From: Heteronotia binoei | Lineage: Eukaryota | DNA: 64,000 nt | Assembly (NCBI RefSeq): GCF_032191835.1 | Contig: NC_083240.1 | Span: 248,001 to 312,000, forward strand | Direction of reading: 5' to 3' | Shown: in pieces, positions 1-64,000 of the stretch | Position numbering within the stretch: the stretch's first letter is position 1 | Layout: every line of letters begins with the position of its first letter | The notes under the pieces: model-generated | Told to the model about the DNA's origin: nothing | What the model saw: only the letters and a program-made list of their open reading frames with translations | Databases searched by the model: none | Position numbers and translations under genes: made by a program

Positions 1-349
1 ACCCCTGGTGCAAGATCAAGAAGGGGCCCAGGGGGGTGAGGCTGCCTGCCTGCTGGCCATGGCTGTCCTGAGGAGAGAGGAGGGAGTCGCCTTCAGGAGG
101 TACCCCAGGTGAGCAGGTGAGACCCGGACCTAGAGGGGCACTGCAAGCACCAAACTGTGGCTCTGCTGACCTCTGCCAAGTGTGAGCCAGGAAGGTACAA
201 GTCAGGCGGCCTCACCTCGTCCCAGGTAAAGGTTATTGAGCACTATTAAGGCTGTGCTCCTAAAAACGCTTCCCTAGGATTCGAGGAGTAAGAAATGGGA
301 CTGACTTGTGCGTAGGACTTTGATGGATTTCTCCCTTAAGCCCCTGGAA

Positions 350-560
350 GAACAGGGCGAGAAGCCTTTTGACAAGGTGGGAGGTCTTGCCCGGGATCTG
401 TCAGAAGGCTTCTTGAGCAAATGCAGCAGAAGCAGCAGCTGGACGGATCTAAAATGAAACCTACAATCCAAATACAGGTTAATGGCCCCTCCCTCTCCCC
501 TCTGAAAGTCTTTGAAGTATTTCTCAGGCTGCAGGGCTCCTCCCGCCAGGGCCGCATTCA
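350..560 (+). mobile_element. Possible very old L1-like RT relic
   Basis: Broken translation gives EKPFDKV (cf. L1 AEKAFDKV), then KPTIQIQVNG (cf. KPTANIILNG) and SRQG (cf. TRQG) in the right order, but frames and spacing are imperfect. Could be chance. Confidence 0.3.
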
Positions 561-1044
561 AACCGCCAGACGTCTCCTGCCGCCATCACTAGGGAGACAA
601 GATGAAGCCCTGCTTCCCACCGTGGCCTCCCTGGTTACCCACACGATTCTACATCAAACCTTAAAAGAATACAAGGAGCATATCTAAGAGCTAACGAATA
701 CTGATATTCTCGTACATGGGGTAGTACAGTTATGAATGTACCTGTGTAATATATTCTGTATAATATAACATATATGACTACAAACAATACAGCTGTGGAT
801 ATATGAGTCTATTTGGGACAACTGTCTCTTCATCAGCGGCAAGACTATTAGGGAGCTCAGCAACCCCCAGATCCTTCTCAGGGCCTGAAGCCTGAGCCGA
901 GGGAGGTCCCCGCAAGGCCTGGCTCCTCTTTCCTTCAGGCCGGGAGGTGAAGGGCCCTGGGAGATCCCTCTCACGTGGGCGAAGGGGTAGCAGTGTGACA
1001 AAGGAAGTTCCACACTGGTAAGGGAGGCTGATGTCCAGTGGATC

Positions 1045-1150
1045 GGTGTGGTGGTGTCCTGGTTTCAGGCAAGGAGTTGGGAAGTCCCCGTTCAAATCCC
1101 TACTCTGCCCCCGGAGCTCTCGGTGACCATGGGTGGGCCAGCCATGAACC
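1045..1150 (+). mobile_element. Degenerate tRNA-derived SINE head
   Basis: ggtgtggtggt...gttcaaatccctactctgcc...ggtgaccatggg resembles the A/B-box head of the younger SINE copies in this window. Confidence 0.45.
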
Positions 1151-1629
1151 CTCCATCTTGTCCACCTCCCAAGATGGAGAAGAGAAGTTGAGGTGCTTTG
1201 GGCCCCCAGTAGGGAGAGGGGCTGCCCCTGTGTGGGCGTGAAGAAGACCCACTTCCCCCTATGTGGGCAGCTGGAGTCTGGACCGCCTGAGGCTGAGAGT
1301 AGAGAAGCTCTTGGGGTGGCAGGAGTCAGCTCAGCTGGGGGCTGCAGCCCTCAAGAAGGCCAGCTGCCCCCTGGGAAAGGGACAGAGTCACAGTCCTTGC
1401 CAGACACAGCTGCATGGTGGCCTCCTTGGGCAGAGGGCTGTCCTCCTTCTGTAGTCATGGCAATTGCCTCCTATGCACACTCACAACTGGGGGGGCCCAG
1501 AACAAAGAATACAGTCTCATGACTTGTGAAAGAAACGGGTCTATTTCAGAAATGGCAGAGGCCAACCACAAGGTGCTAAGGGCACCAGGCTCCCCCCCCC
1601 ATTTGTGCCCTTACCCAAGTTGGGGGTGG

Positions 1630-2575
1630 GGGGAGCCCTTGGCCACCCAACTCCGAGGTGGGCGGGGGGCAGGGGCGGGGCCTGCTGCATGCCGTGTGTG
1701 GCCCTGGGGTGGGCCTGTTTGTAGTGGCCACAGAAGGGCTGGGCCCGGGCAGGCAGCCAGGCTCAGCGGTCACTGTGCCCTCTGCGTTGCTGGGGGTGGG
1801 TGCTTGCCGGAGCCCTTGGCCACCGCTCTCCGAGGTGGGTGGGGCCTGCTGCATGCCGTGTGTGGCCCAGGGTGGGCCTGTTAGTAGTGGCCACAGAAGG
1901 GCTGGGCCCGGGCAGGCAGCCAGGCTCAGAGGTCACTCTGCCCTCTGCGTTGCTGGGTGTGGGTGCTTGCCGGAGCCCTTGGCCACCGGTCTCCGAAGTG
2001 GGGGGGGCAGGGGCGGGGCCTGCTGCATGCCGTGTGTGGCCCAGGGTGGGCCTGTTTGTAGTGGCCACAGAAGGGCTGGGCCCGGGCAGGCAGCCAGGCT
2101 CAGCGGTCACTGTGCCCTCTGCGTTGCTGGGGGTGGGTGCTTGCCGGAGCCCTTGGCCACCGCTCTCCGAGGTGGGTGGGGCCTGCTGCATGCCGTGTGT
2201 GGCCCAGGGTGGGCCTGTTAGTAGTGGCCACAGAAGGGCTGGGCCCGGGCAGGCAGCCAGGCTCAGAGGTCACTCTGCCCTCTGCGTTGCTGGGTGTGGG
2301 TGCTTGCCGGAGCCCTTGGCCACCGGTCTCCGAAGTGGGGGGGGCAGGGGCGGGGCCTGCTGCATGCCGTGTGTGGCCCAGGGTGGGCCTGTTAGTAGTG
2401 GCCACAGAAGGGCTGGGCCCGGGCAGGCAGCCAGGCTCAGCGGTCACTGTGCCCTCTGCGTTGCTGGGGGTGGGTGCTTGCCGGAGCCCTTGGCCACCGC
2501 TCTCCGAGGTGGGGGGGGCCTGCTGCATGGGTGGGCCTGTTAGTAGTGGCCGGGCAGGCAGGCTCAGAGGTCACT
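1630..2575. repeat. GC-rich tandem array of ~163/174-bp monomers forming a 337-bp higher-order dimer
   Basis: The anchor cctgctgcat recurs at 1681, 1845, 2019, 2182, 2356 and 2519 (spacings 164, 174, 163, 174, 163). The ORF track shows repeated peptides offset by 337 nt. Confidence 0.95.
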
Positions 2576-3029
2576 TGGGGGAGTGGGTGGCGGAGGGAAG
2601 GGGCCCCTCTCTTCTGGCCCCGGGAGGCAGCGGGCGGGGGGTGGAGGCGGAGGCACCACGTGTTCAGCCGAGCAGCCCCCTCCCTGCGCCTGCGCGGCTC
2701 TCCTGCGGTGGGGGTGGGCGGGGCTCCCCTGTCCTGTTCCGCCTATCCGCGGGGGAGGGCGGGGCTCGCCGCGGCCTCTGGGGCTCCTCCCCTCTCCCTC
2801 CGCCCCCCGGGCAACAGCCGCCCAATCCCTGCGGAGGAGCAGAGGCTGAGAAAGAAGTGGGCGGGGCGAAGGGGCGCCCTTCCGGTCTGCCTCTGGTGTC
2901 ATGGCGGCTATAGGGCACGGCAGTGATGCGCATGCGCTTTGCGGCCACGCGAGGCCGAGCGGGCAGTCTCTGAAGCGCATGCGCCAGGCGGCGGGCGACG
3001 CGCCGTCAGGAAGGGGCGGCGACTAAGGC

Positions 3030-3137
3030 GATGCCGCTTCCGCCCGGCTCCGAGATGGCGGCGCCCTTTGTCTGTTCCGTGTCACTCTGAGTGTCGCCGC
3101 TGCTCGTCGGGATTATGTGACGCGCGCGGGATGGCAG
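3030..3137 (+). other. ZBTB17: Predicted ZBTB17 5' leader exon (start approximate)
   Basis: Donor-like CAG|GTGGAG at 3137/3138 and a pyrimidine tract plus CAG acceptor at 3266. The TSS is not determinable from sequence. Confidence 0.5.
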
Positions 3138-3268
3138 GTGGAGCAGAAGGGGGCAGCCCGGGCAGAGGGAGCGGGGAGGGGAGGAGGGTCCTGCGGGGAG
3201 GGGCTGGAGCCGAGGGGCGCCCCTCCCCCCCTCACTGGCCGCGCCTCCCTCCCTCCCCCCCCGCAGCC

Positions 3269-11842
<8,574 letters not shown>

Positions 11843-12001
11843 AACGGCAGCCGGGGGGAGGGGGGCGCACACGCTGTTGGACTCTGTCACCTGTCTTGGC
11901 ACAGCAGCACTGGCAGGGGCGAGGAAAGCTACATCCTACTACTGTAAACAAAGTTATTTCTGTATGAGAGAGAATCTACATCTGTGTTAATATTTAGATG
12001 A

Positions 12002-12007
12002 AATAAA
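12002..12007 (+). terminator. ZBTB17 polyadenylation signal AATAAA
   Basis: First canonical hexamer 160 nt after the stop, in AT-rich context. Confidence 0.75.
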
Positions 12008-12940
12008 TGCCCTTATTTTCTAATGGGTGTTTGGAAACCGAAGGATCAGCTGCTGTCCTCAGTGAGGTTTCAAAGAGGTGGCTAAAGTTCACCCGGGCAG
12101 GCGGGGGGGTGGGGGGGCCACTCAGCTCTCAGGCAGGCTGCTGCCTGTGCAGGACACCCTGGCGATCAGGTCCCACAACAAGCTGCTCAGCTTAGAAACT
12201 GGAGTGGGGCTTGGGGGGCCCTTGGAGTGGAGCACCAGCCCTGCTGTGGGCAAAAGCAAAGCCCCCAGCTGACGCCTGCTGTGAGGCTGGGCAAGGCTCC
12301 GTCAAGGGGAGCAGGAAGGGAGTTGGGAAACGAAGCCTCCGTCTGGCAGGTCTTCCAGCCCTCCCTTTCAGGAAAGAAGGCCAGTGACAGTCTTTGCTTT
12401 TCACAGGGAGATGCTTGGCCCACCTCCCTTCAGGCCAGCATCCTGTCTCACACGGGCCCAAGCAGCTGGCTGAGAGGCCAAGGCTTCCCCTTCCCTGGGC
12501 TGGACTCTGCTGGAGGGTCCCTTCAGTCACCACGGCGGGACTTCTCCATCATTCTGTCAGGCAGTGGAGTCCACATTTTTATCACCTGTTGAGTAAAGGA
12601 GAACTTCTTTTTGTCTGCTCTGAAGTCTTTGTTGGGTGCCTGAGTCCTCAGGGAGGAAAACCCACCCCCTCTTGATAAACCTCTGCTCATGGCTGCCTCA
12701 ACAGCAAAGGCCCGGCATCCCCAGAAATGGGCTCCAAACCCCTAATCTTCCTGGTTGCCACCCTCGGTGGTGCTTTTCCCACAGCCACAAAGGCCTCACG
12801 GTTGCAGCTCTTCTACTTTCAGCCACTTTAATCCTCAGTATGGAGTTTGCCTTCTTTACCACAGCACAGTCCCTTGGCTGAGAGACTGGTCCATTTATTC
12901 CTACTCTTTGCTAGTAGTCATTTAACCCGTTTTCCATCGA

Positions 12941-14575
12941 GTAGAATCAGAGTTGGAAGGGACCTCCAGGGTCATCTAGTCCAACCCCCTGCACAATGCA
13001 GGAAATTCACAAATAGCGCCCCCCATACACACATCCCCAGTGACCCCCCTACTCCATGCCCAGAAGATGGCAGAAACCTCCAAGATCCCTGGCCAATCTG
13101 GCCTGGAGTAAAAATTCTGACTGACCCCAAAGGGTCTATCAGTATTTCCCTGGGTGTGTAAGAAGGGGCCACAAGAACTAAGCAGTGATACAACCCTTCC
13201 TGCCCTCCCTTCTCAAGATCTGCCTAGTTTACAGAATCGGCACTGCTGTCAGATGGCCATCCAGCCTCTGTTGGAAAACCTCCAAGGAAGGAGAGCCCAC
13301 CACCTCCCCAGGAGGAAGCCTCTTCCACCGAGGAACCGCTCTGTCAGGAAGTTCTTCCTAATGTTTAGCCAGAAGCTCTTTTGATTTAATTTCAGTCTGT
13401 TGGTTCTGGTCCTACCTTCTGGGGCCGCAGAAAACAATTCCACACCATCCTCTATAGGACAGCCCTTCAAGTACTTGAAGATGGTGATCATATCAGTCGT
13501 CTCCTCCTCAGGCTAAGTATACCCAGCTCCTTCAACCTTTTCCCCATAGGACTTTATCTCCAGACCCTTCACCATTTTCATTGCCTTCCTCTGGACACCT
13601 CTAACTTGTCTATATCCTTCTTAAATTGTGATGCTCAAAACTGAACACAATACTCCAGCTGAGGTCTAACCAGAGCAGAGCAAAGCGATACCATCGCTTC
13701 ATGTGATCTGGACACTGTACTTCTGTTAATATAGCCCCAAACTTTTCTGTTAATATAGCCCCTTTTCAGCTACCGCATCACACTGCTGGCTCATGTTCAG
13801 TGAAGGGTCCACCAAGACCCCGAGATCCTTTTTGCACAGACCACTGTCAAAGCAAGTCTCCCCGTCCTATAATGATGCATTGGGTTTTTCCTACCTAAAT
13901 GCAGAACTTTACATTTATTCCTGTTAAAATTCATTTTATTTATTTTAGCCCAGTTTTTCAGCCTGTCAAGATCATCCTGGATCCTGTCTGTCTTTTGCAT
14001 TTGCGACCCCTCCCAATTTAGTATCATCTGCAAATTTAAGAAGAATGTTCTCTCTTCCTTCATTCAAGTCATTTATAAAGATGTTGAACAAAACAGGTCC
14101 CAGGACAAACCTTTGAGGCACTCCACTTGTTACTCCTCTCCAAGACAATGAGGAACCATTCACAAGCACTCTTTGGGTGTGATCTGTCAACCAGTTACAG
14201 ATTCACCTAACAGCAATAGGATCCAAAGCACATTTTATCAAATACAAGAACTGTATGTGGAGCCTTATTGAAATCAAGATAAACTAAATCTACAACATTC
14301 CCCTGGTCCAGCAAGGAAGTAACTTTTGTCTGACTTTGTACATAAGAACCCTTTTTTGTTGATTTTGGCATCTCTTGCCAGCCTCAGGTCATACTAAGCT
14401 TTAGCTTTCCTAACTCTTTCTCTGTAAGCACTGATGATTTGTTAATATTCACCCTTGGTTATAAGACCCTCCTTCCATTTCCTAAAGGAGTCCTTTTTAT
14501 TTCTCAAGTCTTCAGAGAGTTGTTTATGAAGCCGCCGCCTCGGCTTCTTTAGGCTCCTTCCATTTCCCCTCCTCA
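12941..14575 (-). mobile_element. CR1 LINE, 5'-truncated, internally deleted and degenerate, between the two gene ends
   Basis: Minus-strand peptides [42 protein letters not shown] and IFKYLKG..RTRTN..LNIRKNFLTER; ATTCT-type tail at ~12941. Near 14330 the RT (KVTSLLDQGNVVDL) is joined directly to linker sequence (KDSFRKWKEG). Confidence 0.93.
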
Positions 14576-14846
14576 TAGAAGAGGACCCATCCGTTCAGCT
14601 CACCAGGGAGCCGGGGGGGGGGGGGGGGGGGGAGTCGTTCCGATGTCCACATCTATGGTGTCCATTCACATCTTCACGGAGCACCTTGCTTTCCAGCTGT
14701 CCTGACCTGCCACCTCTGCTACAGGAGCCGTCCAATGGCAGCCCTCCCCGCGTGCAGACTGGACAGACAAGCTGCAGCACTGCCCCAGCGCCGCAGCCAC
14801 CTTCTTGTCACACAGCACACCCACTGCAGGCCTGCTTTGTATTTTT

Positions 14847-14852
14847 TTTAAT
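14847..14852 (-). terminator. Candidate SPEN polyadenylation signal ATTAAA
   Basis: The minus strand reads ...cagactttATTAAAaaaaatac about 1.03 kb after the SPEN stop, at the end of a U-rich 3' UTR. Confidence 0.5.
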
Positions 14853-15164
14853 AAAGTCTGTAATCCAATGGACACACAAAACAAAACTGCGCTGAGAAAA
14901 ACAGTTCCATAAATTAATTGTTAGGGGAGGTGGAGGGTAACAAGGACGAAGGGGAGGGGAATAAAGAATGCACAAGTGTATAACACTTCCACATGTGACC
15001 GGGGGGGGGGGGGGAATGTCTAAATGAAGCGCACTTACAAATGAGTGACACATACAAAGTCCGAGTATGAAAATAAGATTTTTTTTCCCTCTGAAAACAC
15101 ATTTTTGGCACAGATTAAAAAAAAAGTATGTTGTGGGGATCAGATTTCTTTTTAAAGTCAGTAT

Positions 15165-15230
15165 TATATATATATATTTATATATATATATTATATATAT
15201 ATTTATACATACACGCGCACACACACGCAC
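15165..15230. repeat. (TA)n/(CA)n low-complexity tract in the SPEN 3' UTR
   Basis: tattatatatatatatttatatatatatattatatatatatttatacatacacgcgcacacacac. Confidence 0.85.
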
Positions 15231-15882
15231 CCCAGAGTCCTGCACATCCCAGAAGGAAAGACAACGGCTCTTTCCCCCTCCCTTTCTTGTTTCGCTTCCT
15301 TTCACTGTAAACTGTCCACCCCCGCCGGAGGGAGGGAGGGTGGGAGAAGCGTGGGCCGCATGGCAGAGAGGGCAGGCGGAAGGGAGGGAGGCCTGCCGGA
15401 GGGACAGTGGGAATGGCTCCTTGACCTGCCGGAAGGAGCAGGCCCTCCCAGCTCCTGAGCTTCCAAGTCCGTGTGTGTATCGAGACATCCATTCAGAACA
15501 CCACAACATGTCTGTCTTCCACTGTGCAAAGGTCCAACGTCACTATTTAGTGCAAAGGCAGTTCTGGTTCCTTTTTTTAAAATCTGTTTTGTAAATAAAA
15601 AAAATAGCCTTCCTTTAATCCCCCCCCAAAAAGGAGGCACCAAACCCAAGAGCAGTCTGCCTCGAAGAGGGCCTCCGACCCACCGACGTCCATCTTAGCT
15701 AGAGCCCTATGTAAACATACAACGGGGGTGTGGCCGCTGACCCAGTGGCCCTTTTTGCTGGAGTCCTGTGAAGGCAGGGAGAGAGGCAGGAGGCAGCTGC
15801 TGGGCTGTCTGTCCACGCACTGCCCGCCCCTGTGTGTCTGCTCTCGTGCCTTGGAGAGGCGAGTCTGCACCCAGCCGGCTAC

Positions 15883-16014
15883 TCAGACGGACGCGATGAC
15901 AATCATGAGGTGAGGCGAGATGTTGGAGATGCTGGCGAGGAGGTCTGGGGCGAGGCGAGAGAGGTGGCTCTCTGAGAACTCGCAGGGTGGGAAGATCTGC
16001 AGGACGTAAGCGGG
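15883..16014 (-). CDS. SPEN: SPEN exon 15 coding part (SPOC end, stop)
   Basis: ttccag|PAYVLQIFPPCEFSESHLSRLAPDLLASISNISPHLMIVIASV*. Confidence 0.98.
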   Translation of the reverse strand, partial: PAYVLQIFPPCEFSESHLSRLAPDLLASISNISPHLMIVIASV

Positions 16015-19000
16015 CTGGAAGGCAGAATCAGAGAGGGGACACTCAGCTGAGCAGCAGGTGGCCGAGATTCCGCCCCCCCCCCCGGCAAGTGGCTGCTCAC
16101 AGGAGGGTCCAGAACCACCCAGCAACGCAGCTGCCCAGAGAAAGAAGGGTCATGGCAGGCAATGCAAAGCCGGACAAGGCAGAGGGAGGATGGCCCAGCC
16201 CCCCCCCCCCCAGCCACAGAGCTGCTCTAGTCCAGCTGGGTCTTCTCGTGTTCAGATGCTGCCCACTCTTCCTCCCAAGGACCAGCTCCCATGGGTTTCC
16301 CAAGGGCTGACAAGGGCCACGGGGCTCATACCTGGTTGGAGCCGGGGTTGGGAACGTTGATGATGCCGGCGGCTTGTTTGGCCTGCAGGTAGCTGATGAA
16401 AGCAGCCTTCAGCGACTCCGTCTGGCTGACCACATCCTCTTGGTCTCGTCCGCAGGGCAGGGCCAGAAGCAGGCAATAGTCGCTCTCCACCTGGAGGACA
16501 ACAGGCCAGGTTACTGCAGCTGCTTTACACCTTTGGAGATGGGCTGGCCCTGACCACACAGAACAAAGCTTTCGGCAAGGGCTGAGCGGGAAGAGCCAGC
16601 ATGATCCATGGAGCCCAGACACAAAGTGGCAGGCACTGAAGCTAAGCCCTTTCAAGCACCACAGAGTGAGACCACCAAAGGTGCTCCCCCCCTCATGACC
16701 CTGCCTAAGAACTCAGCACTGCCCCCCGGCTGAATACCAAAGCCTTCTCCACTGCGGCCCCCTGCTTATGGAATGACCTCACACTCCTTGACTTGGTTTG
16801 CCCTGCTGCTGTTGCCAGAGAACCAAGAACCACAGGCTGCCCCACTCCCCCAGCAAACGGAGAAAAACACCATGTACGAGAACAGTGATTACTGCATGGT
16901 TACTTTCACTCAGGTATACTCATTCAATCACAATGCAAATTAGAAGTGTGCATATATCTAACAACACACTAAAGAGTCATAATTCCAGTCTCTGCCGCAC
17001 CGTAGGGCTTCTTGATTTTCACCGGAAGGGTCTGGTACCTAAGAGATAAATGGATAAAAGCCCGGCTTGAAAATTCTTCATGGCTCATATGCAAACATCT
17101 TAGGTGTGATAACATGCATCCCATGTTAAAAATTCTGCATGTTTCAAGAGAATCCCTTCTTCTGGCCACCGTTTCAGATTGGAACACTGCTCAACAGTTT
17201 CTTCAACATTAGCTCTGATGGGCTCAAGCCTCAGCTGATCTGACATGGCTAGCTCTGCCTGGGACAGCTGCAGTTTTCACTCAAGAAAGGGAGACTTCAT
17301 GGTGTCATTTCCTTGCTTCCCTCTCAGTTTCTCTGCAGCAGGCTGGTCAATCACGTTCCCTTCCTTCTCCTTGACTCGAGTCAACACTACACATGGCATC
17401 AGTTCGAGGCGGTTCTTAGCTGGCCCTTCTTTTTCAGTTCTCTCCCTGCTCTGCTTACTGCTGCCTTTTAACCTCTCTGGACTGGGCTCTCTCTCATTTT
17501 CTTGGTCTGTCTCAGAAGACTGAGAGCTGGGAGAATGAATTTTGGCTTTTCGTTTTTGCTTGTCCATTTTATCTTTTTCATGTTTTTCAGTTTCATCTTT
17601 CCTAACCAGCCACTTGTCAAACCAAATGTGTAGGCAGTATAGTTCTCAATGAGAATAATCAAAGCAAGAATCACACTCAAGAAACTGCTGAGCAGTGTTC
17701 CAATTTGAATTGAAGGGTGGCCAGAAGGGATTCTCTTGAAACATGCAGGATTTTTAACCTGGGATGCACGATGTCACACCTAAGATGTTTGCATATACGC
17801 CACTGAGGAATTTTCAGGCCAGATTTTATCCATCTATCTCTTGTGCATCAGACCTTTCTGGTGAAAATCAAGCAGCTCTATGGTGCGGCAGAGACTGGGA
17901 TTGTGACTCTTTAGTGTGTTGTTAGATAAATGTGTGCTTGTTACTTGTATTGTGAACGAATGAGTATACCTCAGTGAAAGTAACTTTTTGCAGTAACCAG
18001 TGTTCTAGTACATGGTGTTCTTGCTCCATTTTGCTCAACCTGCACATCGTGTTGTTTCCTGTTTTGTTGCCTCCCCCCAACCAAAGCGGGGCTGGCAAGA
18101 GCAAGACTCCCACTCACCATCATTCTGCGGGCCACACCCTCCAGCTGGGATGCTTCCAGCCTCATGCGCTGGGCGATGCGCAAGGGAGGCCCCCCTTCTG
18201 GGGCAGGCAGGGAGCGATGTGCCAAGACATTGTTGCCGGAGACAAAGTGCAACTGGACTGCCGCAGTGTCATTCTTCAAGGCCAGGAGCCCCTGCCACAC
18301 AATCGGGTACTTCTGCAAACGTGGGACAGGGAGGAAGGCGTGAGGGCCAAGAGCCACGACCACAGAGGCAGGGAGGGAGGATGCCACCACAAACACAGAC
18401 ATCTGCCAGAGGAGGAAAGGGGCACCCCAAAGAGGCAGAACAGAGTGTGCAGCCACACACACAACCCAGTCACTGGCTGGCCCTGCCTTGCCCCTCCTTT
18501 GCTTTCCTCCCCACCACACTCAAAACAAGGAAGGAGGCAGACGCCACAGCAAGAGTTACCGTCAGCAGCTGGACCATGTCCACAGGCCTTTGAGAAACAG
18601 GGTCCGGTTTGAGTGCTGACTGAGCTTCCGGGCGGGAGAGTGACAGTCCTGGAGGGCACCCGGTGGTGGTGGGGATGAAGAGGGCTGCTTTCTGCACCAC
18701 CTGCGTCTGGTGTGGGGAAGGGAGCTCCTGCTTCACAGAAATGGCGACGGGAGAAGGATAGGAGGTTGGGCCCGCCTCTGCCGGGGCTCTCGGAAGGTGC
18801 ACGTGCGCCTCCATCTGTGAGACATGCCGGCTGACGGCTGAGTGGTGCGTCAGGTCAGGCCCTGGAGCCTGAGCCCCCTTTGGCTCCTGGGAGAGTTGCG
18901 GCGTTTTGCTGCGAGCCGGCTGACTTGGGTGCGAATGCTCCCCTTCTGGCAGGCCCTGAGAGGCACAAGAGGAAGCAGAACAGTTAGGGTGAGGCAAGGC

Positions 19001-22000
19001 CTCTAACTGGCCACCCAAGTTGAGCACTAAGAACTCTAGCCAGATGCTGGGCAGCAGAAGGGACGAGCAGGCTCAGCAAGCACCCCCCCCACCCCCTCGA
19101 CCAAATGACACTGCATCCGCAACAGTCCTTTGTGCCCTGAGCCAAGGCTAGTGCCAGGCAGGCTCCTTAGAATCCTGCCCCAATGGCTGGCCATCAAAAC
19201 GACATCATAATATACTGCCCTGACCGGGGACAGCCCAAGCTGGCCAGATTTGGGAAGCTAAGGCAGCCTGGTGTTTGTGGGAGACCTCCAAGGAAGATCC
19301 GGGTGGCTACACACAGGCAGAGGAAGCAAACCACCTCTACAACGTCTCTTGCCTTGAAAACCCTCAGAGGTTGCTGTAAGTCAAATGGAACTTGATCGCA
19401 TATATGAAGCTGCCTTATACTGAATCAGACACATGCCCCATCAAAGTCAGTATTGTCTTCTCAGACTGGCAGCGGCTCTCCAGGGTCTCAAGCTGAGGTT
19501 TTTCACACCTATTTGCCTGGACCCTTTTTTTGGAGATGCCAGGGATTGAACCTGGGACCTTCTGCTTCCCAAGCAGATGCTCTACCACTGAGCCACCGTC
19601 CCTCCCCTGGCACTTCTCTCACTCACACACACACCCCAATATATAAACAGGTCTTCAAACAAAAGCAGTATAAAAACAATCCATACAACAGAAGCTACAA
19701 AGCTCGTAAGATGAAACTCATATTGAAAAGCCCAACTTAAGAGGTGTGTTTTATCTGGGCACTTCACAGAAAAAAGGTGAGTCTCTGTGGTCCAGTCTCT
19801 AACCCCACTTGATTCACCTCTGCAGGCAGAGGCATGGAGAGCGGGGCTGCATGAGAGGTGGCTGTTGAGGCCTTCTGTTCTCCAGGGCTAACAACAATGC
19901 TGGGATACTTCTCTGGCTTCTGCATGCAGCTCTCATAACAGAGAGTGTGTGTGTGTACACACACGTATACCTTTAAAACTTAGGAAGGTTGCGGGCCTAG
20001 CTTGCCTGCGAAATTATAGAAGTTTGTATGCAAATACTAGAAGTGTTCGAAGTAAAACTGGTGAGTTGGAATGTTTAGTGTTGGGGGAAAACAGACGTTG
20101 TGGGAATTTCAGAAACATGGTGGAATGAGGAGAATAAGTGGGACACGGTGATTCCTGGATATAAGTTCTATCGGAAGGATAGGGAGGGAAGGGTTGGAGG
20201 TGGGGTGGCTCTGTATGTCAGAGAGGGTATATGGTCCAGTAAGACTGAGGTCAGAGAATTAGATTCCCTTCTAGAAATGCTTTGGGTTGAAATAGAGGGC
20301 CCAAAAGGAAATTTAACTATGGGAGTTTGTTATCGCCCACCAAATCAAAAGAGAGAGGACAATTGTAATATGATGGAAGGATAAAAGATAGTGGCTAAAC
20401 GTAAAAACTGTGTCGTAATAGGTGATTTTAACTACCCGCAGATTGATTGGGTCAATATGTGTTCTGGTCGAGAGAAAGAGACTGAGTTTCTTGATGCTCT
20501 CAATGACTGTGCTATGGAGCAGATGGTCTCAGAACCTACCAGGGGTGGGGTGATCCTGGATTTAGTCGTAAGTAATGCCCAAGACTTGGTGAGAGATGTG
20601 AAAGTGATCGCACCACTTGGATGCAGTGACCATAATGTTATTGATTTCACCATTTGTATAAATAGAGAGTTGCCCCAAAAGACCAGCAAACCATGTTTAA
20701 CTTTAAAAGGGGTAAATTCTCTGAGATGAGGAGGCATGTGAAGAGGAAACTGAAAGGAAAGGTAGATACAGTCAAAACCCTTGGGGAAGCTTAGAGGCTA
20801 TTTAAAACTACAATCCTAGAAGCTCAGATAAAATATATACCACAAGTTAGGAAAGGCACAAACAGGTATAAGAAAAGGCCTGCATAGTTAACACACAGAG
20901 TTACGGAAGCTGTAAAAGTTAAGAAGGACTCCTTTAAGCGGTGGAAAGCTAGTCCAAGTGAGATTAATAAAAGGGAACACAGGCTGTGGCAAATCAAATG
21001 CAAGACTATGATCAGGCAGGCAAAAAGGGACTATGAGGAGCATATTGCAAAAAAAATAAAGACCAACAATAAAAATTTCTTCAAATATATTAGAAGCAGG
21101 AAACCAGCCAGGGAGGCAGTGGGGCCCTTGGATGACCAAGGGGTAAAAGGATTACTGAAGGAGGATAGGGAAATGGCTGAGAAGCTAAATGCATTTTTTT
21201 CCTCCATCTTCACTGTGGAAGACAAGAAGTGTTTGCCTGCTCCAGAACCACTAATTTTGGAAGGGGTGTTGAAAGACCTGAGTCAGATTGAGGTGACAAA
21301 AGAGGAGGTCCTACAACTGACAGACGAATTAAGAACTAATAAGTCACCAGGTCTGGATGGCATACATCCAAGAGTTCTGAAAGAACTCAAAGCTGAACTT
21401 GTAGATCTTCTGACAAAAATATGTAATCTTTCATTGAAATCTGTCTCCATTCCTGAGGACTGGAAGGTAGCAAATGTCACCCCCATCTTTAAAAAGGGTT
21501 CCAGAGGAGATCCGGGAAATTACAGGCCAGTCAGTCTGACTTCAATACTGGGAAAGTCAAGGACAGAATGAGTAGGCACACTGATGAACACGGGTTATTG
21601 AGGAAGACTCAGAATGGGTTCTGTACAGGAAGATCTTGCCTCACTAACCTGTTACATTTCTTTGAGGGGGTGAACAAACATGTGGACAAAGGAGACCCAA
21701 TAGATGTTGTTTACCTTGACTTCCAGAAAGCTTTTGATAAAGTTCCTCATCAAAGGCTCCTTAGAAAGCTCAAGAGAGAGCCAGTTTGGTGTAGTGGTTA
21801 AGTGAGCAGAGTCTTATCTGGGAGAACCGGGTTTGATTCCCCACTCCTCCACTTGCACCTGCTAGCATGGCCTTGGGTCAGCCATAGCTCTGGCAGAGGT
21901 TGTCCTTGAAAGGGCAGCTGCTGTGAGAGCCCTCTCCAGCCCCACCCACCTCACAGGGTGTCTGCTGTGGGGGAGGGAGATAAATGAGATTGTGAGCCGC

Positions 22001-25000
22001 TCTGAGACTCTTCGGAGTGGAGGGCGGGATATAAATCCAATATCTTCTTCTTCAAGAGTCATGGAGTAAAAGGACAGGTCCTCTTGTGGATCAAAAACTG
22101 GCTAATTAATAGGAAGCAGAGAGTGAGTATAAATGGACAGTCTTTGCAGTGGAGGACGGTAAGCAGTGGGGTGCCGCAGGGCTCAGTACTGGGTTCCATG
22201 CTCTTCAACTTGTTCATAAATGATTTGGAGTTGGGAGTGAGCAGTGAAGTGGCCAAGTTTGCAGATGACACTAAATTGTTCAGGGTGGTGAGAACCAGAG
22301 AGGATTGTGAGGAACTCCAAAGGGATCTGTTGAGGCTGGGTGAGTGGGCGTCAACATGGCAGATGAGATTCAATGTGGACAAGAGCAAAATAATGCACAT
22401 TGGGGCCAAGAATCCCAGCTACAAATACAAGTTGATGGGGTGTGAACTGGCAGAGACTGACCAAGAGAGAGATCTTGGGGTCATGGTAGATAACTCGCTG
22501 AAAATGTCAAGACAGTGTGCAATTGCAATAAAAAAGGCCAACGCCATGCTGGGAATTATTAGGAAGGGAATTGAAAACAAATCAGCCAGTATCATAATGC
22601 CCCTGTATAAATCGATGGTGCAGTCTCATTTAGAATACTGTGTGAAATTCTGGTCACCGCACCTCAAAAAGGATATTATAGCATTGGGAAAAGTGCAGAA
22701 AAGAGCAACTAGAATGATTAAAGGGTTGGAACACTTTCCCTATGAAGAAAGGTTAAAACGCTTGGGGCTCTTTAGCTTGGAGAAACGTCGACTGTGGGGT
22801 GACATGATAGAGGTTTACAAGATAATGCATGGGATGGAGAAAGGAGAGAAAGAAATACTTTTCTCCCTTTCTCACAATACAAGAACTCGTGAGCATTCGA
22901 TGAAATTGCTGAGCAGTCGGGTTAAAATGGATAAAAGGAAGTACTTCTTCACCCAAAGGGTGATTAACATGTGGAATTCACTGCCACAAGAGATGGTGGA
23001 TGGCTACAAGCATAGCCAGCTTCAAAAGGGGGTTAGATAAAAATATGGAGCAGAGGTCCATCATTAGCCACAGTGTGTATATATATATGTGTGTTGTCTG
23101 TGTGTGTGTATATATATATATATATAATTTTTTTGGCCACTGTGTGACACAGAGTGTTGGACTGGATGGGCCATTGGCCTGATCCAACATGGCTTCTCTT
23201 ATGTTCTTATGTACGTAAGCCCTCTTTAGATACGATGTCCACATGAGCTGAGAGTACCCGCCAACCATGTGCCTTGGAAGCTTGCAGTCCCCCGTGATGT
23301 TCACAGGCAACAAGGATTCTTCATCAGGTTCGACTTCCCATGTATGGAAGCTGTAAGCGCATGGAAACCCCACACACTGCCAGCTCACATCATTCCAGAT
23401 ACATGCTGATGATGGATTCCCAGCTGATGATGAATTCCCAGCTCTTGACAGTCTGCTTCTCTTTCTGAATGGCAGGCCTCGCTTCCATCAACCCCACGCA
23501 GCGGCCCAAGGCTGGCAAGCGCTGCTAGCCCCTCCCCACTCTTCCTGCCCAGTCAACGTGACTCAGCCCTGCCTTCTGAGCACACAGACCCCCTCCCTCC
23601 CCCCCAAACCAAGAGCCGCTTTGGAGGCACCTCGGTGGCAAGAGGAGGAGGGAACCAGAGAGGATTGTGAGGCACGCCAAACGGATTTGTCAAGGCTGGG
23701 TGAGTGGGCGTCAGCACGGCAAATGAGGTTCAACATGACCAAGTGCAAAGTAATGCACAATGGGGCCAAAAATGCTAACTATAAATACAAATTGATGGGG
23801 TATGAACTGGTGGACACTGACCAAGAGAGAGATCTTGGGGTCATGGTAGATAACTCATTGAAAATGTCAAAACAGTGTGCAATTGAAATAAAAAAAAAGC
23901 CAACGTCATGTTGGGAATTATTAGGAAGGGAATTGAAAACAAACCAGCCAGTGTCATAATGCCCCTGTATAAATCGATGGTGCAGCCTCATTTGGAGTAC
24001 TGTGTGCAATTCTGGTCACCACACCTCGAAAAAGATATTATAGCATTGGATAAAGTGCAGAAAAGAGCAACTAGAATGATTAAAGGGCTGGAGCACTTTC
24101 CCTATGATGAAAGGATAAAACGCTTGGGGCTCTTTAGCTTGGAGAAACGTCGACTGTGGGGTGACATGATGGAGGTTTACAAGATTATGCATGAGATAGA
24201 GAAGGTAGAGAAAGAAGTACTTTTCTCCCTTTCTCACAATATGAGAAGTCGTGGTCATTCAATGAAATTGCCGAGCAGTTGGGATAGAATGGATAAAAGG
24301 AAGTCCTTCTTCACCCAAAAGGTGATTAATATATGGAATTCACTGCCACAGGAAGTGGTGGCGGCTGCAAGCATATACAGCTTCAAGAGTGGATTGGATA
24401 AACATATGGAGCAGAGGTCCATCAGTGGCTATTAGCCACAGCGTACTGTTGGAACTCTCTGTCTGGGGCAGTGATGCTCTGTATTCTTGGTGCTTGGGAG
24501 GGCTTCTAGTGTCCTGGCCCCACTGCTAGACCTCCTGATGTCACCTGGTTTTTTTGGCCAGTGGGACACAGAGTTGTTGGACTGGATGGGCCATTGACCT
24601 GATCCAACATGGCTTCTCTTATGTTCTTATGTCTGGGGCAGTGATGCTCTGTATTCTTGGTGCTTGGGGGGGAACACAGTGGGAGGGCTTAGGGCTTATA
24701 GCGTCCTTTCCCCACTGATGGAACTCCTAATTGCACTTGGGTTTTTTGGCCACTGTGTGACACAGAGTGATGGACTGGATGGGCCACTGGTCTGATCCAA
24801 CATGGCTTCTCTGTGTTCTCCTGATGGCTGCCCTCTCCCTCAACCCGCCCACAGGGGGAGATATGAAAACTCAGCTCCGCAGTGCAGGAGTCCCCCCTCA
24901 TGTCCTCACCTGGGAGGGGGTCATGCTCCGGGAAGGCAGCCCCATGGAGGGAGCCCCTGAGAAGGAAGGCGGGCCAAGCTGAGCGGCTGGGTGATAGCTC

Positions 25001-28000
25001 CGGATGTCGCCGTACACCGTGCGGTAGTCATGGAAAGAGCTCCCGGCAGGATGCATGATCTGGACGCCGTGCGGCACCACCACTGGCTGGGTCAGAGGCA
25101 AGCCGGGCAGCTGGCCGCTGAGGAGGCGCCCCTCGCTGTGTGGAGAGTGAGCCAGTTTGACTTCCGAAGACTTGGGGGTCTCTTTGCCCGACTGGAGGGT
25201 CTTGGGGGCAGGCGGCGTCTTGACCGATCCCCCTTCCGGTGTTCTGGACTGCCGAGTCTCTGGGTGATGCTCGCTGCCCACTGCTGCCATGTGCGGGTGC
25301 ATCATCATCCTCACATCTCGGGGCACGTTGTACTGGTCCAGCCGAATGCCGGTCGGGTGCATGCGGAAGTCTGGCTGCATGACCAGCACGTCTGACTGCA
25401 CGGGAGCTGACCCCCGGCAGACGGTGTGGTGGTAGTGCATCTCCTCTTCTGGGGCATGCTGGGAAGGCAGAGGCGGCATGACGATCTCTCTGACCGAAGC
25501 CGGCTGAGGCGTGCTGGACCGCGGAGGCTGCAGAGCTGCCCGGGGAGAGTGGAGCGCTTCGGAGCGGATGCTGTAGGGCATGCCAGGCAGCGGGGGGGTG
25601 TTCATTCTCACTTCCCCTTGGGCGAGATGGCCCAGGGACACGGTCTGGGTGACGCTGTGGGGAGGCATGATGACAGACTGCTCCGGGTGCATGCTGGAGA
25701 TGTACTGAGGCACAGGGATGCCCGGGCAAGGAGACCCCTGAATCCCCAACATGACCGAGGCGGGCGAAGAGGGCCCCCCAGGGTGGCAGGCCCTTGGAAA
25801 CGGCGAAGGAGAATGCCCGCTCGCCCGAGGGGACAGGGGCTCCTGCTTCGAGACGCCCAAGTGAGGAACTGCCCGGTCGGCTGGGGTGCCGGGCCCCACG
25901 CTCACGTGGTTGGCGTCTGCGTGCATCTTGCCAGACATGGCGGGGTGGTGAGGGCCGACGCCAGGGCTCAGGCTTGAAGGCTGCAGGGCCTTGGACTCCA
26001 CCTTCATGGCCGTTGGGTCTGGAAGCTTCTTGTTGCTGGAAGCCATGCTCTGGGAGAGCACCATCTGGCTGTGGACCAGGATGGGTGGAGTGTTGCTGGG
26101 CTGGGAGAGGACCTTCACTGGGCCTGGCTGGGAAGCAGGTGCCAAGGGGGGAAGGTGCATGCCTTCGGACTTCTCCAAGCTGCCACGCTCTTGTTTAATG
26201 GAGGAGAGCACCGGGGAAGAGCCATACTGCTGAGTGCCCAGCACCAGGGCCGCAGGGGCAGCAGTGCTCCCATATCCCACTGAGGCCTGAGAGGCCTTGG
26301 GGGTTGGCTGGCCCGGCCCAAGAGGCTCCTGCTTTATTTGGGTCTTGGAGACGGACTGCTGGAACTCAATGTCCACAGCGCTTGCTGGAGGGATCTGGCT
26401 GATCTTGGCACTGATCCTCTGTGGCCCTTCCGTCTTCTGTCCCGAGTAGCTCAGCAGCACCACCCCTTCTGACGTGTTGACACGAAGGCCCGGGCTGGAG
26501 CCGCTCTCAGCTGGCCGGTCCTCAATAACGGGCATGGAGCCGGGGTGGAAGCGGCTCTCATCGTTGGCACTCAGCCTCTGCTTGTGCTTCAGAGGAAGGG
26601 AGCTGATGAGGCACGATGCTTGCGGTGGGGGCACTGGCTTCACCAGGGTGGCTCGGGGGGCTTCCTCCAGATCAATACTGGGGGGCATCCTGCTGATCAC
26701 AGACGTGGCCTTGGGAGCAACGACCGTCATGATCTTCTCCTTCTCCGTGAAGACTGGGGCCTCAGCAGCAGGGGGGTCCAAAGCATTTGGGGCAGGAACG
26801 GCTGGGTTCTCCTCTGTTCCTGGCCTCACCGCCTCTGTGGGGGGGTGAGGCGGCACCTCTTCCACACGAGGGGCGCTCACCGGTTCAACGATAGCCGTTG
26901 TGACGTGTGTAGACGCAATGCTGGTTGCAGACACATACTTGGGCTCCATCAGGATTTTCCGCAAGGTACTGGAATTGGTGTCGATATCGGAGGCCTTTGT
27001 ATCTGGGGGAAGAGCAGGAGGAGGGGTGGAGCGTGCCCGGGGCTCCTCGTGCTTCACAATCCATTCTGTCACCTTCGCTGGACTGGAGTGGAGGGGAACC
27101 AGCCCGGCAGAGACAGGGGTGACCAGCTTAGCTACAGCGGCTGAAGGAACGGCTGCCCCAGACGGGCTCAGGGCTCTTGGCGGCAGAGTTACAGCAGCAC
27201 TTTCGGCAGCTGAGTGCAGCTTCAGCCCCATTTGGCTCCCATCTTCGACAGGAAGTGGCAGAGGCAGCGGATTCCGTGGATCTGGAGGTTTGGGCAGGGG
27301 GCCACTTTCTGTCGCAAGCTCCTCCCGGGATGGAGTCTGGCTGCTGTTTGGAACGGTGGGTTCAGGGGAAGCCAGAGAAGAGCTTGGGCTGGGTTTGCCA
27401 TCTTTCGTGTCGTCTTCTGGTTTCCCTTTCACTTCATTGGCAACAGGGGATTTGCCTGCCACGCTTTCAGAATCAACGGCCCTCAGTTCGGCAGCATCTC
27501 CTTTTTTGCTTGCACTCCGCTTCCTCCTCGGCCGAGCGGTCTTCTGGCGGCCCCTTTCTTTCCGAGACCCATCAGTCTCCTGCGGGATTTCTGCTTCCTG
27601 TGCTGAGCCGGAAGACTCGCTGCTTAAACTCACTTCAGCCTCCTTGCTGGGGGCTGGGGGAGCAGGTGGGGCTGGGGGAGCAGGTGGCTCAGCTGCAGCT
27701 GCTGGATCCAAAATGTTGCTAACTGCCTGGTCTGTTTCCGGCTCCATGTCCTCTCGTGCAGCTGGCAGCACTAATGGTTCTGCAGGCATCTCAGGTTCCG
27801 ATTCCGCAGGATATGGTGGGGGAGCAGGGAAGCTTTCTGCCTCCACAGAAATGTCATTCATGATGGAGCCAATGGCTGCAGCCAGTTCTGTTTCGCTTGC
27901 CTGATGAGCAGGCTTGTCTCCTTCTTCTTCCTGGCGGACCTCAGCTACATCTGCTGCTTGCTCCTTATAGGCTGCAAGAGTTGGGCCTTCTGTGAGCTTG

Positions 28001-31000
28001 GCAATATTCTCCACTGCTTGTTCCAGTTCTATCTGCTTGGCCAACTGGACCGCTTCAGGCAACTGCGCTGGCTCACAGGGGGTGTCCTGACCTGTGTGCT
28101 GAAAGGCATCTTCTGCCTCACTCTTTGGGAAATGGGCAGGCAACTTGTCTTCCTTCGGGGGACTTTTGTTTCTGGGCGAGGATGGCAGGGGCTCCATCTC
28201 CTCTTCACTTGGCCGCAGAGCGCCTCTGACCTCATCCACATTGAGACGGATTTCGACACTTTTCAGGCTCTTAATCAAGGATGCTTTGTCAACAGCCTTG
28301 ATGTTTCGAGATCTTCCCCTCTTGGACTTGGTCATCCTCTCTGGGGGAGGTTTTCTTTCTACAATCTCAGTTGGGCAGGCTTCAGGAGGGCTTTTGTCCA
28401 AGTCAATGTCTTTCCTTTCTCGCTTCTGTTCACCAGCAGTGATTTCTTTGTCTGCCTTGATCTTGCTGCCATTTTCTCCTGCATTTGAACCATGGCCAGG
28501 TAGTTCAGATGGCTCTTCGGGATCTGCTGAGATCTCTACTTTTGGTTCTGCTCGGCCTTTCTTTCCTTGCTGACCAGGGGTAGCCGACAAATGGCTGTGT
28601 AGTAGCTTCTGGGATCTAGGGGATCTCCAGCCTTCCACAGGTTTAGGGGTTTCCACTACTTCTTTTGTTTCCATTTCTTCTGCTTCCAGCTGTACTGGCT
28701 CTGTCTTGATGGGAGAGACCTCCTCCTCAGGTTTGTGACGTGACTTTCGAGGTCGGCCTCTTTTGGGAGGAGTAGGGACAACTGTGGTCTCGGGGAGCTC
28801 TCTTTCAGCTCTTTTCCTGGTAGACCTGGTCAGCTCCACAGGATCCTTCACAGGCGAGGGACCTTCGTGGTCTCCTGGGGTAGCATAAACTGACCTGACG
28901 TTTCTGCGCCTTGTTCGGCTGATGGGCAAACTTGGCTCTGGGTTGTCTGGCTCTGCTGCTGCTGCTGCACTTGGGGATTTCGCTGCATTCTTCAAAGTCT
29001 TCTCTGCTTCTCCTTTCAACTCAAGAAGCTTCTGCGCCTCCCCACGGGGAGAGCCGGATCTTTTAAGTTTTTCACGGTCAATCCTTTCACTCTTCCTCGT
29101 GATAGGTTTATCAGTAATGTTTGCAAGAGCAGACTGGACAGGGGTTTTGGACCGCTTGTTCTTGCAAGGCCGTTTGTCTTTCACAACAACTGGAGGTTCA
29201 GTTTCCACCTCTGTGTCAGAAACTGCTGCTGGGATAACCTCAGCCCCGCCCTCTGCTTTCTGACTTGCAACAGGTTCTGGTCCAGGGGCCACGGAGACAT
29301 TGTCTTCTTTGGGTTCCAAGGGCTCCTCAGACACCGTGGCCAATAGTGGAGGGGCTGCAACTGCTTCTGGGTCTGTGCCAATATCTGTTTGGGAAAAAGA
29401 GGATCCAGGTGTAGGTGGCTTTGCATCCAAATACAAAGGGTTCTCCACAGAGACGGAGTCCTCCTCATGACCTGCAGTAGAAGGAGCAGCTTCTTCTGCA
29501 GCTGAAGGGGCTTCAAGAGGTGGCTCAGGCAGTTCCGCTTTCAAAGGAGCCACAAGCTCTGGAAGAGGCTCTTCTGCTTCAGGAGGCCTTTCTTCTCTAG
29601 AACAGGGCAGCTCAGCTGGTACTTTCTCACTTGTGGCCTTCTCTGGCTCTTGAAAGGCCAGGGCCACTGGCAACGGACCTCCTCCTAACACGGGAGACTG
29701 CTGCTCAGGCTCTTTCTTCTCAGGCACTGTCACCTCAGGTGTTTTGGGGCAGTTCTCCTTCTCTTCCTGCTTTTCAGCTTCTCTGGGTTTCTTGTCCTTT
29801 TCTTTCTCCTTCTGCTGCATGCGAGTGAGTTCCACGAACCTACTATGGAAGAGAACCACTGGCTCCTGCACCAAGACATCTGCGATGCTGTTGGTTCCAT
29901 CCAGAGAAGACTGTCTACCATACGGTCTACCAGAAAGGAAGTCCAGGTCTTCATCTTTCCTTTCCAAATGCTGCAAGCGTTTTGAGTCTTGTTCAAAGAT
30001 TGAGCTGTGTAAGAATCGTGAAGCAAACAACTCCTGCCTCTCTTGCTCCTCCTCTTTATGATCCTCTTTCTTATCGTCCAATTTCCCTTCAGAGTCAGTT
30101 TTAATTTTCTTCTTTTTCATATACCATGGCGGGATGGGCCTTGGAGTAGAATCCACTTTCTCTTTGTCCTTGTTGTTTCTAAAACTAGCAAATCTTGAGT
30201 CCCAGTCAAGAAATGACCAGTTTTCTTCCCTGGATGAGGAGAGAGACTTGGCTCTCTCCAGCAAGGCTTTTGTATCAGGCGTGATGGTTTTATCCAGCGC
30301 AAAAGAATAGAATTTGTTCCTCTCTAAGGAGATTGGCAGCCTTTCCTCCCTCTCACGTAGCTTTTCTTCCCTGTCCCTTAATAAAAAAGACAAGCGGGAG
30401 CTCTCCAGCAACACAGAGGCCTTGGGAGACCGGGCCTTGCTGTCGCCATCTTCATCAGAGTCTGAAGGCACCTCTCCTGGCTCCAGGTCTCGAATTGACC
30501 GTTTCCGAAGGCTGTCTCTTTTGATGGTGCTGCTAGGGAAGTTAATATCCACTCGGCCAGTCTCCAGTTTCAGGGGAGGCTCCCACCGGTTGGATTCCTC
30601 CTCGAAATTCAGGGAAGAGAGTTTTATTTTGGCCATTTCTGCCATCTGTTCTCTTTGACTGGAATCACAGAGATTAAGCTTCAGAGAATCCTCTCTAGCG
30701 GTCATATTAGAACATACAGGGCCCTTTTCATCTATTTTTGGTGATTCTTTGGCTTCTTTTAAAGGCATCAGCCTTGGGGAATCCAGCACCTCTTCCTCCT
30801 CATGGAAAGGAAAAGGTTTGAGGCTTGGAGAACAAGCAGTTCTCTCAGAATCTTCACTCACTTGGCGAGAGCTTCGATAGTTTCTCTCCCTCTTAGTGCT
30901 AATTTCAAAATCAAATGTGTCAGATGACTTCTTACGCTTACTGGGGGGAGAGTCATCAGTCACGTCTTGAGGGGGCTTCCCCACCTCATGAACCAGGCTA

Positions 31001-34000
31001 CGCCTTTCATACTCATCTAGGTCTTTCTTTGGACTGCCAAACTTCTCAGACTTTGCTATTTCCATTTCCATTTGCTGCTTTAATCTGCGACTTTGCTCCA
31101 TTTGTTTCCGATAACTCTGTGTATGATCAATGTCAATAGGAATTTTCTCCTCCATATCCGACGACAGGGGCTTCACTTGGACGTGTCTGTGGTCAGGCAT
31201 TTCCTCTGGAAGACTGCAGTAGTTCTTCCGTACATCGTCTCTCTCTGCTCCTTGATCACCTAACAGCTGGGGGTGTCTGTGCTGCAGCTTCACTGAACTG
31301 AACTTCCTTGAAGAAGGGATCTCAAGGGCTTCCACAAGCTCATCGACTGGCTCTCCCAGCCTGGCCTGCAGCTCTAAACTGGGCCGCAAACCAACAGCTG
31401 CAGAAATGCTTGCAGGCTCCGAAGTATCTTTGGGACTGGCAACAGGAAATAGTCTTTCCACCTTTATTTTCTTAGAATCCCTTTTCAATGTTTCTTTCCT
31501 CAAGGACTTCCGTTCAGATTCCACTGACACATCAGGCTGCTTTTTCAAAACCACGCGTGCCGCCACTGCCGCCTCCTCCTCCTCCTGAAAAATTCTTTTG
31601 GTTTCCATTTTTTGCCTCTCGGGCTTCAGGTTTACATCTGCAAAGCGCCTTTTGCGAGCCTCCAACTTTTCCAGGTCAACTGGGTTTGTAACTTCACTCA
31701 GTTGTTCTGCTTTCATGTGTTTCTTGGGCTTGAGTTTCCCGTCCTTATCAACTACTTCAACATGGCTGGCAAGGATCTTTTCCTTTGGCACCTTCGCTCT
31801 GATGGGCTCCAGCCTCAGCTGCTCTGACTTGGCTAGCTCTGCCTGAAACACCTGCAGCTTTGGCTCCAGCAAGGGAGACTTCATGGTGTCATTTTCTTGC
31901 TTCCCTCTCAGTTTCTCCATAGCCAGCTGGTCAATCACTTTCCCTTCCTTCTCCTTGACTCGAGTCAACACTACACATGGCATCAGTTCGAGGCGGTTCT
32001 TAGCTGGCCCTTCTTTTTCAGTTCTCTCCCTGCTCTGCTTACTACTGCCTTTTAACCTCTCTGGACTGGGCTCTCTCTCATTTTCTTGGTCTGTCTCAGA
32101 AGACTGAGAGCTGGGAGAATGAATTTTGGCTTTTCGTTTCTGTTTGTCCATTTTATCTTTTTCAAGTTTTTCTGTTTTATCTTTCCTAACCAGCCGCTTG
32201 TCTTTGTCAGGTCTCTCTTGCTCAAAGGCTCTCTCTTTTTCTGCCTTCTCCACTTTTGCATAGCGCTCCAGACGGGCTTTGTCCAGCTTTTCATAGCGTG
32301 GTGGAGAAAGTGAGCTGCAGCTACCACTTCGCTCTGAAGACCTGCTGTAAATCCTCCTCTCAGAGTCACTCTGAAGTCTCTCGGACTGTGACGGAGATGC
32401 TCCTGGGCTTTGGGGCCGACGGGAATGAGGACTCTGACTCCGCTCAATAGGCCTCCTTTCATGGTCCCGGTCAGTTTCGAATCGCTCCCGCTCCCGCTGC
32501 CTGTAACTGTATTCCCTGATGTCTTGTTCGTAAGGGTCACCTCTGTAATCTCTGTATTCCCGCGGGTCATCATAGTAGCGTGGGTCATAATAGTCTCCCT
32601 GGTAAGGATCCCAGTCTGCATAGAATTCCCGACCACGAGCTGGATACTCTCTTCGAGGATCTTCAGGATATGTCCCTGGTGTCCTCACGGCCTCATAGTA
32701 AGTGCGGTCAGCAGCATAGTCATAAGATCCTCTTCTTTCGTCTCTGCCAAAACCAAGGACACCAAGAAATTAGCTGGCTCCCAACTGAAGGTCACCACAT
32801 ACAGCAATAGTCAGGTTAATTAAAGCAAGCATCACTCAGAGCCATTTTCTGTGTAGCAAGAGCTTCTCCTAAACTGATCTGACACCGCGCACTTTCAGGA
32901 AGCTCTGAAGAGCTACTCTAGGGGCATCCTTCCTCTCATGTGTCCTTTTTTTGGTGGGGGGGAGAGGAGTGCTCATATGATGTGCTCACTGAAATCACAT
33001 AGAAGAAGAAGATGATATTGGATTTATATCCCCCCGCCCTCCACTCCGAAGAGTCTCAGAGTGGCTCACAATCTCCTTTCCCTTCTCCCCCACAACAGAC
33101 ACCCTGTGAGGTAGAAGAAGATATTGGATTTATATCCCGCCCTCCACTCCGAAGAGTCTCAGAGCGGCTCACAATCTCCTTTCCCTTCCTTCCCCACAAC
33201 AGACACCCTGTGAGGTGGGTGGGGCTGGAGAGGGCTCTCACAGCAGCTGCCCTTTCAAGGACAACCTCTGCCAGAGCTATGGCTGACCCAAGGCCATTCC
33301 AGCAGGTGCAAGTGGAGGAGTAGGGAAAACCCAGTTCTCCCAGATAAGAGTCCACACACTTAACCACTACACCAAACTGGCAAGCAAGAAACAAGGAGGA
33401 GCTGAGATTACTTGGTTCCCCTTGAGAACGGTGTTGGGAAAAGGCAAGGCTGATTCCATCTGAGGAACCCTCTTCTGGTGTGTTAGAGGAAGCAGCCCCT
33501 ATCTGCCAAAACCTTGCCACTAAAGGTATGGCACTGGCCAAATGAATATTTAAAAAGGGGAAACTGAGTGGCAATAATGGGGAAACAATCCAGTTCAGTC
33601 TCTAAATGAGTTGGGCATTAGTGGGCCAACACCCAACTCTCATCTTTAAATGGCAGCCTCCCCCCCACACCAGGCCTTCATAGGCAGCAGAGCTCAGACA
33701 CCAGGAGGGAGGCAAAGAGCACACCATCAAGACACTTCTGGTTTTTCTCAGGCCCATTTTAAGAAATCTAAATTACATTATACAAAATGATACTGAGTGA
33801 TACTTGAAGACCCCTCTCCTATATAGTGATTGAACAGTCCATATGCTACAAACTGCCTTCCCTATGTATGTTCAATATTTATATTATAGATGGGGTGCCA
33901 CTAATACCGGCCCCTAAGGTCAAGAGCTTGGGAGTGCTCCCGGGGTTTTCTGTGAACAATCAGCACAGTCAACAACCATCTTCCTTATCTTCAAACCCCT

Positions 34001-37000
34001 TCCAACCCTCCCAGCAATTAACACAGAACAATGGTCACATCCAACAGCCAGTTTCCTTATCACTACCCTTCCAGGAAGCCCCACCAAACAATGGGCACAT
34101 CCACAAACCAATTGCTCTTTCATCACACCCCCTCCAGCCTAGAAATAGCAGCTCTCCAGCAGCCCTGGCCCCACTCAATGCACAGCAGCCAAGAAGGTCT
34201 GAGTGCCTGCTCCGGCTGCAACGCCACTGAGGATGTTCTCCGCAGCTGAGAACGAAACGTCTGGAAGGAAAACTTTCTCCAGTAGAACACGGCACTTGAT
34301 CCCGAAAGATTCTACAAACCCTAACATTCATTTTATTTAAAACCTATAAAAGATAATTACAATTTAAAATTTAAAAAAAAATTCATGGTGCTGTATCACT
34401 ACAATATAATATAAGTGGTGATCACCTGGTACTCTATAATGATGTCGGGTGGCAGCTCTCTCCCGGTTAGATCTCAAAGGCCTGTCAAAACAGTTCGGTC
34501 TTACGGGCCCTGCAGAAAGTAGAGAGATCCCGCAGGGCCCTTATGGCCTCCGGGAGAGCATTCCACAATTCTGGTGCTGCCACCGAGAAGGCCCTGGCTC
34601 GCGTCAGCTGCAACCTGGCCTCCTTTGGTCTGGGGATGGACAATAGATTTTTTGTCCCTGAACGCAGTGCTCTCTGGGGAACATGTGGAGAAAGGCGGTC
34701 CCGCAGATAGACAGGCCCCTGACCATAGAGGGCTTTAAAGGTCAATACCAACACCTTGAAATGGACTCAGAACACAATAGGTAGCCAGTGCAGCTCTTTC
34801 AGCACTGGCCGAATGTGCTCCCACTGGGGGAGCCCCATTAACAGCCACGCCACAGCACTCTGCACTAGATGAAGTTTCCAAGTCAGCGCCAAGTGTAGCC
34901 CCATGTAGAGAGCATTACAGTGATCTATTCTTGAGGTGACCGTAGCATGGATCACCACTGCTAAGTCATCGTGCTCCAGGAAAGGGGCCAACTGCCGCAC
35001 CTGCTGAAGATGAAAAAAGGCGGATCTAGTAGTGGCTGCTACTTGGGCCTCCATTGTAAGAGAGGACTCAAGGAGCAAACCCAAGCTCTTGACCTTAGGG
35101 GCCAGTATTAGTGACACCCCATCAAGAGCCGGCAGAGGGATCTCCCCCCCGGACCACCCCGACTCAGGTAGAGAACCTCCGTCTTCGTTGGATTCAGCTT
35201 CAACCGACTCAGCCTGAGCCAAGATGCTATGGCTTGAAGAGCCAGGTCTAGATTTTCCAGGGTACCGTCAGCCTGACCACCCATCAATAGATAGAGCTGC
35301 GTGTCGTCTGCATATTGGTGACATCCCAGACCATACCTCCTGACAATCTGGGCAACGGGGCGCATATAGATGTTAAATAACATCAGGGACAGAACCGCAC
35401 CCTGTGGCACACCACATATAAGTGGGTGCCTTCGGGATGATTCCTCCCCTATCACCACCCTTTGTCCCCGATCTTGGAGAAAAGAGGCCAACCACTGTAA
35501 GGCAGACCCCTGAATCCCCACGTCGGCAAGGCGGCTAGTCAGTAGCTGATGGTCAACCATATCAAATGCGGCTGACAGATCTAATAATAACAGCACCACT
35601 GAGCCGCCCCGATCCAGATGTCGCATGAGGTCATCTATGAGGGCGACCAGAACCGTCTCTGTCCCGTGACCTGATCGAAAGCCGGACTGGAATGGATTCA
35701 GTGTGGAAATGTCATCCAGGAATCCCTGTAGCTGAGTTGGCACCGCCTGCTCTATAACTTTACCCAAAAAGGGTAAGTTTGCCAATACGGCCGGATCTGC
35801 AGATGGTTTTTTCAAGAGGGGACGGAGCACAGCCTCTTTAAGAGGTGTGGGAAAGATCCCTTCTACCAGGGATCTGTTGACAATGCCCGGTAGCGGCTCA
35901 CATAACAATGCCTGGCTAGCTTTTATAAGCCAGGAGGGGCATGGGTCCAACCCACAGGTCGTAGGGTATACAGCGAAAAGGATCCTATCGACTTCCTCCA
36001 GGCTGAATGGATTGAAGGAATCTAGAATTGGACCAGAAGATGCGCTCGGTGCCCCAAGTTCTTTCACTGTATCAATTATGGTGGGAAGGTTGCGTCGGAG
36101 CAACGAGACCTTATCTGCAAAAAACTCGCAAAAGCCTCACAGCCAATTTCAATTCTCTAACGTTTGGTTTACCTTGCAGTAAAGTTGTTAATGACCGAAT
36201 TATACTAAACAATTGTGCTGGGAGCAAGGTCGCAGACGTAATCCGGGACGCAAAGTAAGCCTTCTTTGTGGCCCGGACTGCCATCTCATAGGTCTACATA
36301 AAGGACCTATAAGATGTTCTCGTAGCTTCGTCGCGAGTGATTCGCCATTGTCTCTCTAGTCCATCTCAGTCGCTGTTTCATTGATCGCAGCTCCGGTGTA
36401 TACGAGGATGTCGAGGAGCGATCTCGTCAATGGCTGTAGAGAGCTGGCTATTCCAGATCTCCACCAGTTCATCTAATGTGTCACCAGAGGGCCAGGGATC
36501 CCGTAAAGTCATTTGAAGCCACAGAGGGCCCATCTGCCTCTGCGGGTGAGCTAGAACTTGCTCACTGCCTAAACGGGGTAGGGGTGGAGTATCCACACGG
36601 GCCCTCAGGGCATAGTGGTCAGACCATGGCACTGCCTTGGCATAAATCTGATCCACTGCAACTCCCGCCGCAAAGATCAGGTCCAACGTGTGTCCGGCCC
36701 GATGTGTGGGCGCTGTTATATATTGGGAGAGTCCCAGTGCTGCTGATGACACAGCTTTGGTGATCCATGCTACAGTCACCTCGAGAATAGATCACTGTTA
36801 TGCTCTCTACATGGGACTACCCTTGACCCTAACCCGGAGACTACAGCTAGTGCAGAATTCTGCAGCATGGCTGTTGATGGGGCTCCCCAGATGGGAGCAG
36901 AAAGGGCTGCACTGGCTGCCTAATGTTCTGAGTCCCTTTCAAGGTGTTGGTTATGACCTTTAAAGCCTTTTATGGTCGGGGGCCTGCCTATATATGGGAC

Positions 37001-40000
37001 CCGCCTTTCTCTGCATATTCCCCAGAGAGCACTGTGTTCAGGAACACAAAATCTATTGTCTATCCCCGGACCAAAGTAAGCCAGGCTATGCTCCACTCGG
37101 GTTAGGGCTTTTTCAGTGGCGGCACCAGAAATGTTGAATGCCCTCCCAGAGGCCATAAGGGCCCTGCGGGATCTTTCACAATTCCGCAGGGCCTGTAAAA
37201 CTGAACTGTTTCAACAGGCCTTCAGTACCTGAATCCGGGAGAGAACCACCACCTCCCACTGCTGAGGAGCTACAAATATCATGGAATCATCAACAGAAAA
37301 AGAAAGATCCCACCATATCAAAATGTATAGCACCACAAAATGTTTTAAACGTATGTTACTGGTTTTAAGTTGTTTTACATAATTGTTAGCTGCCCTGAGT
37401 CCGCTTGCGGGAGAGGGTGGGATTTAAATAATATAAATAAAGTAATAAAGTAATAAATAAATAAATAAATAAATATCACAATCATTGCTCTTAAGGTGAT
37501 CTGCCTCACAGGTAAACCAAACGTGTGTGCCAAACAGTGTGGCCTGAGTTTTACTCATCTGTCTCAGGATTTATTTTTTTAANNNNNNNNNNNNNNNNNN
37601 NNNNNNNNNNNNNNNNNNNNNNNNNNNNNNNNNNNNNNNNNNNNNNNNNNNNNNNNNNNNNNNNNNNNNNNNNNNNNNNNNNNNNNNNNNNNNNNNNNNN
37701 NNNNNNNNNNNNNNNNNNNNNNNNNNNNNNNNNNNNNNNNNNNNNNNNNNNNNNNNNNNNNNNNNNNNNNNNNNNNNNNNNNNNNNNNNNNNNNNNNNNN
37801 NNNNNNNNNNNNNNNNNNNNNNNNNNNNNNNNNNNNNNNNNNNNNNNNNNNNNNNNNNNNNNNNNNNNNNNNNNNNNNNNNNNNNNNNNNACACACTACT
37901 GTTGTGAGCTCCGTTCGGCTTGGGCAGGGTGGAAAGAACACTTGCCTTCTCTCTGCCAGCATCTCATAGAAGTCTCGGATATCCTGGCCCGTTTTCTCCA
38001 TGGATTGGTAGAATGCCAACTGACTCTCTCGATTGGCAAAATCCACCTGAAAAAGCAGTTCAAGGTCAGTCTTTGGAAGAGTTGCCTCCTGGGTCAGCCA
38101 CAGCACCAGGAAGCCAACCCTGCCTGGGGACTGCAGGCTGCAGCAGTCATGGGCAACACACACAAGCAAAAGAAACAAGGGGGGGGGGGTCTGACACCTC
38201 CAGATCCCACACACTTGACTCCTACTGGCTGGCTGCATGCAGGCTCTCCCTAGGTGATGCCTCCCATCTGGCAGGAAGGGAAATGTGCCCCCCAGGGGCC
38301 ACCCAGCCTGTCCCCCCATTGCAAAGCAAGGCCACTTCCTTCCTCTGAGGCAATGGCCATTCCACCGAGGGAAAAGCATGTCCCACAGCTGATGCTGGGA
38401 AAAGGAGGCACACAGCAGATTCGCCTGCACCCCCATGGGCCTCTGGGCAGGACGGCTGCCCCTGCCCACCTTGAGAGAGACTGGCAGCTAAGCCCTGCAG
38501 CCCAGAGACCTCCAAGGGGGAAACGGAGCCAAGCTGGCAGCACAACCAGGGAGGCCCAGAAGGAACAGCTGAGGAGGAGGCCAAAGAGCAATTTACAATG
38601 ACAACAACAACAACAGTGATGATAATCCAGCCCTTGGGGGGGGGCCCACTAAGCTATTTATTTATTCAGCTCTTTCAGTTTTTCCAGACCTTGATCTTAT
38701 TTCCACCTATCTTCCTCCCCTTGGTCTCTTTTACAGCTGCTTGTGCATATTCTATCTCATTATAGAGAATTAGAGCCATGCCTTTCAAGCGGTCAAACAC
38801 CACCTGTAAAAAAAGCAAAAACAAAAAACGCATAAGAGCCTCATCCACAGGAGTGCCCGCCCACCCTTCTGCCAGGGGAGGGCTGGATGGGAGATGGATG
38901 CAGCATGGTGGAAGGAAAGGCCTTCTGCTTTCCGCCAATAAGGCATCTCTGAGGAGGGGAGGGGAGGGGAGGGGAGGGGAGGGGAAAGGAGGGGAGGGAG
39001 ATAGGAGGGGACGGGAGGGAGAGAGGAAGGGAGAGGAGAGGCAATCGAATGGGACAGGAGGGCCTGCTCTGGACTGCAGAGAGAGGTGCTGCTGCTGCTG
39101 CTGCTGATTCCAACTCTGGTTAGCAAACGCTGCTGCTCCCTACATCTCATCTGTCTCAAATTAATTTTAGGGGTTTTTTTGGGCTATGAGGGTTTGTAAC
39201 TCTGGCAGGAGGCACACAGCCTGCCAGGAAGTTCCACCGTCATTCCCCACAGGGCTTCCGCATGGCCTGCAGCGCTCATCTGCCAGACCCCAAGGGTGGG
39301 CTGCAGGCTAATGACCTGCTGGGGCGAAGGTCAGGCAAGAGCAAGGCGGGTGGGTGGGACAGGCCTCTCTTGCATGCTGCACATCCCACCACATCCAGAA
39401 CGCGAGCCAGGCATCACCTTCCACACCGAGCATGGCTACAACCCCTACAGCTGGAGCTGGTGCCCCCCCCTCCAATTTCAAAGTAGCTATGAAAAGCCAG
39501 AATACAACTTGGGCATTCACTGCTCAGTTTGGCTAGGCTCAGTTCTTTCGCAAACCCAGAAGCTGGAGTAGGAGTGTGGCGCCCTCAAAGGGCAGTGCCA
39601 ACCCAGAGGTGGACTGAGAGCTTGAGGCAGCAAGGCTGCCGAGAAAGGAAGGAAGGAAGGAAGCCAGGAAAGCATCAGGCTAAGAGGCAAGCCTCCCACC
39701 TACCTTGACCACAGGCCCGTAGCGGCAGAAATGGCGATTCAAATACTGGTCCGTTACGTTGGTCGAAAGACCATCTAGCCACACGCAGTTGGTGGGCATG
39801 CTCTTCCCAAAGCCCAGCTGGATGGATGCAAAAGGGCAAAAAGCGCATCAGTAGAGAAGCCCCCAAAGTCCAGGAGACTTTACAAGCAACACATCTGGGG
39901 CAGAGGCCAGCAAGTCATAAGCAGTCTTGTCTTTACAAGTGCTCAAAACCTCATAATAGGGTCCAAATATTTTTGTTTGAAGAGCTTAGGTAGAAAGCGC

Positions 40001-43000
40001 AGGGCAGCACTCCCTTGTCAGAAAAGTGTACACGTAAGAGGAGGAAAGCGCTGAGACCCAGCCAGGGCCTCTGTGCAAAGCTTGCCAATAAATGCCATCC
40101 TGAAGGGCAGAAAAACAGGGAATGACCTAATCTGAGCCACAAACACACAGAAAAACCCTAAGAGGAACAAAACAGAATCCTTCCTACCCCTCCTCTGACC
40201 AGAACTGGTGAAAATGACCCTCTGCCTCTGGAAGCAACAGCTGACCACCAAGGGGAGATCTCTTTACCTTCAGCCGATTATTTCCAAGATACTCCCCGTC
40301 CATTTTCTTGATTGCTTTACACACACTGGCAATGTCGCAGTACTGCAGGAAGGCATATTGGGGGACGCCGTTCACTTTCTTGATGTCAATATCCTGGGGG
40401 AGGAGAGGAGAGGAGAGGAAGGCCACCTGAGATCAAAGCACGATGGAGGATGACCCCGGCGGTCCTGACCATGAGGGAAGAAGCAGGTCTCCACTCAAGC
40501 TTGCCCAGTGGGTGTGCTGTGATTCAGTTTTCCTCCTTCTGGACAAACAAACTGCTGTATTGCTTCAGAAAACCATGACAAGCCCTCCCCCACCCCCACC
40601 CCCACTCAACAACTGAGCTCCCACAACCAGTCCAACTCGCCAGCTCTTCCTCCTCCTCCTCCCCTGATGCCAGCTGGAACCTCCCCCCCCAGAAGGGAAG
40701 CCCTTCCTCCTCATCCTCTGCTCCACCACCTCTGAGGGAAGGCGGAACTCTCTTCCTCGCTCTAGACGGCCTGCCCCCAAGCTGGTTCCCACTGCCAAAC
40801 AAGCCGCCGTGCCCAGGGAAAAAGGCCCACTGGACAACAATGCCCCAGCAGCAGCTGTCAAGAGGAACCCTCACAGTAGAAATGCAACAAATATTATTAG
40901 TTCTTTCTTTTCTCTGTGTTACCTACTTTATTTGCAGCTGAAATCTATGACGTCAGTCAGGGACTGACAAAGAAATCCAGTCCTGGGGGTTTAAGCAAAC
41001 AGAAAAGAACTCTTTGCTCAGCGTTTGCTCACTCTAACACCCAACGCAGGCAAACCATGTTCTTTGAACAGGACAGAGACATAAGCAGGCATGAGAGCTC
41101 TGCTCTGCAGAAGGCTCTTAATGTGCTGCTCTCCAGGGATGAGGAAGCAACCCCTCAAGTATGGTTTGCCTCAAGAAAATTAAAAAACAGTTTACCTTTA
41201 CTCGTTCTTTTTCTAATAAGCTGACACAAGCATTCCTGCAAGATGAAAGCTGTGCACAGAAAGACAAAAATCAGCGTATCACCCCCCCCCCCACGGTACT
41301 TACCACTATTCCTCCAAAACGCTGGAAAATGCTGCGAAGGTCATGATATGTGGTGGTTTTTTCCAGATTGCCAATGAAGAGAGTTCTTGTTGCTTTGGGG
41401 TGAAATTCATCTATCCGTTCATCCAAAGGCCGAAACTCATTCTCGCTTTCTGTTTCTTGAAATGAGAGAATAAAGAGTTATCAGATGTCACCGTCATAAA
41501 AATCTCAATGCATGACTGTGTCAGGAGAGAAGTGTCCTGCTCATCCCCACCCCAGGATCAAACAGGGCCAGACAATTAAAAGCCACCAAAGCCTGCAGAC
41601 TGGCAAACACTGAAGGAAGGAATTCCATTAGCAGAAAGTAGAATTCAACCAACAGCTGAAACAAGGACTGATTTCAGTGCAATTCACTACTTTCCCAAAT
41701 GACAAAAGCCCAACTCAGGCTGAGATTAGATTCTGTGCTCTGTGCTCCTGATGTCATTAGTGGAGAGGGGGGCACCTTTAATCTGCTCCTCTTTCCCCCC
41801 ATCTAACCCACTGGCAGCTGAGTGTCCTGCAAGATCTGCCTAATGAAGCACTGCTCCTGGGTGCTTCTGGACTAGAAAGAAGGCTCCGTGCCACAGGCCA
41901 CCTTCTTCCAAGTCAAGCACAAGCTCTGCTCCCTCCAGGGTCACCACAATGGCTTCATCCCGCTCACCTGGGCCTATCCAGGCTGTAACGTCAATCTGCA
42001 TTCCAAAGAAGAGTTTTCCTTTGGAGGCGTTCAGCGCTTTCTCCTGATCCTCCTGCTGCCGGAAGAACACCAGCCCATAGCGTTCTTCAGAGACCCCGTG
42101 AATCTGTACAGATGTCACCTTCCCATACTTCTTGAACTCGTGGAACAGCCCATCTTTAAGGCTGGTGTCTAAACCCAAGGAGCAAGCCAAACAGCAACAC
42201 CTTGTCACAACACCAGGCATTCATTGCACAAAACACCCACAAGTGGCCACTTTTATTCCTCAGAGGCACGTCCGTGTTTGTGGTGCCACATGAGACACTG
42301 AGGCAGCCTGGCATCCAGTGGCATGCCCAGAGGCCAGCACCCTTCCCCAGTCCAGTCCCTCACTCCCCACCACCACCTCCAGGCAACTCTTGCCCCGGGC
42401 AGCCTAGCAAAGTCCAGGAAGCCAGATGGAAGGCTGCAGATGACAACTCTGCTACTCTCCCTCCCTCCCTCCCTCTGAGAGGAACAGAAACTGAATCATG
42501 GGCTTCTATTACTCAGTTTCTTCATGTGAAAAACTGCTTACTTTTACTCTCAGAAAACAAAGCACAGAGGAGTCCCATCTCCAGTGCTGGGAAAGACCCC
42601 GGCAGCTCCCAGTCTCCCTCCCTGGTGGCAGAAAATGCCATCAGGTCACAGCTGACCAATGGCAACCCAAGGTGGTCAGCAACCCTGGACTTCCTTGTCC
42701 CACTCCCCTCCAAGGATCACCAACCAGGGCTGAAGCTCTGCTGAGCTTCTGAGGTCAAGCTAGCCTAGGCCATCCTGCTCAGCCTCCCTGGCTGCCCAGA
42801 AATCTCCTTCAGCTTAGTATTTGCAATTCATTTTCTGCCGTGGAGCTTCAGGCTGCTTCCACAGGAATTCAGCCCAGAAGACCTCTCCTCCAGACTTCAA
42901 CCAGGCCCAGATCTGTTGAGCTCCTGCCATCCAACCCCCAAAGTATACAGAAAACAGCCCCAGGGGAACATTTCTACGTCAGCTCTGAGTGGTGCCAGAC

Positions 43001-43195
43001 TTTGCCCTGGAGGTATCACGAACTGGAACTGTACCTGTGGAGCGCACGGGAAGATTCTGAACCTTGATCCCAAAGCTTTTCCGGGGCTCATCTTTCTCCA
43101 GAGATGGAAGCAGCTGGGAGGTGGGTGCTGGAACAGCAGTGGACTGAACAGACCGGGCTGGAGACTCATCACTTGAACTGCTGCTGGAGTCGCTA
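15883..43195 (-). CDS. SPEN: SPEN (SHARP/MINT), 5'-partial: exons 4-15 (human numbering), complement join(43035-43195,41968-42168,41304-41455,40268-40393,39704-39817,38690-38803,37946-38046,24910-32743,18560-18955,18118-18312,16332-16490,15883-16014); RRM2-4, large disordered region, SPOC domain
   Basis: RRM peptides (GIKVQNLP, TRTLFIGNL, CVWLDGL), a 2596-aa ORF, and the SPOC domain (KYPIVWQGLLALKNDTAAVQLHFVSGN...SPHLMIVIASV*). The 9685 nt are phase-consistent. Exons 1-3 were not found in the window. Confidence 0.97.
16332..16490 (-). CDS. SPEN: SPEN exon 14 (SPOC)
   Basis: VESDYCLLLALPCGRDQEDVVSQTESLKAAFISYLQAKQAAGIINVPNPGSNQ; 159 nt; donor GTATGA. Confidence 0.98.
16852..18035. repeat. Long inverted repeat: arms 16852-17203 and 17679-18035 around a 475-bp spacer (SPEN intron 13)
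   Basis: The reverse complement of the right arm aligns end to end with the left arm, e.g. tatctaacaacacactaaagagtca, ccagtctctgccgcacc, atatgcaaacatcttaggtgtga, ctgcatgtttcaagagaatccctt. About 85% identity by hand. No TSD seen. Confidence 0.95.
17212..17618 (-). pseudogene. Duplicated fragment of SPEN exon 11 (copy of 31796-32202), same orientation, with a premature stop
   Basis: Ungapped 407-bp alignment at a constant offset of 14584 with ~25 mismatches. It encodes MDKQKRKAKIHSPSSQ...NRLELMPCVVLTRVKEKEG...KSPFLE* (TGA where the exon has CCA). Confidence 0.95.
18118..18312 (-). CDS. SPEN: SPEN exon 13 (SPOC)
   Basis: KYPIVWQGLLALKNDTAAVQLHFVSGNNVLAHRSLPAPEGGPPLRIAQRMRLEASQLEGVARRMM; 195 nt; donor GTGAGT. 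Confidence 0.98.
18560..18955 (-). CDS. SPEN: SPEN exon 12
   Basis: ctctcag|GLPEGEHS...QRPVDMVQLLT|gtaact; 396 nt. Confidence 0.93.
19226..19398 (+). mobile_element. Degenerate 5S-derived (5S-Sauria-like) SINE
   Basis: 5S-like head (agcccaagctggccagatttgggaagctaag...gggagacctccaaggaa) plus a Sauria/RTE-type tail (gcaaaccacctct..acgtctcttgccttgaaaaccct). Family name is recalled, not searched. Confidence 0.6.
19399..19607 (-). mobile_element. tRNA-derived SINE with a CR1-like tail (Squam2-like)
   Basis: Minus strand: A box gtggctcagtggtaga, B box ggttcaatccc, then ctgccagtctgagaagacaatactgac...gattcagtataaggcagcttcatat. Near-identical family member at 55844-56020. Confidence 0.85.
19978..23212 (+). 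mobile_element. CR1 LINE with a nearly complete but disrupted ORF2 (APE endonuclease and RT), antisense in SPEN intron 11
   Basis: GISETWW, GDFNYP, SDHN (EN); [49 protein letters not shown] (RT); tail cttatgttcttatgt. Stops and frameshifts are present. Confidence 0.97.
21777..22051 (+). mobile_element. Young Squam3-like tRNA/CORE SINE nested in the CR1 RT, 7-bp TSD TCAAGAG
   Basis: TSD at 21770-21776 and 22052-22058; removing the insert restores KLKSHGVKG; A/B-box head and (TTC)n tail. Confidence 0.93.
23652..24820 (+). mobile_element. Second 5'-truncated CR1 (3' part of ORF2 plus 3' UTR) followed by a second, more diverged 3'-UTR copy
   Basis: ORF MLGIIRKGIEN...RSISGY. The 3'-UTR block gtctggggcagtgatgctctgtattcttgg...ctggatgggcca..gatccaacatggcttctc occurs at ~24461-24630 and ~24631-24820. 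Confidence 0.93.
24910..32743 (-). CDS. SPEN: SPEN exon 11 (giant exon, 7834 nt)
   Basis: ttggcag|A GAC GAA AGA (R-DERRGSYDY...) through ...SMTPSQ|gtgagg; a single ORF. It includes the RBPJ-binding-like KATSVISRMPPSIDLE (~26670-26715). Confidence 0.98.
33001..33381 (-). mobile_element. Squam3-like SINE (full copy 33113-33381) plus a tandem copy of its 3' ~110 bp (33001-33112)
   Basis: Reverse complement of the 21777-22051 element; the tail block gaagaaga..tattggatttatatccc..caccctgtgaggt occurs twice. Confidence 0.92.
33886..33940 (+). mobile_element. Short L2 ORF2 fragment
   Basis: Encodes DGVPLIPAPKVKSLGVL, homologous to DGVSLILAPKVKSLGLL in the minus-strand L2 near 35080-35125. Confidence 0.65.
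33941..34322 (+). mobile_element. Penelope-like element terminal fragment (three degenerate ~60-72-bp internal repeats plus a hammerhead motif)
   Basis: aacaat...cacatcca/cacagtca units at 33955, 34027 and 34087, followed by CTGAGGA...GAAACGTC and a terminal gaaagattctacaaacccta. The PLE assignment is inferred from the hammerhead. Confidence 0.6.
34224..34264 (+). ncRNA. Minimal type I hammerhead ribozyme motif (PLE type)
   Basis: CCA-CUGAGGA-U-[GUUCUC cgcagcu GAGAAC]-GAAAC-GUC^UGG: intact core, 6-bp helix II, palindromic ACGU helix III, 3-bp helix I. Predicted cleavage after 34261. Confidence 0.7.
34321..36742 (-). mobile_element. L2-clade LINE, degenerate ORF2 (EN remnant to 3' UTR)
   Basis: THRAGHTLDLIF and SDHY (EN); QSGFRSGHGTET, LDLSAAFDMVDH, GVPQG, YADDTQLY, LKLNPTKTE (RT); SRIDHCN and RAFSVAAPELWNALP (C-terminal). 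Confidence 0.93.
36743..37475 (+). mobile_element. Second L2 copy (3' end with (AATA)n tail), head-to-head with the previous L2
   Basis: LVIHATVTSRIDHCYALYMGLP...; terminal gttagctgccctgagtcc...gggtgggatttaaata followed by aataaataaata. Confidence 0.9.
37583..37890. other. Assembly gap (308 N) in SPEN intron 10
   Basis: Run of N. Confidence 1.
37946..38046 (-). CDS. SPEN: SPEN exon 10 (end of RRM4), GC donor
   Basis: VDFANRESQLAFYQSMEKTGQDIRDFYEMLAER; 101 nt; donor AG|GCAAGT. Confidence 0.95.
38690..38803 (-). CDS. SPEN: SPEN exon 9 (RRM4)
   Basis: VVFDRLKGMALILYNEIEYAQAAVKETKGRKIGGNKIK; 114 nt; donor GTCTGG. Confidence 0.97.
38956..39040. repeat. (GGGGA)n polypurine tract
   Basis: ggggaggggaggggaggggaggggaaaggaggggagggag... 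Confidence 0.85.
39704..39817 (-). CDS. SPEN: SPEN exon 8 (RRM3/4)
   Basis: LGFGKSMPTNCVWLDGLSTNVTDQYLNRHFCRYGPVVK; 114 nt. Confidence 0.97.
40268..40393 (-). CDS. SPEN: SPEN exon 7 (RRM3)
   Basis: DIDIKKVNGVPQYAFLQYCDIASVCKAIKKMDGEYLGNNRLK; 126 nt. Confidence 0.98.
41304..41455 (-). CDS. SPEN: SPEN exon 6 (RRM3)
   Basis: ETESENEFRPLDERIDEFHPKATRTLFIGNLEKTTTYHDLRSIFQRFGGIV; 152 nt; donor GTAAGT. This exon is absent from the ORF track and was read by hand. Confidence 0.96.
41968..42168 (-). CDS. SPEN: SPEN exon 5 (RRM2)
   Basis: DTSLKDGLFHEFKKYGKVTSVQIHGVSEERYGLVFFRQQEDQEKALNASKGKLFFGMQIDVTAWIGP; 201 nt. Confidence 0.98.
43035..43195 (-). CDS. SPEN: SPEN exon 4
   Basis: cacag|SDSSSSSSDESPARSVQSTAVPAPTSQLLPSLEKDEPRKSFGIKVQNLPVRST|gtacag; 161 nt. 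Confidence 0.96.
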
Positions 43196-43725
43196 CTGTG
43201 GAAGTGAGAGAGAACACTGCAGTTCAGCACACAGGGAGGCACCAAGCAGAAGCCTTGATACAACAGCACAAGTCAGACTTCTGGCCCCTCGAAAGTCAAA
43301 TGGACACCACTCAGATTAATACAGCTACCTATATAAACAGTTTCTCTGAGGAGCAAGCAAGGGTGTGAAAGATTCAACCCAGTTTGCTTGAGTGTGTGTG
43401 TGTTTGCATGAACAAAAAACACTCCAAGGGCCAGGTGATCCAGGCCATGAGAAACTGGAAATCTCTCTCCTGCTCCATGCACAAGTTGCACAAAAGGCCT
43501 ATTTAACAGCCCTGTACTGAAAGGCATTCATGAACCACACTGCAGTGGCACCTCCTGAGGCATCCAGCACAATTAAAACCTGGAGACTCTGCTAAGTCAG
43601 GAAACCCTCTTGTTTTACCCAGCCAGCACAGAGAAGGTGCATTTAATTTGCCTAGTTTGGGGCTCTCGGGCAAAAGCATTCTACTATCTCTGATTTGGCT
43701 CCTCCTTTCCTTGCTTCCATAACAA

Positions 43726-43988
43726 AGAAGAAGAGATTGGATTTATACGCTGCACTTCACCACCCAAAGGAGAGCATCTTGCAATCTCCTTTCCCTTCTC
43801 CTCCCCACAAATACCCTGTGAGGTAGATGAGGCTGAGAGAGCTCTGCAAGAACTGCTGTTTAGCAGAACAGCTCTGAGAAAATTATGACTGACCCAAGGT
43901 CACTCCAGCAGGTGCAGGTGGAGGAGTAGGGAATCAAACCTGGTTCTCCCAGATAAGAGCCCGCACATCCAACCACTATACCAAACTG
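43726..43988 (-). mobile_element. Older Squam3-like SINE
   Basis: Diverged reverse-complement match to 21777-22051, with head ccaaactg and tail gaagaag. Confidence 0.85.
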
Positions 43989-44901
43989 CACAAAGTAATT
44001 TCCATAACTTGCTTCCATCCTGTACAAGGAATTCATAATCCTCATCAAAGCATTTGCTTGCAAAATCCATGGAGATGGTAGTCGAGGAAACTGCATGAGG
44101 GTAATATGTCAAGTAGATCTTGCAACATTTACCAACAAAAGGGAAGATTTAATTACGTGTAATGTAGAGTTTCAGCAGCTTAAGAGATGTGTAGGAAGAC
44201 TGAAAAATTATGTAGGGCACACAGGACTCATGGAGCCTCACTGTCCTTCAGGCATTCTCATCACCCAGCAATGCCAGAGAACAGCAAAATCTGTAATTAA
44301 ATTTTGAACAGATTAAGATCTAAGCTGAATCCAAGGACTCCACCTTTTGAAAACAGATGGAATATCAGTCCTGATCGGAGCTTTAAGGAACACACATGGC
44401 CTTGGATGGGGTTATAATTAACAAAGAACAGCAGGAAAGAGACGCCCCCCCCCCAACCTCTCATCACTACTATCCAGAGCTGGACAGTCAGACCTATATC
44501 CAAACCTAAGAGTGCAAATGTGTCCTTCTAGAATAAAGCTGGGACTTTGGGTCACACAAAAACCTCAATGAATATGTCACTATCCCTCCAAAATGCTGGG
44601 AAATGTGGCAGGCAGGTCATGACATGTGAGTTTTTTCCAGATTGTCATTTAATAGAACTCCTGTGTCTTTGAGGTGAAGCTCAGCTGCTTTTATCCTCCC
44701 ACAAGAGCAGCCACCCCCCCCCCCAATGTTTCCTCTCCAGGGAGATATTCCAGCCACATGGGGACATAGGTAGGCGGGGGAGTCAGCCAGCACCTGTGGC
44801 CACCTGCAGCACCACCAACGACTCCTTCCAATAAGCCCCAGGCAGAAATGCACAGCTCCCACCATATCCCGCCTCATGTTGGATGGCTAACCTGTCTAGA
44901 C

Positions 44902-45390
44902 CAGGGGTGTCAAACTCATCTGTTATGAGGGCTGAGGAGACCTTGTTGGGCCGGGTCATGCCATATTGGGACAGGCTATGTGTGTACCTATTTAAGGTAG
45001 GTAGCTGAGATATAAACTTTATAAAGGAAATAGACAAACACAATTAAAGATTTTTTAAGCCCCTAAAATTAAAAACTAGCACTCGTTGGTCTTAAAGGTG
45101 CTTTCTTTGTATTTCTTCCCTGGGATCCAGGGAAGTGGGCAAAGAAAGCTCCAGCTCTTTCTTTCCTTCCCCAGGGGACCAGGAGGGGGAGAAGCCTCAA
45201 CCAATGGAGAAAACAGAAGCTTTGCTCTGTAGCTCCTGTGCGATTGAGCGAGCCTTGCAAACCAAGCTGTGATGCAGAAGGAAGCAAGAGAGAGGGAGAA
45301 GAAAGCAGAAGACAGCCAGTTGCTCAGGGGCCTGATAGGAGCCCTCTAGTGGCCTGATTCAGCCCTCAGGCCACATGTTTGACACCCCTG
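44902..45390. mobile_element. hAT (Charlie-type) MITE, 489 bp
   Basis: Perfect 14-bp TIR CAGGGGTGTCAAAC/GTTTGACACCCCTG; 8-bp TSD gtctagac/atttagac (nTCTAGAn-type). Confidence 0.92.
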
Positions 45391-46774
45391 ATTTAGACCC
45401 TAAAGAAATGAATTCCAAGAAGCCAGAAAATGTGCAGCAGACTCTGTGCAAGCCCCACTTGGCTATGTGGAGATGCAGCACAAAATAGGCCCTCAAACTT
45501 GCAATAAAAATATGAGATTTGTCGCCCTCATACCTTCCTGAACTCGGCGTATTTTACCTCCCACACCAATCTTGTGCAATGTTATATCTGTATTTCCATA
45601 AATATTTCACTAACCATTTTCTTCTGGCATCAAATAAGACCATCAGCGTTTAATTTTTCTGAGAGGGAAGCTAGAGCAAAAAGCCAAAGGAGATGGTTCC
45701 ATGTCACAGGATGCCCTCCTGATTATTCTCCCTCCACAAAGCATTTTCACAGTCCATCTCTCTCTTCTGCAGCCCTCTTGTCACTTCTCCAGACTGATTT
45801 AGGAACAAAACCCTCTTCATGGGCTAAAATCTGTGTCCCCCCACCCCCCATGGAAAACACACACACTGTGGATAGCTACAAAAAGTGTTGGTGCTAGTCT
45901 CCTGAAGCACTAACTGCTCTTCCCCACTTCCTCAGGCTGTAGTATACCTCAGCATTTAAGGGGAAAAGCTAATCCCTTTCTAAGTGGGATCCCTTTGCCT
46001 GCAGGAAAACCACAATGCCACAAACAAGTGGATGGGACCCCTGGAAGAGGGGGGGGAGGCCTGCCTGCTCTCTTGCACTCCCCACTTATTCTTCATGAAG
46101 AAATGTATGCTTAAAGGCTGGCTGACCCCAGAAGACGCCTGCTCCCACGGATGCCTCAAAACCCTGAGCCAGGACTCAGGGGCCCCACAGCTACATGCAG
46201 CTGGCGATCAGTGTAGAGACCACCACACAAGCAGCCTTGCCCGCCCATTTGGCTCCAAGTGCAAGTCAAGGTGCTGGCTACGACCTCGGAAGCCTTCCTG
46301 GTCCAGGAGCCACCTCTCCCTCCCTCCCTCTGAGCCTCTTCCGTGGCCCCCTTGCAGCCACTGGCCAGCTTCTCCCGCTTGGGGTAGCCTGCCTGGCATC
46401 CCCTAGAGCCCCTGGGGCCTTTTCTGGGGCCACTTCCACTCAGAGGGGGTTGCCAAACAAGGGCTACAGGCAGAGCTGCTGTCAGGCCGGGTACTGGCTG
46501 CAAGGAAGGGGGCTGTCTGGAGTCAAATGCTCTTCTGCTAGAGATTTTAAATTGGAATTTGTAAGTTTCCTTGAACCACGAGGAAAGAAAGGATATAAAT
46601 ATTTTAATTTTTTAAAAAGATGCTGTGAACACATCTCCATTAGAACTGTGACATAATTACCTGCTATAAGTAATTTACACCTTCTAGATTACACACTGCG
46701 AAGAATGACACTAACAACACAAGACAGAGAAGACAGCTGCTGAAGAATAAAGTCTTGATCGCCTTACTTAGCAG

Positions 46775-46946
46775 CTGTGTTCCCTCTAAGCTGAGTTAGT
46801 GAGAGCTAGCTCACAATTTTTAAGCCTCTGGCTCACACATTTTTGTTTTAACTCAGGAAAAATTGCTCCAGAGCTAACTAATTTATGCAGTAGCTCACAA
46901 AGTAGAATTTTTGCTCAGAAGACTCCACATCTTAGAGGGAACTTTG
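46775..46946. mobile_element. hAT MITE, 172 bp
   Basis: TIR ctgtgttccctctaag/cttagagggaactttg; perfect 8-bp TSD CTTAGCAG at 46767-46774 and 46947-46954. Confidence 0.9.
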
Positions 46947-47799
46947 CTTAGCAGTACCTTAAGCACTGAAATATGGCCTTCCCAGTGAGTTGAAGAATAA
47001 CCCAAGCAATCTCCCAGTTGCCACAGCTCAAGACACCAAGAAGCACAACCTTCTGATGTGACCTACAAGTTATTCCACTGGTGTAGAAAGCAAAATTTAC
47101 AAGTCCTCTTTGAAAGCTCAGATGCAGAAATGAGGCAGAGCTGAGAACAGCACACTGATGCATGTTAACACATGAAAAGCAAGAGGGGGGAAGAATGAGG
47201 ATTGAGTGCCAAACAAGCGAAGCTGCCACCGCCGCTCAAGTCCCCTTTGACGAGCTGCTACTAAAGAGACATCTGCTCTTAAGGGTGGGGGGGGGCAGGG
47301 AACTGTATCCCATGCAGATCAAGACTTTCCCCTGGCACTGGGAAGGCTGTTCTAGAAAAGGGATGGGGGGGGCACTGTGCAATCCTTCTGCCCTGGACTG
47401 GACTCCCCAAGCAGAACAGCTGCCTCTTACTTTCATGATAAAGCACATGTGGTCTTTCTACTACCAAACTAATTCTACCATACTTGGAGAATTTCTCGCA
47501 CACTTCCTATGCATTTCCTTGGGAGAGAATGACAACCAAAAACAGGCCTGAGTGGACACCAGCCCCTCCACGGAACATCATGTGCACCTCTTGGGAGACA
47601 AACACACGTGACCTTAGATGAACTCTAATCAGATTAGCCCAGGAACAATCTCAAGTGAGCCAATAATCCAACTTTGTTTTCAGAGGCACACAGGTAAAAA
47701 TAATTACAGCTAATCCCCCCAAGTTGTTCACAAGCCAGCACTGTGCAATGAAAAAGTGTGGTAATCAGAAGCCATGCTTCCCTGGCCAAGAGATCAGCC

Positions 47800-47915
47800 A
47801 TGGGAATCCACTGGCTTTGTGGAAGGCTACTATTACTCCGTCTCAGTTTCCTTCTATTGTAAAACAGGAAAGCTAGTGACCTACCTCAGAAAGCTGTTAG
47901 AGAGAAGAACAGGTA
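47800..47915 (+). mobile_element. MIR/CORE-SINE relic
   Basis: tctcagtttccttctattgtaaaacagg..agtgacctacctcagaaagctgtt resembles the CORE consensus ctcagtttcctcatctgtaaaatggg..acctacctca..ggttgtt. Confidence 0.5.
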
Positions 47916-48374
47916 GGTGGCAGCTGCAATCCCCCCCAAGCCTTTGGGATGGGGTGGAATGTATATTCCAGAAGCAAGGAGCATAAAAGAGGATGCCTTC
48001 CAAAGGTCCCCTGGAGCTTTTTGTTAAGGCGAACTAACTTTATCCCAACAACCCTGACCTACATAAGGAAAGGAATCAGCTGACAGCCACTATGTGCCAT
48101 GCCCTGCTAGTTAATGCAGCCATGTGACCAAGTCTGTGTCAATAAACAACACTATGATATTCAACCTCTCCAGCTAAAAATAAGCATGCAAGGAATCTGC
48201 CTGCATCAAAGCACAGGCTGGAGACCCAGCAGCCTCTGTTAAAGCCTTTATTGACTTGGGCAGTAGTAAAAGGCAGGTTCTGATCCTCATTTTTGACTCT
48301 GCCTCTTGTAAACAGAACACATGCGAAACTAGAACCCTACACTTGAAATGGGGATGGTGACTCACTAAAAATTC

Positions 48375-48470
48375 CTATGGTCACCAGCTGAGATGGTTTT
48401 AAAAGGGGATTCGATCAATTTAAGGAGGAAAGTCCACCAACAGCGATCAGCCATAGTGGCTAGATAGCTG
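48375..48470 (+). mobile_element. Old CR1 3'-end fragment
   Basis: gatggttttaaaaggggattcgatcaatttaaggagg..tccaccaacagcgatcagcca is homologous to the ORF2 end of the intact CR1 copies. Confidence 0.55.
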
Positions 48471-49334
48471 GCTTGCCTGGAAAGACAGCAGGACCGTGGG
48501 AAAGGCTGCTGCTTTCATGCCTGCCTCATGGGCTTCCCAAAGGCACCTAGCCAGCTGCCACAGTGGTGGGCTCCAGGGAGGGGTGGTCTGAACCTGCATG
48601 ACTGTTCTTAGGGGCTTGTGGAAATCAGCACTTCTGACCCTGGAATGGATCTTCTTTATGTGTTTCCCCTGCATCACACACTGCTGCTTCTCTGGAGGGA
48701 AAAGAGAGAGAACTTGCTACTCAAGACATTTCTGGCAGCACTGCTTTACATTATGCAGAAGTACCGCAACAGATGTCCCCATTCTTTACGGGAAAGTCAC
48801 CCATAAAGATGTAAAAGATCATTTTTTAAGAAAAAAAAGGCATTATGTTTCAACACATCAAAAGTATTTGTCAGTAGTAAACCTAGAATAAACACAGAAC
48901 TCCTGATACCCAGGCCTGCTTAAAAACTGCCTTTAGGGTCAGCTGTCATCTCTGTGTGTTCCAGAATCCATTTTGTACTCAGAAAAGACTTGGCAAGGAG
49001 TCAGGCATGCATCAGCCTTAGAAAGCACCTCGGTCTCAGGGCACCATTCATAATATGGGAAAACCAAGACAGGTCTTCCATGGAGGGTGAATCAGAAACT
49101 TACTCATTAGGTGCCCATCCGAAAATTTTCATTTCCTTCCTACCTATAATCGTCTGAACGTTTGGTTGGAAGCAAGTCTCTGTAATTCCAAGAGGACCTT
49201 GCTTACAGAACACCGAGTGCAGACAAGAAGATCTGCAAAGGGCAACACAAGCCACCCTTCCATGTTTTGCTGCACAGACTGACAAAGTCAGTGATAGATC
49301 CAGGAGGGCAGTCGTGTCGGTCTGAAGCAAAAGA

Positions 49335-49640
49335 ACAAAGCTGGATTCCAGTAGCACCTTTAAGACCAACCAAGTTTTATTCAGGATATAAGCTTTGCTG
49401 TTTTTTTCCGCCTAGTCAACCCAAAGCAACGATTACCAGACCCCAACTTGTCATTCTTTTAATCTGCTAAAAACATTTTCACTATTTTGCATACTAATTC
49501 CCTGCCAACTCTCTCTATATGTAGGACTGCTGGTTCCATCCCATACTATTGTCTGATGAAGTATGCTTTTATCACACAAAAGCTTACATTCTCAATAAAA
49601 CTCTGTTGATCTTAAAGGTGTTACTGGATTCCCAACTTTG
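49335..49640. mobile_element. Pair of degenerate Penelope-type short repeats in opposite orientations (second with a decayed hammerhead)
   Basis: ccagtagcacctttaagaccaac..ttttattcaggatataagctt (-) and ctgatgaagtatgc..cacacaaaagctt..aataaaac..gatcttaaaggtgttactgga (+). Confidence 0.55.
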
Positions 49641-51799
49641 TTCTAAAGTCAATGATAACCACAGCTGAGACACAACAGGATACATATTATCTAGAGAGTT
49701 CACAGCTACTAACCCTGCCTAACTTTCAAGATCTGGTATCAAGCTATACCATACCACCTTCCCTCTGAAAGTTTGTTAAGGTCATATTATTCTCTAAGCC
49801 CTCTAAAGTTTTCCAGTATGCAGTGCTATTTTTATACATTCTATAAGTGCTCAAGTTAATGTTGTAGCCATTGGGTCCATCACTCGCCACTGAAGAGAAT
49901 AATGCCCTTGGGCATGTATTGATGCTAGATCCTAGCAAGTGTTTCCAGCCCACCCCGCCTGCAATTCTTCTCTTGGAAACTAGCTGCCATTACTCTCCAC
50001 TGAAGAAATATTTTGGAGGCTCAAGGACTAAACTGGCCGCTTCCAGGATGCAATGCAACAACCACACACTGTGACCACCGTAACGCATCACTTCAGGACT
50101 CTGGACCTGCCAACAATTAGCACCAAGCAGGGCCAATTTCCCACCAGGGGTCTCTTCTGGCATAGTCTTCCCTCACCCCTGACCCAGCACAAGACGGAAG
50201 GATTCTGTCAGTTCCCACATCCTGAACAAACACAAAGACTTAAGAGTTTCAGACAGGCTACCAAGAATATCATTATATATTTATAAATATTTATAAACAC
50301 CTTTCCCTTCCACTCACAATCATCTCAGAAGCTAATAATGAGCCCACCTGCCTGCTACCTGGGTCACACCAAGGGCCCCAACTGTCACCAGAACTTTCCT
50401 GCCTGATCCTCTAGGGAGGATTCCAGTTTACTCACCGAAGGCCAGCTTCAAATACTACAGTGATCAGCTGGTATCTCTGGCAAGGTGGTACAAGTTTCTT
50501 TGTTTGTTTTGAGCCTACCCAACCAAACATGCCCATTTTATGTTCATAAACATTCAGGCCTCTTTATACAGACACTATTTCAGGTAGTAGCAGCCACTTG
50601 TCACTGGCACTCTTCTCGCCTCAGTCAGCATTCCTTTAAACGTCTCCCACCACTGTGGTGTGCAATTAGTGTAGGTATTTGGGCCACAGCAGCAGCAGCT
50701 ATATTCACCACAGAGCTGCCCTTGAAGGAGGTCAGGGAACTCTGAACACGAATTCCTCCCCCATACATGCAAAAGGCCAGCTTCTGCCATTCCCCTCAAG
50801 CCCGTAACAGCAACAAACCAGCCAAGACAGAGACAGCCTTGCACACCAACGATTAAGGAGCCAGCCTGCTTTTTTGGGGGGGAGGGGGAAGGGGGGCAGG
50901 AACCATCTGGCAGGAACCATCCGACCTGCACTTGCAGAGGTGTGTCGCCATCCTTTGGTAGCATGCAGTGCCTTTGCTCAGCTTTGGTTGACTTTTCCTT
51001 GATAAGCTTGATCTAGGTGTCCCCCCACCCCCACCCCCGCTTTGATCACATCCAGACTGAACTACTGAAATGTGCTGTAGGGTGGGAGCTGCTTCTGAAG
51101 ACGGTTCCGAAGATCCAATCAGTGCAAAATGCAGCTGCCAGGAACGCATCACATCTGTTCTGAAAGACCCATAGTGGGACTACCATTAACTTCCAGACAC
51201 AATTCAAAGTGCTGGATATTTGTCTTAAACCCCCAAAGCAGGGCTTGACAAGCCCCTGGTGTCAGATCACTGTGGTGCCTGTCTGGTATTTTCAACAGTG
51301 CTTTTATTGTAGCATCTCTTAGCAATTCTCAGGGTAAGCGAAAAGCTTAGTTACAATTTCACATCAGAATGTTACATTGTATTATAAAATGGAAATTCTT
51401 GTGATTGCTTGCTTATAAGTAAACTGAACTTCATAACATTCAGAGATGGTGCATGAATTCATATATTGGCCCCAATATTAAATTAAATGGATATTTTTAA
51501 AGCAATGAAAAACTGGAGAGAAGTTTGAGGTTTTAGTTATGCATACATCTCATAACAGTTTTGTGGAACCTTTAATAAAATTATGAGAGACTGTGAAGAG
51601 GCTGAGAGTGGGTTTTGCGGCAGCAATAATTAAAATACAAAAGCTGAAGGCTGAGGAATGAATCTGGCTCCTAAATATTTCTGTGTACTCTCAAATGTTT
51701 GGCCTGACCCCTAGAGAGGCAGAAAGAATTTGCCAAGGCCTTCCAAGAACATTTTGGGACCAGAGTACCATATGCTCCCATGTGAGCTTGCTGCCTGCT

Positions 51800-51925
51800 A
51801 AGTTTATTCAAGGTATGAGCTTTCGTGAGCAAGCACACTTCTTCAGAATAAAACTTAGTTGGTCTTAAAGGTGCCTGACTGGACTCTAACTTTATTCTAT
51901 TGCTTCAGACCAACACAGCTACTTA
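51800..51925. mobile_element. Penelope-type short repeat with an inverted junction; hammerhead core on the minus strand (51813-51849)
   Basis: Minus strand: CUGAAGA-A-GUGUGCUUGCUCAC-GAAAGCUC-AUAC, abutting a plus-strand piece aataaaacttagttggtcttaaaggtg... Confidence 0.6.
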
Positions 51926-53973
51926 CCTGGATCTGCTGCCCACTAAGATCTTCTGGCTGCTACTACCTGAAATACTGTCTGCATAAAGAGGCCTGAATGT
52001 TTATGAACATAAAATGGGCATGTTTGGTTTGGTTGACTTTAAAAAACAAACAAACTTGTACCACCTTACAAGAAATACAAGCTGATCATTGTAGTATTTG
52101 CACCCATTGCTTTGAGTTTGGGAGCACGAAAGGAACGTCTGTGCAGAAGAGACTTTGCAGCATTACATCCGTGGCACTCCCACTCCACAACTGCATGGCA
52201 CAAGCCAAGCCTCTGCCAGCTTTAGGGCTTTTATTTTTGTTCAGATTTTTTATTAACGTTTTAAGTTCTGCTTATTCCATTCTGCCAGTTATTGACCTTT
52301 AGTGCTGGACTTGCTAAAAGCCACTGTACATCCGTGGTACCAAAAAACAGTTTTATTCAGCAATTAATCGCTCACATAATTTGTAAGCTGTCCTATAAGC
52401 TCTGTGCAGGAATACCTTCTTCATACCTCCTTTCTGATAGAAAGGGAAGGATGTGGCTTAGCCCTATTAATGGCTATTAGCCACCAACATGTGAACAGCT
52501 GTGCTCTGGGCAGAAGTGTGAAGACCCTGGAAAAATGAGAACAACCCCTCCTTTGAAATATTTTCTCTTAGAATGAATAAATGCTTCTCAAGATGAGATT
52601 TTTTACATTCAAAATGTATAGCATGAAAAAAATCATTTTCTTCAATTAAAAACTGGGAAATCTGAGGAAGTACTAAAACATACTATAACATGTCCAACAT
52701 TTTAAAGATTGTGTTTAACTAGTATACATTAAAGGATGCATTGTTTTTAGTGATATAAAGTTAGGCTTAAAATCCAAACAGGAGGCAGTTCTACCTATAG
52801 TAACCACAGAGTTTCAGTCCACTTCCTTCTGCTTACTACAGAATTTTTCTATTCCCCCATCTTAAGATGGCAAAAACTGATGGTCCATAGGCAATGGTAA
52901 CCTAGGGTGCAGCAGTCTGTAACTCTCTCAAATAATATGTATGCTTGCAATTTTTCTTAATAAAAAATGAAGCTATTGTACTTCTAAAAGACTCCTATAA
53001 TTCCACCCCCCCCCCCTTTCAAGGCCCATATTTGGCATGGGAAGCATGGCCTGCCTCCAGCCTTCCAGCAAGTTTGGGGCAGATGTACTCCGGAATCACA
53101 CAGCTCCTTCTCTTAGCTGCTCCGTTAGGCCAGCCTCCCATTCACACACTTTGCTTCTTTGTTGGGACTTCTTACCTTGGTCTGTGGCCAGCAGAGATTT
53201 TTTTCTACTTAGATACTTTTGACACTTTTAATCCATTTTGCCTGTGACAAAACGAGGCCTTAAAATGCTCTCAAAATTCATCCAGCGAAAATGCCCCTGA
53301 GCACGGGGGGGTGGGGTGGGCTCTTTCCCTTCGTAGGCACTGGAATGGAGGGGGTGCTGCCCTGGGCCTGAAGAGGGAGAAAAGCAGAGCCCTTTGTAGA
53401 GAGCCAATATTCTCCTTCCCACAACTGCTCACCCTTGACAACAGGGCAAACCAAGGCAGCAAACAAATATTCTGAGCAAGAACCACCTTGGAAATGCTAG
53501 GGCCCACTCTGTTTGCTATTTGCAGAGCACATGATCCTGAAGCTGCCGCCTACTAGTGAGGTGCCAGGTGCCACCACAAAGGAGTGGAACAATTCCTACC
53601 ACTTCTAACACTCTGCTATGCGGAAACTGCAAACTGCATGTCATTCCTTCCACAGACGTGAGATGAGTCATAAGCATTCAGGAGATGCATAGCAGATGCA
53701 AGAGATGTTAGTGATAAAAAAGCCTTCTTCTTTGGCGCTCATTCTCAACTCTCTCTGCCTTTCCCAGCCTCCATGTTTCCTCTCAAAGGCTGTACAGGCG
53801 GATGCCTCTCAGCCTGGCTGGCCTGAAATTTGGTCAGCAGAGCCTGCCAGGGCCTCCCACTGCCTTTATTCCAAAGCACTACAGGCCCACCCAGCTGGCC
53901 CACAACCAAGACCCACAAGATCACTCTTATATCAGAAGGAGAATGGCTAACAGCAACACTAGTTTATAACATT

Positions 53974-54730
53974 TGTGGAGAAACGCCATTTTAGGCTTGT
54001 ACTTAACTGGAGGCAGGCTTTGGGGCCTAGTCTCTTCCTCCCCCCCCTCCCCCCCTCCTGTCTGGAAGCAGCAATTCTGAGGCCTCCTAGAGAGACAGGA
54101 AGTCTTTCAGGCTGGGTTCCCAGAAGGCTGCAGAAGAATAAACCAGTTCCTGGGCGGGAACTGAGTTTTATATTGGAGATTTTGGACAGGAAGTTTTCAG
54201 TTTGTTTTGAGTTCAGTCAGTTCAGTTGAGTTGGTGCGTCTGTCTGTTCTGGAAGGTATGGTCAGGGCAAGTATTAGAAAATGGAGAGAAGGAGCGTTTT
54301 CCCTCTGCTATGATTTGTTGCTTCTGTTCACTTTTTTAAAAAATGCTTGTAAATAGTTATATAAATATTTGTCCCTCTGTGCCACTTAGTTTCCCCAGCC
54401 ACCTTAGAGCACGCTACTGCAAGAGGGGAGTCCAGAGAAGGGGGAAGGCATGCAGTTGGTAAGGGTTCCAGTCCTCCAGGGGTCTCCCAAAGAAGGGCTT
54501 TGGTCTCTGTGATAACCAGGTGCTGGGTTGGCAGAGGACCTTGAGGCCAGACCTGAGAACTGGCAAGGGGGATTGGGAGTCCTGCTCCTCTCAGTCAGGA
54601 ACCCCTAAATTGAGCAGGTGGTGGTAGCGCACCCAAGTGGCAGGAAGATTAGCTCCCTCCAGGAGTTGGCAACCCAAAAGGGAGTTGACGGGACTGGGTC
54701 CAAAGGTCAAATCGGGCCAGTTCCGTCACA
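53974..54730. mobile_element. Solo LTR (757 bp), TG...CA with a 5-bp TSD ACATT
   Basis: acatt|TGTGGAG...CCGTCACA|acatt (TSD at 53969-53973 and 54731-54735); terminal TGTG/CACA; internal tgtaaatagttatataaata suggests + orientation. Confidence 0.75.
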
Positions 54731-54799
54731 ACATTACTCCACCAACTGGCCCCATCTCTGCTGCAGCATAAACTTATTTTATTTACTACCTTCGGGTCA

Positions 54800-54966
54800 C
54801 CTGAGCTGCCACTTATAACTTGTTATGATCTGTCGAACTGTATTGTCCATCGGTCTGGTTTTAACTGCTGTTTTTATACTGTTTTTAGAATGTTGTGATC
54901 CGCCCTGAGCCCATCCTTGGGAAAGGGCGGACTATAAATTGCCTAAAATAAATAAACAAACAAACA
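54800..54966 (+). mobile_element. L2 3'-end fragment
   Basis: gatccgccctgagccc..gggcggactataaat followed by an (AAAT/AAAC)n tail, like 37385-37475. Confidence 0.7.
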
Positions 54967-55759
54967 TTACTGAGCATCAGGAAATACCTCACCGATGCTG
55001 AGCATTTAAGGCCATACTTCGATCAAGAAATCTGCAACCAAAGCTGATGGATCCTCGCTAGGAAAAGAAAGTTTCTGGTTGGCTCTAAATAAAAAGAAGA
55101 GACAGACCGACATTGGATTCATCTCATGTTGAAGTCACAACCCAAAGGGAGTGTGTGTGAATGGGAGGCATGGCATCAGGGCTGTTCTAGCAAAGCAGCT
55201 TAAGAGAATTTCCTGGGAGCAGAAAATAGTATTTTTCTTTTCCGAGAGTTTTTTTTTTTAAAATACCCTTCCCTTCACCATTTTGTTCCCAAGGCAGCTT
55301 ACAGAGAATATACACCACAAGCTTAAAGCTTAGCCAAATCCTCTCCCACAGCTGCTCAACCAAAAGGGCCAGGCCCTCTTCTCTCCTGCTGCAGGTGGTT
55401 CGCCCAGAGGCACTCAGAAAGGAGCTCAGTTCCTCCAGGTTATGCGCAGAGTTCATTTTATGACATGTGTTTTTATTGTCAACCAAAACTGGAAGTGAGT
55501 CAGTCACAGGAAGTGAAATTACCAGCTACCCCCGCTCAGTAGTAGAATGTCCACAACTCTGATGTTCTCATTAAGCCACTCATTCATGTGTGTGCCGATG
55601 CAGAACACTCTGTATGGAACCCTGGTCTAAACAAGCCCATCCATTTGGATCCCCACCATTAAGAATGCCTCAGGAGCCCACTGAAGAACGGATGACCTGC
55701 AGCTGCCTGCAGGTGGGTGGGTGGGTGGATCACCGTGCTGGTCTGAAGCAACCAGACAA

Positions 55760-56150
55760 AGTGTGAGTCCAGTCAAGCACTTTGAAGACCAACAAACTTT
55801 TATTCCAGGTATAAGCTTCCATGTGCAGGCACTCTTCTTCAGTCATATGAACATATGAAGCTGCCTTATACTGAATCAGACCCCCCTCGATCCATCAAAG
55901 TCAGTACTGTCTACTCAGACTGGCAGCAGCTCTCCAGGGTCTCAAGCTGAGGTTTTTCACACTTATTTGGCTGGACCCTTCTTAGTTGGGAGATGCCGGG
56001 GATTGAACCTGGGACCTTCTGCTTACCAAGCAGATGCTATACCACTGAGCCACTATTCCTCTGTATTTAAAGAAGCGTGCATGCACATGGAAGCATATGT
56101 ATACCATAAATAAAACTTGTTTTAAATGTGCCACTGGGCACAAACTTTAT
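55760..56150. mobile_element. Inverted pair of degenerate Penelope-type repeats with a Squam2-like SINE (55844-56020, minus) at the centre
   Basis: Left: gaagaccaacaaactttattccaggtataagcttccatgtgcaggcactcttcttcag. Right: taaagaagcgtgcatgcacatggaagc..aataaaacttg. The SINE is of the same family as 19399-19607. Confidence 0.65.
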
Positions 56151-58841
56151 TCTGCAGCTGCTTTGTTACTGTGCCTATGTAAAGTTCTCCAAGGACAGTC
56201 TGTGACTGATAAAAGGCAATCCTCTCAACTTCCCCACATCTGAAGAAACAAAATTTCTAGAACTGGGTGGGGGGAGAGAAAGAGGGCAACTGCTGTCTGT
56301 TTTCCAAAGGGTGGGGGGGACCCACAGCAACTTGGGAGAAAATTAACTTGCACACAACACTAATTTTCCTATCAACCCTAAACTTATTTTGCTGCTTTAA
56401 CATCACGCACAACCCCACATGAAGCTGCCTTTTCCTGAATCAGATCCTTGGTCCACCAAGGTCAGTCTTGACTACTCAAACACTTAGCATACACAATTGT
56501 ACTATCTGCCCTTTTGATGAAATTTAAAAATATTAATGTCTTACATTTTCTACAAGCAACACTCCAAATACAGTCAACATTTGACAGAGACCTTCAAAGT
56601 GCAGCACCCTACACTAACCTTAGGACATGTATCTTAATTTTTGCCATCTGAAAAGAAGAGGGGATATGGCTGTGGTATATATACAGTAATCATCAATGAA
56701 TGCTGGAGGTTGTCTTGCATAAATTTCTCATGCTACACATTTCAAATAAAAATAAATTCTTGCTTCAGAAAGCATTTCTTTCATTCCAAACGATAAAAAT
56801 ATTTCACATGAGGTTTTTTTTTTAATTGAAACAATTGGAGGGGGGGTCGTCTTTGAGAGAAGAAAGCTTATTGTTTTCTTCTGCTTCTTTTCCGCAGGCC
56901 TTCACACCCAATATATCCCAAAGAAATAAAAGGAAAAAAGAATAAACCCAAGTTAGAAACACTGTTACCTCACCCACCTTTTCAAGCAGTAATGTCAAAA
57001 TATTTAGCATTACGAAGTGGGTTCCAGTGCATAAAAGTTTATGTCTTTTAGTGTTCATCTGTAAAGCCTTCCCCCCGCCACCGCCCCGGACACTCCTGCT
57101 TGGGCTTTTCAAGCAACCAAATATCTAATGTGTTTTCAGTCTGGAGGCAGGCCTTTATGCCACTTAATTCTTAATTCCAGCTCTAAATTTATGGGTGGGA
57201 AAGATGATAGTCCTCTGCACAGAAAAATTGCAAATCTCTGCAACTGCAGCAAGAAAAAAAGTCTTCAGGTTCCAGTGCTACAAAAGCTCCACCCCAAAGC
57301 TAAGACAGCAAGACCTCTGCTAAGTGAACACAAATATAAGACAATGCATTTCAGAAATGGGCTCTCTTCCAGAAGGAATCTGAAGAGTTCTCAGGGATGC
57401 AGCAAAACTCAGAAATGTGTGCCCAGGTCAGCCAGCTCCCCCTTCCTGCTGGCATGTCACCAGCATTTGCCCTTGTGTACTAGGGCTGCCCACAGGCCTG
57501 GAAACCTGCTTGTTCCCTCAGCCACCTCCTCCCGTTTGTTCGTTTGCTAGCCGGCCATGCAAGCAGCCTCTCGGGAGGTGGCACGCAGCCAAAGTAGACC
57601 GGATGATTCCAGTTCAGGCTGGTTCAGGAGACACAGACACAGAGCTGCTTGCACTGCCTCCATGGAAGACAATGTTCCCAGCTCACTGGCTGTGAAGAGT
57701 GCAGCCCCCCACCCCGCTTGCATTTGCAGAGCCTTCCTATTTGAAAGAAGGAAGAAAAAGAAAGCCCCCCCCCCATGTTCAGATCCAATTTCCAAACCAG
57801 TCCTCTCTCTCTCTCTCTCTGTTTTCCCAGGGTCAGAACTGGGTTGGATGCATAATATTTCAAAGCCTTCCATAAGATTTGTGATTGCTTAAAAATGACA
57901 CACTATGCTACAGACATCCTCTCCAAAGAACAGAACATCCCAGGAAGCAGTTGCAGAAAGAAACCCCTCCATTTCTCTCTCTCTCACACACACACACACA
58001 CCCCAACACCCAAAAAGTGCCAGTGGGGTAGAGCTTAAGGCAAGGAGTGCAACCAGTGCTGAAAGCCTGAAAAGCCAGCAGAAGCATTTCAGAACCAAAG
58101 AAGAACATCCATTACATGGAAGCTGTTGAACGGACTATTTTAGAGAGCTAGAGACGAGCTGACACAACGTGCTGCTGCTTTACCATTTTCACAACTCTAC
58201 AAGCCAGCTGTCTGGACAACAGTTCCTTGGGCTTATGTCCTCAGAAAGCTCTTTTTCCTGAGGAAAACAAAGAGCAAACAAGCTGTCCTTCCACTCAAAG
58301 TACAGCAAGAAAAGCTGTGTGTGTGTGTGTTCCGTTAAAGGAGGAACTGGATACCTTCTGGAGGGAAACACTGCACTAGGATAGCCATGCCAGCCTCCAG
58401 GCATATCTCACCTTCACAACTAATCTCCAGCTGGCAGAGACCACCTCCCCTGGAGAAAATGATGGTTTTGGTGGGTGGACTCCAGACCCCTCTCCTGGCT
58501 CCACTCCCAAAGTCTCCAGGCATTTCCCAGCACAGACCTGGCAACCCTAGAAGAGGTGGCCTTGGGTGACTTCAGCTGAGGCAACGTACTAACCATGGGA
58601 ACCACAGGCCAGGATTTCTCACACAGAGCTTTCTTTAAAAGCCCTCCTCACATCCCATGATGGCAATGTGGGTCTACCTGAGCAGAAGATTCTGGGCTTT
58701 ACAACTTCTTTCAGACAAGGTCTACACATCTCCTCTTTCGAGAAAGCAAATGTGCTTGTCTCCCATGCACACACCCCTCCCCACACCTGTACAGATACCA
58801 CGCAGTGAGTCTCTTCTTCACCCCATTAGCTTCTTCTAGAC

Positions 58842-59339
58842 CAGGAGTGGCCAAACTGTGGCTCGCGAGCCACATGTGGCTCTTTCACACATATTGTGTG
58901 GCTCTCACCCCCATCAGCCAGCTTGGAGAAAAAATTTGTCTCTTTAAATCACTTCCCCAAGTCAAGGCAGCTGGCAGCTTGATGAATGCATTTAATTTAT
59001 AATGGTCCAACTGTCTATTTAATTTTAACTTAATTTATGAATGCAATTTTATCTATTTTAATTGTTTAATTGTTCTGTAGTATTATTGTATTTTATTGTA
59101 ATCATGGTGTATACCGTGTCGTGTTAGCCGCCCTGAGCCTGCCTTTGGCGGGGGAGGGCGGGATATAAAAATAAATTTATTATTATTATTATTAAAGTTG
59201 AAGTTGCTTTGTCTCCCTCCCCATCTATTTTCCTTCCTTCCTTCCATTGTCAAACATCTGACGTTCATGTCTTGTGGGTCTCAACCATCTAACATTTATT
59301 CTATGTGGCTCTTACATTAAGCAAGTTAGGCCTCCACTG
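58842..59339. mobile_element. hAT (Charlie-type) MITE interrupted by an L2 3' fragment (~58998-59195)
   Basis: TSD ttctagac (58834-58841)/ctctagac (59340-59347); degenerate TIR caggagtggccaaact/aagttaggcctccactg; the insert ends gttagccgccctgagcc..gggcgggatataaaaataaat(tat)n. Confidence 0.8.
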
Positions 59340-60891
59340 CTCTAGACCAAAGAGTAAAGACAAACTGCACTTGCTGAGTGAGGCTCAGCTATGGATCGGC
59401 TTCACAGTTGTCCTGCCATGCAGGAACCTCTTAGCCCCCTCACTAAACTCAAGACAACATTTACGGCAGTGAGTCATCACTAGCTGGCAAATTTTTGAGC
59501 AGGAAAGAAGGGCGGGAAATGGTAGGGAAAGTCCAACATTATGCAATGAAGTGAAGTCCCCCAATTTCTGCTTTAACTCTAGCAGCAGAGTGGAGCCACA
59601 AGCAAGAGAACAGACACCCCACAAGAACTCCTGAAGCCAAGACGCAGGCAGCCTCTGATGCTGTGGCAGGGGGAATCTTTCTAAGCTCTCTGCTACACAG
59701 ACTTCCATATTCACGCGAGAAGAGAGACAAACAACGATAAATGAGCTTTCTCTGCCTGTTGTGTTTTGAGGGCAATAATTCCAACAACTTATTTTTCTAC
59801 CTTCCATCCAGTTTAACTATAGGCTCACTATCCCTTAAAGACTACTCTCATATTCATCTAGCACAGCTTCTGCTGATGTTGTCAGTGTTAAGGCTACATA
59901 ACCCTGGTGAAAAGATCTGTATCTGTATGACCGTGTGATAACTGATGACAAGTCAATAAGCATTAATAGGGCCAACCGAGTTTTCTGAAAAAAAAAGTTA
60001 TTTCACAATTTCTACTTTCAAGGTGCTTTACTGTACTTTAACTTGCAGAACTGGGTATCCAGAAGGATCCACTTTTCCCAGAGACACAAGCCAGCTGGTG
60101 CCCTCTGATGTTTCCCTCCCCCAAGTCTTCCTTTGTTCTTCTAGCCACAGCAGCCTCCAGAACAAACTACCTTTGAATGTTATCTGAACATTTCAGCTGG
60201 TGAAAAATTCAGAGACTATGATAAACACATATCAGGGACACTGGTTTCTGTTTGGTTTCCAAAAAGTCAAAGTCCCAAATGGCTTGGCTTTGATGTTCCC
60301 GAAGGCAGAGGGTGTTCACCCATATCAAGTGGCCCAGTTTCCAAGGCTGGAGGTGCTTTGCCCAAGGGACTCACATGAGAACCTCCCCCCCGCCCCACAA
60401 ATTAAGCAGCTGCCTTCAATCTGTGCAACTCTCCTGCCCCAGTTTCTCCCCCCGCCCTCCATCTTGCGGTGTAACTTGAGAACACATTAGTTTGGAATTA
60501 CTTCCATTGTCACCCTAAGTCTACAATGCTTTCCTGTATCAACACTATTTTGCTGACATGGTCTCCAGCTGTTAAGCTTGATGTCCTAACATATACTTAT
60601 TGGTTTATTGGATTTTTCTGTTGCTGTTGTTAGTTGCCCTGGATACCCTTTCAGAATCATAGGGCAAGATACAAACTCTATTAATAATCTACTGAAGAAT
60701 GCTACAAACCTAAGGAATGGCGTGATGGCCCTGCAGCCAGGCACTTTGCATGCATCCCTCACAATGGATTGTGAAGTGGGACCCTGAAGACTTTACTGCT
60801 GACCACATCTTTACCCGTGGAAAGCTACCCAACAATATATAAAGGGGCAGCACATGGTCAGTTCTGGGTCATCCAAACTTTGAGTCTCTGC

Positions 60892-60896
<5 letters not shown>

Positions 60897-60926
<30 letters not shown>
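60897..60926. repeat. (AG)15 microsatellite
   Basis: Read directly. Confidence 0.95.
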
Positions 60927-60930
<4 letters not shown>

Positions 60931-61414
60931 CTGTAAGGATTTGCACAAACTTGGCAAAAGGATTTCAAGACCAAGCAATTACTCCATTTTCTGCACAATC
61001 TTTGGGATTACATGAACTTCCCATTCTGGAAATGCAAGTATCATGACCTTGACTGTCAGAGTATAATGTCACTTCCACAGCTAAAGACATGAAGGTCAAA
61101 ATAAGTTTTCTCCTTCAAGGACCTCCCCCTGTCCCAGTTTTTCTGATAGGAAAACTGGGAAATGCTGGAGGGGGGAATCCCTCCTGTAAACTATTTTCTC
61201 CTTTAGTGTGAGTGAAATTCTTGTTTTTCTTACTCAATATGTATAGCATGAGAAACTGTCTGGACATTTTCAATGGAAACATTAGGAAATTTGCAGGGAG
61301 CACCTAAAAGCAACTATGAATGTTATTTTATTTTTGAAATAGTGAAATTATTCTGAAGATGAGGTTTTATGCAAAATGCGCAGTATCAAATTGTGTATAC
61401 AGAACAATCTACAG

Positions 61415-61768
61415 CAGGAGTCCCCAACCCCCCCGGGCTGAGACCGGTACCAGTCCATGGCCTGGAGTGAGGCAGAGGCACTGCACAGCCCCTTCCACCC
61501 GCCTGGGACCCAGTCAGATGAAAGCTTGGCCTCACTCCGAAGCACCACCTCTTTCATCCGCCTGGGTCCCAGGTGGGTGAAAGGGGCAGCACGGCAGCAA
61601 CCTTTGCCTACCCCTCATTTAAAGACCCCCATGAGGGCAGGGATGGGGCATAGTTAGGGAGCAGCCTGGGGTGGCAAAAACCCTAGCACACACCCCTCCT
61701 CATTGGTCTGCGGAAAAATTGTCTTCCACAAAACTGGTCCCTGGTGCCAAAAAGGCTGGGAGCCACTG
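61415..61768. mobile_element. hAT (MER1/Charlie3-like) MITE, 354 bp
   Basis: Perfect 8-bp TSD ATCTACAG (61407-61414, 61769-61776); ends caggagtccccaacc/ggctgggagccactg. Confidence 0.88.
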
Positions 61769-62151
61769 ATCTACAGTATTAGATGATAATTCCTATGTAT
61801 CCTGTAGACATATATCCCTTTTCTGCATTATGGCATGTCATGCTTTAGAAAGTTGTCTTGTTTGGCCTGGTTTCCCATTTCTGTAAACCCAGGCCTACTA
61901 CACAGTTGACCGGGTGTCTCTGCTGTCTGAGACTGAACTGTAAATTGCTTTGAGTTTTAGTGAGAAAAGTGGGCTATAAATGAATAAAAATTAAAAGTAT
62001 CTTTTCAAAGACTATTTGTTCAAATGTGAATTATTTTAGCAATAATTAATATGCTACAATGTGTTTAATGATAATACACAGTTTAAGAAGTGTTTTTAAT
62101 GTTATAAACTTTAATTTGATATCCAAATATGCTGGATACTTTTTGCAACTA

Positions 62152-62896
62152 TATGAGAACATAAGAACATAAGAGAAGCCATGCTGGATCAGGCCAACGG
62201 CCCATCCAGTCCAACACTCTGTGTCACACAGTGGCCAAAAATTTTATATACACACATACACTGTGGCTAATAGCCATTGATGGACCTCTGCTCCATATTT
62301 TTATCTAAACCCCTCTTGAAGGTGGCTATACTTGTGGCCGCCACCACCTCCTGTGGCAGTGAATTCCACATGTTAATCACCCTTTGGGTGAAGAAGTACT
62401 TCCTTTTATCCGTTTTAACCTGTCTGCTCAGCAATTTCATCGAATGCCCACGAGTTCTTGTATTGTGAGAAAGGGAGAAAAGTACCTCTTTCTCTACTTT
62501 CTCCATTCCATGCATTATCTTGTAAACCTCTATCATGTCACCCCGCAGTCGACGTTTCTCCAAGCTAAAGAGTCCCAAGCGTTTCAACCTTTCTTCATAG
62601 GGAAAGTGCTCCAGCCCTTTAATCATTCTAGTTGCCCTTCTCTGGACTTTCTCCAATGCTATAATATCCTTTTTGAGGTGCGGCGACCAGAACTGCACAC
62701 AGTACTCCAAATGAGACCGCACCATCGATTTATACAGGGGCATTATGATACTGGCTGATTTGTTTTCAATTCCCTTCCTAATAATTCCCAGCATGGCGTT
62801 GGCCTTTTTTATTGCAAACGCACACTGTCTTGACATTTTCAGTGAGTTATCTACCACAACCCCAAGATCTCTCTCTTGGTCCGTCTCTGCCAGTTC
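62152..62896 (-). mobile_element. Young 5'-truncated CR1 with an intact ORF2 C-terminus
   Basis: ORF 62267-62857 MVDNSLKMSRQ...EQRSINGY; tail rc(gaacataagaacataag). Confidence 0.95.
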
Positions 62897-62993
62897 TGAG
62901 GCTTTCTATCCAATCACCATTCTCTTGTTTTACTACACAATTTGTTTTCTGTATTCAATTTTTATTTTTTCCTATCAGATAGCAAAAATTAAT

Positions 62994-63267
62994 AGAAGAA
63001 TTGCAGATTTATATCCTGCCCTTCACTGAATCAGAGACTCAGAGCGGCTTACAATCTCCTATATCTTCTCCCCCCACAACAGACACCCTATGAGGTGGGT
63101 GGGGCTGAGAGAGCTCTCCCAGAAGCTGCCCTTTCATGGACAACTCCTGAAATAGCTGTGGCTAACCCAAGGCCATTCCAGCAGCTGTAAATGGAGGCGT
63201 TGGGAATCAAACTCAGTTCTCCCAGATAAGAGTCCATGCGCTTAACCACTATACCAAACCGGCTCTC
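62994..63267 (-). mobile_element. Squam3-like SINE
   Basis: Reverse-complement match to 21777-22051. Confidence 0.88.
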
Positions 63268-63300
63268 ACTCGTGTGCCAAAATAGCAAAAGGGAGGGGAA

Positions 63301-63460
63301 GTGGCGTAGCCTGATCTTGTCAGATCTTGGAAGACAGGCAGAGTGAGTGTTTGGGTGGGGACTGCCAGGGAAGGCTCTGCAGAGGATGGGTTCTTCCCAC
63401 CTGCCTGGAAAGCCCCTTCCTTGCTGCGGTCAATGGAAGTCAGCTGAACTTCACACAAAA
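63301..63460 (+). mobile_element. Degenerate 5S-derived SINE
   Basis: gcgtagcctgatcttgtcagatcttggaag is a 5S internal-control-region-like head, followed by a decayed Sauria-type tail. Confidence 0.55.
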
Positions 63461-64000
63461 AGTGCCAAACAGTGCTGCAATTGGCAACAGAGACACTTAT
63501 ACTTTTAAATTCCATAAATATTCCAAAACAGTAATATTTAATATGCTAAGTTATAAATGATGCATTAAAGTTTAATAGGGAAAGTATTGCACCAGTTTTC
63601 CCACAAATTTCCATTTTCCCCATGAGATCAATATTTCCAGAAATTTTATATCTCCAGTCATAGCTCAGCTAAAAACGACACTGCACTATGAGCAAAGGGG
63701 ACACTACGAAGTTGATGTCTCATCATGATAAGACAGGTCCTTGCGCTGCTTGGTGACTGCCTTCCCACAGTGGGAAGAAGCACCCTGTGATGAACGTCCA
63801 GCAGCCGGCACTCTTGCCAAGCTCACAGCATCACAGCCATGTTCAGGCATGAACTGCGGGGAGGCCACTAACACTAACTAGAAGAGACACCCACAGCTTT
63901 CAAACGCTGGCTGTGCCTGTGGATTACATGTTTCCCAATGCCAGCCTTAAAGTTAATTGCCCGCACACAGAAATGTACTCACACATACCCATGCTGGTTT

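What the first reader, a model, noticed from the sequence alone, without database searches (positions are those of the whole stretch)
16852..18035. SPEN intron 13 carries a piece of SPEN's own giant exon enclosed by long inverted repeats (self-capture cassette)
Seen: arms 16852-17203 and 17679-18035 are reverse complements (~355 bp, ~85% identical by hand). The 475-bp spacer contains a 407-bp ungapped copy (17212-17618) of exon 11 positions 31796-32202, in the same orientation and 14.6 kb away, plus ~60 nt of unique sequence. Established: TIR elements carrying host gene fragments (Pack-MULE/Pack-TIR type) and replicative template switching (FoSTeS/MMBIR) both produce such mosaics. Inference: this is either a Pack-TIR-like element that captured a fragment of the gene it sits in, or a two-switch templated insertion (exon 11 piece plus an inverted copy of the local intron). 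No TSD was found, which favours template switching. None of the ordinary features explains the structure.
Basis: partly seen in the sequence, partly recalled or inferred. Interest (0 to 1): 0.85.

Follow-up and report, generated by a model that had tools for sequence, protein, structure and literature searches.

The report
Transposon that captured SPEN exon piece
A 1.2-kb inverted-repeat mobile element sits in intron 13 of a gecko's SPEN gene and carries a 413-bp copy of that gene's giant exon; this matches a class already described in animals ("Pack-TIR"), so it is a clean example, not a new kind of thing.

Summary
The arms 16852-17203 and 17679-18035 are reverse complements (BLAST E 2e-104). 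The stretch 17206-17618 is an ungapped, same-sense, 93.5% identical copy of SPEN exon 11 (31790-32202), 14.6 kb away.

- **Insertion.** The unit is 1,219 bp (16852-18070). Four other geckos (Gekko japonicus, G. kuhli, Paroedura picta, Eublepharis macularius) lack it entirely, so the arms are not copied local intron.
- **Repeat family.** Whole-genome reads pile about 10-20-fold on the arms and drop to baseline at 18070. The arms therefore belong to a low-copy dispersed repeat.
- **Capture.** Four reads from one run show other family members joining the arm directly to the "unique" spacer, without the exon piece. The piece sits at that point with 1-6 nt and 3 nt of microhomology, and at most 2 nt of element sequence were lost.
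- **Target-site duplication.** A 7-8 bp flanking repeat (CTCCCCC) exists but lies in a variable G-run.
- **Gene conversion.** The central 200 bp of the copy was later overwritten from the exon.

Best reading (about 0.6): a single-copy Pack-TIR formed by microhomology-guided gap filling in cis, the class described by Tan et al. 2021. It is a new member of a known kind, of modest interest.

The parts
16845..16851 (.). Left copy of the candidate target-site duplication, CTCCCCC. Read as 8 bp it is 16845-16852, CTCCCCCA.
   Evidence: Empty-site alignment with four geckos. The site is a variable G/C run, so the duplication is suggestive only.
16852..17203 (+). Left arm of the inverted repeat (long terminal inverted repeat of the element).
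   Evidence: Family reads map here. No Pfam hit in its ORFs.
17206..17618 (-). Captured copy of SPEN exon 11, in the sense of the gene, carrying one in-frame stop codon. The junction zones are 17206-17211 and 17616-17618.
17356..17555 (-). Gene-conversion tract inside the copy. It has 1 difference from the exon in 200 bp, against 26 in the 213 bp of flanks.
   Evidence: (none of 5,000 permutations reached the observed value).
17616..17678 (+). It is not palindromic apart from TTCTCA-A-TGAGAA at 17643-17655.
   Evidence: Four X7 reads join arm-end-like sequence directly to 17616 onward, and three reads diverge after 17649. Sequence read. Arm-end alignment.
17679..18035 (-). Right arm of the inverted repeat.
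   Evidence: It has the highest family read depth, 7-13x in X5 (5-10x in X6 and X7) against a baseline of about 0.5-1x.
18036..18070 (-). Extra terminal 35 nt of the insertion, a second degenerate tandem copy of the terminal motif of the arms.
   Evidence: Similarity to the arm termini has shuffle p of about 0.01-0.02. Family read depth continues to 18070 and then drops, and there are loose ends at 18070.
18071..18078 (.). Right copy of the candidate target-site duplication, CTCCCCC(C).
31790..32202 (-). Parental segment in SPEN exon 11.
18118..18318 (-). SPEN exon 13 (context). The donor GT is at 18117-18116, and the insertion starts 47 nt into intron 13.
16332..16496 (-). SPEN exon 14 (context).

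Best explanation
**What it is.** A non-autonomous DNA element of about 810 bp inserted into SPEN intron 13, 47 nt after the exon 13 donor. It has roughly 350-bp terminal inverted repeats and a short non-palindromic internal remnant. The insertion happened in the lineage of this gecko after it split from Gekko, Paroedura and Eublepharis.

**How the exon piece got in (inferred).** A break at the inner edge of the left arm, where the stem meets the loop of the potential hairpin, was repaired by DNA synthesis. That synthesis switched template, guided by microhomology, to exon 11 of the same gene 14.6 kb away in cis. It copied 407-413 bp and switched back. The result is a single-copy 'Pack-TIR' made by transposition-independent gap filling.

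**What happened since.** The arms, and the flanks of the copy, have drifted by about 13-14%. A recent gene conversion from the exon overwrote the central 200 bp of the copy.

**Shown versus inferred.** Shown: the insertion status, the repeat-family status of the arms, the anatomy of the junctions, and the mosaic identity of the copy. Inferred: the transposase-mediated origin, the order of events (insertion first, capture second), and the direction of the conversion.
For: - **Clean insertion.** The four orthologous introns lack all 1,219 bp.
- **Repeat family.** The arms attract about 10-20 times the baseline read depth. Most of those reads are under 90% alike, and 54-78% of what was laid runs on into sequence unlike the stretch (65-88% of reads lay only partly on it). 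High depth continues exactly to 18070, where reads diverge into heterogeneous sequence.
- **Both arms derive from the family.** At 18 of 26 sites where family reads disagree with one arm, the other arm carries the family letter. At 7 sites both arms share a private state.
- **Family members without the exon piece.** Four X7 reads join arm-end-like sequence to 17616 onward with no exon piece.
- **Junctions.** The right junction has GTC (3 nt) shared by element and exon. The left junction has an ambiguous zone of 1-6 nt. Only the element's 'GA' is missing.
- **Flanking repeat.** CTCCCCC flanks both ends.
- **Not a fold-back.** The loop halves are not reverse complements, so the right arm was not made by fold-back copying (sequence read).
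- **Single copy.** Depth over the exon piece is roughly two copies, and the diagnostic letters of the reads there match the parental exon.
- **Matching ages.** K2P distance is 0.144 between the arms and 0.134 for the copy flanks.
- **Known class.** Single-copy animal Pack-TIRs show a cis bias (56.9% within 15 kb), breakpoint microhomology (median 2 bp), small loss of element sequence (median 4.6%) and internal breakpoints (PMC8277862).
Against: - No transposase, no known terminal motif and no superfamily could be assigned.
- The TSD lies in a G-run that varies among geckos, and Eublepharis has tandem G5T units there, so it may be native sequence.
- The left end lacks the 35-nt outer motif present at the right end.
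- The sequence of family members without the exon piece rests on four reads from one run, at about 0.6x coverage.
- Reads clipped at 18029 and 18070 show some agreement in what follows 18070 (ACCMACCTG), so the family end could lie a few bases further out.
- No species with the element but without the exon piece was seen, so the order 'insertion, then capture' is not demonstrated.
- Coverage was too low for reads to confirm the assembly junctions.
Confidence: 0.6

Rival explanations
1. The break in intron 13 was repaired by a chain of templated insertions (MMBIR/FoSTeS or polymerase-theta type), and no transposition was involved. Segments were copied from a dispersed repeat elsewhere, then from exon 11, then from the repeat again in inverted orientation.
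For: Microhomology at both exon junctions. Equal age of arm divergence and copy-flank divergence. The TSD is uncertain. Both arms share 7 private states, as expected if one was copied from the other.
Against: The insertion boundary at 18070 coincides with where family homology ends. The arms are absent from all four orthologous introns. The loop is not a fold-back palindrome (sequence read). The model needs a trans template plus at least three switches, whereas the TIR-element model needs one insertion and one repair.
Confidence: 0.15
2. The element captured the exon piece while located elsewhere near exon 11, or during replication-fork switching, and then transposed as a unit into intron 13. 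This is local hopping, or the FoSTeST model of Tan et al.
For: Arm divergence and copy-flank divergence are the same. All outgroups lack both the element and the piece. Local reinsertion is common for cut-and-paste elements (established knowledge).
Against: Depth over the exon piece fits parent plus one copy, with no sign of further copies. According to PMC8277862, single-copy cases near the parent are mostly transposition-independent.
Confidence: 0.12
3. The arms are termini of a retroelement that inserts with inverted ends, such as a Penelope-like element. On this reading the exon piece is cDNA, made when the reverse transcriptase switched template onto SPEN RNA.
For: Other first-stage notes report inverted Penelope-like repeats in this genome (unchecked). 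A short terminal 'tail' resembling the end motif is present. The piece lies wholly within one exon, so an RNA origin cannot be excluded.
Against: No hammerhead ribozyme or any RNA family near its threshold in 16600-18300. No CTGANGA...GAAA core in the cassette. No reverse-transcriptase or endonuclease remnant.
Confidence: 0.08
4. The structure is an assembly chimera or a polishing artefact.
For: Read coverage (about 2x in total) was too low to confirm the junctions, and no reads with the copy's own diagnostic letters were seen at the flank positions checked.
Against: The repeated parts are 13-14% diverged with indels, the opposite of what collapsed or mis-joined identical repeats give. The copy keeps ancestral states that the parent has lost (12 sites), which no artefact would create.
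Confidence: 0.03

Closest known systems
Single-copy animal Pack-TIRs formed by transposition-independent gap filling (Tan et al. 2021, Nat Commun 12:4280, PMC8277862)
   Same: A TIR-bounded element with an internal host-gene fragment. The parental copy lies in cis within 15 kb. There is short microhomology at the breakpoints, almost no element sequence was lost, and the breakpoint is internal. It is single copy and intronic, in a position to form chimeric transcripts with its host.
   Different: The element's superfamily is unknown. The arms are unusually long (about 350 bp, nearly the whole element). The captured piece comes from a coding exon of the very gene that hosts the element, in sense orientation. 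A later exon-to-copy gene conversion is visible. No pre-capture state was observed.
Pack-MULEs, and Pack-type hAT or CACTA elements of plants
   Same: Long terminal inverted repeats enclosing gene fragments.
   Different: The plant elements are often multicopy, mobile, interchromosomal and carry 9-11 bp TSDs. Here there is one copy, next to its source, with a 7-8 bp candidate TSD.
Foldback elements (e.g. Drosophila FB4, the carrier of Ssk-FB4)
   Same: The element is almost entirely two long inverted arms, prone to breakage and template switching.
   Different: Foldback arms are built of tandem subrepeats. No direct-repeat family was found here, only a duplicated terminal motif.
Templated-sequence insertions at double-strand breaks, and FoSTeS/MMBIR rearrangements
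   Same: Microhomology-guided copying of a nearby segment into a break. This is the likely step that brought in the exon piece.
   Different: These mechanisms do not explain the dispersed-repeat arms or the coincidence of the insertion end with the family end.

Membership tests
Pack-TIR (Tan et al. 2021) | Terminal inverted repeats of a TIR transposon family at both ends | tested here: met
   The arms are 87% complementary. They belong to a dispersed repeat with about 10-25 arm equivalents. Which transposon superfamily it belongs to is not known.
Pack-TIR (Tan et al. 2021) | Internal non-element sequence with a parental copy elsewhere in the genome | tested here: met
   413 bp at 93.5% identity to exon 11. 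Four reads from other family members lack it.
Pack-TIR (Tan et al. 2021) | Target-site duplication flanking the element | tested here: inconclusive
   CTCCCCC appears on both sides (7 of 8 positions match if read as 8 bp), but the target is a variable G-run in the outgroups.
Pack-TIR (Tan et al. 2021) | Match to a consensus TIR transposon in a repeat library, with assignable superfamily | not testable with these tools
   No repeat library or genome-wide DNA search of this species was available. The arm ORFs have no Pfam hit.
Gap-filling origin (single-copy Pack-TIR) | Cis bias, microhomology at the breakpoints, small gap in the element | tested here: met
   The parent lies 14.6 kb away in cis. 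Microhomology is GTC (3 nt) at one junction and a 1-6 nt zone at the other. At most 2 nt of the element are missing.
Gap-filling origin (single-copy Pack-TIR) | Orthologous element without the captured piece in a related species (capture after insertion) | tested here: not met
   All four available geckos lack the element altogether, and no closer relative was available. This is uninformative and does not contradict the model.
   Neither arm occurs in the SPEN loci of G. japonicus, G. kuhli, P. picta or E. macularius.
Penelope-like element with inverted terminal repeats | Hammerhead ribozyme in the terminal repeat, and RT/GIY-YIG coding remnants | tested here: not met
   No hammerhead match at E up to 10. 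No core motif in the cassette. No Pfam hit.
Foldback element | Arms composed of tandem subrepeats | tested here: not met
   No direct-repeat family of 30 nt or more in 16000-19000. Only a duplicated terminal motif of about 25-35 nt.

The most novel reading that the evidence does not exclude
The intronic copy and exon 11 are in recombinational contact, as the 200-bp conversion tract shows. The cassette could then be more than a relic. Conversion in the reverse direction could feed neutrally accumulated variants, including a stop codon, into SPEN's coding exon. Separately, the 350-bp double-stranded RNA stem, which starts 82 nt after the exon 13 donor (the insertion itself 47 nt) and presents a sense exon fragment in its loop, could affect splicing, RNA editing or back-splicing of SPEN pre-mRNA.
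Probability: 0.08. Interest if true: 0.55.

Novelty: new member of a known kind. Interest (0 to 1): 0.32.

Why it matters
This is a well-resolved vertebrate example of how an inverted-repeat transposon picks up a piece of a nearby gene.
- The empty site is seen in four relatives.
- The family state without the captured piece is seen in reads.
- Both junctions carry microhomology.
- A later gene-conversion tract shows that the copy still exchanges sequence with its source exon.

The case supports the cis gap-filling model for animal Pack-TIRs in a group, squamates, that the main text of that survey does not mention. It does not reveal a new mechanism. Other unchecked first-stage notes report several more Pack-type captures in this genome, so a genome-wide survey might be worth more than this single locus.

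Tried and rejected
- **Arms copied from the local intron.** Rejected. They are absent from four orthologous introns and from the rest of the 64-kb window.
- **Right arm made by fold-back copying at the mini-palindrome at 17643-17655.** Rejected. The sequence beyond the 6-bp stems is not reverse-complementary (3 of 10 positions just beyond them; 12 of 29 across the two half-loops including the 6-bp stem, by eye on the sequence).
- **Penelope-like element with a hammerhead.** No support.
- **Coding remnant of a transposase or reverse transcriptase in the arms.** None found.
- **Conversion from the copy into the exon.** Disfavoured. The parental tract has only 3 lineage-specific changes per 200 bp, against an exon-wide mean of 5.7 with sd 2.6. 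About 12 would be expected if neutral copy sequence had been imported.
- **RNA evidence.** No RNA run was listed for 17619-18116, so expression, intron retention and editing could not be examined.
- **Junction confirmation from reads.** Not possible at about 0.6-0.9x per run.
- **Look-ups that returned nothing.** Exact-protein look-ups of P0003 and P0004 found no contig; other isoforms of those proteins worked. A search of earlier findings by arm sequence gave nothing.
Full report

Yes. The repeat finder and a BLASTN of 16701-18200 against the window recover the inverted repeat: 16855-17203 against 18031-17679, 84.0% over 357 columns with 12 gap positions, E 2e-104.

The same BLASTN finds only one other match in the 64 kb. 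17206-17618 equals 31790-32202 at 93.5%, 413 bp, ungapped, on the same strand, 14,584 bp away.

The source lies in a 2,596-codon ORF on the minus strand (24898-32688). Its C-terminal 697 residues are 89% identical to Gekko japonicus msx2-interacting protein (SPEN), 87% to Paroedura picta and 84% to Eublepharis macularius. The animal is therefore a gecko whose own protein is not in the database.

tblastn with the Gekko protein, plus inspection of the splice sites, gives these exons:
- exon 11: 32769-24910
- exon 12: 18979-18560
- exon 13: 18318-18118, with the donor GT at 18117-18116
- exon 14: 16496-16332
- exon 15: 16017-15886

The cassette is indeed in intron 13. The copy is in the sense of the gene and carries one in-frame stop codon.

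**2. It is an insertion, and its limits are 16852-18070.**

I fetched the SPEN loci of G. japonicus (L001), G. kuhli (L002), P. picta (L003) and E. macularius (L004). In all four, the sequences flanking the cassette are adjacent or nearly so. For example, L001 46355 and 46401 correspond to window 18110 and 16843. Neither arm occurs anywhere in those loci.

The multiple alignment of the empty sites (raw sequence) places the insertion between ...TTGGGGGGAG and GGGGGAGTGGGGCAGCCTGTGG... in gene orientation. On the plus strand the inserted block is 16852-18070 (1,219 bp), flanked by CTCCCCC at 16845-16851 and at 18071-18077. Read as 8 bp, the two sides are CTCCCCCA and CTCCCCCC.

This looks like a 7-8 bp target-site duplication. 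However, the target is a G-run of variable length in the other geckos: ten Gs in G. japonicus and (GGGGGT)3 in Eublepharis. I therefore call the duplication suggestive, not shown.

The block contains 35 nt (18036-18070) outside the right arm. These resemble the terminal ~25 nt of both arms (shuffle p of about 0.01-0.02), so the terminal motif is present twice in tandem at the right end.

**3. The arms belong to a dispersed repeat family.**

Three whole-genome runs carrying the same species label were laid on 16000-18900 with an 80% likeness threshold. About 1.1-1.9 Gb was read per run.
- **Baseline.** Flanking and exon bins have a depth of roughly 0.5-1 per run.
- **Arms.** Arm bins reach 7-13 in X5 and 5-10 in X6 and X7. 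Summing mirrored bins of the two arms gives about 14-18 in X5, or roughly 10-25 arm equivalents in the genome.
- **Read quality.** Most laid reads are under 90% alike, and 54-78% of what was laid runs on into sequence unlike the stretch (65-88% of reads lay only partly on it).
- **Right end.** High depth continues to 18070: 14 of 14 X5 reads at 18043 carry T where the window has C. Depth then falls to baseline. Reads show loose ends 'behind 18070' with low mutual agreement (0.55-0.66). Family homology therefore ends where the empty-site alignment puts the end of the insertion.
- **A caveat on the right end.** The first nine loose bases agree between runs (ACCMACCTG), so the family end could lie slightly further out.
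- **Clipping at 18029, 17170 and 17819.** The loose parts there are recognisably homologous to the window with indels. They reflect divergence, not different sequence.

Using the 'other letters' table, I checked 26 arm positions where family reads disagree with one arm. At 18 of them the other arm carries the family letter. At 7, both arms share a state not seen in the family. One has no mirrored base. Both arms therefore descend from one family-like ancestor sequence, and each has since acquired private changes.

**4. The exon piece is an addition to that element.**

Four X7 reads match the window from 17616 rightwards. Before that point they carry the consensus AACCACTGCTCAGCAATTTCATCAGCATGA with 0.95 agreement. 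This aligns with the inner end of the arm: 21 of 25 to 17185-17209, and 22 of 27 to the reverse complement of 17671-17697.

In the cassette the same place reads ...arm-CAT-[TAGCTC ... exon ... CTT]-GTCAAACC.
- **Right junction.** GTC (17616-17618) is shared by the exon and the element, giving 3 nt of exact microhomology.
- **Left junction.** Using the ancestral state of the exon from the outgroups, homology to the exon is certain from 17209 and possible from 17206. Homology to the element runs to 17209 and possibly to 17211. This leaves an ambiguous zone of 1-6 nt.
- **Loss.** Only the element's 'GA' is missing.

Three further X7 reads diverge from the window after 17649. This fits the cassette being an internally deleted derivative of a longer element.

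The loop is not a palindrome beyond TTCTCA-A-TGAGAA at 17643-17655. Only 12 of 29 positions match between the two half-loops, read. This argues against the right arm having been made by fold-back copying.

Depth over the exon piece averages about 2-3 in X5 and X7. At flank positions, the letters of the reads are exactly those of the parental exon (17262-17286, 17340 and 17355). There is no sign of further copies of the piece.

**5. Age and later history.**

Differences between the copy and the parent are not spread evenly. There are 26 in the 213 bp of flanks (17206-17355 and 17556-17618) and only 1 in the central 200 bp (17356-17555). None of 5,000 random placements gave a 200-bp window this empty.

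Polarising with the four outgroups gives 13 changes on the copy, 12 on the parent and 2 on both. Only two adjacent shared-derived sites fall in the flanks. The copy was therefore made early on this species' branch. In the flanks, copy, parent and Gekko are nearly equidistant (12.2%, 10.8% and 12.7%). On whole-exon informative sites, the window species, Gekko and Paroedura form a near trichotomy (65, 51 and 52 sites).

K2P distance is 0.144 between the arms, 0.134 in the copy flanks and 0.005 in the central tract. The arms were thus identical at about the time the piece was copied.

In the central tract the copy has no private change, where about 12 would be expected. The parent has 3 lineage-specific changes per 200 bp, within the exon-wide distribution (mean 5.7, sd 2.6). 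The simplest reading is a recent gene conversion of at most 200 bp from the exon into the intronic copy. The reverse direction should have loaded the exon with neutral changes, which is not seen.

**6. What it is and how it arose.**

The evidence fits a non-autonomous element with long terminal inverted repeats that inserted into intron 13 and then acquired a piece of exon 11 by template switching during repair of a break near its centre.

Tan et al. 2021 (PMC8277862) describe this class in animals. They found 370 Pack-TIRs in 100 genomes.
- Single-copy cases arise mostly by transposition-independent gap filling.
- 56.9% lie within 15 kb of the parental copy.
- 67.6% have microhomology (median 2 bp) at one or both breakpoints.
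- The gap in the element has a median of 4.6% of its length.
- Breakpoints are biased towards the interior of the element.

Every one of these features is met here.

What is not shown:
- the superfamily (a 7-8 bp TSD would fit hAT, P or Mutator-like elements, but the termini GCAA...TTGC match no motif I can name)
- the transposase-mediated origin itself
- the order of insertion and capture

Rival readings are scored in their own section: a pure chain of templated insertions, a mobile Pack element that hopped locally, a retroelement with inverted ends plus reverse-transcriptase template switching, and an assembly artefact. No hammerhead or other RNA family and no protein domain was found in the arms.

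**7. Consequences.**

Folded as pre-mRNA, the 1,219 nt give -600 kcal/mol, with the arms paired along their whole length. The stem begins 82 nt after the exon 13 donor (the inserted block itself 47 nt after it), and the exon piece sits in the loop. Pairing would bring the two ends of the insertion together. This may be why tripling the intron (about 400 nt in the other geckos, 1,621 nt here) has been tolerated. That is inference only.

No RNA run was listed, so expression, editing and exonisation are untested.

**8. Verdict.**

The structure is a new member of a known kind, of modest interest. The scan's first-stage notes list several other putative Pack-type captures by hAT and Tc-like elements in this genome (unchecked). 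A genome-wide survey may therefore be more informative than this single locus.

Noticed in passing
window 17356-17555 vs 31940-32139: A gene-conversion tract between exon 11 and its intronic copy: 1 difference in 200 bp against 12% in the flanks. The direction is most likely exon to copy.
   Followed up: yes
window 3595-8898 (+ strand): A BTB/POZ domain (ORF 3595-4290) and C2H2 zinc fingers (ORF 7981-8898) in a 58-70% GC region downstream of SPEN. This is probably a ZBTB17-like gene lying tail-to-tail with SPEN, as in the Paroedura locus L003.
   Followed up: partly
window 16742-16779: A 38-nt stretch of intron 13 outside the insertion attracts extra reads whose flanks agree with each other on both sides (agreement 0.81-0.91). 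All X5 and X6 reads at 16752, and 2 of 4 in X7, carry T. It is a short sequence repeated elsewhere in the genome, partly conserved in Paroedura and Eublepharis.
   Followed up: no
window 17307 / 31891: All 7 parent-type reads carry G where both the assembled copy and the parent have A. Most near-identical reads fall in the 95-99% likeness class. The sequenced sample probably differs from the assembled individual.
   Followed up: partly
window 31673-31970: A local excess of changes specific to this species' lineage in exon 11 (9-12 per 200 bp, against a mean of 5.7). It adjoins and overlaps the 3' flank of the copied segment.
   Followed up: no
window 37583-37890: A 308-nt run of N (assembly gap or masked stretch) in the intron just upstream of the giant exon.
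   Followed up: no
exon 11 alignment of the window with L001-L004: The window species, Gekko and Paroedura form a near trichotomy on SPEN exon 11: 65, 51 and 52 sites support the three possible pairings.
   Followed up: partly
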